Assembly (NCBI GenBank): GCA_021513715.1
Contig: CP084167.1
Coordinates: 1,120,001-1,184,000 of the forward strand
Direction: 5' to 3'
DNA: 64,000 bases
Origin: Candidatus Heimdallarchaeum endolithica
GTDB lineage: Archaea > Asgardarchaeota > Heimdallarchaeia > Heimdallarchaeales > Heimdallarchaeaceae
Positions 1 to 64,000 of this stretch are shown one piece after another. The notes below the pieces were generated by a model, which was not told the DNA's origin, did not search any database, and worked only from the letters and a program-made list of their open reading frames with translations. How positions within the stretch are numbered: position 1 is the stretch's first letter; every line of letters begins with the position of its first letter. The position numbers were made by a program, and so were the translations under genes.

Positions 1-2
1 TT

Positions 3-134
3 CCTAAATTAAAAAATGCTGAAATTTTAACACCAGTATACTGTAAAGGCTATCCAAAAGAGGAAGATTTCAAAGCGTTAGACCAGTTAGTGCAAACTAT
101 TGTAGAAAAACACAAATCCTTGAAATTACTCTAA
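3..134 (+). CDS. C-terminal end of a probable FprA-family flavodiiron protein (partial)
   Basis: Hand translation PKLKNAEILTPVYCKGYPKEEDFKALDQLVQTIVEKHKSLKLL* resembles the flavodoxin-domain tail of FprA; truncated by the window edge. Confidence 0.55.
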   Translation, partial: PKLKNAEILTPVYCKGYPKEEDFKALDQLVQTIVEKHKSLKLL

Positions 135-173
135 ATTCTACAAAGGTTTAAATAATTTATCATTAATAAATTT

Positions 174-761
174 TTATTTTTTTTCGTATATCTCATCTAT
201 AAAATTTTTTACAAAAGGCATTTTTTCTATGGATCTAACAATAGATTCCTTTTTAATATCTTCTAGAGCAACTCTATTATAGAGGTATCCTACCATAGAA
301 CCGAGTTTTTCTTTCCAAGGAGAACGAATACAAGCGATTCTATTAGTTAGTATTTGAATAGAGTATTTTTTTTGAATACTATATATTTGATTTATGTTTG
401 CAAAGGCTATTTGATTGTTAAATCGAGGTAAAGGAGAGAGAAAAAACAAAAATCGTTTTGTATTAGATGACAACTTCAAAATCCTTTGGATAATTGAATC
501 TAATAAATTCTTAGGTGGTTTGTTATTTGAATATTTTATTTTATATTGATTGATGATATCCTCTAAAATCTGATCTAATGTGAATATAGGAGAATAAGTA
601 ATATAATCAAGATCTTTTGGATTCTTTAAATCACAAGTGTAAGTTAAAACAATAAAAGCTGCTTCTTTAGGTTTTATAGGCTGCAATGCCTCAGATTCAA
701 AGCTGGTAAAAATATCACCCTGACAAAGATGGTCTGGGTGATCTTGAATTTCCAAATACAT
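174..761 (-). CDS. Hypothetical protein with QGDIF...VLTYTCDL motif (possible PemK/MazF-like fold toxin)
   Basis: ORF 174..890; likely start at ATG 761 because the upstream part overlaps the neighbouring gene; last gene of a tight 3-gene operon. Confidence 0.5.
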   Translation of the reverse strand: MYLEIQDHPDHLCQGDIFTSFESEALQPIKPKEAAFIVLTYTCDLKNPKDLDYITYSPIFTLDQILEDIINQYKIKYSNNKPPKNLLDSIIQRILKLSSNTKRFLFFLSPLPRFNNQIAFANINQIYSIQKKYSIQILTNRIACIRSPWKEKLGSMVGYLYNRVALEDIKKESIVRSIEKMPFVKNFIDEIYEKK

Positions 762-789
762 TCGAGGAAATTCCAAATGAATCAACACC

Positions 790-1167
790 CTAATCTGTTT
801 CTTCGTCATCTTCAAAGAGAGATAGAGGAAGGTGAAATTCATGGGTTCTTGCTTCAATGATCTCATTAATTTTATTAGAAAGTTTTTCAATTTCAGTTTT
901 TAATTCGTTAATTCTTTTACTTGATTCATTGACCAAAAGTTGATATTTTTCTGATAATTGAGAATACTGTTCTGATAGCTGATACAGTTTTTCTGAAAGA
1001 TATTTATTTTGTGCCTTTAGAAGTTCAATTAAACCTTTTTCGGAAATAACCTCTTCTGTTGAAGATGCATTATTATCAATTAATAAGCTAATATCATTGT
1101 CTTGAAATTCACTTGTTTTTTCTTTTTCAATATTATATTTGTTCACTTGAATTGACAAATAATTCAC
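790..1167 (-). CDS. Small coiled-coil protein with acidic tail (possible antitoxin)
   Basis: 125-aa ORF, heptad pattern, ends FEDDEETD, ATGA overlap with upstream gene. Confidence 0.55.
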   Translation of the reverse strand: MNYLSIQVNKYNIEKEKTSEFQDNDISLLIDNNASSTEEVISEKGLIELLKAQNKYLSEKLYQLSEQYSQLSEKYQLLVNESSKRINELKTEIEKLSNKINEIIEARTHEFHLPLSLFEDDEETD

Positions 1168-1889
1168 CCTTTTGTTCTCTCAATAAACTTTTTTTTAATA
1201 TTCTCTTTAAAAACTGATAAAAGTTCTTTATGTAAATTATCAATAATAGAATTGACTTTTGAAATTTCTCCTTCAATCTCTGTATAGGCATCAATATCAA
1301 TTCTGTAGGTATACTGACCTAAATTATCCTTGATAAGTAAATTCCATAAAGTTATTTTATATTTGTCTGAAGACCATCTATACTCTGATTGAAACTGGTA
1401 AGGAGGATGATTTTCTATAACATCAACAGATATCACAGGATTAAATAGTTCCAATAGTTCTTCGATAAGATCATTTTTTTCTAAAGGAATATCATTAGTG
1501 TATCTGATACCTACTCGTGTATAACGATCTATTTTACAGAGTTTAAAGAACTCAAGAAGATACTTATTAATGTCAGCTTTAAATGCATTATACCCAGGAT
1601 ATTTTGATAAGATATACACTAATCTATTTACATTTACCTTTATTTTTTTATTATTGTCTTTTGATGTAAAAATCCATTCATTCAATTCAGCAGGAGGGTT
1701 GGGAAGAATTCCTGCAAGACCACTTAAATCTATTTCTAAATTCGGAAATTCATTCCTAATCTTTGCTTGGTATTCAGGAATTTTGTTTCTTGTAATTAAT
1801 AGAGTAGGAAATCTAATATCACATGCAACTGACACTAAATAATTTGACTTTAAATTTGATAATGAGGAAACTGATTCCATTAACTTCAC
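1164..1889 (-). CDS. TIGR04255-like family protein
   Basis: LVSVACDIRFP N-terminus, YPGY..FK, RVGIRYTN and IDIDAY motifs typical of that family. Confidence 0.7.
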   Translation of the reverse strand: MKLMESVSSLSNLKSNYLVSVACDIRFPTLLITRNKIPEYQAKIRNEFPNLEIDLSGLAGILPNPPAELNEWIFTSKDNNKKIKVNVNRLVYILSKYPGYNAFKADINKYLLEFFKLCKIDRYTRVGIRYTNDIPLEKNDLIEELLELFNPVISVDVIENHPPYQFQSEYRWSSDKYKITLWNLLIKDNLGQYTYRIDIDAYTEIEGEISKVNSIIDNLHKELLSVFKENIKKKFIERTKG

Positions 1890-2234
1890 TATTATTATTA
1901 ACTAATATAATCTTCAAAAGAACTTATTTGAACCTTTTTATATTTAGTACTTGTTCTACACAAAAATTTTTTTAAATAATAAAAAAGATTGAGGAACTGT
2001 ATTCCTCCTAATTAATAGCACATCTATTGCTTTACTATTAATAGATTTCAGTAGTAATTTACAAATAAAAAGAGAAAATGGGTATTTCTTCTCTTTTCTT
2101 TTTTGTAATATTAAAAAACTAATTTTTCAGAAATTCTCTTATTTTAGAGCTTTGAAAATGTAATTCAATGAAACTTTCTAATTCTAAAAATCAAATGGTA
2201 ATAATTAAATAAGATTTATTTGAATTGACATTAA

Positions 2235-3043
2235 ATGTTAGAAAAAAATGTTTTTTTTTCTCCTTGGTCTTATTTAGCTTTTACCTTAATTTATTCCTGG
2301 TCTTTTTGGTTTATTGCTATATTCTCTAATAAAGAAGCTCTTCAATTTCCCACTGTTATCTTCTATCTTCTTGGAGAAACAGGTCCTGCTGTTGTTTTTC
2401 ATATTCTTCTCTATTTAAACAAAGAAAGTGATATGTAAGAATTTTGGAAAAGAGTTATTAATTTTTGTTGTATTAGTTTTTCTTGGTTTGGCATTATAAT
2501 AGTTGTTACTTTATCAGCTTCACTATTAGCAATTCTAATAGCTTATCTTTTTCAATTTGGTGAGAGTAATTTTACTGGAATAAGAAATTTTTTTACAGAA
2601 CCAAGTTTAATTTTTCTAACAATAAGCTTGAACCTTGTTGCTGTTTTCTTGGAAGAAGTAGGGTGGAGAGGATATGCTTTAGACAAATTACAACTTAATT
2701 TTTCTGCTTTGCTATCCAGTTTATTCCTTGGTCTCATTTGGGCTGTTTGGCATATTCCAATTTTTTTCATTAAAGGAACCTATCAAAATGAGTTAGGATT
2801 CAATAGTTATCAATTTTGGTTATTTATGTTCAACATCATAATCCAATCTATATTAATAACTTGGATATTTAACAACACTAACAGAAGCATTTTAGCAGTT
2901 ATTTTCTTTCATTTTTTTGTTAACTTCTTTGGAGAAATTTTGATTTAGGTGATAAAACAGAAATAGCAAGAGCAGTTATTTTCTTTGTCTACGCATTATT
3001 AGTAATAATTATCTTTGGCCAACAATCTTTCGTAAAAGAATAG
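2235..3043 (+). pseudogene. CPBP (Abi/CAAX) intramembrane metalloprotease, inactivated
   Basis: EEVGWRGY, WAVWH and FHFFVN motifs; ORFs 2235 and 2628 share a frame separated by TAA 2436-2438; frameshift in a T-run near 2938-2941 removes the last TM helix. Confidence 0.8.
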
Positions 3044-3183
3044 AAACTATTAAAGAACTTTTTTATTTCATTTTATTTGTTTTAGTTTCAACCTTTTAAT
3101 TTTTTAAATTAAATTATATTTGTTATTTTTAAAATGCGTTATATTTAAATACAGTTATTATACATTTAATTAGATTATTAGAG

Positions 3184-3495
3184 GTGATAAAAATCATTAA
3201 GAATAAAACTGGAATCTTCGTTAACATTAGATTTTGGACCGACTTTCCAGATACAGAAGAAGAACAAAAGCAAGCTTGGGCAGCCGGTACTCTGTATGTA
3301 AGAGCATCAGAACATCATGAAATAACATCAGAAAAATCTGTTCAATTTAACAACTTAGAAGAATTCATGATAAAGTTAGATGAAGTTTTAAAACTCAATG
3401 GAGTTAAATTAGTTATAAGGGATGAAAATGGTAATCTTGTTCCTAGATTGGGAAAGGGATATCCAAAGGGAACCTGGGCTGGAAGATATGAGTAG
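3184..3495 (+). CDS. Hypothetical protein
   Basis: 103-aa ORF, plausible composition, GAGGTGA around the start. Confidence 0.55.
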   Translation: MIKIIKNKTGIFVNIRFWTDFPDTEEEQKQAWAAGTLYVRASEHHEITSEKSVQFNNLEEFMIKLDEVLKLNGVKLVIRDENGNLVPRLGKGYPKGTWAGRYE

Positions 3496-5066
3496 ACTAT
3501 TCAGATTTCAAACTTGAATTTAAGTTGGGGAAATGTATAGAGTGTGATGTTCACGGAAAAAGTTTGAGTGAAGCTAAAAGGATGGTAATACAAACTCTTA
3601 AAGAATGTCAACAAAAGGACATAAGAATCATAGATATCATTCATGAGTTGAAATTTTACGTAATTTCTTCAGGACTCTCCCCAACCAACCAACAAACTTA
3701 GCGAAAGTTGTGAAGACTGGCTTAAGAGAACATGAAAGACACAGTCTCAATTAAGTTCTCAAAGGGGTTCATCTCCTTATCCCGGGAACTCATAACTCCC
3801 AAAGGGAAAACCGGGTGTCGTGGGAATGAAACCTACGTCTTTAAGCATATAGCTCAAGACACTAGATAAATGAGAATTAAATATATAAAGATAGCTGAAA
3901 AGTTGTTACACTCCCCAATATTTTGTATTTTTTATTTAAGCAAATGTGTTTCAGGTTGTTATTGGTCTAATAACTCCACAAACTAAAAATTTAGTTTTTT
4001 ACGTAAAAAAGTATCTCATGGTTACAAGAGGGGAAGAGTTCTAAAAGACTATTTCAAGTCGGATTCTTTTCTTAAGGAAACAAGAAAATTGGGATGTGAA
4101 CTAATATACGAAAATGATGATATTTTCTTAAATCCAGGTAGAACTAGTTATTTAATTCGATTCATAAATGGGAATGAAGAAAAGAAATCGATTCTATCAA
4201 AAGAATGGATAGGTTTTATTGCCCATAAAGAATCCGAACAAAAGACAGAAAAAGATTTTCAACAAGGCTTCTATTATATTAAAGAAGAGACACAATTTTG
4301 TGATGAAGAAGAATCAATATTGATGAGTGATAAAGAAGATGATGAACTAGAAGAAGAATACACTCTTTTCACAGATGAAAATGAACAAAAGAGAGAAGAC
4401 CAAAATAATTATGAATTCCTCAGCATCACAGTGCCTGAACGAGAGTACACGATTGATAATATTTCTCCTAAAGATAATATTGCTGATTTAATTCACGGAT
4501 TCAGATTGCGAATTCCAGAATACTCTAGTTATGATTTATTACTAGGGTTAACTTATCAGGGTTCTGGAGATCTAACACTTCGAATTTGTAAATATAATTT
4601 CTATAATCAAATGATTCTACCTAAAGATAATATTGATTTTATTAAATCTGATAAAAAATTGCATTATATACATGATTTTGCAGAGGGGTTAGAAAAAATA
4701 ATTGACAATTTTGCAACTCTTAATAAGATTAAACAAAATAAAGAAAGAAAAGTCTTAAATTCAAGTTTAAGAACAGGAACAAGTTGTTATCTTGTGTACT
4801 CCCTCTGCTATTATAAAGATAATAGACATATTGGAATAGCTTTTTATCCAATCGACAATAAAACAATTTTTCGAATCTTTAGGGTAGATCTTCCTTATTC
4901 AGCTCAATATGAAGTAAATATAAGAACAGATCATTATGGAGGGCACAAATGTATAGACATCTCTATACAAGGATTAAACTACAAAAAATTTATCATAAGT
5001 TTTAAAGAACTGTTTATGAAAATTCTTGAATATTTGGATGAAACAGATACATTATTTATACTTTGA
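3492..5066 (+). pseudogene. Smr-domain (MutS2 C-terminal-like) nuclease protein split by a 373-bp insertion
   Basis: Removing 3645-4019 restores in frame CDVHGKSLSEAK...IIDIIH/GYKRGRVLK...NPGRT, the DLHG / IHG / NxG pattern of Smr domains, running into ORF 4089..5066; start uncertain. Confidence 0.8.
3645..4017 (-). mobile_element. 373-bp non-autonomous mini-element, copy 1
   Basis: About 8 substitutions versus the reverse complement of 9110-9482; TCATG at both junctions; imperfect terminal IR GAG-N6-TTTTACGTAA; interrupts the Smr gene. Confidence 0.92.
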
Positions 5067-5392
5067 GTTTGGAAAACATTCTTTAAATTGGAAAAAAGTA
5101 TTACCTCTCACGTGTCTGATTTGTTATATCAAACTTGCGATCGCAATATATACCTTTTTCGTGGTCCCTTTGCTCCAGTAAATTGATAGAATACAGGTTT
5201 GTAACTAAGACAAAGAAGAAGATAATACAAAATCATCACACCATAGACTTTCTTGTAAGATAAGCCGTAACAAAACAGCAAAGTGCATTATTATAAGGGC
5301 ATCTAAACATTTCGATAGAAATTAGTATATAGTATAAAACAAAAAGTTAAATAATAAAGCAAACATAGACTACGTCTAAAGGCTTGAAACAA

Positions 5393-6162
5393 CTAAAGTT
5401 TACAACTTTTTAATTTCTCAAATTGTATTAACTTTGTTAATTTTTTCAATAAGAGGTAGTAGTTCTTCCCTCTTTCGTAGAAGTATTTCACTGCCACATC
5501 TTGCTCTTTTAACACTCTAGACTGTATTACTGTTGCTCCTGTTTCTTTTGCGAAATACAACTTGTTGGGTCTATCGTCAATAATTAAAGAATTTTTAGGT
5601 TCAACTCCAGCATGTTCAAACATACGTCTATAAAAAATAGTATCTTTTCCTGCTCTATTTAGGATATCTAGTCCATAAAATTCAGTAAAGAGGTGGACTA
5701 TTCCCATTCCTTTTAAATATCCTTTCAATTCCCAAGAATTTTCAGCTGAAGCCGTATATAGTTTATATCCCTGGTTAGCTAGCTCTTTAACAACTTCAAC
5801 TATTCCAGGAACAGCAGATTGTACTCTTTATCTGATCCAAACTACTGCTTCTCTGGCTAGCTTCAATGGTTTATCAGGAAATTTTTCCATTAAATCAAGG
5901 TAAACAAACTTATCTTTAATCCAGTTGAACTCTAAGAAAGATATTAGTTCTGTATAATCTATGTCAGGATCATCCTTTATTGAGTTGTAATAGTTTTTTA
6001 AGTATCTTTGAAATGCGTATTCGTTTGCTTTACTCCAATCATTTAGTGTTTTTCCATATTTAGGGCAAAAAACTCGTAAATTAGTTTTTGCCATTGTTTC
6101 TCTCTTAAACTATTATTATTCAGCACTCCTCCGTCGTCAAAGAAAATATTCTCTAATTTCAT
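5393..6162 (-). pseudogene. HAD-superfamily hydrolase, inactivated
   Basis: MKLENIFFDDGGVL from ATG 6162, YTAS and IIDDR motifs; frameshift near 6065-6072 and in-frame TAA 5828-5830 join ORFs 5828 and 5393. Confidence 0.8.
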
Positions 6163-6356
6163 CCTAAACGTCTAAATCTTTTTTGTTATTAAGATTTCCT
6201 AATTAACTCACTAGTCAATTACATATTCTTATTTAATTTGTAATAATATAAAATAATATTCTGTAACCATTTTAGTGTGCTTTATTAGAGAAATTATTGT
6301 AAAGTGTCTAGTTTAATAAGCAAAATTTATTATTCCACATATGTGTACGTGTATAT

Positions 6357-6563
6357 ATGGCTACAAAAACTATCTCGATAAAAGAGAAGGTATATAAAAA
6401 ATTAGTAGCAATGAAAAGAGAAAATGAAAGTTTTAGTCAGTTGCTTAATCATCTAGTTAACGAACAAATATCAAATGCTACTTTAGAGAAACTTAGAGGA
6501 ATTATGGAGTTCGAAGATTCAACGTCTCTAATAAAAAAAATAGAGAAAAGGAGAGAAGATTAG
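6357..6563 (+). CDS. Archaeal VapB-type antitoxin (DUF217-like)
   Basis: TKTISIKEKVYKKLVAMKRENESFSQLL signature. Confidence 0.8.
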   Translation: MATKTISIKEKVYKKLVAMKRENESFSQLLNHLVNEQISNATLEKLRGIMEFEDSTSLIKKIEKRRED

Positions 6564-6569
6564 ATACAA

Positions 6570-6599
6570 ATGATTATTTTAGACAGTGTGTTTAGATAA
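6570..6599 (+). pseudogene. Remnant of VapC/PIN toxin
   Basis: MIILDSVFR* directly after vapB resembles the PIN N-terminal strand (MIxLD[TS]); rest missing. Confidence 0.55.
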
Positions 6600-6694
6600 C
6601 CTTGATAAATTTGCGTCTTATACATTTTCTTTAAATTAAATAATGTCACTATTCTTTTAGAAGAAATTTATAAATACTAAGAATAGAAGTATCT

Positions 6695-8380
6695 ATGATG
6701 GGTAAAAGGAATTTAATAGATATTGTTAATATTGGCCCTATCGAAGAAGCAAAAATTGATATTAATAATTTAACAGTGCTAATAGGGCCAAATAATTCAG
6801 GAAAATCCTATGCAATATTATTATATCACTCTTTAATAAAAGGATTAAACGTTTTGTTAGACCAATTTCAAGCTAGAATTCTCAAAAAATTGTATGAGGA
6901 TAAATTTAACGGAAAATTTAAAGCTATAAAAAAAGATGAAGAAAAAAATCTTTTTGAATTTATTATAGAATTCTTTTGGTTCATCATTGAAGAGTTTGTT
7001 TCAAGTGATATAGCAAGTAAAACAGAAATACCTCAATTAAATAAAAATGAGTTAAAATTTTTCAAAAAAGATGGAACTTTAAAGGAAGATCCTGACACAA
7101 TTTTAAAAATATTAGCTAACGAGATTGATGAAGTATGGCAATCCCTTATTAACGAAAAGCAGAATGTTGCAGAGATATTTTATAATAGTTTATATAAGAC
7201 TTTTAGATTAGAGCCCAATCATCTAATTTCATGGGGAAGTAATGAGAATAAATCGCTTATTAAATTGTATTATGATGATTACATTTTACAGATCGAACTA
7301 TTTCCACACAGTAAAGTTACGGACACACTAAAAGTAAATATTTCATATCCTTCAGAAAATTGGAGAAGACATATAATTAATGCTATTAATGAGATTATCA
7401 AATATAAAAGAGGATACACACTGTTCTTTGAAGAAGCTCTTGATGGAATATTATTTGAAGAACATAGAACCTCTAACGGCAAATCATTAATCTATAACAC
7501 AATGAGAACATTTATCTTGCGTAACTTCATTACAAGTTTAAGGAATGAACTAGTATTAACCTTGGTTATTCCTGCAGGGAGAGGAGCATTAATACGTGCT
7601 CATGATGTTCTTACATCTGCAATTATTAAACAATCTACTACAATTGGACTTGAAGAAGCAAGTTTTCCTGGACTTATGGAGCCTATAGCTAGTTTCTTAA
7701 TTGATCTAATAAATGCTAAAGACAAATTAAAAGAACATGAGTCAAGTAAGATAAAAGCAAGTAGAGAAATAGGAAAAATATTATTGGATTTTGATAAAAG
7801 TTTATTGAAAGGAAAAATAAGTTTTGTTGATGATAAGGATCTATTAAGTTCTCTTGGTAAAGCAATATATTATGAACCCTCTAACACAAATGAAAAGATA
7901 CCTCTAAGAAATGCTTCATCAGCGATAGGAGAGCTTTCAGGACTTAGACTGTTTTTAGAATCACATCTAAATGAATTGCATAACTCAATTATTATTATAG
8001 AAGAACCAGAGGCACATCTTCATCCAGAAATGCAAATAAAATTTGTTAACAATTTAATTGATTTAAGTAAGTATGTTAAAGGCATTATTATAACTACTCA
8101 CAGTGACTACATAACTCAAGGAATAAACATTCGCATTTTAGAAGATACAGTAAATAACTTAAAAGTAAGTAAGAAAGAATTAAAAGAAAAACAACCATTT
8201 TACAAAAAAGTTTCCGTTTATTGGATGAAATTTAATGGAAATAATCAAAGCATCACTCAAAAGATAGCAGTAGAGCCCGACGGATTACAACCTGAAACTT
8301 TTCTAGATGTTATTGACGAATTGGGAAATAAAACATCATATCTATTGTCCAAAATAGACAATTATAAAGAAGAACAGTAA
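6695..8380 (+). CDS. ABC-type AAA ATPase (AAA_15/AAA_21-like, defence-associated class)
   Basis: Walker A GPNNSGKS, signature ASSAIGEL, Walker B IIIEEPEAHLHP, H-loop ITTHS. Confidence 0.9.
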   Translation: MMGKRNLIDIVNIGPIEEAKIDINNLTVLIGPNNSGKSYAILLYHSLIKGLNVLLDQFQARILKKLYEDKFNGKFKAIKKDEEKNLFEFIIEFFWFIIEEFVSSDIASKTEIPQLNKNELKFFKKDGTLKEDPDTILKILANEIDEVWQSLINEKQNVAEIFYNSLYKTFRLEPNHLISWGSNENKSLIKLYYDDYILQIELFPHSKVTDTLKVNISYPSENWRRHIINAINEIIKYKRGYTLFFEEALDGILFEEHRTSNGKSLIYNTMRTFILRNFITSLRNELVLTLVIPAGRGALIRAHDVLTSAIIKQSTTIGLEEASFPGLMEPIASFLIDLINAKDKLKEHESSKIKASREIGKILLDFDKSLLKGKISFVDDKDLLSSLGKAIYYEPSNTNEKIPLRNASSAIGELSGLRLFLESHLNELHNSIIIIEEPEAHLHPEMQIKFVNNLIDLSKYVKGIIITTHSDYITQGINIRILEDTVNNLKVSKKELKEKQPFYKKVSVYWMKFNGNNQSITQKIAVEPDGLQPETFLDVIDELGNKTSYLLSKIDNYKEEQ

Positions 8381-8393
8381 AGGAGGGGTTACT

Positions 8394-8963
8394 ATTCTTG
8401 AACAATTAAAAACTATTTACCCAAATTGTACTTGTATACAATGCAAGGAAGAAGGATTAACTGTTTATTTTACCGATAAAGAACTCCCACGGAATTATCC
8501 CCTCAAAAAATGCAAAAAGCAGATATCTGTTCTAGAAAAATTCTCAATTGATCCTCAAGGTACAACAAGAAATACAAATTGTGAATTTCCAATCTCATAT
8601 AATCAAGAAGAAATTTATCAAACAGGTTTTACTGACTTTTTAGCTGTAGTTAATAAAGAAAATAACTTTCCAGAATATTTATGCCTAATTGAACTTAAAT
8701 CTTCATTAAAAATAACAAATGAAACAGAAATGAAGAAAATAAAAAGTAAGTTTGAAAATACCCTTAAAGCTTTAAAAAACGATGGAATAAATCTAAATCT
8801 AAAAAATATTGTCTGTGTAGTATTTTATGGAAAAAAAAGATATTATCCTAAAAAATCTAAAGGAATCTTCATAAAAATGAATATCAATGTTTTCGGAACT
8901 AGTTTTCCTATATTTGAGTTGCAAAATTATAAACCATTATGCACTTTACCTATATTTGAATAA
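8394..8963 (+). CDS. Putative PD-(D/E)xK nuclease partner of the ATPase (non-AUG start)
   Basis: Frame of ORF 8730..8963 is open from 8358; AGGAGG at 8381-8386 precedes ATT 8394; contains TDFLAV...LCLIELKS. Confidence 0.65.
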   Translation: MLEQLKTIYPNCTCIQCKEEGLTVYFTDKELPRNYPLKKCKKQISVLEKFSIDPQGTTRNTNCEFPISYNQEEIYQTGFTDFLAVVNKENNFPEYLCLIELKSSLKITNETEMKKIKSKFENTLKALKNDGINLNLKNIVCVVFYGKKRYYPKKSKGIFIKMNINVFGTSFPIFELQNYKPLCTLPIFE

Positions 8964-9109
8964 GGAATTATATGTTTTTCATTATTTTGCAAGTTGATAA
9001 CCCTTCTTGTAAGGAGGTTCTAACTAGAAGAAGACCTTAAGGCAAGATAGAGTAAATTTATTGTTGATTTCATATTTTTCTTCTAATTTCTTGAAGAATT
9101 AATATCCAT

Positions 9110-9482
9110 AAGATACTTTTTTACGTAAAAAACTAAATTTTTAGTTTGTGGAGTTATTAGACCAATAACAACCTGAAACACATTTGCTTAAATAAAAAAT
9201 ACAAAATATTGGGGAGTGTAACAACTTTTCAGCTATCTTTATATATTTAATTCTCATTTGTCTAGTGTCTTGAGCTATATGCTTAAAGACGTAGGTTTCA
9301 TTCCTACGACACCCGGTTTTCCCTTTGGGAGTTATGAGTTCCCGGGATAAGGAGATGAACCCCTTGGAGAACTTAGTTAAGACTGTGTCTTTCATGTTCT
9401 CTTAAGTCAGTCTTCACAACTTTCGCTAAGTTTGTTGGTTGGTTGGGTAGAGTCCTGAAGAAATTACGTAAAATTTCAACTC
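9110..9482 (+). mobile_element. 373-bp non-autonomous mini-element, copy 2
   Basis: Same length as copy 1, inverted; junctions CCAT|AAGATAC and CAACTC|ATG. Confidence 0.92.
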
Positions 9483-9484
9483 AT
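9265..9484 (+). ncRNA. Predicted omega-RNA-like structured RNA in the mini-element (also about 3643-3862, minus strand)
   Basis: TATA-like TTTATATA 9238-9245 upstream; stems CGTAGG/CCTACG, CCCGG/CCGGG, AGACTG/CAGTCT; ATGAGTT 9334-9340 complementary to terminal AACTCAT 9478-9484. Confidence 0.6.
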
Positions 9485-9755
9485 GTTTCTGTTGGACATA
9501 AAAATGACAATTGATAGTGTTGAGTATCAAGGAAAGACAAGACCAAAACAACAACAATATGAACTTAAGCATCCAAAAGAATACAAGTTATATTGGGCAA
9601 CTTTTCCTGTAACAGACAGAAAACAAATTGAAGGCAAAGAGAAAATACAAATCTATGTTGATATAAAATTCTTCAGTAAGAAATTCAAGAGATATAAGAA
9701 ATATACAGATTTACCAGAAGAGGATTTAAAGAGGTTCATATATTCTATTCAATAA
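9483..9755 (+). CDS. Hypothetical protein (possibly C-terminal remnant of a decayed gene)
   Basis: 90-aa ORF starting at the element junction. Confidence 0.35.
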   Translation: MFLLDIKMTIDSVEYQGKTRPKQQQYELKHPKEYKLYWATFPVTDRKQIEGKEKIQIYVDIKFFSKKFKRYKKYTDLPEEDLKRFIYSIQ

Positions 9756-10086
9756 ATTATATTTTAAAAAAGAAGGATTGCAATAGTAATATAAAACTCT
9801 TCGAGTTCTTGTAGCAAACTTTCCGTTTATTGAAAATACTTTCATAAAGAAATATTAAAAATGGGATTTTTTCGAATTAAATATAAACCCCTATTAAATA
9901 ACTATTTTTTTGGATGATTTAGGTACTGAACTGAACTTCAACAATATTACACTCAAACAAGTAATTATACTTACAGTAATTAAACAAGAAGAGAGGATTA
10001 GAGCTAAAAAAAAGTAAAGAATAATATTCAAAAATAGCTTTAAGCTTTAAATAGAGTAAGCTGTTTTATATCCATTTCTCCTTTTT

Positions 10087-10590
10087 CTATTCATGTTCAT
10101 GTTTGCAAAACAATCTATATCTTGTACCTCGGTTTTTCATTTTGTGATGTTCAACATATTCGAAACCAAGTTTCTTGAAAAACCCGTTCACTAATTCTTC
10201 TTTATATGTTTCCAATAATAAACCAATGCTTCCAATATCTTCTGAGATTTTTTTACATCTCTTCTTTGCATCTTTAATTAATATTGTTCCCCAACCTTTA
10301 TTTTGGAAAATTTTATTTACTCCAATTTGCCCAAGCAAACACACAGGTTGATCATATTCTCTTCCTTCATAGTTAAAACGAACAGATTTCATTGAAAGCG
10401 TATAGAAACCTATGAGGTCATTTGTATTCACAAGTATAAACACATAAATTTGAGCATTACCTAATTCAACTTCTTCATAGCTTCTCTGATTAAAATACTC
10501 ATTAACGTTTTCATCACCACAATCAAAGTCTAATAGAGTATGAGATATATTTAGTTTCTCAATTTTATACTCTACTTCATGACTAGTCAT
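10087..10590 (-). CDS. GNAT acetyltransferase, TacT/AtaT toxin-like
   Basis: FDCGDENVNEYF, IGFYTLS, LLGQIGV and QNKGWG acetyl-CoA loop. Confidence 0.8.
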   Translation of the reverse strand: MTSHEVEYKIEKLNISHTLLDFDCGDENVNEYFNQRSYEEVELGNAQIYVFILVNTNDLIGFYTLSMKSVRFNYEGREYDQPVCLLGQIGVNKIFQNKGWGTILIKDAKKRCKKISEDIGSIGLLLETYKEELVNGFFKKLGFEYVEHHKMKNRGTRYRLFCKHEHE

Positions 10591-10597
10591 TGATGTA

Positions 10598-11209
10598 TCA
10601 CTTTGAGATTATTTCTAGAAATCTTTTTGCAGCTTCACCTTTCAAGACGATGTCACGTTCATGTTTCATATCACTTGAAACAAACCCTGAATTATCATCT
10701 ACTTTTTCTACAGAATCTAAGTTTACTTTTTTAGTATCAAGATCTGCTTTAATAACAGAACGAACTGTATATTTAGGATATTTTTCGTAAATTTCTTTTA
10801 ACATTGATTTTAAAGATTGAGACTTACTTTTTTTCTTAATATCATCAATTACTTGTTTTTCTTTCTTAGGGATTGTTTTCAAATATTTTTTAGCTTCAAC
10901 TAAACCTTTTTTTGACAACTCATAATGATAATCTCCACTTTTATACAATATATTAATATGATTACTTTTAATCAGTTCGTTAACACAAACAGCAAAACGA
11001 GTACTATAAGGCCCAAAGTGATAAGGATAGAATTGAGCTGCCTTAAATACTTCAGGAGCTAACTGCTTGGTAATCAAAAAGAATTCTTTAGTTATTCTAA
11101 CTTTTCCTTTGATTGAACTATTGTTATCTGCAGCTAACATTAAATAGATCCATTTTTTTATCATTTTATTTTCTTCTTCCGACATATTTTTTGTCGCTTT
11201 TTGATTCAT
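10598..11209 (-). CDS. wHTH antitoxin-like protein (Panacea/SocA/YwgA-like GPY motif) with TacA-like tail
   Basis: FYPYHFGPYS, YELSKKG, YEKYPKY; C-terminal IVLKGEAAKRFLEII; GGTGA RBS. Confidence 0.6.
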   Translation of the reverse strand: MNQKATKNMSEEENKMIKKWIYLMLAADNNSSIKGKVRITKEFFLITKQLAPEVFKAAQFYPYHFGPYSTRFAVCVNELIKSNHINILYKSGDYHYELSKKGLVEAKKYLKTIPKKEKQVIDDIKKKSKSQSLKSMLKEIYEKYPKYTVRSVIKADLDTKKVNLDSVEKVDDNSGFVSSDMKHERDIVLKGEAAKRFLEIISK

Positions 11210-11237
11210 TTATATCACCTTTTCTTGGATAAATATC

Positions 11238-12473
11238 TCAGAAGTAACTATCTAAAGGCGGATTAATAAACCTTTCAAGCTCAGGATATCTTTTAGATAG
11301 TTTGCGTCTATGTCGTTTTACTAATATTTTTTGTCTAAAATACTCTGAGATATCATTATCCCTAATATTTTTTCTAATTGCCAACATTTCCTGGTTAAAA
11401 CCATTATATTCATGCACTTGTAGAAGTGAGTTTTTATCATGTGTTGAGAGATAAATCCTAAAGGTATCTATATCTTTTGTCTTTTTACAAATGGGACAAG
11501 TACAAGAAAGTTCATGACCAATCCATTTAGTCCGCTCATTTATAGAAATGTAACCTAAAGCTAATTGCTCAAACAAAAACCGTTGACTACGCTTTATCTC
11601 TCTGACCTTTTGTTCTTCTATTTCCCTAGCAGTTGGTTCTAAAGATATATTCTCTGGTGTTGGCAATAAACCATCCTTAATATTTTTCTTGCTGCTGCTA
11701 TACCCATGTTTTTTTTTCAAGGAAATAGTATCAACACTTGTCAAAGGTGCCAAATGCAGTTGGGACACATTCTTATATTTTTTGGATAAGTCAAACAGAT
11801 GAATCCAAATCGGATTATCTGATTGTGTAATCAGATTTGTTGATTTGTGCAAAGTAACTGGAAAATGTGGTCCGTGTGCTCTTAATCCAATGGATGGAAC
11901 TTGCTTATCTATTAACCACGAAATTTTCTTTTCCACATCCAATAAAGGCTGAGCAAGTGAAACAGTAGGCATAAATAGTTCCGATGTTCCAACTTCTTGT
12001 GAAACCTTAGCCTCATAGAGAGATGCGTCCATAGAATCAATCCAAAAGTTATTATATGAACAAGTAGGATCAGGTATTGTTATAATAGAAAATTTGTTCA
12101 TATCAGACTGCAACCTAACAATTTGACATAATTCATATTTGCTAATTTCATTTCCAGCCTTCAAACGAAATTGAACAAAATTCATCCGATCAGATTTAGT
12201 CAAGTTATCTAGCTTGTTACATAATTTTTCTATTTCATCGGAGTTTTCAAATATTTTTTGCGCAGTTAATCTATCAGGTATATGATCACTAATTAATTCA
12301 TTCAGTTTTGGGTTAGGCTCACGACTCCCAACAAGATTATACCCTGTAGTAAGTCGTCTAGTTTCAATATATGTCATTATATAATTTGGTGTTTCTATTT
12401 CTACATTGCCAAGCTTCAACTTTGATTGCCTTAAGGATGCAATTGTATTTTTAACTTCAAAATTAAATGACAT
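11238..12473 (-). CDS. Divergent tRNA-guanine transglycosylase (TGT)-fold protein
   Basis: N-terminal FEVK...RQSKLKLGNVEIETPNY and zinc site CTCPIC...VH; no DSGG motif visible. Confidence 0.65.
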   Translation of the reverse strand: MSFNFEVKNTIASLRQSKLKLGNVEIETPNYIMTYIETRRLTTGYNLVGSREPNPKLNELISDHIPDRLTAQKIFENSDEIEKLCNKLDNLTKSDRMNFVQFRLKAGNEISKYELCQIVRLQSDMNKFSIITIPDPTCSYNNFWIDSMDASLYEAKVSQEVGTSELFMPTVSLAQPLLDVEKKISWLIDKQVPSIGLRAHGPHFPVTLHKSTNLITQSDNPIWIHLFDLSKKYKNVSQLHLAPLTSVDTISLKKKHGYSSSKKNIKDGLLPTPENISLEPTAREIEEQKVREIKRSQRFLFEQLALGYISINERTKWIGHELSCTCPICKKTKDIDTFRIYLSTHDKNSLLQVHEYNGFNQEMLAIRKNIRDNDISEYFRQKILVKRHRRKLSKRYPELERFINPPLDSYF

Positions 12474-12697
12474 ATATTTCCCTTTTACTCACAATTTTTT
12501 TATGTTTATTTACTCCTCCTTATAGTTAAATAGAAGGATTTAATTATTCTTTTTTCTTTAATTATCATGTTTTAAAACCAATTAAGAGTTTTTAATATAA
12601 AATAGTTTCTCATTTTAAAGAGCAGATGCTCGATTTTTATTGTATTACGATAATAGTTGCCATTAAATATTTAATTATTAACCATCAGTGCTATTTA

Positions 12698-13666
12698 ATG
12701 AATGATAATAATGAAAAAATTGCATTACAAGAAATAGATATAAAAGATATCAAAAGGCAATTAATATGACAATTAAAATATGGATCACAGTATGAGATCC
12801 CACCAGAAAAGAGAGATTTAATATCAGCTTTAGGACTGTTAGATACTGCTGAAGAGGATTTAAGAGCTTCAAAAATTCTATACCACAAGAAACTATATGC
12901 ACAGTCTATTTTCTTCCTCCAACAATCTGTTGAGAAATTAGGAAAATCACTACTTCTACTTACTGGACTGTGTCAAACTGAACGGCTTATAAAAGTTGGA
13001 CATACTTTTACTAAATTCTTCTTCGAAAAACTAAAAGATCTCTATGAATCTTTAGCTGATTATTCTAATGATAACCAAAGAGAAGGATTTTTAAGCATTA
13101 TAGAAGCAATTGACAAATATTTGAGTGATTATGAGCAAAAAAGGAAATCAGAAGAAACTCTGTATCTTGAACACACTACATTAAAGGAAATATTAATTAA
13201 ATACAACAAGCTGTTTTCATTATTTTGGAAAGGAATAAAATCCATAAGAAAAGAAAATTTTGATAAAATTGTGAAAGAAGAGTTCATTAGCATAACAGAC
13301 TATGTCATTCAAACAATCGAACAAGAATATAATATCAAATTGCAAACTGATGAGCGAAGAATGTTGAGAGAAGAATTTATCACACAAATTCAGAAAGAAG
13401 ATTGGTTAGTAAAAATAGAAAGTTATCTTTATCTTATACTACTGTTTGCATATATAGTTATTTTAAGCATGAATTTGGAAAAACATGTTAGTGCTTCGCG
13501 TTATCCTAATTATCATTCAGATTATAAATATACAAAGAATCATAGTATTATGCGTCTTTACCCAATAATGTTAAAAACTATGAGAGAGATGATAAAAACG
13601 TATGATATACTTCTAGAACTATGTATTGTAGAAAACAATGAAAATAATAAATGTGAAAAAGCATAA
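12698..13666 (+). pseudogene. HEPN-domain protein with early in-frame TGA
   Basis: AEEDLRASKILY..LYAQSIFFLQQSVEKLGKSLL...VGH...SRYP in the frame of ORF 13121; ATG 12698, TGA 12767-12769. Confidence 0.75.
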
Positions 13667-14092
13667 AATTACTCTGTCTTGTAGTTTAAAGAGTTCCAAG
13701 AATAATAATCATTTTCTTGAGCATTTGCTCGAAAATAATTAATTAGTATCTCTCAAGAAGTTAATCACTAGGATTTCTCCATCAATCGACTTCTTTCAAT
13801 TATGTATTACCGAACTTTTTAGGAGATTTTTGTCGTCTTAATAATAGGAAATTATGTACTATTTACAAAAATAAGCAAATGAAGATAGTTTGTTTAAAGA
13901 AATGAGTTCATATAGATAACTATATTTGAGAGATAAGATGTAATGTCAAGAATATGGAAGATTATACTTATTGCATAATCAATGACAGAGGAGCTATTAT
14001 TACTTTAATCACAAACTTTTTTTAAACATTACAACTAGCTATTATCTACGTGGGATAAAAAAATTAGAAAGGAATACTAGAATTGTTTGATT

Positions 14093-16497
14093 TTAAATAA
14101 TTTTTAATTTGTTTTTTTTAGAATCCAGAGTAGATAATGTAAAGATTTCTAGTGCTAGAAGAAACATTAACACTCCTGTTGTCAAAGAAATTATCCTCAA
14201 AATTTGTTGTGGAATAGCAAAATAGAAAGAAAGCGTTTGACACCATAAAAGAGATAGGAATGATAGCGGAAAAAGGATGAAAATAAAGTTTGAGGGATTA
14301 TTGTTATTAGCAATCTTTTTCTTTTGCTTACTATAGAGTGTAAAGAAAGCAGATGTAAGTAAATAAGTTAAAATTGGAAGCAAGATCAAGTTTATTGACA
14401 CTTTTACGAAAGATATACTTAAAATGATAAGAGAAGAAAGAAGCAGGTTTGTAGCAATAGAATCATATCTAAAAGTTACTTCATTACTTGAAAACCCTAG
14501 TGAGTAAAAACCAGAACCTAATAAATAAAATAACGCAAAATAAATAACATTAATTAAAACATAGATAATTGTAGAGTAACTTGTTTTTATAATGTCACGG
14601 TAAACAATTTCTGTTTTAAAAAGTGGATAAAAGATAAAATTAATCATTATTGCAGATGAAATAGCAAAAATTCCAAACCATCTAAAAGCTTTCAAATGAA
14701 CACTTTTGTAATTATTATAAGTGCCTTTCCAAGATATCTCTGATAATATTTGATTTCTTTTCATTTTAAATTTAAGAATAAGACGTTCATTTTTATCTCC
14801 TTTATTTTCTATTCTCTTTTTTATTATTGTAGAAACTATTATTATTGATAAAAGGCAGAATAGAGAGAGATAAGTTAAACTTTCTGGAAACAAAATTGGG
14901 AAAATATCAATATTATCTGGTAAAAAATCTTCATCTGTATCTCTATTCAAAGGATCTGTGTTTTTTTTAAATTCTTCTAGGTTTGTTAACCCATCACCAT
15001 CAATATCTTCATTTTGGTCTCCGATATTATTATTATCTGAATCTTGAAGTAATGGATCTGTTTTTGTAGCAGATATTTCATAGCCATCTATAAGAAAATC
15101 TCCATCTGTATCCTTTTTTTCTGGGTCTGTCCCAATAATTTTTTCAGAGAAAGTAGAAATAGTATCTCCATCTTTATCTATTGTAAAACTGTTTCCAGAA
15201 TTGAAGAAATTACCACCATCTCCCTGCCAATAGATCCTGTAACTTGTTTTCAAGGAATTAGTAATTGTATAACAAAAAACGTTTCCACTTTTGGAACCAT
15301 ATATCATCTCAAAACTGCCATCATTATCCAAATCACCAACAGTGATAGAAGTTTCTATTTCTTCATTTTGATTATAAATAGAGATTAAATTTCCCTTTCT
15401 TCCTCCAACAATATACACATTTTTACCATTAAGTAGGACATCTAGTTCGTTATCCCCATCAACGTCTGCCAATGTTGGAGCAGTTCCCCCTAGTATTAGT
15501 TCTGTCTTGAGTGTCCAGAGGATTGTCCTAGTTCTTCCATTAAATGCATAGTAATAAGAATCAGAAGACCCTATAACTATATCCAGATAGCCATCATTGT
15601 TAAGATCTCCTAGAGCTGGAGATGCTCTTATTGATCCCCCAGTTTTAAATTTCCATTTTATTTTTCCTGTGTCACCATCAATCATATAGATGTTTCTATC
15701 ATTAGAACCTATATTATTTCCAGTGTGCTATCACCATCAACATCTCCAATTGCAGCAGGAGCAGTGACGAAGAAATTTGTTTCAAATTCCAAGATTTTGG
15801 AACCATTATAACCATTAAAAGCAAAGATTGATTGTCCACACCCAACTATAATATCGGAAATACCATCATGATTAATATCTCCTAAACTAGACGATGTAAA
15901 AAAACTCTTCATAAAAAACAGTTTATTTTCCCATAGAAGTGTACCATCCTTTCCATCTAATACATATAATAAACCATAAGTAGTTGTTACAATGATGTCA
16001 TTATCTTGATCATTATCGATATCAGTAATCGAAAGTCCCCCTTCAATAGATATAGATCCCCCTTCTTCATAATTGAATCTCCAAATCAGAGAACCATCTA
16101 CACTTGATAAAACGTAAATAGAACCATCTCGTGTCCCAATTATAACTTCAAACGTACCATTATTATCAATGTTAGCTATAAGAGGTCTCATTAAAATTTC
16201 AGAATTGTAGTAATATTTTCTTATATTAAAATCCCATAATACAGTACCTTTTTTACCCTCAATACAATAAAGAACTCCATCTATAGAACCCACTAAAACA
16301 TCAGTATAACCATTATTATTTACATCTAGTAGAGAGGATGTTGAATCTATTCCAGCGCCAGTATGATAAACCCAAAATGGGTTGTTTTCATCATTTTTTG
16401 AAGGTAAAGCAGGGATTAATATTAGTGATATAAAAAAGAAGTTAACCAGAATCAAAGTAGTTAATAGGATTTCCACAGAGTATTTTTGAAATCTCAT
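14093..16497 (-). pseudogene. Membrane-anchored FG-GAP/PQQ-like beta-propeller protein with Ca-binding DxDGD repeats, split by frameshift
   Basis: Repeats DxNxDGxxDIxxGS in both ORFs, DTDGDFLIDGYE repeats, C-terminal TM bundle; 1-nt deletion at about 15710 (EII-ta-GSNDRNIYMIDG). Confidence 0.8.
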
Positions 16498-16764
16498 CCA
16501 TATTTTGTAATTCTACAAATTATAAATATGTTATTGCTTAAAATAGTGCTTATTTAAATCTATTTTTCTTATCAACCCTCTTAGTTGTTGTTATTTTTTT
16601 CTCTCTCATCTCTTTTTGTAATCTTTCTTTCAAAAGAAACATATTTTGGGACTAATTAACAAATAATCCATCTATCAACCATTTTTGCTTAACACAAACA
16701 TAAATGAATAATGATATAATATTAATAAAAAAGTAAAAAATAGTTTTTATTTTATTTCATTTAA

Positions 16765-17508
16765 TTATAACTTAAGCATCTTTACAAACCATTTTGGCAT
16801 GATTAGTCCTAAATAACCTATTATTGATCCTATAACTAAAAGTGCCCATCCAATGTAGTATGCAGGAGAGTATCCCCTTGAAAATGCATCTACATAAGCT
16901 ACAAGAATAGAATCTAATGTAAATGAAACAAACAATAGAATCATAAATATTGCGTAGGTACCAATTAAGGCAAAACCTATTTTTGCTATTTTCTTTTTAT
17001 TCATTTTAGCTTCTCTTAAAGACACAATTGCTAGTATTAGGAATATTAATACTGAAAGTATTAAATGGTAAGTAACTATTAACACATGTGATCTCATGTT
17101 TCCCCATTCAAAATTTAATATAGGAACAATCAAACCTATTGTTATTCCACTTAATATAGCAAACAGTGCTACAAAATCTACTCCTTTTTGAATAAATATA
17201 GAGTCTATAAATGAAGCAATAAATACGTTTGCTATTGCCATTAAAACATATGCAAATAAGGTTGTAAAGTCAGTATATGAGAATTGAGTATAGGGGACTG
17301 AAGAGAAATAACCTAACCATCGGCCGATACAACTTGTTAAAGTTGCAAGGTTGTAAAAAAGATATGCTAAAGCCAGATATAATACAGGTTTTTTTCTTTT
17401 TGCAAAAAACCTTGCAAAAACTGTTACTACCATAAAACTTAGTGCTATAACAACCACTAGTTCAAAGATTATAGAGCTTATTGGGATTTTATTTTGCCAG
17501 ACAACCAT
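16765..17508 (-). CDS. Seven-TM membrane protein
   Basis: About 7 hydrophobic segments, C-terminal MPKW. Confidence 0.75.
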   Translation of the reverse strand: MVVWQNKIPISSIIFELVVVIALSFMVVTVFARFFAKRKKPVLYLALAYLFYNLATLTSCIGRWLGYFSSVPYTQFSYTDFTTLFAYVLMAIANVFIASFIDSIFIQKGVDFVALFAILSGITIGLIVPILNFEWGNMRSHVLIVTYHLILSVLIFLILAIVSLREAKMNKKKIAKIGFALIGTYAIFMILLFVSFTLDSILVAYVDAFSRGYSPAYYIGWALLVIGSIIGYLGLIMPKWFVKMLKL

Positions 17509-17524
17509 TTTTACTTTTCACCTT

Positions 17525-17995
17525 TTACCATAATGAATCCTTTATTCTTTTTGTTGCTTCTCTCTCGCTAATATAGTCTTCCCAGTTATTAACTATTTCC
17601 CTTATTTTTTTGGAAATTACTTCTTTTGTTTCACCACCAATTGCGCTAAAATCTTCAACTTCTTGATCAAAAGAAATTAGGGTCTGAATTTCATCTATTA
17701 GTTTATTCATTTCGTTTCTATCTATAGGTTCTTGGTTTTTTACTACAGCTATTGCAAATTTTTCTGTTACATTCATGAAAATTTCATTTTTTTCTGTATC
17801 AAAGAATGATGGAACACCTACATCAATTTCAGCCATGGCTACTTGAATTGCAGATATTATTCCAGAAAATAAAGTCACTGCATCCACATCATCTTCTTGT
17901 GATACAAAATCTACATAAAGTAATGGTAATCCTGTTCGGGAAATAATATAGACTGTTTCAATCACTTTTCTTCTTCCTTTATTTTTCTTTGCCAC
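17525..17995 (-). CDS. Longin/roadblock-like small protein
   Basis: VYIISRTGLPLLY...LFSGIISAIQ pattern common in Asgard longin-like domains. Confidence 0.6.
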   Translation of the reverse strand: MAKKNKGRRKVIETVYIISRTGLPLLYVDFVSQEDDVDAVTLFSGIISAIQVAMAEIDVGVPSFFDTEKNEIFMNVTEKFAIAVVKNQEPIDRNEMNKLIDEIQTLISFDQEVEDFSAIGGETKEVISKKIREIVNNWEDYISEREATKRIKDSLW

Positions 17996-18054
17996 TTTAA
18001 TAAAAATTCACACAAATAAAAAACTTTTCAATTTATCGTTATATTAATAAAGCG

Positions 18055-18096
18055 ATTATTATTATTATTAGTAGTAGTAGTAATAGTAGTATTAGT
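18055..18096. repeat. Compound trinucleotide microsatellite (ATT)5(AGT)4 plus degenerate units
   Basis: Read directly in the intergenic region. Confidence 0.85.
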
Positions 18097-18724
18097 ATCG
18101 TGTGTAGAACATTATTTTTTTGAAAGGTTTTTTGATTTTCTTTTTAGAGGTAGTACTTCCGCAATAAGTTGACCGATTTCTATAGGTTAAAATTATAGGA
18201 GTTCATACTATCATTGTCGTGTTCTCAATTCATACTTTTTGAGATAATTCGGAAGTACTATTAGAGGGGAGAAAAAAATAAAAACAACTTTAAATTTTTG
18301 AAACAGATGAACAATGAGAATTATCTAATCGAACAGTATAAGATGGAAGAAAAAGAGCACAAAAAAATAGCTGACTTACTTTCTGAATCTTTCTTATCAG
18401 ACCCTGCAGCTATTGATGAAGGAGCTTCTATTCTCTTTTCTGACAAAACGATAAAGTTAATTTTTGGTTCTCTAACTGTCAAGAAAAACTATTTTGTTAG
18501 AGCTGTTTACAAGAAAACAAATGAAATTGTAGGATTTTTGGGATTAATTCCTAGAGACTTCAGAATAAAGAAACAAACGTACAATTTCGCTATTCCTGCC
18601 TGGTTAGCTGTTCACCATCAACATAGAAGAAAGGGTTTAGCAAAAATGATGGGAGAAAAGATGTTAGAAATCGCACAAAAAGAATCTTTTGATGGAGGTT
18701 TTGCTTTATTTGAACCAGAGCAAC

Positions 18725-18967
18725 ATGATTTACTTTTTGCGAAGTTTGTCGAACTTAGTCTTTCAAGAAAAAAACAAAGAAAGAGAATTGTCAGTTTCTT
18801 GAGAACTTAATCCTAACATACAATGAAAGAAGAAGGATTAAGGCAGACGTCATACACGAATCGTGGGAATCATAAAGAAGAAAAGAGTTGTAAGCTCTTT
18901 CTTCACTCCACGAGAGACAAAAAAGAAACAATTATCCCTAAAATAGAGAAATTATTTTTCTTTTTGT
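18725..18967 (-). ncRNA. Predicted omega-RNA scaffold of tnpB
   Basis: About 240 nt between the tnpB stop and the element end, with stems TCGTGG/CCACGA, CTTAATCCT/AGGATTAAG, TCAAGAAA/TTTCTTGA; ATGATT complementary to terminal AATCAT. Confidence 0.7.
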
Positions 18968-20567
18968 CTACTGGGACTGCAACCAATGGCTGAGTCCTCG
19001 GCAAACAGTGTAGTGAGTAAGACTGAATTTTTGACCAGTAAAATAATCAGTAATAGTTGTAGTACGGGGACGAAAAAGATGACTAAGGAATTTACGAGCA
19101 ATATTTCTTGCCCCTGTCAAATCGGAGTGGAAGGTGTAATTGCAAATGGGACAGTGTACTAACCCTCTAACGGGACGAGAAACTTCTTTTCCACAACGGG
19201 AACAATGAGAAGATGTTCCTCTTTCGTCTAAAGTGAGAATGCGGTGAGATTCAAAACCTCTTAATATCAATGCTCGACGGAGAAGACCAAGAACTAAAGA
19301 AAAATTCCACTGGTGAAGTTTTCTACGAAAATAACGAGTACTTTTTTCTTTTCCTTTTTCTTTATCTTTTCTAACATTTTTGGGGTAACCTACGACGACG
19401 AAAAGGTCATACACTTTTGCATAACTCTCTATTGTCCGCACAACGTCGTTTATAAATTGGTGAATATAGGACCGTTTAACGTTTCTATATCTCCGACGGA
19501 GAAGACCGAGAAAACGATAAATTTGGTGTTTTTTACCCGACTGGTCATTTAAAGCCGCTTTCCTCTGAAGACGGGAAAGTTTGAGTTTATATCTATGATT
19601 GATTCTATTCCACTGTTTGGTATGCCAGAATTTTATTTCTTTAATAGTTAATTTCTTTTTGGGAGTTAGTAACACTCCTGCTGCAGGAATGTTTATCCCT
19701 AGATCTATTCCCAGCACAGCTGGAGGAAGAGAAGAAGAACTTTCTTTTTCAGGAGGATAGAAAGAAGGAGGAGGAAGAACTTTCAATTGGAAATACACCC
19801 ACCATTCACGTGTAGAACGTTTATATCTCAGTTCTAAACTTTTTATTTGTCCTTTCTTCAATTCTTTTTGATGGAAAGTGCTCATCTCTAAAGGTAACCA
19901 CAATCGTTGATGATACCTTGTCTTTCTTTTCCACGTGTCTAATGAGTCTCTTATTCCTACCCACCAACGAGAAATGGAGTTGTTTTTTTCTTTTGGTAAA
20001 TTAGTAAGAATAAATCTTTTTTTATTGATTAGTTGTCTTCGGGGTCTCTTTTTTGGAGGACGAGTGGCTTCAGGTCTATATCCTTGCTCGTACAGTTGTA
20101 CTGCTATATCTCTGCACTCTTGAAACTCATCGTGAGAACAATGGCGAAACATCTTTTTAAGGTCATGAGGAACAGTCTCTCTTCGCTCTTCTACTTTTTT
20201 TATCCTTGATGTTGTTAATGTTAGTTCATCTAACTTCCCTTTATGTACTCTTATTTCTCCGTTCTTTGTTTTCATACACAGTCTTCTTCTGTTGTGATGT
20301 ATAATTTTTACATACTTTTCTATTATCCTCGTGTCTCTCCCTGTTATTCTCCTTAATCTTTCCTTTTTTCTCCTCGTCAAAACTTCATTCTTTATTCTAA
20401 CTTTCAAAGTTTTGACTATCTTCTCCATCTTTTTTCCTCTTATTTTCCTTTTTCTTCTTCTTCTCTTCATTTATTTCTACTATTTTTTCTTATAAAAAGT
20501 CTCTTTTTTTTCTTTTTTTTAGTTTCTCATCCATACTCTCTATCCTAATGTTCGCAAAAAGTGAAAC
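18727..20567 (-). mobile_element. TnpB-only transposable element with inverted ends
   Basis: Perfect IR ACTTTTTGCGAA 18732-18743 / TTCGCAAAAAGT 20551-20562; AACATG at both junctions; host gene restored on removal; no transposase gene inside. Confidence 0.92.
18968..20470 (-). CDS. tnpB: TnpB/Cas12f-like RNA-guided nuclease with rearranged RuvC-II
   Basis: GIDLG (RuvC-I), VVVGYP, LDERGTS, CSRC/CPIC zinc finger, HSDLTGARNI (RuvC-III). Confidence 0.92.
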   Translation of the reverse strand: MKRRRRKRKIRGKKMEKIVKTLKVRIKNEVLTRRKKERLRRITGRDTRIIEKYVKIIHHNRRRLCMKTKNGEIRVHKGKLDELTLTTSRIKKVEERRETVPHDLKKMFRHCSHDEFQECRDIAVQLYEQGYRPEATRPPKKRPRRQLINKKRFILTNLPKEKNNSISRWWVGIRDSLDTWKRKTRYHQRLWLPLEMSTFHQKELKKGQIKSLELRYKRSTREWWVYFQLKVLPPPSFYPPEKESSSSLPPAVLGIDLGINIPAAGVLLTPKKKLTIKEIKFWHTKQWNRINHRYKLKLSRLQRKAALNDQSGKKHQIYRFLGLLRRRYRNVKRSYIHQFINDVVRTIESYAKVYDLFVVVGYPKNVRKDKEKGKEKSTRYFRRKLHQWNFSLVLGLLRRALILRGFESHRILTLDERGTSSHCSRCGKEVSRPVRGLVHCPICNYTFHSDLTGARNIARKFLSHLFRPRTTTITDYFTGQKFSLTHYTVCRGLSHWLQSQ

Positions 20568-21343
20568 ATGGAATTGATACAGCCTTATCAGTTGCTAAAG
20601 AAAAAAAACTTCAAGTTTTTCGACCATTTGAAACTAAAAAGTTTATCATTAGAGTTTTTGATTCTGAAAAGGTTGCCAGCGTTGTTAAACTTAAATTTTA
20701 CGAGAAATTATTTTTCAAATTAAAAGAAAAAAATAAGAAAATAAAGAATAGTGCTAATCTCAGACAATTTAGAAAAGAAGATATTCCAATTTTATTTGAT
20801 TTACTAGTAGATCTCACTAAAGATTATGAAGTATCAATAGAACCTAATTTTGAAGATTTTAAATGGGTATTAGAACAACCAGCAACTAATTGTATAATTT
20901 ATGAAAAAAGTGAAGAAATAAAGGGATTCATGCTTGCTTGGGAGTTCAAACTTGCAGATTTCGGAAATGCAATTCCTTTTGGTTGGATAGATATTATTCA
21001 CATAAAAAATCTATCTACATCAGAAGCTACAGATTTGAGTCTGTATCTATCTGAAACGAGTAATGCAAAAGGATGGTTGGGATTACAATCCCCATACATT
21101 CCTTATTATAAGTCTAAACCTTTACAAAAAGCTAACTTTGTTTTTTTCCCCAAAAAACTAAGTTTTGACATTATTTTACTTAGCAAAGTGAAAATACCTG
21201 GTAAGTTTAAAGCTGCTTACTTTGATTGGAGATGAACACTCATTTGAAAGAGAATAGAAGGAACTAATGAAAAAAATAGAGGTTAAAGATTTACATTTTT
21301 TCCAAAGGTTTAAAAATAATAAATTGTAAGGGATAATAGAAAA

Positions 21344-21829
21344 ATGAAAAAGAAACAATTTCGATTAATAATTGCTTTAATCATGCTAGCTTTTCTATCT
21401 ATTCAGTTTGTACAAGGCTTAACTACAATTGAAGCTGATGAAGTAAAAGTTGATCTCCAAATTACAAATGCTTACTACTGTGATGCAGATTTTGATGGTG
21501 AAGAAGATGATGTTGTTTTACATTTTGAAACCAATATCACCTTTCTAGAAAATAAATATTTAGTAAAATTTTATCTAGAAATAGACTTGATTTTACCTTC
21601 TGGTATGCAGTTTAGTTATTTATATGAAATATATACCACAAGAACTTTTCTTAATTTTACAATGTTTTTCTACAATCATGCCTTAGAACCAGGAGACTAT
21701 ATAGGTATTGTAACGCTGCATTTATCTGATGATGGCGAATTTATATCTGGTACAGAACAGATTATTTTTGACCCTCCAGGAAAAACAGATGATACAGACC
21801 CTCCAGCAACAGAACTCATTGTTGAATAG
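21344..21829 (+). CDS. Secreted acidic beta-rich protein (paralog of 38572..39030)
   Basis: Signal peptide; FYNHA..GDY and IFDPPG motifs. Confidence 0.75.
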   Translation: MKKKQFRLIIALIMLAFLSIQFVQGLTTIEADEVKVDLQITNAYYCDADFDGEEDDVVLHFETNITFLENKYLVKFYLEIDLILPSGMQFSYLYEIYTTRTFLNFTMFFYNHALEPGDYIGIVTLHLSDDGEFISGTEQIIFDPPGKTDDTDPPATELIVE

Positions 21830-21844
21830 GTTAGAAACCTCTGG

Positions 21845-22945
21845 GTGACTACTGTGGATACTTTAGATTATCTTATTCTCTTAGAATTATTAAACAATCC
21901 AACCATAACAGTAACTGAACTAGCCACAAAACTTAATAGTTCTCGTCCAACGGTTTCAAAATATCTTAAGAATCTAAAAGAAAAAGGGATTATTAGAAAT
22001 ACAATAGCTAACATATACCCAGAAAGATTGAATCTTACTGTAATAGATGTTTTATCATTTGTTTCTTCTTATGAAAATTTACTTTTATTGGAAAAAGCTT
22101 GTGATGAACATCCTTACACATATTACAGATCTCGCATTTATGGAGGTAAATTTGGTTTATTTATAATATTTTACATTCCAATGGGTACAACTGCAAATAT
22201 TGATGAATTCTTCAAAAAATTGCAAAAAGGTAATATCATTAATGATTACAGGATTTATGAGAGTAGTGGAGTTTCTTACAGTTCAAGATCGGATATAAGC
22301 AGGTTTAACATTGAGAAAAGTAAATGGGATTTTTCATGGGAAAAATGGATAAATTCAATTGAACAAGAAGATGATAAAATTATTTTTGAGAAAATTGAAC
22401 CAATTAATCTAAAAATCATTAAAAGGACACATTTTGAAATCTTACGGATGCTTACTGAAAACGCTTCAATAAAACAAAATGAAATATCAAAAAGACTTAA
22501 TTTAAGTAAAACAGAAACACATCGCCAATATAATTTTGTTCTTGAAAAGTTTGTCAAAGAAATAATTCAAACTTTCAATAGAGATAATTTTTTCCTAACT
22601 GAAACATTTCTGATAATTGCTCATGACATTTCATTAGAGAAACAAGGAAAATTAATTAACAAAATGAAAAATGACCCTCCTCCATTCTATGGCAGCTTGT
22701 CTATTCTAAAGGGTGGTAAATTTAGGTTCTGGGCAAATATGAGTATAGATCAAGCTGGTACATTCATCTTTTCATTATTTAAAATTTTTAACAATATTGA
22801 AGTATTTACTCTAAATACAAGAAAAAAGAGAAGTGCATCATACTATTTTTATCCGGAAAATTTCGATTTCAACATCAAGAAGTGGAAAGACTCAAAAAGT
22901 TACATGATAAAAGAACCTTTAGAAAGGCTTAATTTAATAATTTAA
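21845..22945 (+). CDS. Tandem wHTH Lrp/AsnC-like transcriptional regulator
   Basis: N-terminal LDYLIL..L..NP...TELA..L..SRPTV HTH, second HTH at ILRMLTENAS; paralog of 39081..40226. Confidence 0.8.
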   Translation: MTTVDTLDYLILLELLNNPTITVTELATKLNSSRPTVSKYLKNLKEKGIIRNTIANIYPERLNLTVIDVLSFVSSYENLLLLEKACDEHPYTYYRSRIYGGKFGLFIIFYIPMGTTANIDEFFKKLQKGNIINDYRIYESSGVSYSSRSDISRFNIEKSKWDFSWEKWINSIEQEDDKIIFEKIEPINLKIIKRTHFEILRMLTENASIKQNEISKRLNLSKTETHRQYNFVLEKFVKEIIQTFNRDNFFLTETFLIIAHDISLEKQGKLINKMKNDPPPFYGSLSILKGGKFRFWANMSIDQAGTFIFSLFKIFNNIEVFTLNTRKKRSASYYFYPENFDFNIKKWKDSKSYMIKEPLERLNLII

Positions 22946-23143
22946 CTTAAATATCTTAAAAACCCCTTATAGGATTTTGTGCTTTAATTTTTTATCAATT
23001 TTTTGTTTTAAATGATTAACTATAATTTCTATGTTGGTCCAGTCTTCTAACTCTTAGCATTTTATGAACAAGTTACTTCAATTTTTAGTTTTTTTGGAAC
23101 TTTTGAAAAAAATTTATAAGGGTTCTTTTACATTTGTTCAATA

Positions 23144-23434
23144 ATGACTTATCAGCTAATTAGTAAGAAAATGATTGAGAGAATAATGGAAAAAAGCAAA
23201 TTTGAAAGAATTGTTCCAGCAGAGAGCAAAAAAGAAGAAGTTGAATTTGTAGAAAAAATGTATTGTCCAATGTGTAAAACAAGTCATTATTGTAATATCA
23301 TTTATGAAAAAAAGAAAGAGGAGGAAAACCAAACCTATAATTTAACTATCATAAGGTGCAACTACTGTTTTGCAGTTTTTCCTTTAAAATTTTATAAAGA
23401 AGAACAACTCAATAGATTTAAAAAACAGGATTAA
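23144..23434 (+). CDS. Small C4 zinc-finger protein
   Basis: CPMC...CNYC. Confidence 0.7.
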   Translation: MTYQLISKKMIERIMEKSKFERIVPAESKKEEVEFVEKMYCPMCKTSHYCNIIYEKKKEEENQTYNLTIIRCNYCFAVFPLKFYKEEQLNRFKKQD

Positions 23435-23468
23435 AGATCGAATTTAATGATTTAATCAACTTGATTTA

Positions 23469-23726
23469 CTAAAATGAATATGTTTTTAGCTTTTCAATTG
23501 AGTCTATTTGTTTTTCATCAAAGAAGGTTACTTCATACATTTTATCGCAATTTTCGCAACGTAGCGTATATACAATAAAAGTAATATTTTTTTCTTTTAG
23601 TTCAGATTTAGAAACTATATCTTTCTTACTAGATAGTTTACAAACAGGGCAAAACATGTGATCAATAAATTCTTCCTTTTCATTATCTGTTGAATAGGGA
23701 ATAGGAAACTTTGTCTGTTGCATCAA
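23469..23726 (-). CDS. Small C4 zinc-finger protein, paralog of the convergent neighbour
   Basis: CPVC...CENC. Confidence 0.7.
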   Translation of the reverse strand: MMQQTKFPIPYSTDNEKEEFIDHMFCPVCKLSSKKDIVSKSELKEKNITFIVYTLRCENCDKMYEVTFFDEKQIDSIEKLKTYSF

Positions 23727-23989
23727 GTTATTTTTTTTGCTAGATTTTTATAAAGTTTGTCATGCACAAAAATTGAAAAAATAGTAATAGAAATCATATT
23801 TTTGTGCGAAAATTAGATCGTTTCATAGTTTTGTAATACATTTTTAACCATTAAAAATGCTATTTTTATTAAAATATTTTTTAAAAGGATATATAACTGA
23901 CTAATTAATATTGAATTGTAATACATTTTTTCTTTTGTATTACTTCCCTACAAAGATTAAATAATGAAAAAGAATAAGAAACTAAGCCT

Positions 23990-24883
23990 TTAAACTTTCT
24001 TTTCTGTAATTTTTACTTCTCTTGTATCAGTATTGTATTTTATTACTCCCAGTTCTTGCATTGCTAGAATTTCTGATTTTATTTTCACAGCAGGGGAGTC
24101 TATTTCTTTTGCAATGTCATCTATATTTGATGTTTTTGGGTATTTTTCTAGTAAGTAAAGATATATTTTTCCTTGTAAACTTTCATCTAGCAATTTTCTG
24201 ATGTGAGTATTTTGTGCGATTACAGGCTCCATATTATCTTTATATTCTTTATATTCTTTTTCTACTGCTTTTAGTTTTTCGTTTAGTTCTTTCTTTTCTA
24301 CTTTTAGTTTTTCTATTTTTGAAGTAAGGTCATCTTTTTTGTCTTTTAATGAACCTAGTTGCTCTTTTAGTTTTGTTAATTCATCTTCTAGTTGCTTTAA
24401 TCGTTCTTCTTTTTCTTCTAGTCTTATTGTTAATTCACTATTCTTTTCTTTCAGTTCTTGTATCTCTAAATCTTTTTCTTCTCTAATTTGCTTTTCTTCT
24501 TTAAGATTTAATTTAAACTTTTCAAACAACTTATTTACTTCACTAATCTTTTTCTCTAGATTTTCAATTTGCTTATCTTTTTCATCTATTCTTTCCTTTA
24601 TGATCAATAACGCTTTTTTTGAATCTTCTATTTCTTTAGATAGACTTGATAGCTGTTTTGTCTTCAAGTTTGATAGTTGTGTGTTAATATTTTTAGCTTC
24701 CTTTTCTGAATTTTCAATTTTCTTTATTATTTCTTTATTCTGAGTTATTCTTCCCTCTTTTTCATCAGTTAACATTTTTTCTATCAAACTTGTTTTTTTT
24801 ACTAAATCATCAATTACCTTCACAAGGTATTCCAAATTTACTTTGTCTTTACCTGAATACTCCTCAATGCTCATAATCTTCAC
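23990..24883 (-). CDS. Long coiled-coil protein with C-terminal wHTH
   Basis: About 200 aa of E/K heptads, then KIYLYL...IDDIAKEI...LAMQELGVI. Confidence 0.75.
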   Translation of the reverse strand: MKIMSIEEYSGKDKVNLEYLVKVIDDLVKKTSLIEKMLTDEKEGRITQNKEIIKKIENSEKEAKNINTQLSNLKTKQLSSLSKEIEDSKKALLIIKERIDEKDKQIENLEKKISEVNKLFEKFKLNLKEEKQIREEKDLEIQELKEKNSELTIRLEEKEERLKQLEDELTKLKEQLGSLKDKKDDLTSKIEKLKVEKKELNEKLKAVEKEYKEYKDNMEPVIAQNTHIRKLLDESLQGKIYLYLLEKYPKTSNIDDIAKEIDSPAVKIKSEILAMQELGVIKYNTDTREVKITEKKV

Positions 24884-24933
24884 AACTAATTATATTCTAC
24901 TAAAATTTAAAAAAGGTTTTGCTGTCTTTTTTA

Positions 24934-25737
24934 TTATTTTTCAGTTAGAATTGAGTAATACTCTATTCTTCTATCTTTAAACAAGTTATTTCTTTCATTT
25001 ATCCACTTGTTTTTTGCTATTTCAGGGTCTATATCAACAGTTTTTAGTTCAACTGTATCTTTTCCTGCTTTCGCTAGAGTTTCCATTTTTGGTGATGTGA
25101 TCTGACTTTGTCCTGTAAAATTTAAGCTAATTTCATCATTTTTTTCTACTCCTATTCTATTTGCTGTTATTGTATAAACAGCATTTTCTACTGATCGAGC
25201 TAGCATTGCTGTTTGACTATAAGGTAAAACAAGATTTGCAGAATGACATATGATTTCAGCTCCTTTTAAAGCCAGTATTCTAGTTGTTTCTGGAAAAATC
25301 CAATCAAAGCATATCATCAATCCTACTTTAGCTTTCCCTATGTCGTAAATTTCCAGTGGTTTATTTCCTGGTTCAAAAAACAATTTTTCTCTGTCAAACA
25401 GATGTAATTTTCTATAAGTTGAGATATATCCTTCTGGCCCTATTAAAACAGAAGAATTAAAGAAAGTTGAACCTTTTTTTTCTGCGACACCAGAAACCAC
25501 ATAAGCATTTTTGTTTTTGCAAATATCTTCTAAATGAAAAATAAACACTCCTTTTGGTATTTCTTCTGCTACTTTCCTTAACTCTTCCTTATTTTTAAAA
25601 ACGTAACCTGAGTTTGCTAACTCTGGTAAGACTAATAAATCAAAATTTTGAGTTTTTTCTAATTCTGATATAATCAGATTAATATTCTCTTCTACTTCTA
25701 GAAATTTTGGTTCAAATTGAAAGAAACCAATTTTCAT
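24934..25737 (-). CDS. Carbon-nitrogen hydrolase (nitrilase family)
   Basis: VLPEL, YRKLHLF and ICFDWIFPE (E-K-C triad); start trimmed to MKIGFFQ. Confidence 0.93.
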   Translation of the reverse strand: MKIGFFQFEPKFLEVEENINLIISELEKTQNFDLLVLPELANSGYVFKNKEELRKVAEEIPKGVFIFHLEDICKNKNAYVVSGVAEKKGSTFFNSSVLIGPEGYISTYRKLHLFDREKLFFEPGNKPLEIYDIGKAKVGLMICFDWIFPETTRILALKGAEIICHSANLVLPYSQTAMLARSVENAVYTITANRIGVEKNDEISLNFTGQSQITSPKMETLAKAGKDTVELKTVDIDPEIAKNKWINERNNLFKDRRIEYYSILTEK

Positions 25738-25780
25738 ACTAAAAAGACTAATTAGTATTTTTAAAGTGTTACTTTCAGAT

Positions 25781-26437
25781 TTATTCTTTAGCATTCAGTT
25801 TTTTTATTAAAGATACTATTTCCTCGATAGATTCAATAATAAAGTCAGGTTCTTTTTCAACAGCCTCTTCGTACATTGTTGTTCCATATTTTGCTAAAAC
25901 GCTTCTAACCTTCGCTTCTTTTGCACTAACAATGTCAAAGGCAGTATCACCTACCATTAAAGCTTCTTCTGGTTTGCAATCAAATTCTGAAAGTAATTCC
26001 TTGATTGCAGGAGCTTTAGAATGATCTAGTGTTCCTATAGCTTTATCTATAAGATCACCTATCGAATAGTAATTAATCCACTCAATTAACCTTTTTTGGT
26101 TTTTTCTTGACACAATTGCTATTTTACATATTTCTCTTACTTGCTTTAGAGTTTCTTTCACTCCCGGATAGAGTTTACGCATAAGCTTATATTTTACTGT
26201 TAATTCTTGATAAATTTTAGAAGCGTTATCAAGTATGCTCTTTTCTTCTGTTTGCAACAAATGTCTAAAATCATCTATTTGATCAGTATTTCCCCCTCTT
26301 TTATCAAATTCTGAAATAGAAATATTTTTTCCAGATATTTTTTTTATTGTTTCTTGCATTTGTAAAGCGTATGCTCTTTTTGAATCAGAAATTACTCCAT
26401 CAAAATCAAAAATAACAACTTTAATCATCTTAATCAA
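25781..26437 (-). CDS. HAD-family phosphatase
   Basis: IFDFDGV, IVSRK, MVGDTAFD. Confidence 0.92.
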   Translation of the reverse strand: MIKMIKVVIFDFDGVISDSKRAYALQMQETIKKISGKNISISEFDKRGGNTDQIDDFRHLLQTEEKSILDNASKIYQELTVKYKLMRKLYPGVKETLKQVREICKIAIVSRKNQKRLIEWINYYSIGDLIDKAIGTLDHSKAPAIKELLSEFDCKPEEALMVGDTAFDIVSAKEAKVRSVLAKYGTTMYEEAVEKEPDFIIESIEEIVSLIKKLNAKE

Positions 26438-26507
26438 AAAAACTATTTAAATTTATAAACTATATTTTAATACTATTTTTTTTATTTTTCTTGATTACCC
26501 ACGAGTT

Positions 26508-27245
26508 TTAGTTTTCTTGTTCTTGTTCCTTTTCTTGTTCTTGTTCCTTTTCTTGTTCTTGTTCCTTTTCTTGTTCTTGTTCCTTTTCTTTGTCTTTCAT
26601 CCATTCAGGAGTTTCATTTAATCTTGCTTTCCAATCAAATTCTTGAAATCCAGTCATTCTTTTTTCCATTTTAGAGGCTACTGCAGATTCTATTTGATGA
26701 AATCCGTCATAGAATTCATCTATTTTTTTTACTCTTTCTTTTTGTTTTATTCTTTCTTGTGCTCTTTTTTCAAAATCAAATAAATAAGCGATGTAGCTAA
26801 AAAGTCCCATCTTTTTATCTCTAAGGTGTCTTTTTATTAAATAAAGGATGGAGGCTAACATTAAAGCTCCAGTAACAAAAAATATCCCAATTAAGATTTG
26901 TGAAGACCATTGAGTTCCGAAAAAGGTTAGATATATACTAACAGGTAAATATGTTGCAGCCATAACAATAATAGGTATTGCAACAAAAATATACAAGAGT
27001 TCATTAATTGCACTAGCTATGGCATATCCTCTTCCTGTTAAAAACCGTATCATAACACCTGAAAAGAATGTTCCTGCGAGTATAGCTATAATAACAAATC
27101 CAATTATTTTAAAAAGAGGATTTCCTGAAACAAAACCTAATATTACTGATGCTGTTAAAACTACACCTAAAATAATATTTTGAACTATATTCTTACGGTC
27201 GATGAATTTTTTTCTTTTTGGCACATAATGACCCATTTTCCTCAA
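26508..27245 (-). CDS. Membrane protein with repetitive EKEQEQ tail
   Basis: 4 TM segments followed by charged tail. Confidence 0.75.
   Translation of the reverse strand: MRKMGHYVPKRKKFIDRKNIVQNIILGVVLTASVILGFVSGNPLFKIIGFVIIAILAGTFFSGVMIRFLTGRGYAIASAINELLYIFVAIPIIVMAATYLPVSIYLTFFGTQWSSQILIGIFFVTGALMLASILYLIKRHLRDKKMGLFSYIAYLFDFEKRAQERIKQKERVKKIDEFYDGFHQIESAVASKMEKRMTGFQEFDWKARLNETPEWMKDKEKEQEQEKEQEQEKEQEQEKEQEQEN
26514..26590. repeat. 18-bp tandem repeat x4 (TTCTTGTTCTTGTTCCTT) coding KEQEQE
   Basis: Read directly. Confidence 0.9.
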
Positions 27246-27382
27246 CCCTCAAAAATTTTAAACATTTAAAGAGTTTTGTATAGGAATAAAAAATCTGTAT
27301 TTACCCTATTATAACAGAGTAATTTTAGAAAAAGAAAAAGTATAAACATTTTTCTTTCCTCTAATTTCGATATTTATTTTAC

Positions 27383-28063
27383 TTAAGATAGCTTTGCTCC
27401 GCAATTTGTACAGAACATTGCATTTTCCTCGTTTGTTGCACCGCAATTTGTACAATACTTTGATGGCGTAACTGGTTGCTGATAAGTCTGATGTACTGTT
27501 GAAGATGTATCATAACTACTATATTGTGGAGGTGGTGCATATTTTGCTGGAGTCTGTTTACTACGTTTTACTATAATTAAGACTACCAATCCAACAACTG
27601 CTGCAATGATAATAACCCAAACAATCCAATTAGAAGAAGTATTAGTAACTTCATAGGTAAATCTAATTATAGCATAGGAAATATTAGCATCTACACCTTC
27701 AGAATTAGTATTATCAAAAGCAAAATCATATGATCTTTTTTCATCTAAAACAAAACTTAGTGTAGTAACCAACACATTATAATTTACATAATAAACATCT
27801 ATTTCTTCTCCATCTGCATAATTTTCTGCATCACCCTCATCAGATACAAAAAACAATAGAGTTTGATCACTACTTATTTCAAGAGTTACTTCTGTTTGCT
27901 CTGCAGGGGTTTTTTCACTAAAGTAATAAACATACCCCCATTCAAAAATGATGTCATATTCTTCCAATACTGTTTCAGTTGTTGTTTCTCCTTTTACTAG
28001 AAAAGAGAAAGAACTAAACAATAATGCAATAAACAAAAAAACTATGAATGATTTTTTTTTCAT
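27383..28063 (-). CDS. Single-pass membrane protein with cytoplasmic double zinc ribbon
   Basis: Signal peptide, TM helix, CTNCG...CTNCG. Confidence 0.85.
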   Translation of the reverse strand: MKKKSFIVFLFIALLFSSFSFLVKGETTTETVLEEYDIIFEWGYVYYFSEKTPAEQTEVTLEISSDQTLLFFVSDEGDAENYADGEEIDVYYVNYNVLVTTLSFVLDEKRSYDFAFDNTNSEGVDANISYAIIRFTYEVTNTSSNWIVWVIIIAAVVGLVVLIIVKRSKQTPAKYAPPPQYSSYDTSSTVHQTYQQPVTPSKYCTNCGATNEENAMFCTNCGAKLS

Positions 28064-28209
28064 TATCTTTCCTCTTACTCTATTTAATTTTAGAAGTTTC
28101 AGTATTTAAAGTGTAAATATTGTTTATAAACTGTTTCATTTAATATGATAAAAATAAGTATAAAAGTTTTTTAAAAAAACTAAAAAAAATAAAAGAAAAA
28201 GATAATACT

Positions 28210-30687
28210 TTAGTTTTCTTGCCTTTTTCTTCTTTGAATCACAACAATTGATTGAATTATGAACAAACTTGCTGTTATTCCTATTAATGTAACACTGTCA
28301 AAACCTGTTTTTTCTGTAGTTTCAGAAACTATGTGTATTTCATATGTTTCTAGGGTCCATTTTGAATTTCCTAGTTCGTCTTCAGCATATATTCGATAAG
28401 TTATATTAGAATTGGAACTAAATTTACCTAATTCTAACTCAAATACTCCAGTTGTAATATTGTAAAACATTATATTATCGTGTGTTTCATTTCCTTCTTT
28501 TGTTATTAATGTCCAAGAAATATTAACATAATCTCTTCCATCTATTTTTGCCAAGTTAGCTGTTTGGTTTTCTACTCTAACTTGCACAACAATATAGTAT
28601 TGGTCATAATATACACTTGTATAGGTAAACTTGTCAGATCCTTCAGCTCTAACGACGACTGTAGGTTTTTTAATTATTATTGGTGTTTTATCAGAGTATT
28701 CAATAACATAAGTATTATTGTTAGATACTGTACTTTCAGACCCATAAACTACTCTAACTCTATAAGTTATTTCCATGCCGTATTCCAACTTAGGTATTGA
28801 AGATTTGTAGATATAGATCTGACCAACTGATGATACGATTGTCATTTCTACAGATGTCCAATCATCATCAAAGTTTGACATATAGTCAAGATAGGCAGAA
28901 ATTAAAAGTTCTGATGGTTTATAGATTTGTGCTGTAACATTTACAATCATTGTATCATCAGGATCTGAAACATCTCTTTCAACAACACTTATTGCTGGAG
29001 GAACAATATATTTTTCTGATAATGGATGATTATCATAGATTTCAACATCTTTTCCTTCATAATTTACAGAATCTATGTAAACTGATTCTTCATTTACTTC
29101 ATCATAATAATTTCCATGAATTGTGCCATTAGAAACTTCATATTCGAAATTGACTATACAATCAGTTATGCTTCCGAATTTTCCAGTAATGTTGTAAAAG
29201 TTGTTGTGATAAACAATAGAATCATTGCTATCATCGAAAATTATTGCGTTCCCTGAAATATCTTCGAATGTATTTCCACTTACTTCAAAATTAGGGCTTT
29301 CTACTACTTTAATACCACTATCAACATTATTTAACAATCCATCAACAACTTTTGTTGTTTCTGTATCTACAACATAAACCCCTAGTTCAGAATTAGTAAA
29401 TTCATTACCTAATAATAATCCTCCTGAAACAAGAATTAACTCTGTTCCAATGTTTGAGTTGACTATATTATTACTTGATAAAGCAGGTGATGTTGAAGAC
29501 CATATTGATATTCCGATATTAGTTGTAAGGATATCATTTGCAGTTAGGGTTGCTTTGTCAGAATCTTCAATGTAAATAGCAGTTTCAGAGTTTACAATTG
29601 AATTGGCTATTACATTTATAGATCTTGAATGTTCAATATCTACGGATAATAAAATATCTGTTAGTTTATTATATTGAATTGCAGAAGCTCTATTTTCATT
29701 TAATTTTATACCAATAGAGCTGTTAGTTATTTCATTGTTTAACACATCAACGTAATCTGATTCTAGAATTTGCAATGCTATTTCAGTTAAATCGTCTATT
29801 GTATTGTCAGAAACTTCAGAATAATAAGTTTCAGACAAGTCGATTCCATACTCACTATTTGACAAAGTGTTTGTGGATATAGTTACATAACTAGAATCTA
29901 GTGTCATAATAGCTTTAGAAGCCTTATCAAAGTTGTTTTCTTTAATTGTAACTTGCTTAGATTGTTGAATAGTTATTCCACGATTAACATCAGTAAATTC
30001 ATTGTCTTCTATTGTTGCTCCTTGTTTTGTTTGATAAATACCAGTTTCTGCAATATTGTTGAAAGTATTTCCTTTAATTAAAATGTCAGGGCTTGAGGAT
30101 ATCGATACTCCAACATCTAAGTTTTCAAATGTGTTATTTACTAACTGTATTGAGGAATAAGTTAGTGATAAACCAGTTTCATTATTTTTAAAAGTGTTTC
30201 TTGAGATTAAACTGGTCTCTGGTAAAGTCAAGAATTTCATTTCATAACAGTTGTCAAAAACTGAATCAACTATTGTAACTTCTGCACTGTTAACGTTAAT
30301 ATCAATGTTTTCAACTATAGAATTATCTATGATAATTTCATTTCCTATTAGACTCTTGATTCTTCCGTTATAATCAGGATTTTCTGATAATATTTGACTG
30401 TCAGTAATATTCAAAGTATCTCCTACTTCTAAAACAACCTCATTTGTAGCATTTGCTTTAAAGATAACAATTGCGTTATAGATTGTTAATTTAGCATTGA
30501 AAAGCATAGACTCATTAATGTAAACTGTTTTGCCTTCCCAGATTGTATCCTCAGTAATTGTTTCTCTAACAGAAGAATTTTCTTCTGAGCCGATCTGAAT
30601 AGCAGAAGATGTAATCATTCCCACTGTTATTAAACTTAAAATTATTACAGAATTAATCAGTACTTGTAACCGATTTGTAAATTTCAT
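28210..30687 (-). CDS. Cell-surface parallel beta-helix (NosD-like) protein
   Basis: Repeated I..N.F...GI motifs, signal peptide, C-terminal TM plus RRKR. Confidence 0.85.
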   Translation of the reverse strand: MKFTNRLQVLINSVIILSLITVGMITSSAIQIGSEENSSVRETITEDTIWEGKTVYINESMLFNAKLTIYNAIVIFKANATNEVVLEVGDTLNITDSQILSENPDYNGRIKSLIGNEIIIDNSIVENIDINVNSAEVTIVDSVFDNCYEMKFLTLPETSLISRNTFKNNETGLSLTYSSIQLVNNTFENLDVGVSISSSPDILIKGNTFNNIAETGIYQTKQGATIEDNEFTDVNRGITIQQSKQVTIKENNFDKASKAIMTLDSSYVTISTNTLSNSEYGIDLSETYYSEVSDNTIDDLTEIALQILESDYVDVLNNEITNSSIGIKLNENRASAIQYNKLTDILLSVDIEHSRSINVIANSIVNSETAIYIEDSDKATLTANDILTTNIGISIWSSTSPALSSNNIVNSNIGTELILVSGGLLLGNEFTNSELGVYVVDTETTKVVDGLLNNVDSGIKVVESPNFEVSGNTFEDISGNAIIFDDSNDSIVYHNNFYNITGKFGSITDCIVNFEYEVSNGTIHGNYYDEVNEESVYIDSVNYEGKDVEIYDNHPLSEKYIVPPAISVVERDVSDPDDTMIVNVTAQIYKPSELLISAYLDYMSNFDDDWTSVEMTIVSSVGQIYIYKSSIPKLEYGMEITYRVRVVYGSESTVSNNNTYVIEYSDKTPIIIKKPTVVVRAEGSDKFTYTSVYYDQYYIVVQVRVENQTANLAKIDGRDYVNISWTLITKEGNETHDNIMFYNITTGVFELELGKFSSNSNITYRIYAEDELGNSKWTLETYEIHIVSETTEKTGFDSVTLIGITASLFIIQSIVVIQRRKRQEN

Positions 30688-30809
30688 CTATTAAACCTCT
30701 TATGTATACAATACTGAAAACATCGACTTAAGAACATTTAAAAAGTTTTGCAAAGCAAATTAAACTTAAAATCGATGAATTTTTATATTTAATTTTAAGC
30801 AGAAGTCTA

Positions 30810-31283
30810 ATGATTTTTCTTGAGCGAAAACACTACTGTACAAATTGCAAGAAAGAGATTTTTCTATTCAAATTGACCACAAGAGAGAAGGATATTCTGG
30901 AAAAACATACATGCCCAACTTGTTCAAGTGAATTAATATCATATTGGTATGAATACCCTAGGTTGTATATTATTCCTATGATAGCTTCAGGCGCATTTTT
31001 TATGTTTGCTGTGATTTACTCCTTATTACGTTTTTATCAGGGTATTAAAGAGAGCGTTGATATATTTATTGCAATAAGTAACATTATCTTTGGTGGATTA
31101 GTAGAAATCTATGCTTCAACAAACAGAAAAAAGGTTTTCCCTCCTGAAAAAGAAGATAATTCTTTAGGAAAACTCTTGATTTTTAGGAAACAATTTGTTG
31201 ATGTTCTTTTCATCACTGTTGTCAGTTTTGCTATTGTCACTGCATTAAATAGTCTAATCTGGATACTCTGGACATATATTTAA
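30810..31283 (+). CDS. Zinc-ribbon membrane protein
   Basis: CTNC...CPTC followed by 3 TM. Confidence 0.7.
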   Translation: MIFLERKHYCTNCKKEIFLFKLTTREKDILEKHTCPTCSSELISYWYEYPRLYIIPMIASGAFFMFAVIYSLLRFYQGIKESVDIFIAISNIIFGGLVEIYASTNRKKVFPPEKEDNSLGKLLIFRKQFVDVLFITVVSFAIVTALNSLIWILWTYI

Positions 31284-31290
31284 TATTTTT

Positions 31291-32529
31291 TTACTCTAAG
31301 TATAAGTTTTTTTCTTTTTCAATACCTTTTGTTGCTAAATAGACTAAAATTAAAGTTAAAGATATAATTTCCACAATGTAAATTGCCACTTCAAATGTGA
31401 ATTTTTTAGAAACAACTAGTAGTACTAACCTATATGGCCAATAAAAAGGATTAATTATCAAAGCTGTTGAAAAAGCAAAGGGATTAACTATTATCAAGAA
31501 ATAGAAAAAGAAACTAAAGCCAATTGATATTAAGGGACTTAATCTTTCACTTGCTTCTCTTGTTAAATTACAATCTACTGCCATTGTCATTAAAGTAGAG
31601 AGAAATAGAGCGATGATTACACTCAATATTACTAATAATACATCCCAAAAACCTAACAATTTGAAATTTAAAGAAAAAATATTAAAAAAGTTTGTATCAG
31701 AGTTTCTATTAATAACTAATGTTGCAGCTCCTATTCCCAGAAAGTAAGAAAGTGTTGAGCCTACAGAAGCTACGACTCCTGTAATAACCTTAGAAATAAT
31801 TAAAGAACGGTGATTAATTGTATAAGCGAGCATAATTTCCATAGTACGCATTCTTTTTTCTCTTGCGAACCCTATTAGACTATTGGATGAAGAGTTTAGT
31901 GCAATAAGTAAAAAAATCATATATCCAAGAGGATAGGCAATAATTGAAGCTTTTACACTTAAACTTTGTTCTCCGGTTCCAGAAGTTGGAGAAACTTGAA
32001 CTGTTTGAATATCAGGGATAGTTCTATTTGCAATAGCAGAAGTCATAACCTTCTGACAAATGTTATAGATAATTGAGATTTGTGTTTGAGAACTAATTGT
32101 CTGTTGAGTATCAACAACATACAAACTTGGAGAGGAAGTAAAAGCCAAGGTGGAAAAATTAGAAGGAATGTACAGTCCTAGATCCTCTGTTTTTAAAATT
32201 GCAGAGTAATTGTCAACTAATATTACTGAAACATGTGAATCATTTGATGAATAATACTGACTTAATAAAAGAACAATTTGATTTCCTATATTCTGTTCCA
32301 TATAACCTTGATCTTCATTATATATCAAAAGATTTAATGTAGTAGAAGTTGAAAAAAGGGTTGGCAATATAAACATAAAAAACATTAATAGAAATGGTCC
32401 TCCAAATATGAAAAAAGCAATTTTTTTCCTGAACAATAATGATAAATCTTTTTTTAAAATAGCCTTAAATTGTTGGAGGTTTAAGCTTTTTTTATTCAAG
32501 GTTTTTTTTGATTTTTGCATTTTAATCAC
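31291..32529 (-). CDS. ABC-2 type transporter permease
   Basis: AREKRMRTMEIML motif, 6 TM, adjacent ATPase. Confidence 0.85.
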   Translation of the reverse strand: MIKMQKSKKTLNKKSLNLQQFKAILKKDLSLLFRKKIAFFIFGGPFLLMFFMFILPTLFSTSTTLNLLIYNEDQGYMEQNIGNQIVLLLSQYYSSNDSHVSVILVDNYSAILKTEDLGLYIPSNFSTLAFTSSPSLYVVDTQQTISSQTQISIIYNICQKVMTSAIANRTIPDIQTVQVSPTSGTGEQSLSVKASIIAYPLGYMIFLLIALNSSSNSLIGFAREKRMRTMEIMLAYTINHRSLIISKVITGVVASVGSTLSYFLGIGAATLVINRNSDTNFFNIFSLNFKLLGFWDVLLVILSVIIALFLSTLMTMAVDCNLTREASERLSPLISIGFSFFFYFLIIVNPFAFSTALIINPFYWPYRLVLLVVSKKFTFEVAIYIVEIISLTLILVYLATKGIEKEKNLYLE

Positions 32530-33271
32530 CGTTTATTGGAGCTCTGAAGGCTTGAATTATAGCTTCTTCAAAATTTTCTGTGCTTGAAGCGTACTTCTCT
32601 ATTAGTTTCTCTTTTTTATCTTGGAAAGTAAGAAATCCATTTTTCATTATTCCACAATATTCTGCTAGTTCCTCCAAATCTGAGATTATATGGGAAGATA
32701 ACAGTATTGTTTTCCCTTTTTTAGCGAGGTCAAGAATAATTTCTCGAACATATTTTCCTCTAGAGATGTCAAGTCCGCTTGTAGGCTCATCTAAAATAAG
32801 AAAATCCTTATTTAGAATAATAGTCATAATAAAAGAGATTGCTCTCTGCTCCCCTCCTGAAAGTTTAGAAAAAGGTTTCAAAAGAAGGTCTGCTGTAATA
32901 TCCAATCTTCTTAGGTAGTAATTTAACTCATTCTTAACATCATCAAAGTGAATATTATTTAATTCTAGAATAAATTTTATATTTTGCATAGGAGTTAGAT
33001 CATGGTAGGCAGCTGATATTTGAGGTAATAGAGCTATTTTTCCTCTTATCTCTTTAGGCTGAGCGACAACATTAATGTTGTTAATTTCAATTTCTCCATA
33101 GTCAGGTTTTAACAATCCTAAAAGTAAGCGAATGGTAGTTGTTTTTCCTGCACCATTAGGTCCAAGGAGAGCAAATATTGAACCTTTTGGCACAAGCAAA
33201 TTAACTTTGTTAACAGCTACTTTTTCTTTAAAGGATTTTGTCAAATTTAGAGTCTTTATCATATAAGTCAT
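32522..33271 (-). CDS. ABC transporter ATP-binding protein
   Basis: GPNGAGKTT, LSGGE, ILDEPTSGLD. Confidence 0.95.
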   Translation of the reverse strand: MTYMIKTLNLTKSFKEKVAVNKVNLLVPKGSIFALLGPNGAGKTTTIRLLLGLLKPDYGEIEINNINVVAQPKEIRGKIALLPQISAAYHDLTPMQNIKFILELNNIHFDDVKNELNYYLRRLDITADLLLKPFSKLSGGEQRAISFIMTIILNKDFLILDEPTSGLDISRGKYVREIILDLAKKGKTILLSSHIISDLEELAEYCGIMKNGFLTFQDKKEKLIEKYASSTENFEEAIIQAFRAPINGD

Positions 33272-33297
33272 TTAAACCACAAAAAAGAGAGGAAAAA

Positions 33298-35010
33298 TTA
33301 AGAAAATTGTCCAACTACTACATCAAAAATAAACCAAACAAAGGAACCCATAATAGAAAGGAATAGCAAAGCATAGAATCCAATAGTAACAAGCCTATAT
33401 TGCTTATCATCTTTTACATAAGGTACTACTATAACATATGAAATTGGGATAACTAGAACTAAGAATATAATTAGAAGAATTAGATAAAACGAGATGTTAG
33501 CTAAAAATTCTATACCAAAGTTTGGTACATAAAGATGAGCAACGAACATTCCAACTACTAAAGCAAGTTCCATTATTAGGATTGGTACAAGAGTCTGCAA
33601 AGGCAGTGCAGTATCTGATTTTTTCCTAGTTTCATCAAATCCTTTATTTAGGAAGTACAATAGTCTAATAGAAAGAGGGAAAGAAAGAATAACACTGATC
33701 CAAGAGAATGCTGTTACAATCATTCCATTAAAGCCAGAATAATCTCCTTTAGTAATAATAGGTCCTACTATCATAATTGCAACAATAAAAACTACACTAA
33801 CTAAAGAAAGAGACTGAAATAGTTGTGATGCAATTTCAGGTTTTCGAAGAGCAGGAGGTTCTTTTTCTGACTTTTTCTCAATATAGCCAATAACGTCTAT
33901 ATCATAGCGATGATATTTGATCATTGAATAGACATATGCTGTAACAAGTGAAACAATCATGAAAATTCCATCATGTGGAAAAAGATTCCAGGATATCATA
34001 AAGGATAGAGGAATAAAGGAAAGGATCAAACTCATCCAAATACTTTGAACTAGAATATAACTTGGTTTTTTGTCTAGTTTTTTCTCGAGTTTTGCTTCAT
34101 CTACTTCTTTCTGAAATAAAGATTTTATTGTATAGATTGTTGTCTCAATCTTGAATAAGAGTTTGTTAAATACGTTTTTATCTTCAATAAATTTAGACTT
34201 TCTTGAAAGCTCATAATCTTTTTCTTTTCTCAAAGCTAGTTTTTCTCTTTTTGTTTTCTTCGTTGTAATTAGAACAGCAATTGATATTAAAATAAAGGCT
34301 ATTGGATAAACTAATGAGTAAGTCAGTTGTAATCTATTAAAATCGAATCTAGGTTTTGATAATATAGTGAAAAATTCTATAAATATTTCCACTCCCCAAA
34401 CAGTTACAAGAGGAATAAAGGATAAAACAAGCAATCTTCCGCCTAAGAAAGGTACTTTTGCTGAATCTTTATGCATCCAGAATTTCCAGATAAGGATTAA
34501 TCCAACAAGAATAACAAATATGATTACTTCGTGTCCTATAATGAAAGCAACATTATTTCTATTATTTACAACAAAAACACTTAGAAGAATAGAAATCAAG
34601 GCTATTAAATAAATATAATCAATAACAAACTTCCTTCTAACCAACTGAACTTCATCTTTCGTATTCTTTTCGGGGTCATTGTAACCCACTATACTTAGTA
34701 GCTTATTATAATCGTTTTTAGCCGCATAAAGCAATGGAGCTATTTTCGATATAAAGTAAATAACCATCGAAGCTAACAAGATTCTAAAACCGAACCCTAG
34801 TGCTTGATACATGTACGTAACACTATCCTTCAATGGATCTGACAATAATAATACAGTAGGCAAAAGTAAAACTAAACAAAAAGTGTATAAAACTTTCAAC
34901 CAGCTTGCAATTTTATTTCCTGTATTGATACTAACTCCTAATGCTTCATATCTTAATCTTTGTTCAATTAATTCTTGTGGAACTTCATCTAGCGTACTCA
35001 TATTCAACAA
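33298..35010 (-). CDS. Polytopic membrane protein
   Basis: 570 aa, more than 10 hydrophobic segments. Confidence 0.75.
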   Translation of the reverse strand: MLNMSTLDEVPQELIEQRLRYEALGVSINTGNKIASWLKVLYTFCLVLLLPTVLLLSDPLKDSVTYMYQALGFGFRILLASMVIYFISKIAPLLYAAKNDYNKLLSIVGYNDPEKNTKDEVQLVRRKFVIDYIYLIALISILLSVFVVNNRNNVAFIIGHEVIIFVILVGLILIWKFWMHKDSAKVPFLGGRLLVLSFIPLVTVWGVEIFIEFFTILSKPRFDFNRLQLTYSLVYPIAFILISIAVLITTKKTKREKLALRKEKDYELSRKSKFIEDKNVFNKLLFKIETTIYTIKSLFQKEVDEAKLEKKLDKKPSYILVQSIWMSLILSFIPLSFMISWNLFPHDGIFMIVSLVTAYVYSMIKYHRYDIDVIGYIEKKSEKEPPALRKPEIASQLFQSLSLVSVVFIVAIMIVGPIITKGDYSGFNGMIVTAFSWISVILSFPLSIRLLYFLNKGFDETRKKSDTALPLQTLVPILIMELALVVGMFVAHLYVPNFGIEFLANISFYLILLIIFLVLVIPISYVIVVPYVKDDKQYRLVTIGFYALLFLSIMGSFVWFIFDVVVGQFS

Positions 35011-35171
35011 GACTAAAATCTATGAAGTATTTAAGAATTTTTTCGTTTGAATTGTAGTTGAAGTTTTTGAAAAAAGGTTAAATTTAAACTAAATAAACTA
35101 TTCAAAAGAATCAGAACAAAATTTGATATAATTGTTACAAAACAGCCTCTAATAATTTTAATAAAAAAAAA

Positions 35172-36458
35172 TTAATCTATAATATTTTGTCCTTCTTTTG
35201 TTGGAAGGAAGAATAATATTATAGAACTTAGAATAACAAAAAATCCACCAACCATTAATCCAGCGCCCATGTTATTAAATACATCACCTACCCAAATGAC
35301 CAATGGTGGAGCAACTAATGAAAAACCTCTAGCTCCATTATAGGAGATTGATGAAGCTGTACTTCGCACCTCTGTTGGATAAATCTCGCTGAATACTGCA
35401 CCAAAACTTGCAAAATAACCACAACCAAATGTAAATAAGGCCAAACCAAGATATTTTGCCCATGTTTCAGTTACCCAGAGATACATTATGATTCCAGAAG
35501 ATACGACCAAAGAAGTATAACCTATGAAAGTTGGCCTTCTTCCTATTTTATTTGAAATAAATCCAAAAAGTACATGCCCAATGTAACCTGAGGTTCCCCA
35601 GAATAACCCAATCATTAGAGCAGAATCTTTTAGCTTTAAACCATTTCTTTGGAAATATTCAGGTAACCACGAATTTATAGAATAGAAGGTCATCATTCCT
35701 GTAATTCCAAATAATAAACCTAAAGCAAATGTTTTGAATAGTTTTTTAGAGAAAAGTTCCTTAAAAACTCTTAATTCCAACTTATCTCCTCTCAGCTCTT
35801 TTGATTCTAAAGATTGTTTTTTCTTCCAAGCTTTTGATTCTGGTACAAAGAGGTAGATAAATAAGGCACTAAAAAGAGCTAGTCCCCCGAAAAGAAAAGC
35901 CATTCTCCAACCATGTAGTATTTTTGTTCCTATAACAACATGTGCTGCATCAAAAATTGGTACTATGAAAGAAACAATTAAAGCAGCGATAAGTTCTCCT
36001 AATGGCCAACCCGCTTGTGTTATTGCTATTCCTACATTTCTTTTTTCTTTTGGCCAAATCTCAGAGATAAGACTTGAACCTAGAGCCCAGACCCCTCCAA
36101 CACCAAATCCAGTTAGAATCCTAACAACAAACAAAGCTTCAATAGTCCACACAAAAGCTGTTGCTGCTGTACAAATACTATATATACTTATAACAAAAAT
36201 CAAAGTTTTTTTTCTTCCCAAAATATCTCCTAAATAACCAAAAAATATTCCACCTAGACCTGTACCCAAAAGCTGTAAACCTAACAACCAGCTCTTTGTA
36301 TGGGAATCTATAGCAAATTCTTCTCCAATTTGTATAATTAAGAAAGTCAAAAGCAAAAAGTCTGCTGCATCAAACATCCAAGCCATAACAACTCCAATTA
36401 GAGTAAGATATTGTTCCTTAGGAGTATAAGTTAAAGAAAGATCCAACTGTTCAGTCAT
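35172..36458 (-). CDS. MFS transporter
   Basis: GYLGDILGRKK, ISNKIGRR, SEIYPTEVRS. Confidence 0.93.
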   Translation of the reverse strand: MTEQLDLSLTYTPKEQYLTLIGVVMAWMFDAADFLLLTFLIIQIGEEFAIDSHTKSWLLGLQLLGTGLGGIFFGYLGDILGRKKTLIFVISIYSICTAATAFVWTIEALFVVRILTGFGVGGVWALGSSLISEIWPKEKRNVGIAITQAGWPLGELIAALIVSFIVPIFDAAHVVIGTKILHGWRMAFLFGGLALFSALFIYLFVPESKAWKKKQSLESKELRGDKLELRVFKELFSKKLFKTFALGLLFGITGMMTFYSINSWLPEYFQRNGLKLKDSALMIGLFWGTSGYIGHVLFGFISNKIGRRPTFIGYTSLVVSSGIIMYLWVTETWAKYLGLALFTFGCGYFASFGAVFSEIYPTEVRSTASSISYNGARGFSLVAPPLVIWVGDVFNNMGAGLMVGGFFVILSSIILFFLPTKEGQNIID

Positions 36459-36536
36459 TTAAACACCTTAAGTTATACAAGCAAAAAAAAGGGTGTTTTA
36501 AGTTTTATCCTATTTACCTCTTAAGAAAAAATAAAA

Positions 36537-37274
36537 CTAGCCTTTATAATTACTTAAAAGTTTTATATGCTCATCAAGTTTATCTATACAAGCTTCTAAA
36601 ATTTTTAAACCATTTTCACGTGATATTTCATTTAGTGCTCCTGCAATACCACTTTTTGTAAATTGGTCTGTACGAGAAGAGAGAAATAGATCACCGATAT
36701 ATCTTCCCCACATAGGAGAAGAAGTTAGCTTCTCAAATTTCTCCTCTTTTACATATTCCTCATAAATTGCCCATATTACAGACGTCTCCACCTCATCAGC
36801 GTGAATAACCTGTGAATGCCCTATTACTTTTTTTAGTATTTGTTCATCTTTCCACCACTCAAACAATAGAGCAATGAAATCAAATCTATCATTGAAATCA
36901 CCAATAACCTCCATTATTGAAGAAGTATTTCCTCCGTGACCGTTTACAACAATAATTTTTCTGAATCCATGGTGTTTCAGAGACAAGAATATTTCTCGTA
37001 CTATTGATCTAAAAACATCTGGACTAAACCACAAAGTTCCAGGAAAATTACGATGATGTGATGAAACCCCTATTGGTATTGGTGGTAAACTGTAAGCTTT
37101 AGGATTCTTTTCAGAGGCTTTCTCTGCAATATATGTGGAAATAAGATAATCTGTACCTATTGGATTTTGAGGACCATGTTGCTCAATACTTCCAAGAGGT
37201 ATAAGAATAACTGCTTTATCTTTATCTAGACTTTTAACATCTTCCCATGTTAAAAATTGGTAATTATGATTCAT
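36537..37274 (-). CDS. Creatininase family protein
   Basis: GSIEQHGP..P.GTD, NGHGGN, HADEVETS. Confidence 0.93.
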   Translation of the reverse strand: MNHNYQFLTWEDVKSLDKDKAVILIPLGSIEQHGPQNPIGTDYLISTYIAEKASEKNPKAYSLPPIPIGVSSHHRNFPGTLWFSPDVFRSIVREIFLSLKHHGFRKIIVVNGHGGNTSSIMEVIGDFNDRFDFIALLFEWWKDEQILKKVIGHSQVIHADEVETSVIWAIYEEYVKEEKFEKLTSSPMWGRYIGDLFLSSRTDQFTKSGIAGALNEISRENGLKILEACIDKLDEHIKLLSNYKG

Positions 37275-37686
37275 ATCTCAAAATAGTTAAATCCTTTTAA
37301 ATATTTTATCTGTTCATTTTTTTTATGTTTTATATTTTTTTATTATTATATTCATTTTACTTTTTTTTATAAATAGGCAAAAAAATATTTCACACAATAT
37401 TCTTATAATTTACTTTCGTTTCTTTTCAATTCTTTTTTGCATTACTTCCCACAAATAGCATATTCTTTATTTAGATTTGTACATATTTTTTTTTCTTTGC
37501 CTTTTTTCTTCTTTTTTTTCGTCTTTTTGCCTTACTTAACTATTTTCTATTGTTTTTGCAAAATATTGGGGAGAGAGAACATAAATGAAAAAATCGGAAT
37601 TTTTAGTTATTTTTTTCTGAATATTTTCATAATCTTTATTAACTAAAAAAATTGAATTTAGTTGGGTTTAACCCAAGTGATAACAA

Positions 37687-38487
37687 ATGAAAAGAAAAAC
37701 AATCCTTGTGGGTTTTATTGGTTTGTTAGTATTGTTCACATCAATAACGGCAGCTAAAGCTTTAGACGATCCTGTCGACAAATACGCTCTTATTATAGGA
37801 ATAAGTGACTATGATGCAATTAGTGACTTATCATACTGTGATGAAGATGCTACAGACTGGTATAATTACTTAAACGGAATAGGTTACCAAATAGTATTAT
37901 TAGGCGATAGCCATCCAGAGAATTATCCTCAATATGATGGATTAGCTACAGAATACAACGTTAAGACTGCTTGGGCAAACATTCTTGCACAAGCTGATGA
38001 AAATGATATCGTAGCATTCATAAGTTCAGGTCATGGAACAGAGGTCAACATTGGTGGAAGAGGCAGATGGTCTCGTATCTATGTTCAAGCATTATGCATG
38101 TGGGACACTAGTGCTGGTCAAAATGGAGAAGATGGTCTAATTTATGACTCTGAACTTAAAGATATGATGGCACCCTCTGTAAGTAATACATTCATTTTCC
38201 TTGATCACTGTTTCAGTGGTGGAATGTCTGAAGTTATGGAAAACGCTAATGCTGCTAAGGTTTATATGACTACAACATGCACTGATGATGGTTATGGATA
38301 TGATGACTCCACACACCAAAATGGAGCTTGGACTTATTATTTCTTAGAATACACGCTAATTGGTGTATACGGTGGTTCTGCATCAATGGAACAAACTTTC
38401 GATACTGCGCTCTCTGTTTATCCTTATGATGGTGGAGACACACCACAAGAATTTGATGGCAATACTGGCCTTTTCTTCTATCTCTAA
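37687..38487 (+). CDS. Secreted caspase-like (peptidase C14/C13 clan CD) protein
   Basis: Signal peptide, KYALIIGISDY, SSGHG and LDHCFSGG His-Cys dyad. Confidence 0.85.
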   Translation: MKRKTILVGFIGLLVLFTSITAAKALDDPVDKYALIIGISDYDAISDLSYCDEDATDWYNYLNGIGYQIVLLGDSHPENYPQYDGLATEYNVKTAWANILAQADENDIVAFISSGHGTEVNIGGRGRWSRIYVQALCMWDTSAGQNGEDGLIYDSELKDMMAPSVSNTFIFLDHCFSGGMSEVMENANAAKVYMTTTCTDDGYGYDDSTHQNGAWTYYFLEYTLIGVYGGSASMEQTFDTALSVYPYDGGDTPQEFDGNTGLFFYL

Positions 38488-38571
38488 TGAGATAGAATTT
38501 TCTTTTTTTCTTATTTAACAATAGTTAAATTTTTCGGAAAAATTTTTATAATAAGAGACTTTCTTTTTCAT

Positions 38572-39030
38572 ATGAATGGTAAATATAAATTACTCTCTTA
38601 TTTGCTTTTGATATCCTGTTTATCAGTTATTTTTCACGTATCAGTAGTAGATGCAGCATCAGTGAGAACACTTTCTGTAGATATTCATGAAATTATAATT
38701 GATGATGCTTATTATATTGACACTGACATTTATACTTACTTAACAGTTAACGTAGACACTGGTTCAACTACAGAAAAATACTATTTAGTGGTAACACTAA
38801 CTAACCCACTGAATGAAGAAAGTACTGTTATGTATCATGTTTTTACTTCCTTAAAGTCACTAAAGTTCGAAGTTATCTTTTATAATCATGCCACTGTTTC
38901 TGGAGATTATATAGTCGAAGCATCTATAATTGCCAATAATAATGGTTGGTTATCAGTCACAGATGTAATGATTTTTGATCCTCCAGGAGGAAGTGAAGGA
39001 GATCCGTATGTTGGAATAAAAGTTATTTAG
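38572..39030 (+). CDS. Secreted beta-rich protein (paralog of 21344..21829)
   Basis: Signal peptide; FYNHA..GDY and IFDPPG. Confidence 0.75.
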   Translation: MNGKYKLLSYLLLISCLSVIFHVSVVDAASVRTLSVDIHEIIIDDAYYIDTDIYTYLTVNVDTGSTTEKYYLVVTLTNPLNEESTVMYHVFTSLKSLKFEVIFYNHATVSGDYIVEASIIANNNGWLSVTDVMIFDPPGGSEGDPYVGIKVI

Positions 39031-39080
39031 AAAATTATTTTTTTCTAAACTACCATTAGCCCTTTCAGGAGACAAAATAT

Positions 39081-40226
39081 ATGATTCCGTATTTCAAAGA
39101 ATTTCAATATTTACAGAAAAATCCATTAGCTAGTTTCACTGAAATAGCTAGTGCGCTTGGAATTACAGATAAAACAGCTAAAGCACACTACAATATTTTA
39201 GTCTCTGAGGGATACATTGGTAAAAAAGTTGGAAATAGAGTGGGCTTAGAAAGTGTTCAAGCTAGAATCTGTGTTGATTCAATAGGACTCAAAACCTACA
39301 GTATTTTTGTAGAATCTAATAAACTATCCAACATAGAGTTTCTAGAAAAATTAGCTGATTTTCATAATTTCACAAGTTACAGAAACAGAGTTATTGGTAG
39401 CCGTCAAGGACTTTTCTTACAATTTAACATTCCACAATCTGCATACAGATACTTGGAAGATCTTTTAACAGAATTAAATAATCTAAATATAATTGATAAT
39501 TTTGTTATTCTTCCTTCACTAGATTACCATCACAGTAATTTTCCTGATTTCACTTTCTATGATAATAATAAAGGAGAATGGGTCTGGCAAATTGAAAATG
39601 GGCAAATAAACTTGGGTTCATGGTTTAAACACTTTTTAACTATGTCTTTTGAAAATAACTACAATCCTCATAAATGTAAGAATGTGATGGATAAACTAAC
39701 TGAAATTGATCTTCAACTTTTGCGCCAATTAACAAAAGATGCGAGAGAATTTTCAAAAATCGAATTAGCAAAAAAATATTCTGTTTCACCTGCTACTATT
39801 ACCAGAAGAATGAAGTTTCTCAATGATAATGTGATTAAAGAATATAGATTAGGGTATAGAAGGTCCAAAGTACAATTTGTAGATCTAATAATGTTTAGAG
39901 CTTATTGTTCAGAAGAAGTAAAGTTTAAACTCTATAAATTGCTTCGTGACTCACCTGTTCCTTTTGATTCAGGGTTTGTTCTTTTAGGAGACGGGTTTTT
40001 ATGGAGACTCAATTTACCTCCAGTATATACTTCTGCCTTTAGTAATCTACTGTGGGGAGTATGTGACAAACTTGAGTACTACCATCTTGATCATATTCAC
40101 AGTATGCTTTATTGGTTTTATCACAAGAACTTTGATATTGATACAAAATCATGGAAAGCTGGTAAAGAAGAAGTTTTTGATTTACCCATTGAATGGATAG
40201 AAAAAAACATTACGCAAATTCTTTAA
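39081..40226 (+). CDS. Tandem wHTH Lrp/AsnC-like transcriptional regulator
   Basis: NPLASFTEIASALG and IDLQLLRQLTKDARE...ELAKKY.VSPATI. Confidence 0.8.
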   Translation: MIPYFKEFQYLQKNPLASFTEIASALGITDKTAKAHYNILVSEGYIGKKVGNRVGLESVQARICVDSIGLKTYSIFVESNKLSNIEFLEKLADFHNFTSYRNRVIGSRQGLFLQFNIPQSAYRYLEDLLTELNNLNIIDNFVILPSLDYHHSNFPDFTFYDNNKGEWVWQIENGQINLGSWFKHFLTMSFENNYNPHKCKNVMDKLTEIDLQLLRQLTKDAREFSKIELAKKYSVSPATITRRMKFLNDNVIKEYRLGYRRSKVQFVDLIMFRAYCSEEVKFKLYKLLRDSPVPFDSGFVLLGDGFLWRLNLPPVYTSAFSNLLWGVCDKLEYYHLDHIHSMLYWFYHKNFDIDTKSWKAGKEEVFDLPIEWIEKNITQIL

Positions 40227-40249
40227 ATTTCAATTTACTCTTGATTTTT

Positions 40250-40550
40250 TTATTCATTTTTCTTACAACCACATATAGGACAATAATGTTCGAAACCTTG
40301 ATAGTGATACCCACAATTTTCACAATATTGCTCATTTAGTTTTTCTTCACTAAGTTCCCAATTCTTTTTTCCTAATAATAACGGTGGAAAAATCATTAAA
40401 AACAAGAATGGAAAGCCGAAATTTAATGTTAAAATTAATGAAATTACAGTAACTAGTAATGAAAGAGCTATCCATCTCCATTCTATATTTTCAGCTTCAT
40501 ATTCGTTTCTTTTTTTTGATTTAACCCTTTTTAATATTACTTTTTTTCAT
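40250..40550 (-). pseudogene. Small TM plus zinc-ribbon protein with homopolymer frameshift
   Basis: Hand translation ...WRWIALSLLV...FPPLLLG...YCENCG...YCPICG*; ATG 40550 is off-frame by one A in an A7 run. Confidence 0.6.
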
Positions 40551-40625
40551 TGTTGTTTTACTCATAGACAGATTTTTCCTGAGAGCAAGATTGGCGTACA
40601 AAAATTTTGTATATAATTAAGTTGA

Positions 40626-41957
40626 TCATTTTATTTTTTGACACTCAAAGATTATAAAAGTCGGAGCTCTATCATAATCAAAAGCCAAAAGTTTTGGATG
40701 TTTTTTTATTTTTTCCATTTCTGGTCTAGGTTCAACTATTTCAGTTATCACAAAACCTGCACTTTTTAGAGCTTTAGAATACTCTGTTAGAGTTCTTTCG
40801 AATTGCCAAATAGGATTTATTTTTCCCCACGAAATAAGTTTTGCTCGTGAATCAAAGTAGCGATCAAAAATAATAATATTGTCTTCATTTCTAGGATTAT
40901 CAAAAGGTAGCCGCATATTAAACTGATTTATTCTTCCAAAACAAGGATGAAGATTTGACCAGATAAACCTTCCATTTTGTTTTAATACTCTGCTGATCTC
41001 TATAAAAGATTGCTTATAATTTTTAACATCAATAAACACAATATTTGAAACAACTAGGTCAAAACTCTCATTTTCAAAAATAGTTAAATCATCTAACGAA
41101 GCAGTAAAAAATTTACAGCCTAGTTGCTCTTTTTCTTCTCTTCTTTTACAATAATCAATAAAAGTTTTCGAAAAATCTACTCCTGTAACTTTGGCTCCTA
41201 GTCTTGCAAGTTTTCTAGCTAAATACCCATTTCCACAACCTGCATCTAAGATTGAAAGATTCTTTACTTTTCCAATAAGTTTCATTAAAACAGGGTCAAT
41301 AACTAGCTGTCTATTTATATCCCCTTCATCTTCTGACATCGCTGTATATGCCGATATCCAAATTTCAGCATTTTGGTCCCATTTTTTCTTTGTATCGCTT
41401 ACATTAATTTCAATTCCTTCTTTTTCAGAATAAATAGAAAGAGAACCAATGTGCATCTCTTTTTTTAATTTCTCAAAGGATTGATTCTTACTAAATACAT
41501 CTTCTGTACTTATTTTTTTGCCTTCTCTTACTTTCTCTGGTTTCCAGTGCTGTAGCAGTTTTATATCTCCGGTTATTGTTTCTAAAGCTTCTTTTTTATT
41601 TATTTCAAATGGGTGTGTACCTCTATATTCTTCATAATACAAATCGAAATGGTCTTCTCCACAAATTTGACATTTAAATTTAAATGCATAAGTTCTATCA
41701 AAAAACTTTACAGGATATAAACTTGGAGGGTTGCAAGAACCACAAAAAAGTTTTTCCTCTTCAGGACAAAAATACATCCAATTAAAGTGGTGATATTCTC
41801 CACATTTGGAACACTTGTATTGAGAATGCAAGGAACATCGAAAAACATAGTTGTCTAAAGTAAATACACCTTTACGAATAGGATAATCTTTTTCATATTT
41901 TTTTATATTTTTACAATAATAACAAGATTGCTCTATTTTTGCATCATAGAAGTGCAT
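40626..41957 (-). CDS. Class I SAM methyltransferase with Cys/His-rich N-terminal domain
   Basis: ILDAGCGNG, GVDFS, FDLVVS; N-terminal CxxC pairs. Confidence 0.88.
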   Translation of the reverse strand: MHFYDAKIEQSCYYCKNIKKYEKDYPIRKGVFTLDNYVFRCSLHSQYKCSKCGEYHHFNWMYFCPEEEKLFCGSCNPPSLYPVKFFDRTYAFKFKCQICGEDHFDLYYEEYRGTHPFEINKKEALETITGDIKLLQHWKPEKVREGKKISTEDVFSKNQSFEKLKKEMHIGSLSIYSEKEGIEINVSDTKKKWDQNAEIWISAYTAMSEDEGDINRQLVIDPVLMKLIGKVKNLSILDAGCGNGYLARKLARLGAKVTGVDFSKTFIDYCKRREEKEQLGCKFFTASLDDLTIFENESFDLVVSNIVFIDVKNYKQSFIEISRVLKQNGRFIWSNLHPCFGRINQFNMRLPFDNPRNEDNIIIFDRYFDSRAKLISWGKINPIWQFERTLTEYSKALKSAGFVITEIVEPRPEMEKIKKHPKLLAFDYDRAPTFIIFECQKIK

Positions 41958-42154
41958 AAAAAAAGATTAAGGATTGTTTTAAGTTCTTTTTTATTTTAGC
42001 TAAAAAGAGTTCAGAAATTTATCAATAGAATTTAAAAAAGAAAGATTACTTATTAATCTTTGAATTTTCAACCTTTTCAGTAAAGTAAGGTCTTTTAATA
42101 AAAGTTATTTATTGCTAATTTTGTGTATATCTGAACAAAAATTAGTGGATTCTA

Positions 42155-43516
42155 ATGAATGTTTCTAGTGTGGCTAAAGAAAAGCTTATTGAAGAATTAG
42201 TCAAAACTTATGGTAAAAATCTTATTGCAATTTATTCATTTAAAAGAGAGATAAGTAGGTTTAATACTATTTTAAAGGATAAAGAAGGATTAGTTTTAAT
42301 ATTTGATGATAAGGTAAAAACTAGAGAATTAAGAAAGATAGATAGTATCTACGATAAGATACAAGATCAGTTTGGTTGGCCTGACGGAGTAAAAATAGCT
42401 CATTCTTTCTCTCGAGGATATTTAATAAAAGAAACAGATTTATGGAAAATCAATCTTTCTGAACCCAAATACCTTCTTCCTGAAGATATGATTAATCTCA
42501 TTAATACTAAAAAGCTTCTTTATGGGGAAGATGTAATAGAACAAAATCCTCTTCCTTATGAAAAAGAAAAGTTATTATCCTTTCATCTTGGTTTAACACG
42601 CGAAGAAGCAAAAAAAATTGCTCAAAAACATGATAATTTTCTACCTTTAGTTGATCCGTCTATTTGTTGGGCCAGACACAAATTTACAATAAAACATAAA
42701 GTTACTAAAATAATAGAAAAAGAATTTAATAGATTACTAAAAGGAAAAAAACCAAAAAAATTTATTCATATTTATGGTCGATATGGAGGTTCAGGAAAAA
42801 CACAAATAATTTACTCCTTAATTAAAGAATGTAAAAAAAGGAAATTACCATTTATTTATCGTACTGAATTCTGGAAAGATGAAGAAGGAAAATATGTTGA
42901 TAAAGAAGTTGAAGCGAACAAGGCTGAAAATGTTTCTAAATGGATTGCCAACAAATTAAAACTTAACAAAACGATTATTTTTCTAGATGAAGTAGACATT
43001 GACCTAAAATTACTTGATACACTTCTAGATCAACAGTCAAAATCTGAATTAAACTATTTTATAGTTAGTGGTGCAAAAGAGTTACCAGAGTTTCTAAACG
43101 ATTCATTTAATATCTTTGACATAAGCACAAAATATCAGTTTAGTAAAAAAGATTACAGAAAAATATTAAACAAGTTGATCGAACTTTCCAAAATTCCAGA
43201 TAAGATTTTTCCAAATGAAAGTAGAAAAATTATCGTAAATTACTCAAGATTTTGGAATCATTTAAGCTTCAGGAGAAGCCCAGCAGCAGTAATACTAGCA
43301 ACCTCTTTGTCCCTATGTGAAGCTATAAAAAAATATGAAAAGACCAACAAGGAAATTTTAGTTCATCCTCAAATTGCCAGGAAATGGAGCATTTTTGCAA
43401 CGTCTCCTCTTTTCCAACAATATGATGAAACTCATGATGTTCATGCAGAATTTTTTATCTATGATGGAGAAAAATATACGGATATAGACCCCTTTTACAA
43501 CCACTCTGTACCTTAA
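42155..43516 (+). CDS. P-loop ATPase with degenerate nucleotidyltransferase-like N-terminus
   Basis: GRYGGSGKT and IIFLDEVD. Confidence 0.65.
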   Translation: MNVSSVAKEKLIEELVKTYGKNLIAIYSFKREISRFNTILKDKEGLVLIFDDKVKTRELRKIDSIYDKIQDQFGWPDGVKIAHSFSRGYLIKETDLWKINLSEPKYLLPEDMINLINTKKLLYGEDVIEQNPLPYEKEKLLSFHLGLTREEAKKIAQKHDNFLPLVDPSICWARHKFTIKHKVTKIIEKEFNRLLKGKKPKKFIHIYGRYGGSGKTQIIYSLIKECKKRKLPFIYRTEFWKDEEGKYVDKEVEANKAENVSKWIANKLKLNKTIIFLDEVDIDLKLLDTLLDQQSKSELNYFIVSGAKELPEFLNDSFNIFDISTKYQFSKKDYRKILNKLIELSKIPDKIFPNESRKIIVNYSRFWNHLSFRRSPAAVILATSLSLCEAIKKYEKTNKEILVHPQIARKWSIFATSPLFQQYDETHDVHAEFFIYDGEKYTDIDPFYNHSVP

Positions 43517-43743
43517 TTAACCAAAAATATTAACTTATTTTTTTATAAAAGTAGAAAAAAAGAAACGAATTAATATTATTTTTACTGATTATACTTTACA
43601 TAATACTCTCTTTTAGACTTAAAATACAAAGTTATTTGCAAGAACAAGAACTTATATTTCATATGATATTTAATTTTAATTCTTCTTTCTTTTTTTAAGG
43701 TGAAAGAATGTTTAATTAACGAATCATCATTTAGAAATTTAAA

Positions 43744-44757
43744 GGATGTCCAAAAATTAATTTTTATTAATGTGGAGATTTATGTCGGAATTATAACTTA
43801 CTTTCAGATTTTAGACCCCCAAAAAGTAAGAGAATTCATAATCATTAATGAACCTTTCCTTAAGAAACTGGTGAAGAGGAAACGAGAAAAAGTAAGAGAG
43901 GGAGAAAGGGAATAGTAGAGAGATGGGTGATATTAGCAATAGCAATCATTGCGAGAATAGAAGGAATAGCCTAGAGGAAATTAGAAGAAAAAATGTCTTT
44001 ATGCGCTTTTTTGATAGAAGAGGAGTGGATGAAGAAGATTCCTTTTAAATCTATTTTTCATGCAGTATGGAGAGCGACAGAAAATAAAATCCTAGAGCAG
44101 TGGATAATAGATTTAGGGGAGAAATAGTGAAAAAAAAGGGTTGAAAGCTATGGCTGTAGATAGTTCAGGTTTTAAAATTCGTCAAGTTTCTGTTTGGCGT
44201 TTTCTCAAATGTCCAAGAGGGGTACTAAAGAGAACCTCCCAACTAAACTTTTCTGGAACATACACCTTATAGTTGGTTTACCCTCCAGAGCTATAGTCTC
44301 TCTAGCTCATTCTGCTAGTAACACTCACGATGGTAAAGTCTTCGGTTTGCTATGGCAGAAACTTCCTTCTGTACTCTTGAGACCTTTCTTGAGATTCTAT
44401 GGAGACTGTGCCTACTAGACAGAAAATATCGTCGATCTTCTTAGCCAACATTCCTTTTTCCTTGTTATTTATTATTCCCCCAAAAAGTAATGCTCGTTAT
44501 CCCTCTCCTCCTCCCCTCGGGCCAATAGTTCAAGCTCATCGTTTCTACCTTGGTCTGTATAGTCGTAATCATCAACCGGAGTATCGTAGTAGTATTGAAC
44601 ATGTCTTTGGTTTAGTCTCCTCAAACTCTCTCTTCCCCTGATCCTTGATCTCTTACCCTCCACCTTTCTCTCTACTCTTTATAGTTCTCTCCTCTGTTAC
44701 AACTACCTTTTACTCCTTCGTACCGTTTAGTAGTTGAAAAAGAATTTTTGGACATGC
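43744..44757 (+). mobile_element. Decayed IS5-like insertion sequence (transposase pseudogene)
   Basis: TIR GGATGTCCAAAAATT 43744-43758 / AATTTTTGGACATGC 44743-44757; DDE fragments AVDSSGF, HDGK, FYGDCAY, YRSSIEHVFG broken by stops and frameshifts. Confidence 0.85.
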
Positions 44758-44811
44758 TTAATTTACAAAGATAGCGACAATTTTTATAAACAAGTAATAA
44801 AACAAACAGTT

Positions 44812-46230
44812 ATGTCAAATGAAAAAAAAGTTACTTCGCTAGAAACAGAAGTGGAGGTAGAATCTAACACTTCTTGGCTAAATGTTTTCAAATGGAGCAT
44901 GTATGATTTAGCGAATACTATATACAGCATGGTTATTGTTTCACTAATAATCAACCGCTACGTTTTAATCATTGGACAACTTGAAAACGGTCTTAACTAC
45001 CAAAAAGCTAATGCCATCTTTAGTGGTGTTGTTTCTGCGATGCAAATCATAATTGCTTTTAGCATGCCTGTGATGGGAGCTATAAGCGATTCAGCAGGAA
45101 AACGAAAACCATTTGTAGTAGGGTTAACATTTGCAATACTCATATTTGCTAGCCTTTTAGGCTTTTGGCACAATTTAACACTGGTACTGATATTTTATGT
45201 TATTGCTAATATTAGTTATCAATGGAGTCTTGCCTACTATGACGCAATGTTAGCATTTATAGCTGCACCTAAAGATGTTGGTAAAGTTGGAGCTTTTGGT
45301 GTAGCTTTTGGATACTTTGGTACTTTGCTATCTTTACCAGTGATGATTATCTGTGAAAGTATATGGGGAACACCAATAAGTCAATTACCCAAAGTGGCTG
45401 AAATAGCATCCTACAAACCTCCTGTGCAGTTACAGTATGGTTATTATGGATCTCCTTGGCCATTCTTAATTGCTATGGGTATGTTTCTTGTATTTGCAAT
45501 ACCTTTCTTATTTGTTAAAGAAAGGCAGAAAAAAGGTGAAAAACCTCCTACTATGCAGCTGATAAAGCAAGCATTTACGCAACTGAAGACAACATTCAAA
45601 GAAATCAAGACTCACCGAGAGATGTTCATTTTTATTATTGGTTACTTCTTATTCGTCGACGCTGCAAATGTAATAGTTTCATATATGTTTCCAATTGTCA
45701 GAGACGGATTATTAATGTCCGAGACATTTGGAATGGTATTCATTGTGCTTTCTACAATTTCTGCAGTAATATTTACTTACTTTGTAGGCATGTTTGCAGA
45801 TAAAAAAGGAGCTAAAAGTGCATTTTTCCTGGTGGGTGGACTCTGGATTGCTGCAGTCATAATCGGGTTCATAGGGATAATGTTGTGGTCTCCAGTAGTA
45901 ATTGGAGCAAATTTGCCTTTCATAATGATAATCTTGATGGGAGTATTAGCAGGACCAGCACTAGGAGGAACATGGGTTTGTCAACGAGCTATGATCGCAA
46001 CACTTGCACCTAAAGAGAAGTTTGGAGAATACTTCGGCTTTTCTAAATTCAGCGGAAAACTAAGTTCTGCAGTAGGTCCTTTAATATGGGGCGCTACATT
46101 TTTGATCTTCTATAAATCATGGAACTACAAAACATACGCTTTAGCATTACTGTTAATAGGTATAATGTTAGTAATAGGTTTGGCAATTATCGCTATGGTC
46201 AAACCTAAAAAAGCTGCAAGAAATTACTAG
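44812..46230 (+). CDS. MFS transporter (Atg22/UMF1-like)
   Basis: WSMYDLANT, GAISDSAGKRK, GEYFGF; start trimmed to ATG 44812 outside the IS. Confidence 0.9.
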   Translation: MSNEKKVTSLETEVEVESNTSWLNVFKWSMYDLANTIYSMVIVSLIINRYVLIIGQLENGLNYQKANAIFSGVVSAMQIIIAFSMPVMGAISDSAGKRKPFVVGLTFAILIFASLLGFWHNLTLVLIFYVIANISYQWSLAYYDAMLAFIAAPKDVGKVGAFGVAFGYFGTLLSLPVMIICESIWGTPISQLPKVAEIASYKPPVQLQYGYYGSPWPFLIAMGMFLVFAIPFLFVKERQKKGEKPPTMQLIKQAFTQLKTTFKEIKTHREMFIFIIGYFLFVDAANVIVSYMFPIVRDGLLMSETFGMVFIVLSTISAVIFTYFVGMFADKKGAKSAFFLVGGLWIAAVIIGFIGIMLWSPVVIGANLPFIMIILMGVLAGPALGGTWVCQRAMIATLAPKEKFGEYFGFSKFSGKLSSAVGPLIWGATFLIFYKSWNYKTYALALLLIGIMLVIGLAIIAMVKPKKAARNY

Positions 46231-46240
46231 AGGGATTAAA

Positions 46241-46765
46241 ATGAATAAGAAAATAAAAATATTAATTATTGGTTGGTTCATAGGTTTAATAAGCGTTGTA
46301 CCAGTTCTCGCTCTTGAAAGAAATCTATTTAACAATACAGAAACCATGCCTCAAAACAGTTACTACGGTTTAAGACTTGTAGTAGAAAAAGACAATACCT
46401 ATTATCTTAAGGTAAATAGCACACAAAACATCGATTTGTTAATTCTAGATGAAGACAATTTCTTAAATTACAATTCTACATTCTATAGTGAACCAAAAAC
46501 ATATACTACAGAACACCTTTATACAAATACTTCTCAAGTGGAACTTAATATCACGAAGACAGAAGATGTAATTCGCTACATCGTAGTAGAAAATGCAAAC
46601 CTTACACTTAATGGTGCCATCTCAACGGGAGAAATCGATGTAACAATTTCACTTAGTTTAATTCTTACTTCGAAAGTACCAGGTTACACAATAGCTATTA
46701 CTCTATCAGGATTGATACTAGTTAGTGGATTACTTACTCTCAGAAAAAGGAGAAAATCTATTTAA
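46241..46765 (+). CDS. Surface protein with PGF-CTERM-like anchor
   Basis: Signal peptide; VPGY + TM + RKRRK. Confidence 0.75.
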   Translation: MNKKIKILIIGWFIGLISVVPVLALERNLFNNTETMPQNSYYGLRLVVEKDNTYYLKVNSTQNIDLLILDEDNFLNYNSTFYSEPKTYTTEHLYTNTSQVELNITKTEDVIRYIVVENANLTLNGAISTGEIDVTISLSLILTSKVPGYTIAITLSGLILVSGLLTLRKRRKSI

Positions 46766-46930
46766 TTAAGCACTCTTTTCCTTTTTTTTTCTTCTATATT
46801 AATTTTAACATCTGCTTTTTAGAAATAAATAAAATTGATCTTTTTTATTTAAATTTTAATTTATCGTCTTAGAGCAAAGCTTATATGTAGATTTTCTACA
46901 TATTGATTAACAACATAATCAGGTGAGTTT

Positions 46931-47410
46931 ATGGCAAATTGGGTAGTTATAGGAATAGTATCAGCATTACACGATCTATTTACAGCTATGTGGATAGGTG
47001 GAATGTTGGCTTTACTGCTTGCAGTTTTACCAGCTGTAAGAATAACAATAGAAAAAGAACAAGAAAGGAAGAAATTATTAGAAAATATAAAGAAGAAGCT
47101 AAGTATAACTACATACGTTAGCATTATTGGGCTAGCTATAACTGGTTTACTGCTAGGAAAAGCTTCTTCAAATTTCGAAGGTTTAATGAGTTTTAGTACA
47201 AATTATGGAACAATGCTATCAATAAAGCATATAATTGTAATATTTATGGTAATAATAGCATTATTTAGGAGTATATTTATTAAGAAAATCGCTTTTAAAA
47301 ATAAAAAAGTTGCAGAGAAACTTAATTTCATTCTCTTAGTTGTAAATATTGTTTTTGGAATAACTATTCTCATTTTAAGTGGTTTAATTGCGAGAATGCC
47401 AGGAAGTTAG
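46931..47410 (+). CDS. CopD-like membrane protein
   Basis: LHDLFTAMWIGG, ITGL, YG..L.IKH. Confidence 0.75.
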   Translation: MANWVVIGIVSALHDLFTAMWIGGMLALLLAVLPAVRITIEKEQERKKLLENIKKKLSITTYVSIIGLAITGLLLGKASSNFEGLMSFSTNYGTMLSIKHIIVIFMVIIALFRSIFIKKIAFKNKKVAEKLNFILLVVNIVFGITILILSGLIARMPGS

Positions 47411-47469
47411 TCAACCACAAAATTCTTTTTTACCTTTTTTATTTTACAAACAATATTGAGTTGTAAGGA

Positions 47470-47853
47470 ATGAAAGAAAAATACACAGAAAAAGATGAAA
47501 ATAACTCCTTATTATCCAAGTTTAAAACTATTGAAAGTTTACCCATCACAAGAACACTTATTCTTATCTGTTTACAAAAACAACCAAATTCATCAGGTTA
47601 TTCATTAATTAAGAGTATTAGAAATTTGACAAATGATCTTGTGAAATTGAAATCTGGAACTTTATATCCTGAATTAAGGAAATTAGAGAATGAAGGACTG
47701 GTTATTTCTGTTTTAACAGAGGATAAAAGAAAAACAAGATTATACCAAATTACTGATGAAGGAAAGAAAAAATTAGACGAACTAATAAACCTTATAGAAT
47801 TAAGAATTAATAATGTTTTACAACCGATTATTAATGAATATAAGAAAAACTAA
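47470..47853 (+). CDS. PadR-family regulator
   Basis: SGY, GTLYPELRKLENEGL, YQITDEG. Confidence 0.9.
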   Translation: MKEKYTEKDENNSLLSKFKTIESLPITRTLILICLQKQPNSSGYSLIKSIRNLTNDLVKLKSGTLYPELRKLENEGLVISVLTEDKRKTRLYQITDEGKKKLDELINLIELRINNVLQPIINEYKKN

Positions 47854-47855
47854 TT

Positions 47856-48161
47856 TTATTCTAAAGCTTTTACTTTATCTTCCATTATTCTAGGTTTATC
47901 TTTTCTATCATCTATTTTTAATGTTGTTACTACTCTTTTACAGCCCACTTTAAACAGAGATTCGTGTGCCTTTTTTGTTACTTTTAGAATTGTGTCTATG
48001 TCATCAGCTTCGATATTTGTCCCCATAGAATGATGTTCTACCCTTATGTTAGGAAATGATTCAATTACATTTACTGCTTCTTGAACATATTTTGAAAGGC
48101 TTACTCCTTCACCAACTGGAGAAATTACAAGTTCTGCAATGACCTTCATTTTTCTTTTCAT
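47856..48161 (-). CDS. MTH1187-family thiamine-binding protein
   Basis: SLSKYV, MGTNIE, RVVTTLKIDDR. Confidence 0.9.
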   Translation of the reverse strand: MKRKMKVIAELVISPVGEGVSLSKYVQEAVNVIESFPNIRVEHHSMGTNIEADDIDTILKVTKKAHESLFKVGCKRVVTTLKIDDRKDKPRIMEDKVKALE

Positions 48162-48272
48162 ATTTCAAAGCTATACTTCAATTTTATTTATCTTTCTTTT
48201 TCTCTCTTTTTCTATCTCTTTTCCAATAGACTTATATAATAGCTAAAAATTCGTAACACGAATTAAAAAAAG

Positions 48273-49277
48273 GTGTTACTCGTGCACATGCCAGATGGAA
48301 TCTTACCATTAGGACAAGCGATTGTCTATTTAGTAATAGCTGTTATCATGATACTAGTTGCCATATGGCAAAGTAGATCAAGATTAACTATGAAACAAAT
48401 TCCTCTTATAGGAGTTTTAGCTGCAGGATTATTTGCTGCTCAGATGTTTAACTTTCCTGTTCCCTTCGGTTCAAGTGGGCACTTAATAGGAACAGCTTTA
48501 GCTACAACTTTAGTAGGCCCCTGGGTTGCTATGCTCATCATTTCTTCAATACTCATTGTTCAAGCGATGTTTGGTGATGGAGGTTTCTTAGCTTACGGAG
48601 CTAATGTTATTAACATGGCCATAATTGGAGCTCTTACTACTTATGCAATTTACTATTTCCTTCCAAAAAAATGGAAAGAAGATAGGAAAAAACTAGCAAT
48701 TGCTTCAGGTTTCGCTGCATTCTTTTCTACAATATTTATGGCCTTTTTTGCATCAATTGAACTTACTCTTGCTCAAAGTGCTGCAGCAGGTCTTATATTC
48801 TCTTGGATGTTAATCTTACATTCGATAATCGGTGTAGCAGAGGGTTTAATTACTTTTGCAATAGTATTCTTTGTATTTAGAGCAGAGCCAAGTTTATTTG
48901 AAGATGCAAAGAGTGCTTTATTCTTCACTAAAAAAGCTGACTTTGAAACTGAACCCAAATTTAGGATACCTATTTGGGCTGGAATTGCCACTTTTGCTTC
49001 TTTTGCTGTCATGTCTATTTTTGGAATAGTAGCTAGTAGTAATCCTGATGGACTTGAAAAAACTTTTGAAGTTCTTGCAGATAACGGAATAGATGTTACT
49101 GTTCTTGAATCAGGAATATTCGGTTTTCCTGAAGGATTAGGATGGGATATTCTTTCCATGGCAATTGTAATGATTATACTCTTCTTCGTACTAATTGGTT
49201 TCAGTTATTTACTCTACAGATTTCGACTCTATAAGTTCAAGAAGGGAAAACAAACAGTTCAAGAGAACAGTGAATAA
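48273..49277 (+). CDS. cbiM: ECF Co/Ni transporter substrate component CbiM/NikM fused to a PDGLE domain
   Basis: HMPDG, FAAQMFNFP, SGHLIG, GDGG, PDGLE. Confidence 0.9.
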   Translation: MLLVHMPDGILPLGQAIVYLVIAVIMILVAIWQSRSRLTMKQIPLIGVLAAGLFAAQMFNFPVPFGSSGHLIGTALATTLVGPWVAMLIISSILIVQAMFGDGGFLAYGANVINMAIIGALTTYAIYYFLPKKWKEDRKKLAIASGFAAFFSTIFMAFFASIELTLAQSAAAGLIFSWMLILHSIIGVAEGLITFAIVFFVFRAEPSLFEDAKSALFFTKKADFETEPKFRIPIWAGIATFASFAVMSIFGIVASSNPDGLEKTFEVLADNGIDVTVLESGIFGFPEGLGWDILSMAIVMIILFFVLIGFSYLLYRFRLYKFKKGKQTVQENSE

Positions 49278-49343
49278 TCTTAAAAAAAGTAAGAGTTAAT
49301 AACTCTTTATTTTTTTCCTTTATAAGTAAAAAGAGAATAAGCA

Positions 49344-50126
49344 ATGAACAATACCAGATTTTTATTTCCATTTAGTGACAAGAAAAAACAGAGAATTTTC
49401 TCTTCTGTTGCACTGCTTATTTTTACCATTTTAGTTATTGTTCTGTTCTTATTAAGTAATAATTTATTTAACATCCTTATTATTTACTTGAGCACCTTAA
49501 TTTTCTTTTTATCTATCAAAGCTTCATTTTTAAGAACTATAAAGCTCATAGTTCCTGCTTCAGTTCTAATTTTCTTTTTGGGTATTCCTGCATTATTCTT
49601 AAAACTCGGAGAAATTATTTATTCTAATTCTTTTATAGGCATTAACTTTGAGATTTTTTCTGGTGGGTTAAACAGGGCTTTATTTATTTGGGTCAGAGGT
49701 ATTTTCTCTGTCTCTGTAATTACCCTTTATACAACTTGTGTAACTATGCAAGAATTTATTCAAAGTCTCCGTAGTCTTTTTTTTCCAAATGTTATTGTTA
49801 CTATCATTTTACTTATGTTACGTTATACTCCTCTTTTAGTTGAAGAAGGAGAAAACATTCGTATTGCTCAAAAAATGAGAGGATTAGATTCTGCATCTAG
49901 AAAAAGGAAATTTCAAGCTGCAGCTGCTTTGATGGGGGGAATTCTTATAAAATCCATTAAACATGGTACAGAGGTCTATGAAGCAATGGTTCTTCGAGGT
50001 TTAGAAGACAATTTGCTTATAAAGAGAGAAAAAATAACGATTTCAGATTTTCTTTTTCTTATTTTCATTACTCCTTTGTTTTGCCTAGTATCAGGAGGTA
50101 TTATACAAATATGCATCATGAAATAG
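49344..50126 (+). CDS. cbiQ: ECF transmembrane component CbiQ
   Basis: RY.P, AQKMRG, AMVLRG. Confidence 0.88.
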   Translation: MNNTRFLFPFSDKKKQRIFSSVALLIFTILVIVLFLLSNNLFNILIIYLSTLIFFLSIKASFLRTIKLIVPASVLIFFLGIPALFLKLGEIIYSNSFIGINFEIFSGGLNRALFIWVRGIFSVSVITLYTTCVTMQEFIQSLRSLFFPNVIVTIILLMLRYTPLLVEEGENIRIAQKMRGLDSASRKRKFQAAAALMGGILIKSIKHGTEVYEAMVLRGLEDNLLIKREKITISDFLFLIFITPLFCLVSGGIIQICIMK

Positions 50127-50830
50127 TATTTGACAATGTTTTTTTTGAATATCCGGACAAATCTTTTGCGTTAAAGAATCTTTCTTTTACAATTAATATT
50201 GGTGAAAAATTCGCTATTTGTGGGAACAATGGCGCTGGTAAAACCACCCTATTAAGATTACTTCTTGGACTTGAATTTCATCAGAAGGGAAAAATAAAAG
50301 TCCAAGAACTTGAGTTGAATAGAGATACAGTTAGAGAAATTAGAAAGAGAATAGGATTTGTATTTCAAAATCCTGATTCACAAGTTTTTTCTGCAAGTGT
50401 ATATGAAGATGTAGCTTTTGGTCCTAGAAACTTGGGTTTTTCTGAAGAAGAAGTAGAAGAGAAAGTAGAAAGAGCTTTAGAAATTGTTGATTTATCTGAA
50501 TACAAAGAACATTCTCCTTTTAGGCTCTCTTTTGGGCAAAGGAAAAGGGTAGCTATTGCAGGCGTTTTAGTAATGGATCCTGCAATAATAATTTTAGATG
50601 AACCTTTTGCCAATATTGATTATCCAACTAGAAGGTCTTTGCAAAGGATTTTAGAAAAAGATGTAATTGAAAAAGGAAAAACATTAATTTTCACTAGTCA
50701 TTCTAGATTATTAATTGAAAATTGGTCTGATAATGTTTTATTTCTAAATAAGGGTGTGAAGTTATTCGTTGGTTCATCCTCTAAATTATCAGATTTTCCA
50801 GAAACAGAAAAATTTCTAGGTAAATTCTAA
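50108..50830 (+). CDS. cbiO: ECF ATPase CbiO
   Basis: GNNGAGKTT, FQNPDSQ, LSFGQRKR; start approximate. Confidence 0.9.
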   Translation, partial: NMHHEIVFDNVFFEYPDKSFALKNLSFTINIGEKFAICGNNGAGKTTLLRLLLGLEFHQKGKIKVQELELNRDTVREIRKRIGFVFQNPDSQVFSASVYEDVAFGPRNLGFSEEEVEEKVERALEIVDLSEYKEHSPFRLSFGQRKRVAIAGVLVMDPAIIILDEPFANIDYPTRRSLQRILEKDVIEKGKTLIFTSHSRLLIENWSDNVLFLNKGVKLFVGSSSKLSDFPETEKFLGKF

Positions 50831-50873
50831 AAGATAAAACAAAATAGAAAAGAAAAAGAAATGGAAATTTTTC

Positions 50874-51110
50874 TTAATCGTCATAAACTATCAAATCTGC
50901 TATTTCTGGATATTTTTTTGGAGTTGTTTCTAGGTTTCTATAGATCCAAAGAGCATAAGTCCTATACATTAGATGAGCAAGTTTTGAAAATGGAGCGAAA
51001 ATAATCATTTCTACAACAAAAATTACATATGATTTGACTTTACTAAGATCTACTTCAGTTATTATTATCACTTCGTTTTCTTGTTTACTCAAAAAAAAGA
51101 TTAGACACAA
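50874..51110 (-). pseudogene. C-terminal remnant of a QmoC/HdrE-like membrane subunit
   Basis: APFSKLAHLMYRTYAL motif with no intact upstream gene. Confidence 0.45.
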
Positions 51111-51213
51111 GAGTTTTTTTGCTTTTTATCATTTATTAAATAAAACAATTAATTATTTTATAAAATAAATCAGTAATAAAATGTGAAGAATAGTTTTTTA
51201 ATAGAGTACAGTA

Positions 51214-51636
51214 TCATTTTTTATATTTCTTCTTAACTTCTTGGAATTTTTCTTCACATTTTTCTTTTGTCAAATTATCCATTGCATTAGTCATATTTTC
51301 AATGATTGAATTCAGAGTGTTTTTTACAAAATTTCTTAATTCTTCCATTGGGAGACTACTATAAAGGAATTGATATCCTCCTTTTTCTAGATTTTCTTTT
51401 TCTTTTCGTACAACACCAATACCCATCAGTCTAGAAATTGATCTGGATATGGTGGCTCTATCCTTGGGTAGTATCTCAGTAATTCTAGCAATACTCACAA
51501 GCTGTAAGTGATTAATACAAGCTAAAACATCTATTTCATTATCTGTTAGAGCAAAAAGATTCTTTATTACATCAAAGCAAGTTATATCTTTTGATAACAA
51601 CGAATTAAGTGAGAGAGACATTATTTTCCACTTCAT
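51214..51636 (-). CDS. TrmB/MarR-like HTH regulator
   Basis: KDRATISRSISRL..G...GGYQFLY. Confidence 0.8.
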   Translation of the reverse strand: MKWKIMSLSLNSLLSKDITCFDVIKNLFALTDNEIDVLACINHLQLVSIARITEILPKDRATISRSISRLMGIGVVRKEKENLEKGGYQFLYSSLPMEELRNFVKNTLNSIIENMTNAMDNLTKEKCEEKFQEVKKKYKK

Positions 51637-52022
51637 TAGAATGATATTGTTGAGCTAGCTTCAAGCGACTCTTTTACTAAAGTCATAGCCCCTACAATTC
51701 CATCTATTTCTTCTATAAAATCATTTTTATTAAGTTTATTCCATTCTAGAACAGGAGTGCAAACATATATTTGTACACCTGCTTCTTTAGCCTCTCTAAT
51801 TGTTTCTATCAGTGGTTGTCTTCCTTCTTGGTGAACTAGATTTTCAGCTACTCCCTTCTTTAGTAACAATCTTGCTTTAGCAGTATAAAACATTTTAACT
51901 TCAGCGTCTAGTAGAGCAGCCATAGTTGCAATGTGAAGAGGAGGTTCCAAAGTTTCTTTACTTTCTTCTCTCTTAGTAACAATAATAATCATTTTCTTCT
52001 TTTGTTCAGACATTCTTATCAC
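51636..52022 (-). CDS. DsrE-family protein
   Basis: AKEAGVQIYVC, GIVGA. Confidence 0.85.
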   Translation of the reverse strand: MIRMSEQKKKMIIIVTKREESKETLEPPLHIATMAALLDAEVKMFYTAKARLLLKKGVAENLVHQEGRQPLIETIREAKEAGVQIYVCTPVLEWNKLNKNDFIEEIDGIVGAMTLVKESLEASSTISF

Positions 52023-52027
52023 TTAAG

Positions 52028-52501
52028 TTAAATATACAGAGTAATATCAGCTTCTGATGCAAATTGTAGGAATGTTGCAGCTCCTCCGACTTCTATTTCA
52101 TCAATCAATTCTTCTTTTTTAACTTTCATTACATCCATTGTCATTTGGCAAGCGATCATTTTCACTCCAGCTTCTATAGACAGTTCTCTTAACTCTTCTA
52201 AAGAAACAACATTTGCTTTTTTCATCCAATTTTTCATCATTGTAGTTGCTATGTCAGTCATTCCAGGTATTATTCCTACAATCTGTGGAATGGGTTTAGG
52301 CATTGCTGTTTCTCCTACTGGAGTAATTTTTACCTTCTTCAATCCCTTTTTCTTAAGTAAATTAAGCCCAAAGAAAGTGAAGAATATTGATACTTCATAA
52401 TCCATTGCAGCAGCTGTAGAAGCTAGAATAAATGGAGGATAGGCATCAGCTAAATTAGCTTTAGAAGCAATTATAGCTATTTTTTTCTTTTTTTCACTCA
52501 T
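52028..52501 (-). CDS. DsrE/DsrF-like (DsrE2-type) sulfur carrier
   Basis: PPFILASTAAAM, FFTFFGL, ACQMTMD, GAATFL; GGTGA RBS 52507-52511. Confidence 0.9.
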   Translation of the reverse strand: MSEKKKKIAIIASKANLADAYPPFILASTAAAMDYEVSIFFTFFGLNLLKKKGLKKVKITPVGETAMPKPIPQIVGIIPGMTDIATTMMKNWMKKANVVSLEELRELSIEAGVKMIACQMTMDVMKVKKEELIDEIEVGGAATFLQFASEADITLYI

Positions 52502-52513
52502 TTTTTTCACCTG

Positions 52514-52753
52514 TTATTTTGTTTTTTTGATTAAATAGCGGAAAATACCATTTTCTTCTGTAGATTCCACTAGTTCATGTCCAGTTGATTCGATCCATGC
52601 TTGAAAATCATTTACTGAGCCTGGATCAGTAGCTATAACTTTAATATTTTCACTAATTTTAATTTCATTTATCGCCTTTTTTGTTTTTAAAATTGGTAAA
52701 GGACAATTAAGTCCTTTTACATCTAATGTTGTTGTGACTTTATTTTCACTCAT
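52514..52753 (-). CDS. tusA: TusA-family sulfurtransferase
   Basis: LDVKGLNCPLP, TDPGS; GGTGA RBS 52759-52763. Confidence 0.92.
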   Translation of the reverse strand: MSENKVTTTLDVKGLNCPLPILKTKKAINEIKISENIKVIATDPGSVNDFQAWIESTGHELVESTEENGIFRYLIKKTK

Positions 52754-52769
52754 TTTTTTCACCTAAATT

Positions 52770-53904
52770 ATAGCTTTAATTAAAACATTGAAATACAGGA
52801 GCCTAAATAGCCTTTTAAAGAGCATATAGATTCTTAAGGGTATTAATCCATACTTACTTGAAGGATAGTTATATGAGAAATCTAGCATCATTGCTTTTTG
52901 ATAACTTGTTACTAGGAAACAAATTGTTTTTCCATCGTACTTTGCTGAAGTTTCTTTTCCTTTAACTTGGTTAATAATATTCTTTACGATTGTAGGTGCA
53001 GAATAGTGGGAAACAGCACCAGCTTTAGAAGTAGTAGATCTGTACAGTCACCAATAGCGTATATATTAGGATGTCCTTTCACTTGTAGAGTGAATTTATC
53101 AGTTGGAATATATCCTTCTTTATCTCCTAAACCTGATTCTTTTATCACATCCTGTCCCTCGTGTATTGGGAGCAGAACAAGTTCATCATATTCTATCTCT
53201 TCTCCTTCAAAAGAGATGAATTTATTATTCTTAATATCTACTTTTTCATAATTACAGTATGGTACAAATTCTATTCCTCGTTTTTTATACATCTCTGCTA
53301 CAACAACAGCAGCTTCTTTAACAGTAAAAGGTACAGAAAGAGGATATAGAAATTTTATTGTTGTTTTATCTCTTAATTTTCTTTTTTTCAAATAGGAATC
53401 CAATATAAAAGTGAATTCCTCAGAATCTGGAGGACATTTATATGGCACAGTTGATGGAGAGATAACTATTGTTCCTCCATTAAATCTTTTTATCATCTGT
53501 CTAAACTTTTCTGTTGCTGAAGGACTATAAAAGTTATGAATATGTTGCTGTTCACTATATTTGAAATCTTTTTCTATATATTTCACTCCAGTTGCAAGAA
53601 TTAAGTAATCATAATATAGCACTGTTCCATCTTCTAAGATAACCTTTTTTTTCTCAGTTTCAACCTTTTTTGCTCGCATACCAATGAGATTAACTTTTTT
53701 CTTCACAAGTTTATGCATTAGTTTGTATAACTTTGACATTTTTTTATTATTAAACGCATAAAAAACTAAATCTGGTTCATAAAAATTATGATCTTTAGGT
53801 TCAATTAGAGTTATGTCTAGGTCATATTTTCTTGCCTTTTTTGTTAATTTATTAGCTATTGTAAGTCCAGAAAACCCTCCACCAATAACAATAATTCTAT
53901 TCAT
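52770..53904 (-). pseudogene. Sulfide:quinone oxidoreductase-like FAD protein, frameshifted
   Basis: GGGFSG, YKCPP, YAIGD; after a frameshift at about 53035 it continues TSKAGAVSHY...YDGKTICF; end approximate. Confidence 0.8.
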
Positions 53905-53910
53905 TAATCT

Positions 53911-54150
53911 TTACCTCTTCTTTCTAACAAGAAAACGATTATAACCGTCTTCTTTTATTATTGCAACAAGTTCATGTTTTGCTTTCTCGATCCAAGCAGG
54001 AATATCACTTAGAGATCCTTCTTCTGAACTTAAGAGCTCAACAACTTCACCAACTTCTGCTTGTCGTATTGCTTTAATTAATTCAATCATTGGACCAGGA
54101 CAATAACTCCCTCTTGCATCAATTGATATTGAGATTTCTTCCTTGCTCAT
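53911..54150 (-). CDS. tusA: Second TusA-family sulfurtransferase
   Basis: IDARGSYCPGP; start trimmed to ATG 54150. Confidence 0.88.
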   Translation of the reverse strand: MSKEEISISIDARGSYCPGPMIELIKAIRQAEVGEVVELLSSEEGSLSDIPAWIEKAKHELVAIIKEDGYNRFLVRKKR

Positions 54151-54311
54151 TTTTTTCAGCTTGTGTATTCCACGATTATGACACAATAATGCACAACCAT
54201 CATTTAAACTTTCTCTTGAACTAAAATGACAAATAGTAAAAATAAGAGAAAGACTTTTTTCTTTTATATCTTTCAAATAATTTTTAAGCGTTGGAAATAA
54301 AAAAATAAATA

Positions 54312-55946
54312 ATGAATAGAAAGCAAATTATTTCTATAATTACAATGGTATTATTCTTAAACGCGAATTTAATTTCAGCAGTTTCTGCTAAAAATACGCC
54401 GAAATATGTTTTTTCTACAGTGGAATCAAATTATCCCTGGATTTGGGAAGAGTTTTCTGAAGCTCCAAGAGATATACCAGGAGAAGATTTTGTTTACTGG
54501 GGAGCGTCACTTGGGCCATATCATAACTACACTGAAGTTACAAACAAACTTGTTGCATTGAATAATTCATTCCCAGAATTGGTAGAAGTTTTTTCAATTG
54601 GAAAAACTTGGGAGAACAGGTCAATCTGGGCTGTACGTTTAACTGATGAGAGTATTACTTCCTCTAAAACAGAGTATTATATTGTTGCTGCTCATCATGC
54701 CAGAGAAGTAATTACAGTGGAAAATGCTTTATACTTTATTGATTGGATCGTATTCAATTCTGTTTATGATACAACTTACGATGATTTACTTCAAAGTACA
54801 GAGATTTATGTTATTCCTATGCTTAATCCAGATGGTATCTCTATCTTACATTGGTATCCTGAACAACGTAAAAATATGGCTCCAATAGATGACGATTTAG
54901 ATGGAAGTTTAGATGATGAAAAGGAAAGGGCCTATTTCTGGAACACTGAAACAAATTCCTCAGATATTAATGAAAAAGACATTGATGGGAGTGGTTCTAC
55001 TGGTGAAGATAGACCAGGAGGAGTAGATCTTAACAGGAACTATGGAGCTTTTTGGGGAGATAGAGGTGCGTCTCCATTTAGGGTAGATGACACTTACCAT
55101 GGTTCTCATCCTTTCAGTGAACCTGAGACTAGAGCTTTACGTGATTTTATGTATAATCATTCTTTCAACTTCGCTATAAGTTTACACAGTGGTGTAGAAG
55201 CAATAATCGCTCCTTGGGGAATTAATGGTTCATTACCTGAAAAAGAAGAAGAAGAGTTCAATGCCCTATTACTTGAATTTAAAGACATTCTAGGCTTTCC
55301 TCTATGGAATGACACAACTTATGGTTATGTAACTTCTGGAGAATGGGGAGATTATGCATACTTATATCATAACATTAAAAGTTTTACAATTGAAACTTTT
55401 GGTTCACATTCTTATTATTGGACAGATTATTTCAACCCTGATGCAGATAAAGTAATTGATAATTGTGAGCACATTTTTCCATCACTACTTTTTCTTGCAG
55501 AGAACCCTCAACTTACATATACTAATAGACTACCAGAAATCGAGGTTAAAAACCCCTCAGACCCCAATCAAGTATTTGACAATTATACTATTCAGTGGAC
55601 TGCTTCAGATAATGATGGAGATAAACTTAACTTTTCAATTTTTGTTTCCCAAGATGGATTATATTGGAATCTACTAGCAACAAATGTAAATGGTTCTTCA
55701 TTCTTCTGGGATTTAGACAATGTTGAAGCAGGTTCATACTACATTAAGGTCGCTGTTTCAGACGGTAAAGTATGGGTACATGATGTGACAGAAGTAAAAC
55801 TAAATGTGAGAACAGATGTAAAAATGCAAAACCCTTATATTTTCTGGATAGTTGCAGGTTCTTTTGGCTTATTAGCTGTTATCTTTTATGCTCTAACCCT
55901 TAAGAAATCTAAAGATGTAATTAATGTATGGACAAAGAAAGAATAA
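54312..55946 (+). CDS. Membrane-anchored M14 zinc carboxypeptidase
   Basis: HHARE, NPDG, GVDLNRN, SEPET, SLHS; signal peptide and C-terminal TM. Confidence 0.92.
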   Translation: MNRKQIISIITMVLFLNANLISAVSAKNTPKYVFSTVESNYPWIWEEFSEAPRDIPGEDFVYWGASLGPYHNYTEVTNKLVALNNSFPELVEVFSIGKTWENRSIWAVRLTDESITSSKTEYYIVAAHHAREVITVENALYFIDWIVFNSVYDTTYDDLLQSTEIYVIPMLNPDGISILHWYPEQRKNMAPIDDDLDGSLDDEKERAYFWNTETNSSDINEKDIDGSGSTGEDRPGGVDLNRNYGAFWGDRGASPFRVDDTYHGSHPFSEPETRALRDFMYNHSFNFAISLHSGVEAIIAPWGINGSLPEKEEEEFNALLLEFKDILGFPLWNDTTYGYVTSGEWGDYAYLYHNIKSFTIETFGSHSYYWTDYFNPDADKVIDNCEHIFPSLLFLAENPQLTYTNRLPEIEVKNPSDPNQVFDNYTIQWTASDNDGDKLNFSIFVSQDGLYWNLLATNVNGSSFFWDLDNVEAGSYYIKVAVSDGKVWVHDVTEVKLNVRTDVKMQNPYIFWIVAGSFGLLAVIFYALTLKKSKDVINVWTKKE

Positions 55947-56073
55947 TTATTAAAAACACTACAAAACTAGTTCTTTTTTTTATCTTTTCAAAATATAAAA
56001 TTGATATAGATATTTTCAAGAAATGCATAAAGTTTATTAAAACAGTATTTATTTCTCTCTTATTGGGGTTTGT

Positions 56074-57171
56074 ATGGATTACTATCAAATTGCAAAGTTA
56101 GTAGAAGGTTCATTGCTATTATTTATCTCAGTTGTAACTCTCATTATAGGACGAAAGAATAGAAGCATTTTTTATGTTAACTGGTTTTTTTTCACTTTAA
56201 CATTTAGTGCTTATCAATTTGCATTATTCTTTGAATATTCTTATCAATCTGTTACTTTGTATCAAATAGTGCAAACAACGAGAGCCTTCTTTGTCACGAT
56301 TTTACTTGGAGCCACATTACAACAATCCCGCATTTTTCAAAGGAAGTCTACTTTTGTCTTTATGGCCTCTGTAGCCATTTTTATGCTCTATATTATTTGG
56401 GTTCCCTTAGCAATAAAAGAAACTGTAGAAACTTTTAGAGATGTTCAAGTTGTATTATTTCACACTATTAGAACAGATATTTTTGGTCTTATTTTTGGTT
56501 TTCTTATTATTCTATCAGCTACATTTTTACTACCTATTATTGTTAGAAATATTAATATTATGAGAAGTTCAAAATTTTCAAATAAACTAATTGCAAATGT
56601 AATTTTAACTTTGATAGTTATATTTTGTATATTTGCATTAGGAGGAGTAACAATTGTTAGAAGAGCACAAATGTTGTATGACGTTAAAGCATATAAAATC
56701 ACAGAAATTTTTGTAGAGGTGATTAGTGTTTCTTTAACATCAATTTACTTAAGTCAAAGTCAAAGCCATGGTATTCAAGCAGTATTAGTTGTAGATAGAG
56801 AGGGCAACCCCATTTTAGGATATTCACCTCTAAAACGTGAAAAAATTTCTTTTGAAGAAAAAATAATTGCTGCTTCTGGTTTTCTTTCTTCATTATTTAT
56901 GTTTGTTAAAAAGTATGTTGCTTCTTCAAAAAATGAAGAATTCAAGGAATTAAAAACTACCAACTCTTCTTTACTCTTCTATAGTGGAGAAAAGTTTTTT
57001 TTGATTGTTCAATCTTACCTTACAAGTACCCAACTAGATATTGTATCTGAAAGAGTTTTGAGTGAAATAGATTTTTATCTCTCTACTCTTCCTGTAAATG
57101 AAATGCCAAATGAACAACAACGAAATGATCTTTTCTTTTTATTAGATAAAAACTTCTATCTTCTCGCTTAA
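56074..57171 (+). CDS. Seven-TM protein fused to a C-terminal longin/roadblock-like domain
   Basis: About 7 TM then VLVVDREGNPILGY...AASGFLSSL. Confidence 0.7.
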   Translation: MDYYQIAKLVEGSLLLFISVVTLIIGRKNRSIFYVNWFFFTLTFSAYQFALFFEYSYQSVTLYQIVQTTRAFFVTILLGATLQQSRIFQRKSTFVFMASVAIFMLYIIWVPLAIKETVETFRDVQVVLFHTIRTDIFGLIFGFLIILSATFLLPIIVRNINIMRSSKFSNKLIANVILTLIVIFCIFALGGVTIVRRAQMLYDVKAYKITEIFVEVISVSLTSIYLSQSQSHGIQAVLVVDREGNPILGYSPLKREKISFEEKIIAASGFLSSLFMFVKKYVASSKNEEFKELKTTNSSLLFYSGEKFFLIVQSYLTSTQLDIVSERVLSEIDFYLSTLPVNEMPNEQQRNDLFFLLDKNFYLLA

Positions 57172-57212
57172 AGAAAAAATATAATCTTTTGATGAAGTTT
57201 TTTCTGTTTAAA

Positions 57213-57884
57213 CTATTTTTTTGTTAAAGTAATTTCTTCTTCATACAAATAAGGATAGGCTCTGAAAATTACATTCAGTTTTACAGCGGAGAAAAAGAAA
57301 AAGAACAAAGAAATTATTGCCAAACTTCCTGCGATGATATCCAAGATTGTAAAGTATGAAAAGTAAAATAATATATAACGAATTAGAATAATAAGAAAAG
57401 TAAGAGCTTGCAACAAAAAACCAACACTCATGAAATAATCTGGTTTTTTGATAACTTTTTCTTCTTCATGCTTGGCAGATAAATCTTGTTTTAAGTAAAA
57501 GAATTCTGTTGCACAAAACAAATTACCAATGATCATAAATATTAAGCCTAAAATTTCTAGAACATCAGACTTTTTAATTTCTTGAGTTGCAAAGAATAGA
57601 AGAGAAAAGAGTATTGATAAACTTCCAACAATAGAAAATATCCAACTCTTTTGTCCATATTTCCACTTTGTTTCTTTATTTAATGAAAATTCTTTTGAAG
57701 CATAACCTATACCTAAAATTCCTGTAACAATTACAAAATAAAGAAGATTTATTCCATTAAAGCCTTGATAGGGAACAGTCAACATACATTTATTCAGAAG
57801 AATTAGAAAAAGATAGAAAAAGGCAATAAGAAGCCCTCCATTTTTTATGAGATTAGAACTTTGATATTTATTCATTTTAATCAT
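57213..57884 (-). CDS. Six-TM membrane protein
   Basis: Hydrophobic ORF in a 3-gene overlapping run. Confidence 0.7.
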   Translation of the reverse strand: MIKMNKYQSSNLIKNGGLLIAFFYLFLILLNKCMLTVPYQGFNGINLLYFVIVTGILGIGYASKEFSLNKETKWKYGQKSWIFSIVGSLSILFSLLFFATQEIKKSDVLEILGLIFMIIGNLFCATEFFYLKQDLSAKHEEEKVIKKPDYFMSVGFLLQALTFLIILIRYILFYFSYFTILDIIAGSLAIISLFFFFFSAVKLNVIFRAYPYLYEEEITLTKK

Positions 57885-58557
57885 CTTCCAAATAGTCCTC
57901 TTGTTGATTATAATACTCTACTTTCGGTTTTCCTATTGAATAAAAGAAATAAACAAGATTCATAAAACCTAAAATTACAATAAAGTTAGAAACAAACAAG
58001 ATATATGAAGCAACATCTGCTAACCAATGTGGTCTAGAAACTAAATCACTTATGAGAAATTCACTAGTCCAAAGAAAAACATATCCAACAGAAGCTATAC
58101 TGTATCCATAAACTAGAAACAATCTTGGAACTACAGGAGAAACTTGTTCAGTATACAACTCTTTTTGTAATTTATATAGTTTAAAAAAACTTAGAATAAC
58201 AAAAATGTAGTATATCAATCCTGTAATTAATCTATAAACTTGGAAACCTACAAGGACCCAAACTGTTTTTTTGTTGTAAAGAAGATAGAGGATAATATTA
58301 ACAAAATCAAGAATAGAAACTCCAATTAAAGAGAAACTTACTAGTTTCCAAGATGAAATTCGATTTTCCATTATTTTTCCTATTCTATTAAAGCCTAAAG
58401 CTAAAAAGATAATAGATAAGTCAAAAGCCAATCCAATAAATGGAGCAATAGAAGCAAAATAAAAAAGTAAAGAAAAAATATACAATAAGAAACTGGCAAT
58501 TCCAGACATTAACAAGTGATTTTGTATTTCTTTAGAAAAATTATTCATCAACATCAT
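57877..58557 (-). CDS. Six-TM membrane protein
   Basis: Hydrophobic ORF overlapping its neighbours. Confidence 0.7.
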   Translation of the reverse strand: MMLMNNFSKEIQNHLLMSGIASFLLYIFSLLFYFASIAPFIGLAFDLSIIFLALGFNRIGKIMENRISSWKLVSFSLIGVSILDFVNIILYLLYNKKTVWVLVGFQVYRLITGLIYYIFVILSFFKLYKLQKELYTEQVSPVVPRLFLVYGYSIASVGYVFLWTSEFLISDLVSRPHWLADVASYILFVSNFIVILGFMNLVYFFYSIGKPKVEYYNQQEDYLEDD

Positions 58558-59464
58558 TCACCCTGTAGGGATTTTTTTCTCCACACTCTTCACAGAATAA
58601 AGCATCAGGATCTAATTCCACTCCACATTTAATGCAAAACATTTTCTTTTTTACAGAACTTTCTTGTTGTTCTGCAATTACAGAAGAATTTTTTTCTTCT
58701 AAACTTTCCAAAACAAAATCATCTTGTTTTTTAGTTAATATTCTGTCTATAAGTTCAGGAGGAATATTATCTAGGAGGAGAAATATTTTACGTAATTTCC
58801 AAAATCCTATCACGACAAATACTAAATAAGAGACCTCAACTATGCTTAATACAAAAAACATAGTCTTAAAATCTTGATTTAGAGTACCTAACAAATAATA
58901 TATTTTGGGAGGAGAAAGAATAAAGAAAGTGATTGCATTTTCGCTTGTAGAACTTATAATATATTTATTTGGTGGAAAAATAACATTTAGTAGATTATAA
59001 ATGAAAAATAGTACAAAACCTATTGAAAAAGACCAAGTAAGTTGGATGATATTTCGTTTATTTTTAACATGTTGTTCAGTAATATCGTGAATTATTATAC
59101 TACAGTAAATAAGAATAGAAGAATTAATAATATAAATAATTTGTAGAACTAGTACTATTTTATCTGAAAGAAAATTAAATTTGAAATCTATGTAAGATAA
59201 TAAAATTAAACTTGAGGAAATGATACCATAAACAGCAAGAAAGAGCACTAAATGATTGATAGACCTTTTTTTTTCTTCCTTATTAAATAACAAAAAGCCT
59301 ACACCAACCCAAATTATTGCTAATTGAGTAAAGAAACTGGGTAAAACATGAATAATTATTATTCTATATGAAACAAAAGCTTCAATAAAAGTTTGTAGGA
59401 TTATCGTAGCTACATAAATTAAAGTAGACAAAGTAATATGCTTTCTTGCATTTAATGTAATCAT
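58541..59464 (-). CDS. Membrane protein with C-terminal zinc ribbon
   Basis: TM helices then CIKCG...CEECG. Confidence 0.75.
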   Translation of the reverse strand: MITLNARKHITLSTLIYVATIILQTFIEAFVSYRIIIIHVLPSFFTQLAIIWVGVGFLLFNKEEKKRSINHLVLFLAVYGIISSSLILLSYIDFKFNFLSDKIVLVLQIIYIINSSILIYCSIIIHDITEQHVKNKRNIIQLTWSFSIGFVLFFIYNLLNVIFPPNKYIISSTSENAITFFILSPPKIYYLLGTLNQDFKTMFFVLSIVEVSYLVFVVIGFWKLRKIFLLLDNIPPELIDRILTKKQDDFVLESLEEKNSSVIAEQQESSVKKKMFCIKCGVELDPDALFCEECGEKNPYRVNDVDE

Positions 59465-59546
59465 AAGACGAAAAAAAAATTATTGTTTTTAAACTTATAT
59501 AAAAAGAAGAAAAGGAAGAAATAAAAAAGCTTGAGTTATTTTTGAT

Positions 59547-60089
59547 TTGATGAGATTATCTTCAACTCTATCTCTTATCTCAATGGTAATAGGCTTTCTA
59601 AGTGTATTAACTCCAGCTTGTTTTTATTTAGGTTATGGTACAAGTCCTGACCAGATTTTAGCTATGTCATGGATAGAGTTACATGAAAGCCCAGTTTTGT
59701 GGATATACTTGGCTGTAACTTTTATCGTTGGTGCTCATGACATAGAAATTCTACAAGGAATAGATTTTATTCGAAAATCAAATATCAAAATTTTGCGTAC
59801 AATTCTTTTAATAATTGGTGTGTTGATGGCTTTTTCATTAGAATTGTCAGTTAACGTATATTACTCTCAAGGGCCAACTTTCTGGAAGGAGAGTCTATTG
59901 TTTCAGATTCCAGATCATGAATTAATCAAAGAATTTGCATCAATTGGCTATTTTTTAATCAGGATTTGCAGGTTAATTCTAACAACAGCTGTAATCTTAG
60001 CTATATTTGACAGTTATACACCCTCTTATTATCGTAAACTTGCTCTTGATGCAAGAGAGGAATATACTAAAAGATATTTTGAGAATTAA
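59547..60089 (+). CDS. Membrane protein
   Basis: 4 hydrophobic segments. Confidence 0.6.
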   Translation: MMRLSSTLSLISMVIGFLSVLTPACFYLGYGTSPDQILAMSWIELHESPVLWIYLAVTFIVGAHDIEILQGIDFIRKSNIKILRTILLIIGVLMAFSLELSVNVYYSQGPTFWKESLLFQIPDHELIKEFASIGYFLIRICRLILTTAVILAIFDSYTPSYYRKLALDAREEYTKRYFEN

Positions 60090-60187
60090 TAGAAGATTAT
60101 CAAAATACAATTTGTTTTTTCTATTGAACGCTCATCTAAATTATTGAGAAGAAATTTAAACTAAAAAAAATAAATGTACATATCACT

Positions 60188-61255
60188 ATGACTCCTTCGA
60201 AATTCTACTTATCAATGTCCATTCTTGTTCTAGATGATCTAGGAATTGAATTACGCGTTTCTTCTGATACAAAAATTAGACAGGAAGATATTGTTCTTAT
60301 AGCTAACTTTTATTCTCCAATAATTGAAGCATCAAAATCAGAAATAGGTGTATTTGGCCCTCTACCTGTTCCTAAATATCAAGAGAAATATAACTTACTT
60401 GTTGCTTTGTTTGAGCACAATGATTCTAAAATAAAAAACAAACGTGCTCTTTCTAAAAATGGTCTAGCTAGATGTTTAGGACTAATAATTTATGAGAAAA
60501 AATATACAGAGAAAATCAATCTTGCTCATAGTTCTATTTTTGTAACAATTCAGAACTTTTTGAAAACTGTAGATGATCTTTCTTCTTTAACTGAAAATCA
60601 AGTTATTGAATTAAGTAATGACATTGTAAATACTATTCGTGAAAAAGAGAAAAATGTTAAATTAAAAAATATTGATGAATATATCTCTGAGTTATCTAAT
60701 CGCATAAATATGTTAGAGATGCTTGCAACAACTCTACAAAAAAGATTCAAAATAGGATTCTTCACTGATGATGATTTTGCCTATAAGTTGATTATTTCCG
60801 CTATTTTTGCCATTCAAAATATCGATTTGGTTTTATCTTATTCAATATCAGAATGGATAATTCAAATTCAAACATGTAACGGAGAATATTACATTTCAAG
60901 ACTCTATGATTTGGAAACTTTAGCAGAAATTTCAGAAATAAAAAATCTAAATTATGTAATATATCAAGGAAAATGTAATCTTGATAAAAGTCAAATTAGA
61001 AGACATTTTAGGAATATTGATAAAATAACAAAACAGAATCAAGATACTCAAGTAATTTTTACAACATCAAATGAGGCCTCTACTATTCCCATTGATGTAA
61101 AAAAAATTCTACTTGAGGAAGAAAAACAGAGAGAAAATGTTCTTCTTCTTGTTACAATAGGTGATATTTATAGATCCTTGGAGAACACATTATTCAAAAT
61201 TGTTAATGACTTATTGGAAAAAAGAGAAATACAGATTCAAGAGACTTACGACTAA
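60188..61255 (+). CDS. Asgard-type protein, FGPLPVP longin/uDENN-like N-domain with possible degenerate GTPase-like C-domain
   Basis: 355-aa ORF; motif recollection only. Confidence 0.45.
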   Translation: MTPSKFYLSMSILVLDDLGIELRVSSDTKIRQEDIVLIANFYSPIIEASKSEIGVFGPLPVPKYQEKYNLLVALFEHNDSKIKNKRALSKNGLARCLGLIIYEKKYTEKINLAHSSIFVTIQNFLKTVDDLSSLTENQVIELSNDIVNTIREKEKNVKLKNIDEYISELSNRINMLEMLATTLQKRFKIGFFTDDDFAYKLIISAIFAIQNIDLVLSYSISEWIIQIQTCNGEYYISRLYDLETLAEISEIKNLNYVIYQGKCNLDKSQIRRHFRNIDKITKQNQDTQVIFTTSNEASTIPIDVKKILLEEEKQRENVLLLVTIGDIYRSLENTLFKIVNDLLEKREIQIQETYD

Positions 61256-61273
61256 TCACAATCCAAATTGATG

Positions 61274-61801
61274 TCATAGTACAGTAAGGATTTTACTGGT
61301 TTGAATAAGATCCTTTACACATCTTACAAGCTGAGGTGTATCTGGAACTAATGAAAAAGAAACAGAAAGATCAATTTTATTTTTAATTATCTCTATCAAT
61401 GTTGTTACCTTCTCTGAAATCCTAAAAGTCTCTCTTTCAGAAAGGTTGTCTTGTACAATGTCTATAATGCTAATGAAAATATCTTTTTCTAATGCTTGAT
61501 TTAACTTGTCAAATAATTTTTCAGCTTTATTAAAGTGATCAAGGTTCATCCCTTCCAGAACAATAAGCAAGCCATGGCATAGGTTAAACAAGTGATTTTG
61601 AAAGAAATCACTCTCATATTCTAATATCAAGAATTGTGTTTTAAATTCCTCATTCTCTATTGTTAAATCACAATTAACTGGGTGATACCCGCCCACAAAT
61701 TCAATTTTTTCAGGAACAGGCGCAAAAGGTGATAATATTTTTCTTATTAAGTTGTTTTCTCCATATACTAGAATTTTAATCCTTTTGGCAAAGTGTTCCA
61801 T
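61274..61801 (-). CDS. Degenerate Ras-like small GTPase (pseudo-GTPase)
   Basis: 175 aa; IKILVYG strand without GKT, CHGLLIVLE in the beta4 position. Confidence 0.5.
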   Translation of the reverse strand: MEHFAKRIKILVYGENNLIRKILSPFAPVPEKIEFVGGYHPVNCDLTIENEEFKTQFLILEYESDFFQNHLFNLCHGLLIVLEGMNLDHFNKAEKLFDKLNQALEKDIFISIIDIVQDNLSERETFRISEKVTTLIEIIKNKIDLSVSFSLVPDTPQLVRCVKDLIQTSKILTVL

Positions 61802-61871
61802 AAATTTATCTTCATTTTTTCATTTTAAAAACTTTACCGACATATAAAAGCGTTAAGAAAATATTTTTAAC

Positions 61872-62819
61872 GTGAGTAAAAAATGCTACTCAAGAAGGGT
61901 TAGAACAATGATTGAGCTTCTTGGATTAAGCATTTTAGTTATTTTGGGATTATTCGGTTTAGGTCTCCTTATAGGAGCGATTTCTCCAACTTTTGGGATA
62001 GGAGGCGGATTACTTACTGTTCCTTTACTCATTTTACTTTACGACTTTTCAGGTGAAGTAGCTACAGCAACTTCGTTAGGTGTGATTATTTTTACTTCTT
62101 TAAGTGGAAGTTTAGCTTATATTCGTGAGAAAAGAATTGATTTCAAAATAGCTTTTGCTTTTATGATTTTTGCAATACCTGGTTCTGTCTCTGGAGCTTT
62201 AGTTAGTAGGTGGTTAAAGAGTCAGAACTATGAAATCGACTATTTTCAATATATTTTTGCAGGAACAATGATTGTTATTGCTATTTATAAAATTGCGACA
62301 ATATTCTTTCAAAGTAAAAACAAAACTTCAGAAAAGAATGTAGAAGAAAAAGTAGAAAACGAAAAAGAAGGATTGAAAAAAGTAAAATTAAGAGAAAAAT
62401 TCACTGTAACCAGATCATTTGATGACAAGCGTGGATTACACTTTGAGTATAAAACAAAACTCTTTCCTGAAGTAATTATTGCTTTTGTTGGTGGTTTTAT
62501 AGGTGCAATGCTTGGTTTAGGAGGAGGAGTAATTTATGTTCCAATTTTAACCATGGTTTTAGGAATTCCTGCAGGAATAGCTACAGCCACATCTACTTTT
62601 ACAATTCTCTTTGCTAATCCCTTTGCAGTAGCTCTACGATGGTCTTCAATACAATGGAATTATGTTCTTTTCCTTTCAATTGGAACAATAATATCAGCAA
62701 ATATTGTTCCCAAATTTTTGCACAAAATTAAATCAAAATGGATATTAACCGGTTTTTGGACAATAGCAATCCTTGCAGCAATTAGGTTATTGCTAAAAGT
62801 TTCAGGAGTTAATATCTAA
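61872..62819 (+). CDS. TauE/SafE sulfite exporter family
   Basis: GIGGGLLTVP and GLGGGVIYVP, ATATS. Confidence 0.92.
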   Translation: MSKKCYSRRVRTMIELLGLSILVILGLFGLGLLIGAISPTFGIGGGLLTVPLLILLYDFSGEVATATSLGVIIFTSLSGSLAYIREKRIDFKIAFAFMIFAIPGSVSGALVSRWLKSQNYEIDYFQYIFAGTMIVIAIYKIATIFFQSKNKTSEKNVEEKVENEKEGLKKVKLREKFTVTRSFDDKRGLHFEYKTKLFPEVIIAFVGGFIGAMLGLGGGVIYVPILTMVLGIPAGIATATSTFTILFANPFAVALRWSSIQWNYVLFLSIGTIISANIVPKFLHKIKSKWILTGFWTIAILAAIRLLLKVSGVNI

Positions 62820-62899
62820 CTCTTTGAGTTTTTTTTAAAGATAGCGAATAAAATCATCTATCCTTACACAAAACCTATAAAATCAAATAGAATTTTTAA

Positions 62900-63757
62900 T
62901 TGATTAAAATGGTTGAATTTATTAAAATCACTCCATCTGTTTATGCCCATGTTATGGGAGAAACAAGAGGAAACGTTGCATTCATTAATTTAAGAACATC
63001 AATCGCTTTTATTGATTCTGGGATATATCCAACTGTGGCAAAAGAGGCTAGAAAGGTTGCAGAAGAAACCACAGGGTTAAAAACCAAATATTTAATCATT
63101 ACTCATTATCATAGTGACCATATTCTTGGAAATCAAGTCTTTGAAGATTGCAAGATTATATCTTCTAAAGACACATATAATTTAATCAAAAAAGATGCTG
63201 AAGAACGTTTTTCAGAAGATAATATTAAAAAATATATTAAAGAGAATCCTGAACTCAGAGATAAATGGAAGGGTTTACGTATTGTTCTCCCCAATGAGAC
63301 TTTTGAAGAAAAGTATATCTTAAAAGAAGGAGAAAAAACACTTGAGATAGTTCAAGTGGGAGGACATACTAAAGGTAGCTCTTATGTTTATTTTAAAGAA
63401 GAAGAAGTGGTTATTGTTAGTGATTTGCTTTTTTCAGAAACATTTCCTTATGCTGGAGATGAAACTTCAGACATTCAGCAGTGGATAAAAGCTTTACAGA
63501 TTATAAAGAAATTACAGCCTAACATTGTAGTTCCTGGTCATGGACCTATCACCTCTGTAAAAGAAATAGATACATACATTCATTATTTCGAGGAGTTTGC
63601 AGAGAAAATAGAGAAATACGTTAAAGAGGATAAACCATTAGAAGATATTAACATTGAAAAAGACTTGCCTTCTTTTCCCTATCACGTTGATGAAACAAGG
63701 ATAAAAATGATGGTTGAACATGTTTATCATACAATAAAAGGAAAAATGGATAAATAA
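62900..63757 (+). CDS. MBL-fold metallo-hydrolase
   Basis: THYHSDH, GHT, SDL, PGHG. Confidence 0.92.
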   Translation: MIKMVEFIKITPSVYAHVMGETRGNVAFINLRTSIAFIDSGIYPTVAKEARKVAEETTGLKTKYLIITHYHSDHILGNQVFEDCKIISSKDTYNLIKKDAEERFSEDNIKKYIKENPELRDKWKGLRIVLPNETFEEKYILKEGEKTLEIVQVGGHTKGSSYVYFKEEEVVIVSDLLFSETFPYAGDETSDIQQWIKALQIIKKLQPNIVVPGHGPITSVKEIDTYIHYFEEFAEKIEKYVKEDKPLEDINIEKDLPSFPYHVDETRIKMMVEHVYHTIKGKMDK

Positions 63758-64000
63758 TTATGAATTTATAATAATTCTCTAACTACATTCATAGAATCTA
63801 TAGACTCTTGTAAACTTAATTCATATACAATGGGTCATTTAAACTTCTTTCTAATCAGAAATTCTATGAAACTTTTTACTGGTAAGTCTAGGGAACCTAA
63901 AGTTTTATGTTCTAACCCTGGAAATCTGCCATCATGTAAAAACAGCAATTTGACTATTTAATGGAATGAACAAATGGGGGATGAATAACATTACAAATGA

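Follow-up and report, generated by a model that had tools for sequence, protein, structure and literature searches.

The element at positions 9110 to 9484 of the window is well supported as a real, recently mobile mini-transposon that carries only an omega RNA, with a covarying pseudoknot and its own promoter. The window is the whole stretch of DNA analyzed (64,000 nucleotides). It comprises bases 1,120,001 to 1,184,000 of a genome assembled as a single contig of 3.33 Mb with a G+C content of 29%, and the SSU rRNA of this genome is confirmed as archaeal. With moderate confidence, we read the mini-element as derived by deletion from a solo-TnpB transposon, non-autonomous and without a protein gene, with its RNA used as a guide in trans. 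It would combine the left end, the TATA promoter of the parental tnpB gene, and an omega-RNA scaffold that is complete as far as the right end. The features of the two window copies are as follows.

9110-9484, plus strand: mini-element copy 2, the whole mobile unit, 375 bp (copy alignment and empty sites)
3643-4017, minus strand: mini-element copy 1, 98% identical, with flanking CAT at 4020-4018 and a putative guide from 3642 downward
9107-9109, plus strand: left-flank CAT, conserved target and candidate TAM
9110-9150, plus strand: left end, with AAGATAC, the TTTTTTACGTAAAAAA palindrome, and a second palindrome; inverted-repeat partner of the right end
9238-9245, plus strand: TATA box TTTATATA, kept in nearly all copies
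9267-9484, plus strand: omega-RNA scaffold (nhmmer homology, alignment, per-clade RNAalifold, pair counts, and minimum free energy [MFE] folding)
9485-9504, plus strand: putative guide from the right flank, by analogy with TnpB systems

Copies, boundaries, and mobility

BLAST of the region against the whole genome retrieved 16 full copies of the mini-element. Fifteen were 92.6 to 100% identical to the window copy at 9110-9484, and one was 85% identical. Besides these, the genome has two variants whose left halves are unrelated, a single fragment of the left half, and six right-end fragments of 92 nt. Copy alignment placed the first base of the element at 9110, with the CAT at 9107-9109 outside it. 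The terminus reads ...TTTCAACTCAT, and the next base is usually G. The right flank differs copy by copy. The flanks quoted in the original prediction, GTTTCTGTTGGACAT from 9485 onward and GAATGATATCTATG from 3642 downward on the minus strand, are correct. Copies are present in both orientations, and some lie within genes.

The closed genome of the sister species contains at least six full copies (82 to 92% identity), plus variants. No DNA match to the mini-element was found in the remaining 29 genomes of the family or in the plasmid collection. Mapping the flanks of the sister-species copies onto the window genome gave two exact empty sites, in which the two flanks adjoin each other across a single NAT. 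These sites fix the boundaries of the element and show that it has been mobile since the two species split. A third locus has a decayed orthologous copy in both species. The clean empty sites come from other copies. At the locus orthologous to the window copy, the sister species has no such clean site.

The mini-element is non-coding. The window copy contains an 84-aa minus-strand open reading frame (ORF), which is kept in only 2 of the 16 copies and has no Pfam match.

The DNA directly left of the window copy differs between the species. A segment of 2.1 kb is absent here and present in the sister species (G005:1031178-1033314, L154). It carries an ORF of 447 aa and the 5' portion of another of 150 aa; the window ORF at 9483-9755 is the truncated rest of the latter. 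The ancestral target at this site reads ...ACTCAT/GTTTCTG.

The 92-nt solo right-end fragments were located at G000:1184271-1184363 (271 nt past the window end), 1375194, 2088844, and 1833471 and at G005:925626 and 2223887. They start exactly after an internal TTTCAT/G (window 9393-9395), so that an internal CAT/G looks to have served as a boundary.

Homology to TnpB omega-RNA scaffolds

The 3' flanks of the clade X and clade Y tnpB genes have long motifs in common with the mini-element. These are the first hairpin GUCUUGAGC...GCU.AGAC, the outer stem around a hairpin and the bulge (U/A)AAUGAGU, the segments GGAGAUGAACCC and GGGNAGAGUCC, and the terminus AACUCAU. An nhmmer profile was built only from 34 TnpB-linked 3' regions of clades X and Y, all from other genera, and was run against the whole 3.3-Mb genome. 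It matched exactly the 16 full copies and the two variants (E values of 6.9e-9 to 1.6e-4) and nothing else genome-wide. On this result, the right 218 nt (9267-9484) is a bona fide homologue of a TnpB omega-RNA scaffold. This homology, together with the lack of a conserved ORF, bears out the proposal that the mini-elements are TnpB-less transposons with a complete omega-RNA scaffold.

The same profile does not detect the scaffolds of the resident TnpB family A anywhere in the genome. The mini scaffold is of a more conservative type than the scaffolds now attached to the resident TnpB genes. There was no Rfam family match anywhere in the window. A covariance model of the 3' module alone, which has only 4 base pairs, did not recover the mini-elements in the window or the genome.

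Scaffold structure and covariation

The predicted helices of the window copy, all on the plus strand, are as follows.

9267-9290: H1
9290-9308: H2
9312-9316/9342-9346: outer stem H3
9319-9331: H4, inserted in H3
9334-9340: 5' strand of the pseudoknot, AUGAGU(U), within the loop closed by H3
9351-9353/9453-9455: long-range helix Pa
9360-9362/9445-9447: long-range helix Pb
Between Pa and Pb: internal loop GAUGAA/UAGAG
9367-9401: H6, with a UGU loop
9407-9412/9437-9442: H7
9418-9432: H8, which forms a branched stem with H7
9460-9477: H9, the terminal hairpin, followed by the last six to eight bases
9478-9484: 3' strand of the pseudoknot, (A)ACUCAU, the final bases of the element

Separate RNAalifold runs on the mini-elements, clade X, clade Y, and family A gave one architecture. 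The common order is H1, H2, H3 with H4, the bulge, Pa and Pb flanking an internal loop that contains AUGA, then H6 and H7/H8 (both within the span of Pa and Pb), H9, and the end. The UGU apical loop is a conserved feature of the H6 hairpin. The long-range helices change sequence between clades and keep their pairing.

Clade X and mini-elements: Pa GGA/UCC, Pb CCC/GGG
Clade Y: Pa AGA/UCU, Pb UCCU/AGGA
Family A: Pa UCG/CGA, Pb GUCU/AGAC

H3 also covaries, with CCCGG/CCGGG in the mini-element, CCGG/CCGG in clade X, TCGTGG/CCACGA in family A, and AGGT/ACCT in clade Y2. Within the mini-elements (26 distinct sequences from two species), the helices are 84 to 100% paired, and slid controls are far lower. 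The changes in these sequences are mostly wobble or compensatory. The MFE fold of a single mini sequence is -61.4 kcal/mol (z = -1.86). Recent amplification accounts for much of the within-genome conservation, since most copies are 93 to 98% identical.

The original prediction described a shared architecture of an outer stem, a hairpin, and a bulge in the mini-element and in the tnpB 3' region. RNAalifold and the alignment support this part. It also listed TCTTTCAT and CTAAGTT as shared features. We rejected both as coincidences, because they lie at non-homologous positions in the mini and family A RNAs. In family A, CTAAGTT lies on the 3' side of the central long-range helices, and in the mini-element it lies in a small hairpin.

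Terminal pseudoknot

The bulge had been proposed to pair with the terminus of its own element. The segments involved, ATGAGTT (9334-9340) with AACTCAT (9478-9484) and, on the minus strand, ATGATT (18873-18868) with AATCAT (18730-18725), were found as described. The gap between the strands is 137 nt in both the mini-element and the tnpB element. H3 closes the loop in which the 5' strand sits, which makes the pairing a true pseudoknot. Across 94 distinct sequences, 559 of the 564 cells for the six core positions are paired (~99%). Sliding the 3' strand by 1 to 5 nt reduced pairing to 18 to 59%. None of 2,000 shuffles matched the observed pairing, a figure that is inflated by the relatedness of the sequences. 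RNAalifold and the MFE fold each predict the terminal helix unaided, and the MFE fold includes it as 7 bp (AUGAGUU/AACUCAU).

Covariation in other copies had been suggested as the check on this pairing, and it is present. Most of the 94 sequences have the type AUGAGU/ACUCAU. The 25 family A copies have AUGAUU/AAUCAU, a compensatory double change. Locus L035 has AUAAGU/ACUUAU, a second compensatory double change. The 3' strand is ACUCGU in L038 and L042, which are two independent U-G changes. Clade Y2 and three mini-elements extend the helix to 7 to 8 bp. Breaks occur only in single copies or small groups, namely A' (AUGCGU versus ACUCAU), L105, L136, and a single copy that carries an insertion. 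Covariation supports the predicted pseudoknot next to the last base of the mini-element.

Promoter and minis in other genera

A TATA-like TTTATATA pointing into the structure had been noted at 9238-9245, and it is both present and conserved. This sequence or a one-base variant occurs in nearly all mini-elements, including the variants with unrelated left halves. The distance from its end to the first base of H1 is 21 nt, in the mini-elements and also in the X-type minis of other genera. The archaeal TATA box is centered near -26. With the 21-nt spacing, the box at 9238-9245 would place the transcription start no more than about 2 nt from H1. The TnpB-linked scaffolds do not have a TATA box at the equivalent position.

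A search with the clade X scaffold in other genera retrieved many copies without a tnpB gene. These X-type minis contain CAT, a 35-nt left end, the tnpB TATA box, a leader of ~20 nt, H1 directly after it, and the end AATAACTCAT. Compared with TnpB-bearing X elements, they have an internal deletion of the tnpB ORF that joins the tnpB promoter to the scaffold with the 21-nt spacing. The promoter is joined within 3 nt of H1 in both mini families. The design of ends, promoter, and scaffold thus recurs within this archaeal family. Two draft genomes (84% and 92% complete) carry X-type minis, and no X-type TnpB was detected in them. The minis may therefore be able to persist without a TnpB partner.

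Resident TnpB family A and its relatives

The window contains one solo TnpB element. Its features are as follows.

18725-20567, minus strand: solo TnpB element, family A (Pfam PF07282; both ends from copy alignments; flanking CAT at 20570-20568)
20428-18968, minus strand: tnpB of family A, 486 aa, with the start MEKIVK common to all copies
~19000 to 18725, minus strand: family A omega-RNA region, with pseudoknot strands 18873-18868 and 18730-18725

Family A has about eight intact and several broken copies in this genome and at least 10 copies in the sister species. Its relatives in other genera of the family are A' (57% identity to A), clade X (44 to 46%), and clade Y (38 to 39%). A class-wide search added no lineages, and in the 83 genomes of the class this TnpB clade occurs in this family only. 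A sequence search of solved structures with TnpB-A yielded nothing beyond weak matches at the C terminus.

Clades A, A', X, and Y retain the RuvC-I Asp, a relocated Glu, and the RuvC-III Asp, and we infer that they are catalytically active. The proteins examined (window 18968-20428, minus strand; L030, L031, L036, L041, and L043) do not have the canonical RuvC-II glutamate (VVVG[YF]P). All four clades have a glutamate just before the zinc ribbon ((D/N)E..TS..CS.CG), as in the RuvC-II-rearranged type. Helix H1 of the scaffold encodes the C-terminal peptide LSQWL of TnpB in the four clades.

Every TnpB-linked scaffold in the genus of the window genome is of the diverged A type. Family A differs from the mini scaffold by one base pair in the pseudoknot and has a different internal loop. 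The compatibility of TnpB-A with the mini RNA is in doubt for these reasons. The X and Y proteins (39 to 47% identity) are as distant from each other as A is from X, yet their scaffolds have the same core, which makes cross-loading of the mini RNA by TnpB-A plausible.

Four tnpB-less scaffolds of the family A type were found (G000:2097406-2097652, 2052910-2053091, 2267897-2268081, and 2350398-2350548). We rejected them as A-type guide-only minis because they are 5'-truncated remnants with no recognizable left end or TATA box. At G000:2492888-2492929 and 2492456-2492736 (minus strand), a mini-type left end (CAT/AAGATAC...) is followed by a decayed TnpB fragment. This may be what is left of the parent element, with TnpB, from which the mini-elements arose.

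The family A element (right end at 18725) sits within a GNAT acetyltransferase ORF (window 18298-18810), which by chance stays open into the element. Upstream of the GNAT gene, the spacer contains a trinucleotide microsatellite of ATT/AGT repeats (~45 nt, window 18055-18100).

Ends, target, and transposase

One motif of 20 to 26 nt is read inwards at both ends of the mini-elements and of the family A2 TnpB elements. Read in this way, both ends give CAT-G-N6-9-TTTTACGTAA in the genus of the window genome (g1) and ATG-N-TT-N-TTTTCCCCAC in clade X. The mini-elements and the family A2 elements of the same genome have in common the left-flank CAT, the TTTTTTACGTAA motif, and a terminal CAT followed by G. 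The flank had been described as CCAT. Its invariant part is CAT, found in the left flanks of 42 of 45 mini-elements and TnpB elements of all types, family A included, and a C at -4 is present in about half. We propose CAT as the TAM. The empty sites with their single NAT are as compatible with insertion after CAT as with a 2-bp duplication of AT within CATG.

The sole Y1 tnpA gene of the genome has lost its start codon to a mini-element and now reads ATGCCAT, mini-element, CGGGAT.... This copy is the oldest (85% identical) and lies outside the window at G000:925509-925892 (minus strand; locus L082/L123). The disrupted gene belongs to an IS605-like element with tnpA and a tnpB of 408 aa, and the insertion cuts off its start codon and promoter. 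No Y1 tnpA was found in the closed sister genome or in 25 genomes of the genus with clades X and Y. No transposase gene was found beside any of the 11 TnpB loci inspected. We rejected a classical IS200/IS605 identity, since the genome has no usable Y1 TnpA and the ends look like inverted repeats and not asymmetric. The two serine recombinases of the genome were also rejected as the transposase, as they are ordinary resolvase-type genes that do not adjoin such ends. The genome has three Cas1 loci. A search of five genomes with the X-type end motif gave only known elements and chance matches.

The solo-TnpB elements and the guide-only minis might form a transposon family of their own, with inverted-repeat ends and a CAT/G target, that moves without a Y1 or IS607-type transposase. 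The mini-elements of this genus would then be guide parasites, and the TnpB that loads their ancestral-type scaffold would meanwhile have acquired a diverged scaffold of its own. We consider this combined proposal improbable at present. If true, it would provide one nuclease with a dispersed, independently evolving guide repertoire.

Proposed mechanism and alternatives

The reading of the mini-element as a deletion derivative with a guide RNA used in trans implies the following steps. The TATA box would start an RNA of ~220 nt at H1. The RNA would fold as a TnpB-type scaffold, and its last six to seven bases would pair with the bulge ~140 nt upstream to form the pseudoknot. It would run on into the flanking DNA, which would provide a locus-specific guide. 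A TnpB made elsewhere in the genome, from family A (about eight intact copies) or A', may load this RNA. The complex would cut the empty site, CAT plus the guide sequence, and repair from the filled copy would restore the element. The whole sequence of steps follows the published homing model.

The mini-element may instead be an inert relic. It would be a MITE-like deletion product that has its scaffold only by descent, that is spread by an end-recognizing transposase, and whose RNA is not used by TnpB. This reading is possible, and we consider it doubtful. It fits the other scaffold type of the resident TnpB genes, the youth of most copies, the 5'-truncated solo right ends of both types scattered through the genome, and the X-type minis in assemblies in which no X-type TnpB was detected. 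The variants with unrelated left halves argue against it. These variants are 76 to 84% identical and retain the TATA box with its 21-nt spacing. They also retain all helices, with compensatory or wobble changes, and the invariant motifs of the TnpB-linked scaffolds. That both mini families have their promoter joined within 3 nt of H1 likewise argues against a relic.

The structured right part could also be needed as DNA, for example as single-strand hairpins or protein-binding sites for transposition, and not as RNA. The ends of IS200/IS605 elements typically carry hairpins, and H9 and the last bases overlap an inverted-repeat-like end in common with the left end. However, only ~25 nt are common to both ends and to the mini-elements and family A, which have the same ends and different interiors. 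The long-range helices and the pseudoknot span 90 to 140 nt and tolerate G-U and rarely A-C, as would suit an RNA read from this strand. A model of this kind gives no function to a TATA box directed at H1. We consider this reading very unlikely. The mini-element can scarcely be a small-protein gene or mainly a portable outward promoter for neighboring genes, since the 84-aa ORF that would suggest the former is missing from most copies and matches no family, and the TATA box that points at a gene starting near 9505 occurs in copies of both orientations and inside genes.

Significance

A guide RNA in trans remains the reading that we favor for the mini-element. It would be a clear case from nature, within the archaeal group nearest to eukaryotes, in which a guide RNA has been uncoupled from its nuclease and supplied with its own promoter. 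Such uncoupling is the modular step thought to lead from transposon OMEGA systems towards CRISPR-like and Fanzor-like arrangements. The comparative set spans four TnpB clades and two mini families, and it defines the scaffold for an uncharacterized TnpB clade of ~486 aa with a relocated RuvC-II glutamate. The covarying helices, pseudoknot, 21-nt promoter spacing, and CAT target of the set should be useful for testing this clade as an editor. The set also raises the question of what moves these elements in genomes without a matching transposase.

Comparison with known systems

Elements of this kind are already known. PMC10691335, citing Altae-Tran 2021, describes stand-alone omega RNAs of OMEGA systems that work in trans. 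PATEs often encode omega RNAs, and PATE-like elements that bear omega RNAs are present in Geobacillus stearothermophilus (Meers et al., PMC10055086). Like the elements in these two sources, the mini-element is mobile and protein-less and has ends in common with TnpB elements of the same genome. It also contains a complete guide scaffold, which can only be used in trans. It differs in its host, an Asgard archaeon, and in its archaeal TATA promoter, which comes from tnpB and is fused directly to the scaffold. It also differs in having inverted-repeat-like ends with no Y1 TnpA available and a scaffold type unlike those of all resident TnpB genes of the genus. What remains of interest is that its scaffold does not match that of the resident TnpB and that it has moved, in a way still unexplained, without a transposase.

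The omega RNA of ISDra2, as seen by cryo-EM, has a pseudoknot between nt -2 to -6 and nt -102 to -106 (PMC10097598). In both RNAs the scaffold ends at the right end of the transposon, where the guide (putative in the mini-element) begins, and long-range stems enclose hairpins. Both have a pseudoknot that links the bases immediately preceding the guide with a segment 100 to 150 nt upstream. The mini scaffold differs in having no detectable sequence similarity, a greater length (~218 nt), and pairing up to the very last base. The associated TnpB also differs, with ~486 aa and a relocated RuvC-II glutamate.

The PATEs of the haloarchaeon Haloquadratum walsbyi (PMC3119063) and archaeal MITEs are also short, multi-copy, coding-free derivatives of IS200/IS605-like elements in archaea. 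The mini-element differs from them in that homology and covariation identify its interior as a TnpB guide scaffold with a promoter.

What the first reader, a model, noticed from the sequence alone, without database searches (positions are those of the whole stretch)
18721..20575. TnpB element with true inverted ends and a CCATG target shared with the mini-elements
Seen: perfect 12-bp IRs placed symmetrically 4 nt inside CATG words at both junctions, no transposase inside, and exact in-frame restoration of the host gene. All three insertions in this window map to CCATG in the same relative orientation, and the ends resemble each other (GATTTACTTTTT vs GAGATACTTTTT). Established: classical IS200/IS605 tnpB elements have subterminal hairpins and no TIRs. 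Inference: mobilisation by a different enzyme (DDE transposase or serine/tyrosine recombinase using a CAT/ATG core). The exact cut point is ambiguous between target duplication and a TCAT right end.
Basis: partly seen in the sequence, partly recalled or inferred. Interest (0 to 1): 0.78.

Follow-up and report, generated by a model that had tools for sequence, protein, structure and literature searches.

The report
Transposase-less TnpB elements with AT core
This is a real jumping element of an Asgard archaeon that carries an RNA-guided DNA cutter but no enzyme to move itself; its ends differ from the usual elements of this type, and the enzyme that moves it, and about 40 relatives in the genome, is still unidentified.

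Summary
Confirmed: a 1,843-bp insertion splits a GNAT gene; 12-bp inverted repeats lie 4 nt inside CATG; only tnpB is carried; the empty allele exists in a sister species and an independent metagenome. The genome is probably Ca. Heimdallarchaeum endolithica. It holds 42 complete elements with this end design (three TnpB families, minis). Corrections: CCATG is a subfamily preference, and CATG is not duplicated as a unit. Only AT is shared at all junctions, with C before it 42/42 and G after it 33/42. The ends have tandem motifs, no hairpins, and co-vary between families, resembling IS607 with AT instead of GG. No autonomous partner was found. The closed sister genome has no Y1 TnpA, IS607 TnpA, aCas1 or tyrosine recombinase; ours has only a disrupted Y1 TnpA. 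Best reading: scarless 2-bp-core recombination in trans, with TnpB re-cutting empty sites (about 0.5). Candidates are two conserved host serine recombinases of a family that mostly lacks XerA (unproven). The TnpB has a shifted catalytic glutamate and is sister to aCas1-linked Asgard TnpBs. Other first readers noted the same elements elsewhere in this genome. New variant of a known kind.

The parts
18725..20567 (-). Non-autonomous TnpB element, 1,843 bp (left end at 20567, right end at 18725; the exact cut within the shared AT/CAT is ambiguous)
   Evidence: 12 full-length copies (80-93% nt identity to this copy) in the genome
20568..20571 (-). Target motif / predicted TAM CCAT (C at -1 invariant; C at -2 typical of this subfamily)
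   Evidence: TAM role inferred
20551..20562 (-). Left-end subterminal IR arm (second 10-bp unit deleted in this copy)
18732..18753 (-). Right-end IR arm (18732-43) plus second tandem unit (18744-53)
18725..18727 (-). Right-end terminal CAT containing the AT core
20490..20498 (-). TATA-like box about 20 nt before the tnpB start, seen upstream of tnpB in most related families; promoter role inferred
18968..20470 (-). tnpB, 500 aa; RuvC D256, shifted E416 (G361 at the canonical Glu), D450, C4 zinc finger
   Evidence: residues invariant in 112 homologues
18725..18967 (-). Putative reRNA (omega RNA) scaffold; guide predicted from the flank below 18725
   Evidence: z = -2.65 against shuffles; 8 of 41 consensus pairs compensatory in 24 related copies; no Rfam match; expression not shown
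18307..18724 (+). 5' part of the interrupted host GNAT acetyltransferase gene
20568..21235 (+). 3' part of the host GNAT gene
3642..4020 (-). Mini-element 1 (about 380 bp, family M1), same AT-core ends
9107..9485 (+). Mini-element 2; its two flanks are 2.15 kb apart in H. aukensis

Best explanation
A non-autonomous, multi-copy TnpB transposon of a Heimdallarchaeia-wide 'AT-core' end system. It is moved in trans by a double-strand recombinase with IS607/TnpX-like (serine-type) 2-bp-core chemistry. Steps: (1) the enzyme binds the tandem T-rich motifs inverted at both ends (inferred); (2) it exchanges strands at the AT, leaving a scarless empty site and a circle whose junction is a dyad centred on AT (empty site shown; circle inferred); (3) the circle integrates at C-AT-(G) sites (target shown by 42 junctions); (4) TnpB, guided by an RNA running out of the right end, cuts empty sites next to its TAM, and repair from a filled copy restores the element (inferred from known TnpB biology). 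TAM-dependent retention would explain why the -2 base follows the TnpB subfamily. The only serine recombinases in both closed genomes are two conserved chromosomal genes; they are my leading named candidates (about 0.2 on their own).
For: Only AT is common to all junctions: right ends finish in TCAT or TGAT. The +1 base is not duplicated at two empty sites checked in H. aukensis. Palindromic target bias (G at +1, 33/42, p~1e-22) fits double-strand dyad recognition. No end hairpins. Family-matched LE/RE similarity: T1 20.5 vs 10.6-16.4; g2 17.5 vs <=12.6. IS607 has subterminal imperfect IRs, short repeated motifs and a 2-bp core (PMC6188088); Tn4451 recombines at 2-bp identities with low specificity (PMC5704250). 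-2 base: T1 C 7/7, T1b R 14/16, F445/M2 T 9/10 in G000 and T in all 12 relatives read. Catalytic residues invariant. The two recombinases keep the Y-x-R-x-S-T motif, occur in 28/30 family genomes and 0/16 others, and some paralogues sit in defence-type islands. A 200-bp inversion in H. aukensis has one breakpoint at this site.
Against: No element with these ends carries a recombinase. No circle junction was seen. Similar ends occur in family f3 genomes lacking these recombinases (not verified by empty sites; genomes 68-82% complete). Genome G002 has two unlike end motifs side by side, hard for one DNA-binding protein. IS607 elements in relatives have different ends. The conserved recombinases look like housekeeping genes. 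The inversion also sits on 7-bp microhomology.
Confidence: 0.48

Rival explanations
1. Fold-back (panhandle) mechanism: in single-stranded DNA the left and right ends pair with each other, extended by the self-complementary CATG words. A structure-recognising enzyme not yet identified (HUH-like or host) cuts at AT.
For: End sequences co-vary by family with no family-specific enzyme in sight; two unlike motifs coexist in G002; G at +1 would pair with C at -1.
Against: The pairing spans 0.35-1.9 kb and is imperfect next to the core. Many motifs are palindromic, which suggests dimeric protein sites. No candidate enzyme was found.
Confidence: 0.2
2. DDE cut-and-paste transposase with a 2-bp AT duplication (ISL2/IS630-like), lost or extrachromosomal, acting in trans.
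For: True inverted ends; dyad target; TIR-flanked DDE-TnpB elements and solo derivatives are known (PMC10691335).
Against: The base next to AT is G, A or C, and the next 4-6 left-end bases vary, unlike DDE termini. The four multi-copy DDE families in the genome have their own ends and longer duplications.
Confidence: 0.15
3. Derived from aCas1-TnpB transposons and moved by an Asgard Cas1 integrase.
For: The TnpB clade is sister to TnpBs lying head-to-head with 1,500-1,900-aa Cas1-like ORFs. The right-end ACTCAT of related families resembles the published GTTCACTCA motif.
Against: An aCas1 profile finds nothing in G000, G001 or 24 family genomes. The same ends carry unrelated TnpB lineages.
Confidence: 0.08
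4. Ordinary IS1341-type IS200/IS605 derivative (NCAT target, TCAT/TGAT right end) moved by Y1 TnpA; the IRs are incidental.
For: Strict 5' target, loose 3' side, conserved right-end tetranucleotide, subfamily-specific -2 base; G000 has one Y1 gene.
Against: No hairpins, whereas true IS605/IS1341 elements in the same genomes have them. No Y1 in closed H. aukensis or 19 g4 genomes. The G000 tnpA is itself split by an 85%-diverged mini, while 99%-identical copies exist. Strong 3' G bias.
Confidence: 0.06

Closest known systems
IS607 family (IS607, IS1535, ISC1926, CboIStron)
   Same: TnpB plus right-end RNA; no true duplication but a 2-bp core; subterminal imperfect IR and short repeated motifs; a 4-nt target that includes the core and doubles as TAM (PMC6188088; bioRxiv 2023.11.20.567912).
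   Different: Core AT in palindromic CATG, not GG; IRs symmetric about the core; no TnpA_S in the element or in either closed genome; local IS607s have other ends and an unrelated TnpB.
IS1341 group of IS200/IS605
   Same: TnpB-only, multi-copy, TAM at the left junction, conserved right-end tetranucleotide.
   Different: No subterminal hairpins, inverted ends, 3' target bias, no cognate Y1 TnpA.
TIR-flanked DDE-TnpB elements and Fanzor2*/SfAV Fanzor elements
   Same: Inverted ends around a TnpB-type nuclease; non-autonomous copies with unknown partners; shifted RuvC-II glutamate.
   Different: No invariant termini or 3-4-bp duplication; DLG rather than DPG; no DDE partner.
aCas1-TnpB loci of Asgard archaea (Cas1H-Asgard; PMC10691335)
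   Same: Sister TnpB clade (31-36% identity); similar right-end motif.
   Different: No aCas1 in this family; RNA region about 245 nt after the stop rather than at the ORF end; small multi-copy elements.
Tn4451/TnpX serine-recombinase transposons
   Same: Low-specificity integration through 2-bp identity (PMC5704250).
   Different: Those encode their own large recombinase and have no TnpB.

Membership tests
IS200/IS605 (IS1341 group) | Subterminal DNA hairpins at both ends | tested here: not met
   z +1.07 and +0.17; the control IS605 ends fold into clear hairpins
IS200/IS605 (IS1341 group) | No terminal inverted repeats | tested here: not met
   IRs conserved and co-varying
IS200/IS605 (IS1341 group) | Cognate Y1 TnpA in cis or in trans | tested here: not met
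   none in closed G001; the single G000 copy has other ends and is interrupted
IS200/IS605 (IS1341 group) | TnpB with right-end RNA and 5' target motif | tested here: met
   (RNA predicted only)
IS607 | wHTH-serine recombinase TnpA_S, cognate to the ends | tested here: not met
   absent from G000 and G001
IS607 | GG core | tested here: not met
   core is AT
IS607 | 2-bp core, no longer duplication; subterminal IR and short repeated motifs | tested here: met
   against PMC6188088
IS607 | Double-stranded circular intermediate | not testable with these tools
   only assembled contigs were available; no circle joint listed
DDE TIR transposon with TnpB (IS630/ISL2/IS1031-type) | Cognate DDE transposase sharing these ends | tested here: not met
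DDE TIR transposon with TnpB (IS630/ISL2/IS1031-type) | Fixed-length duplication and invariant terminal bases | tested here: inconclusive
   a 2-bp AT duplication cannot be excluded; terminal bases vary
aCas1-TnpB | Adjacent giant aCas1 gene | tested here: not met
aCas1-TnpB | TnpB of the same clade | tested here: inconclusive
   sister clade, SH-aLRT 100 on a quick tree
IS110/IS1111 | DEDD transposase; site-specific targets | tested here: not met
   PF02371 absent from G000; targets share only CAT(G)

The most novel reading that the evidence does not exclude
An undescribed transposition system: in Heimdallarchaeaceae, which mostly lack XerA, several unrelated TnpB lineages and their minis hijack domesticated chromosomal serine recombinases (or another unrecognised host enzyme) by presenting AT-centred inverted sites, so no autonomous element is needed.
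Probability: 0.25. Interest if true: 0.88.

Novelty: new variant of a known kind. Interest (0 to 1): 0.64.

Why it matters
Closed genomes with dozens of recently moved copies (up to 99.7% identical) and no intact known TnpB-associated transposase point to an unrecognised mobiliser, in an Asgard lineage studied for the origin of eukaryotes. Fanzors sit in inverted-repeat transposons, and how TnpB moved into such elements is open. Here the same end system carries at least three deep TnpB lineages, one with a Fanzor-like active-site shift. The system gives direct tests: predicted TAMs (CCAT, RCAT, TCAT) in nucleases that are 82-92% identical, and named candidate recombinases. A scarless integrase with a 3-4-bp target could also be a tool.

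Tried and rejected
Autonomous partner: not found by an end-motif scan of G000, pattern searches in relatives (70; the phylum-wide pattern was mostly noise), neighbourhoods of three TnpB clades, viral contigs (80, 129-131: chance hits in unrelated phages), or extra recombinase paralogues. The weak Cas1 hit in G000 is a HerA-like ATPase. IS607s of relatives have other ends. Plasmid relatives of the 413-aa clade that I inspected mostly have hairpin ends. A piggyBac-like 4-nt overhang model was considered and rejected: the +1 base is not target-derived at two sites, and F445 keeps GAT. A Tn916-like coupling sequence was not supported (left-end bases mirror the right end). No RNA holder was listed. 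Makarova 2020 on aCas1 was not readable. The tree is the quick version. No structure prediction was run. One empty-site search (L367) found no orthologue. M2 coordinates are off by one base and were corrected by hand.

Full report
Source. The window lies in a closed 3,326,783-bp genome. Its closest relative holding this TnpB is Ca. Heimdallarchaeum aukensis. The size matches Ca. H. endolithica, 3.32 Mbp (PMC8813620); that name is an inference. That paper counts 11 transposase/integrase families; a search of its main text found no mention of TnpB or IS605.

Observation. The junction words, 12-bp IRs, single tnpB gene and in-frame host restoration are all as described. The empty allele is real: a contig of run X3 skips 1,843 bp and keeps one CATG, while X1 and X2 hold filled junctions. 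H. aukensis also lacks the element. This copy is slightly degenerate: sister copies have two tandem 10-11-bp units at each end, giving about 27 bp of imperfect IR.

Family. G000 holds 42 complete elements with this design: 12 close copies (T1, T1b), two 504-aa, three 445-450-aa TnpB elements, and 25 minis of 340-380 bp. Several pairs are over 99% identical, so movement is recent. Related genera carry the same design with changed, non-palindromic motifs that match between left and right ends, so the inversion is under selection. The ends occur on at least three deep TnpB lineages, interleaved with hairpin-ended ones (quick tree).

Junction anatomy. In tnpB orientation the left flank ends C-AT in 42/42 cases, and the right flank begins with G in 33/42 (12% background). 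Right ends finish in TCAT in some families and TGAT in others. At two sites where the two +1 bases differ, H. aukensis shows the right-flank base in the empty site. So only AT is shared, as a recombination core or a 2-bp duplication. Some mismatches come from rearrangement between copies. The -2 base follows the subfamily: C in T1 (7/7), a purine in T1b (14/16), T in F445 and its minis. The simplest cause is TAM-dependent retention by each TnpB (inference; TnpB promotes retention after scarless excision, bioRxiv 2023.11.20.567912).

Nuclease. TnpB has Gly at the canonical RuvC-II position and a shifted Glu416; D256, E416 and D450 are invariant in 112 homologues. This rearrangement is known and is thought to be active (PMC10691335). 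The 245 nt after the stop fold better than shuffles and show compensatory pairs (related copies, so modest evidence). The clade is sister to TnpBs paired with giant Cas1-like proteins in Thorarchaeia and other Heimdallarchaeia.

Mobiliser. Y1 TnpA: one gene in G000, in an ordinary hairpin IS605 and interrupted by an old mini; none in H. aukensis or genus g4. IS607 TnpA: absent from both closed genomes, and its ends differ elsewhere. aCas1 is not found in either closed genome and IS110 is not found in G000. Tyrosine recombinase: none found in H. aukensis. The resident DDE elements have their own ends. What remains are two chromosomal serine recombinases with intact catalytic motifs, found in 28/30 family genomes and none of 16 others. 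In this family tyrosine recombinases were found in only 9/24 genomes, mostly as weak hits, against strong XerA-like hits in all 16 others. Their involvement is a hypothesis: similar-looking ends occur in f3 genomes without them, and no autonomous element was found.

Verdict. The element works most like IS607 (2-bp core, subterminal inverted motifs, TnpB retention) but fails membership on the GG core and the cognate TnpA. It also fails IS200/IS605 membership on hairpins and IRs. TIR-flanked prokaryotic TnpB elements and in-trans mobilisation are already known, so this is a new variant of a known kind. Its unidentified enzyme could make it more than that. Serine-type 2-bp exchange 0.48; fold-back mechanism 0.2; DDE 0.15; aCas1 0.08; Y1 0.06.

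Noticed in passing
L128 (G001:C1:1012283-1012482): The H. aukensis orthologue of the host gene lacks the element but has a 200-bp inversion. One breakpoint is this CAT site, the other a second AT within 7-bp inverted microhomology. The X3 allele is not inverted.
   Followed up: partly
L002:1213-1932, L003:1201-1950 (G000 ~317 kb, ~406 kb): Heimdallarchaeaceae mostly lack XerA-like tyrosine recombinases (none found in closed H. aukensis) but keep two small serine recombinases not found in sister families; possibly a replacement for chromosome dimer resolution.
   Followed up: partly
L396-L400, L407: Extra paralogues of these recombinases sit at integrated islands, some with restriction-modification or Abi-like genes.
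   Followed up: partly
L001:1500-2270: The genome's only Y1 tnpA is interrupted at its third codon by an 85%-diverged mini-element.
   Followed up: yes
window 9107-9485 vs L178: Mini 2 stands where H. aukensis has 2.15 kb including a 447-aa ORF; probably an adjacent deletion.
   Followed up: partly
L025-L031, L046-L066: A 36-41% identical TnpB clade in genus g4 sits at the stop codon of a HerA-like ATPase gene; some copies elsewhere carry up to about 200 bp of that gene's 3' end.
   Followed up: no
L082, L083, L085, L089, L059, L060: Giant aCas1 proteins keep conserved Glu, His and Asp residues plus a PD-(D/E)xK-like region; the intergenic region has a short hairpin repeat.
   Followed up: partly
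L161-L177: IS607 elements of related genera appear to end in GT-containing termini rather than GG and carry a ~640-aa TnpB-like protein.
   Followed up: no
L239, L252: A fourth TnpB lineage with the same end motif inserts in TATA instead of CATG.
   Followed up: partly
window 18138-18261: A ~125-bp MITE of the IS4/ISH3-like D381 family lies just upstream of the host gene and is polymorphic in runs X1, X3 and X4.
   Followed up: no
G000:C1:499100-499140: Lone left-end-like palindrome with no partner, intergenic.
   Followed up: no
window 26512-26601: 18-bp tandem repeat inside an ORF.
   Followed up: no
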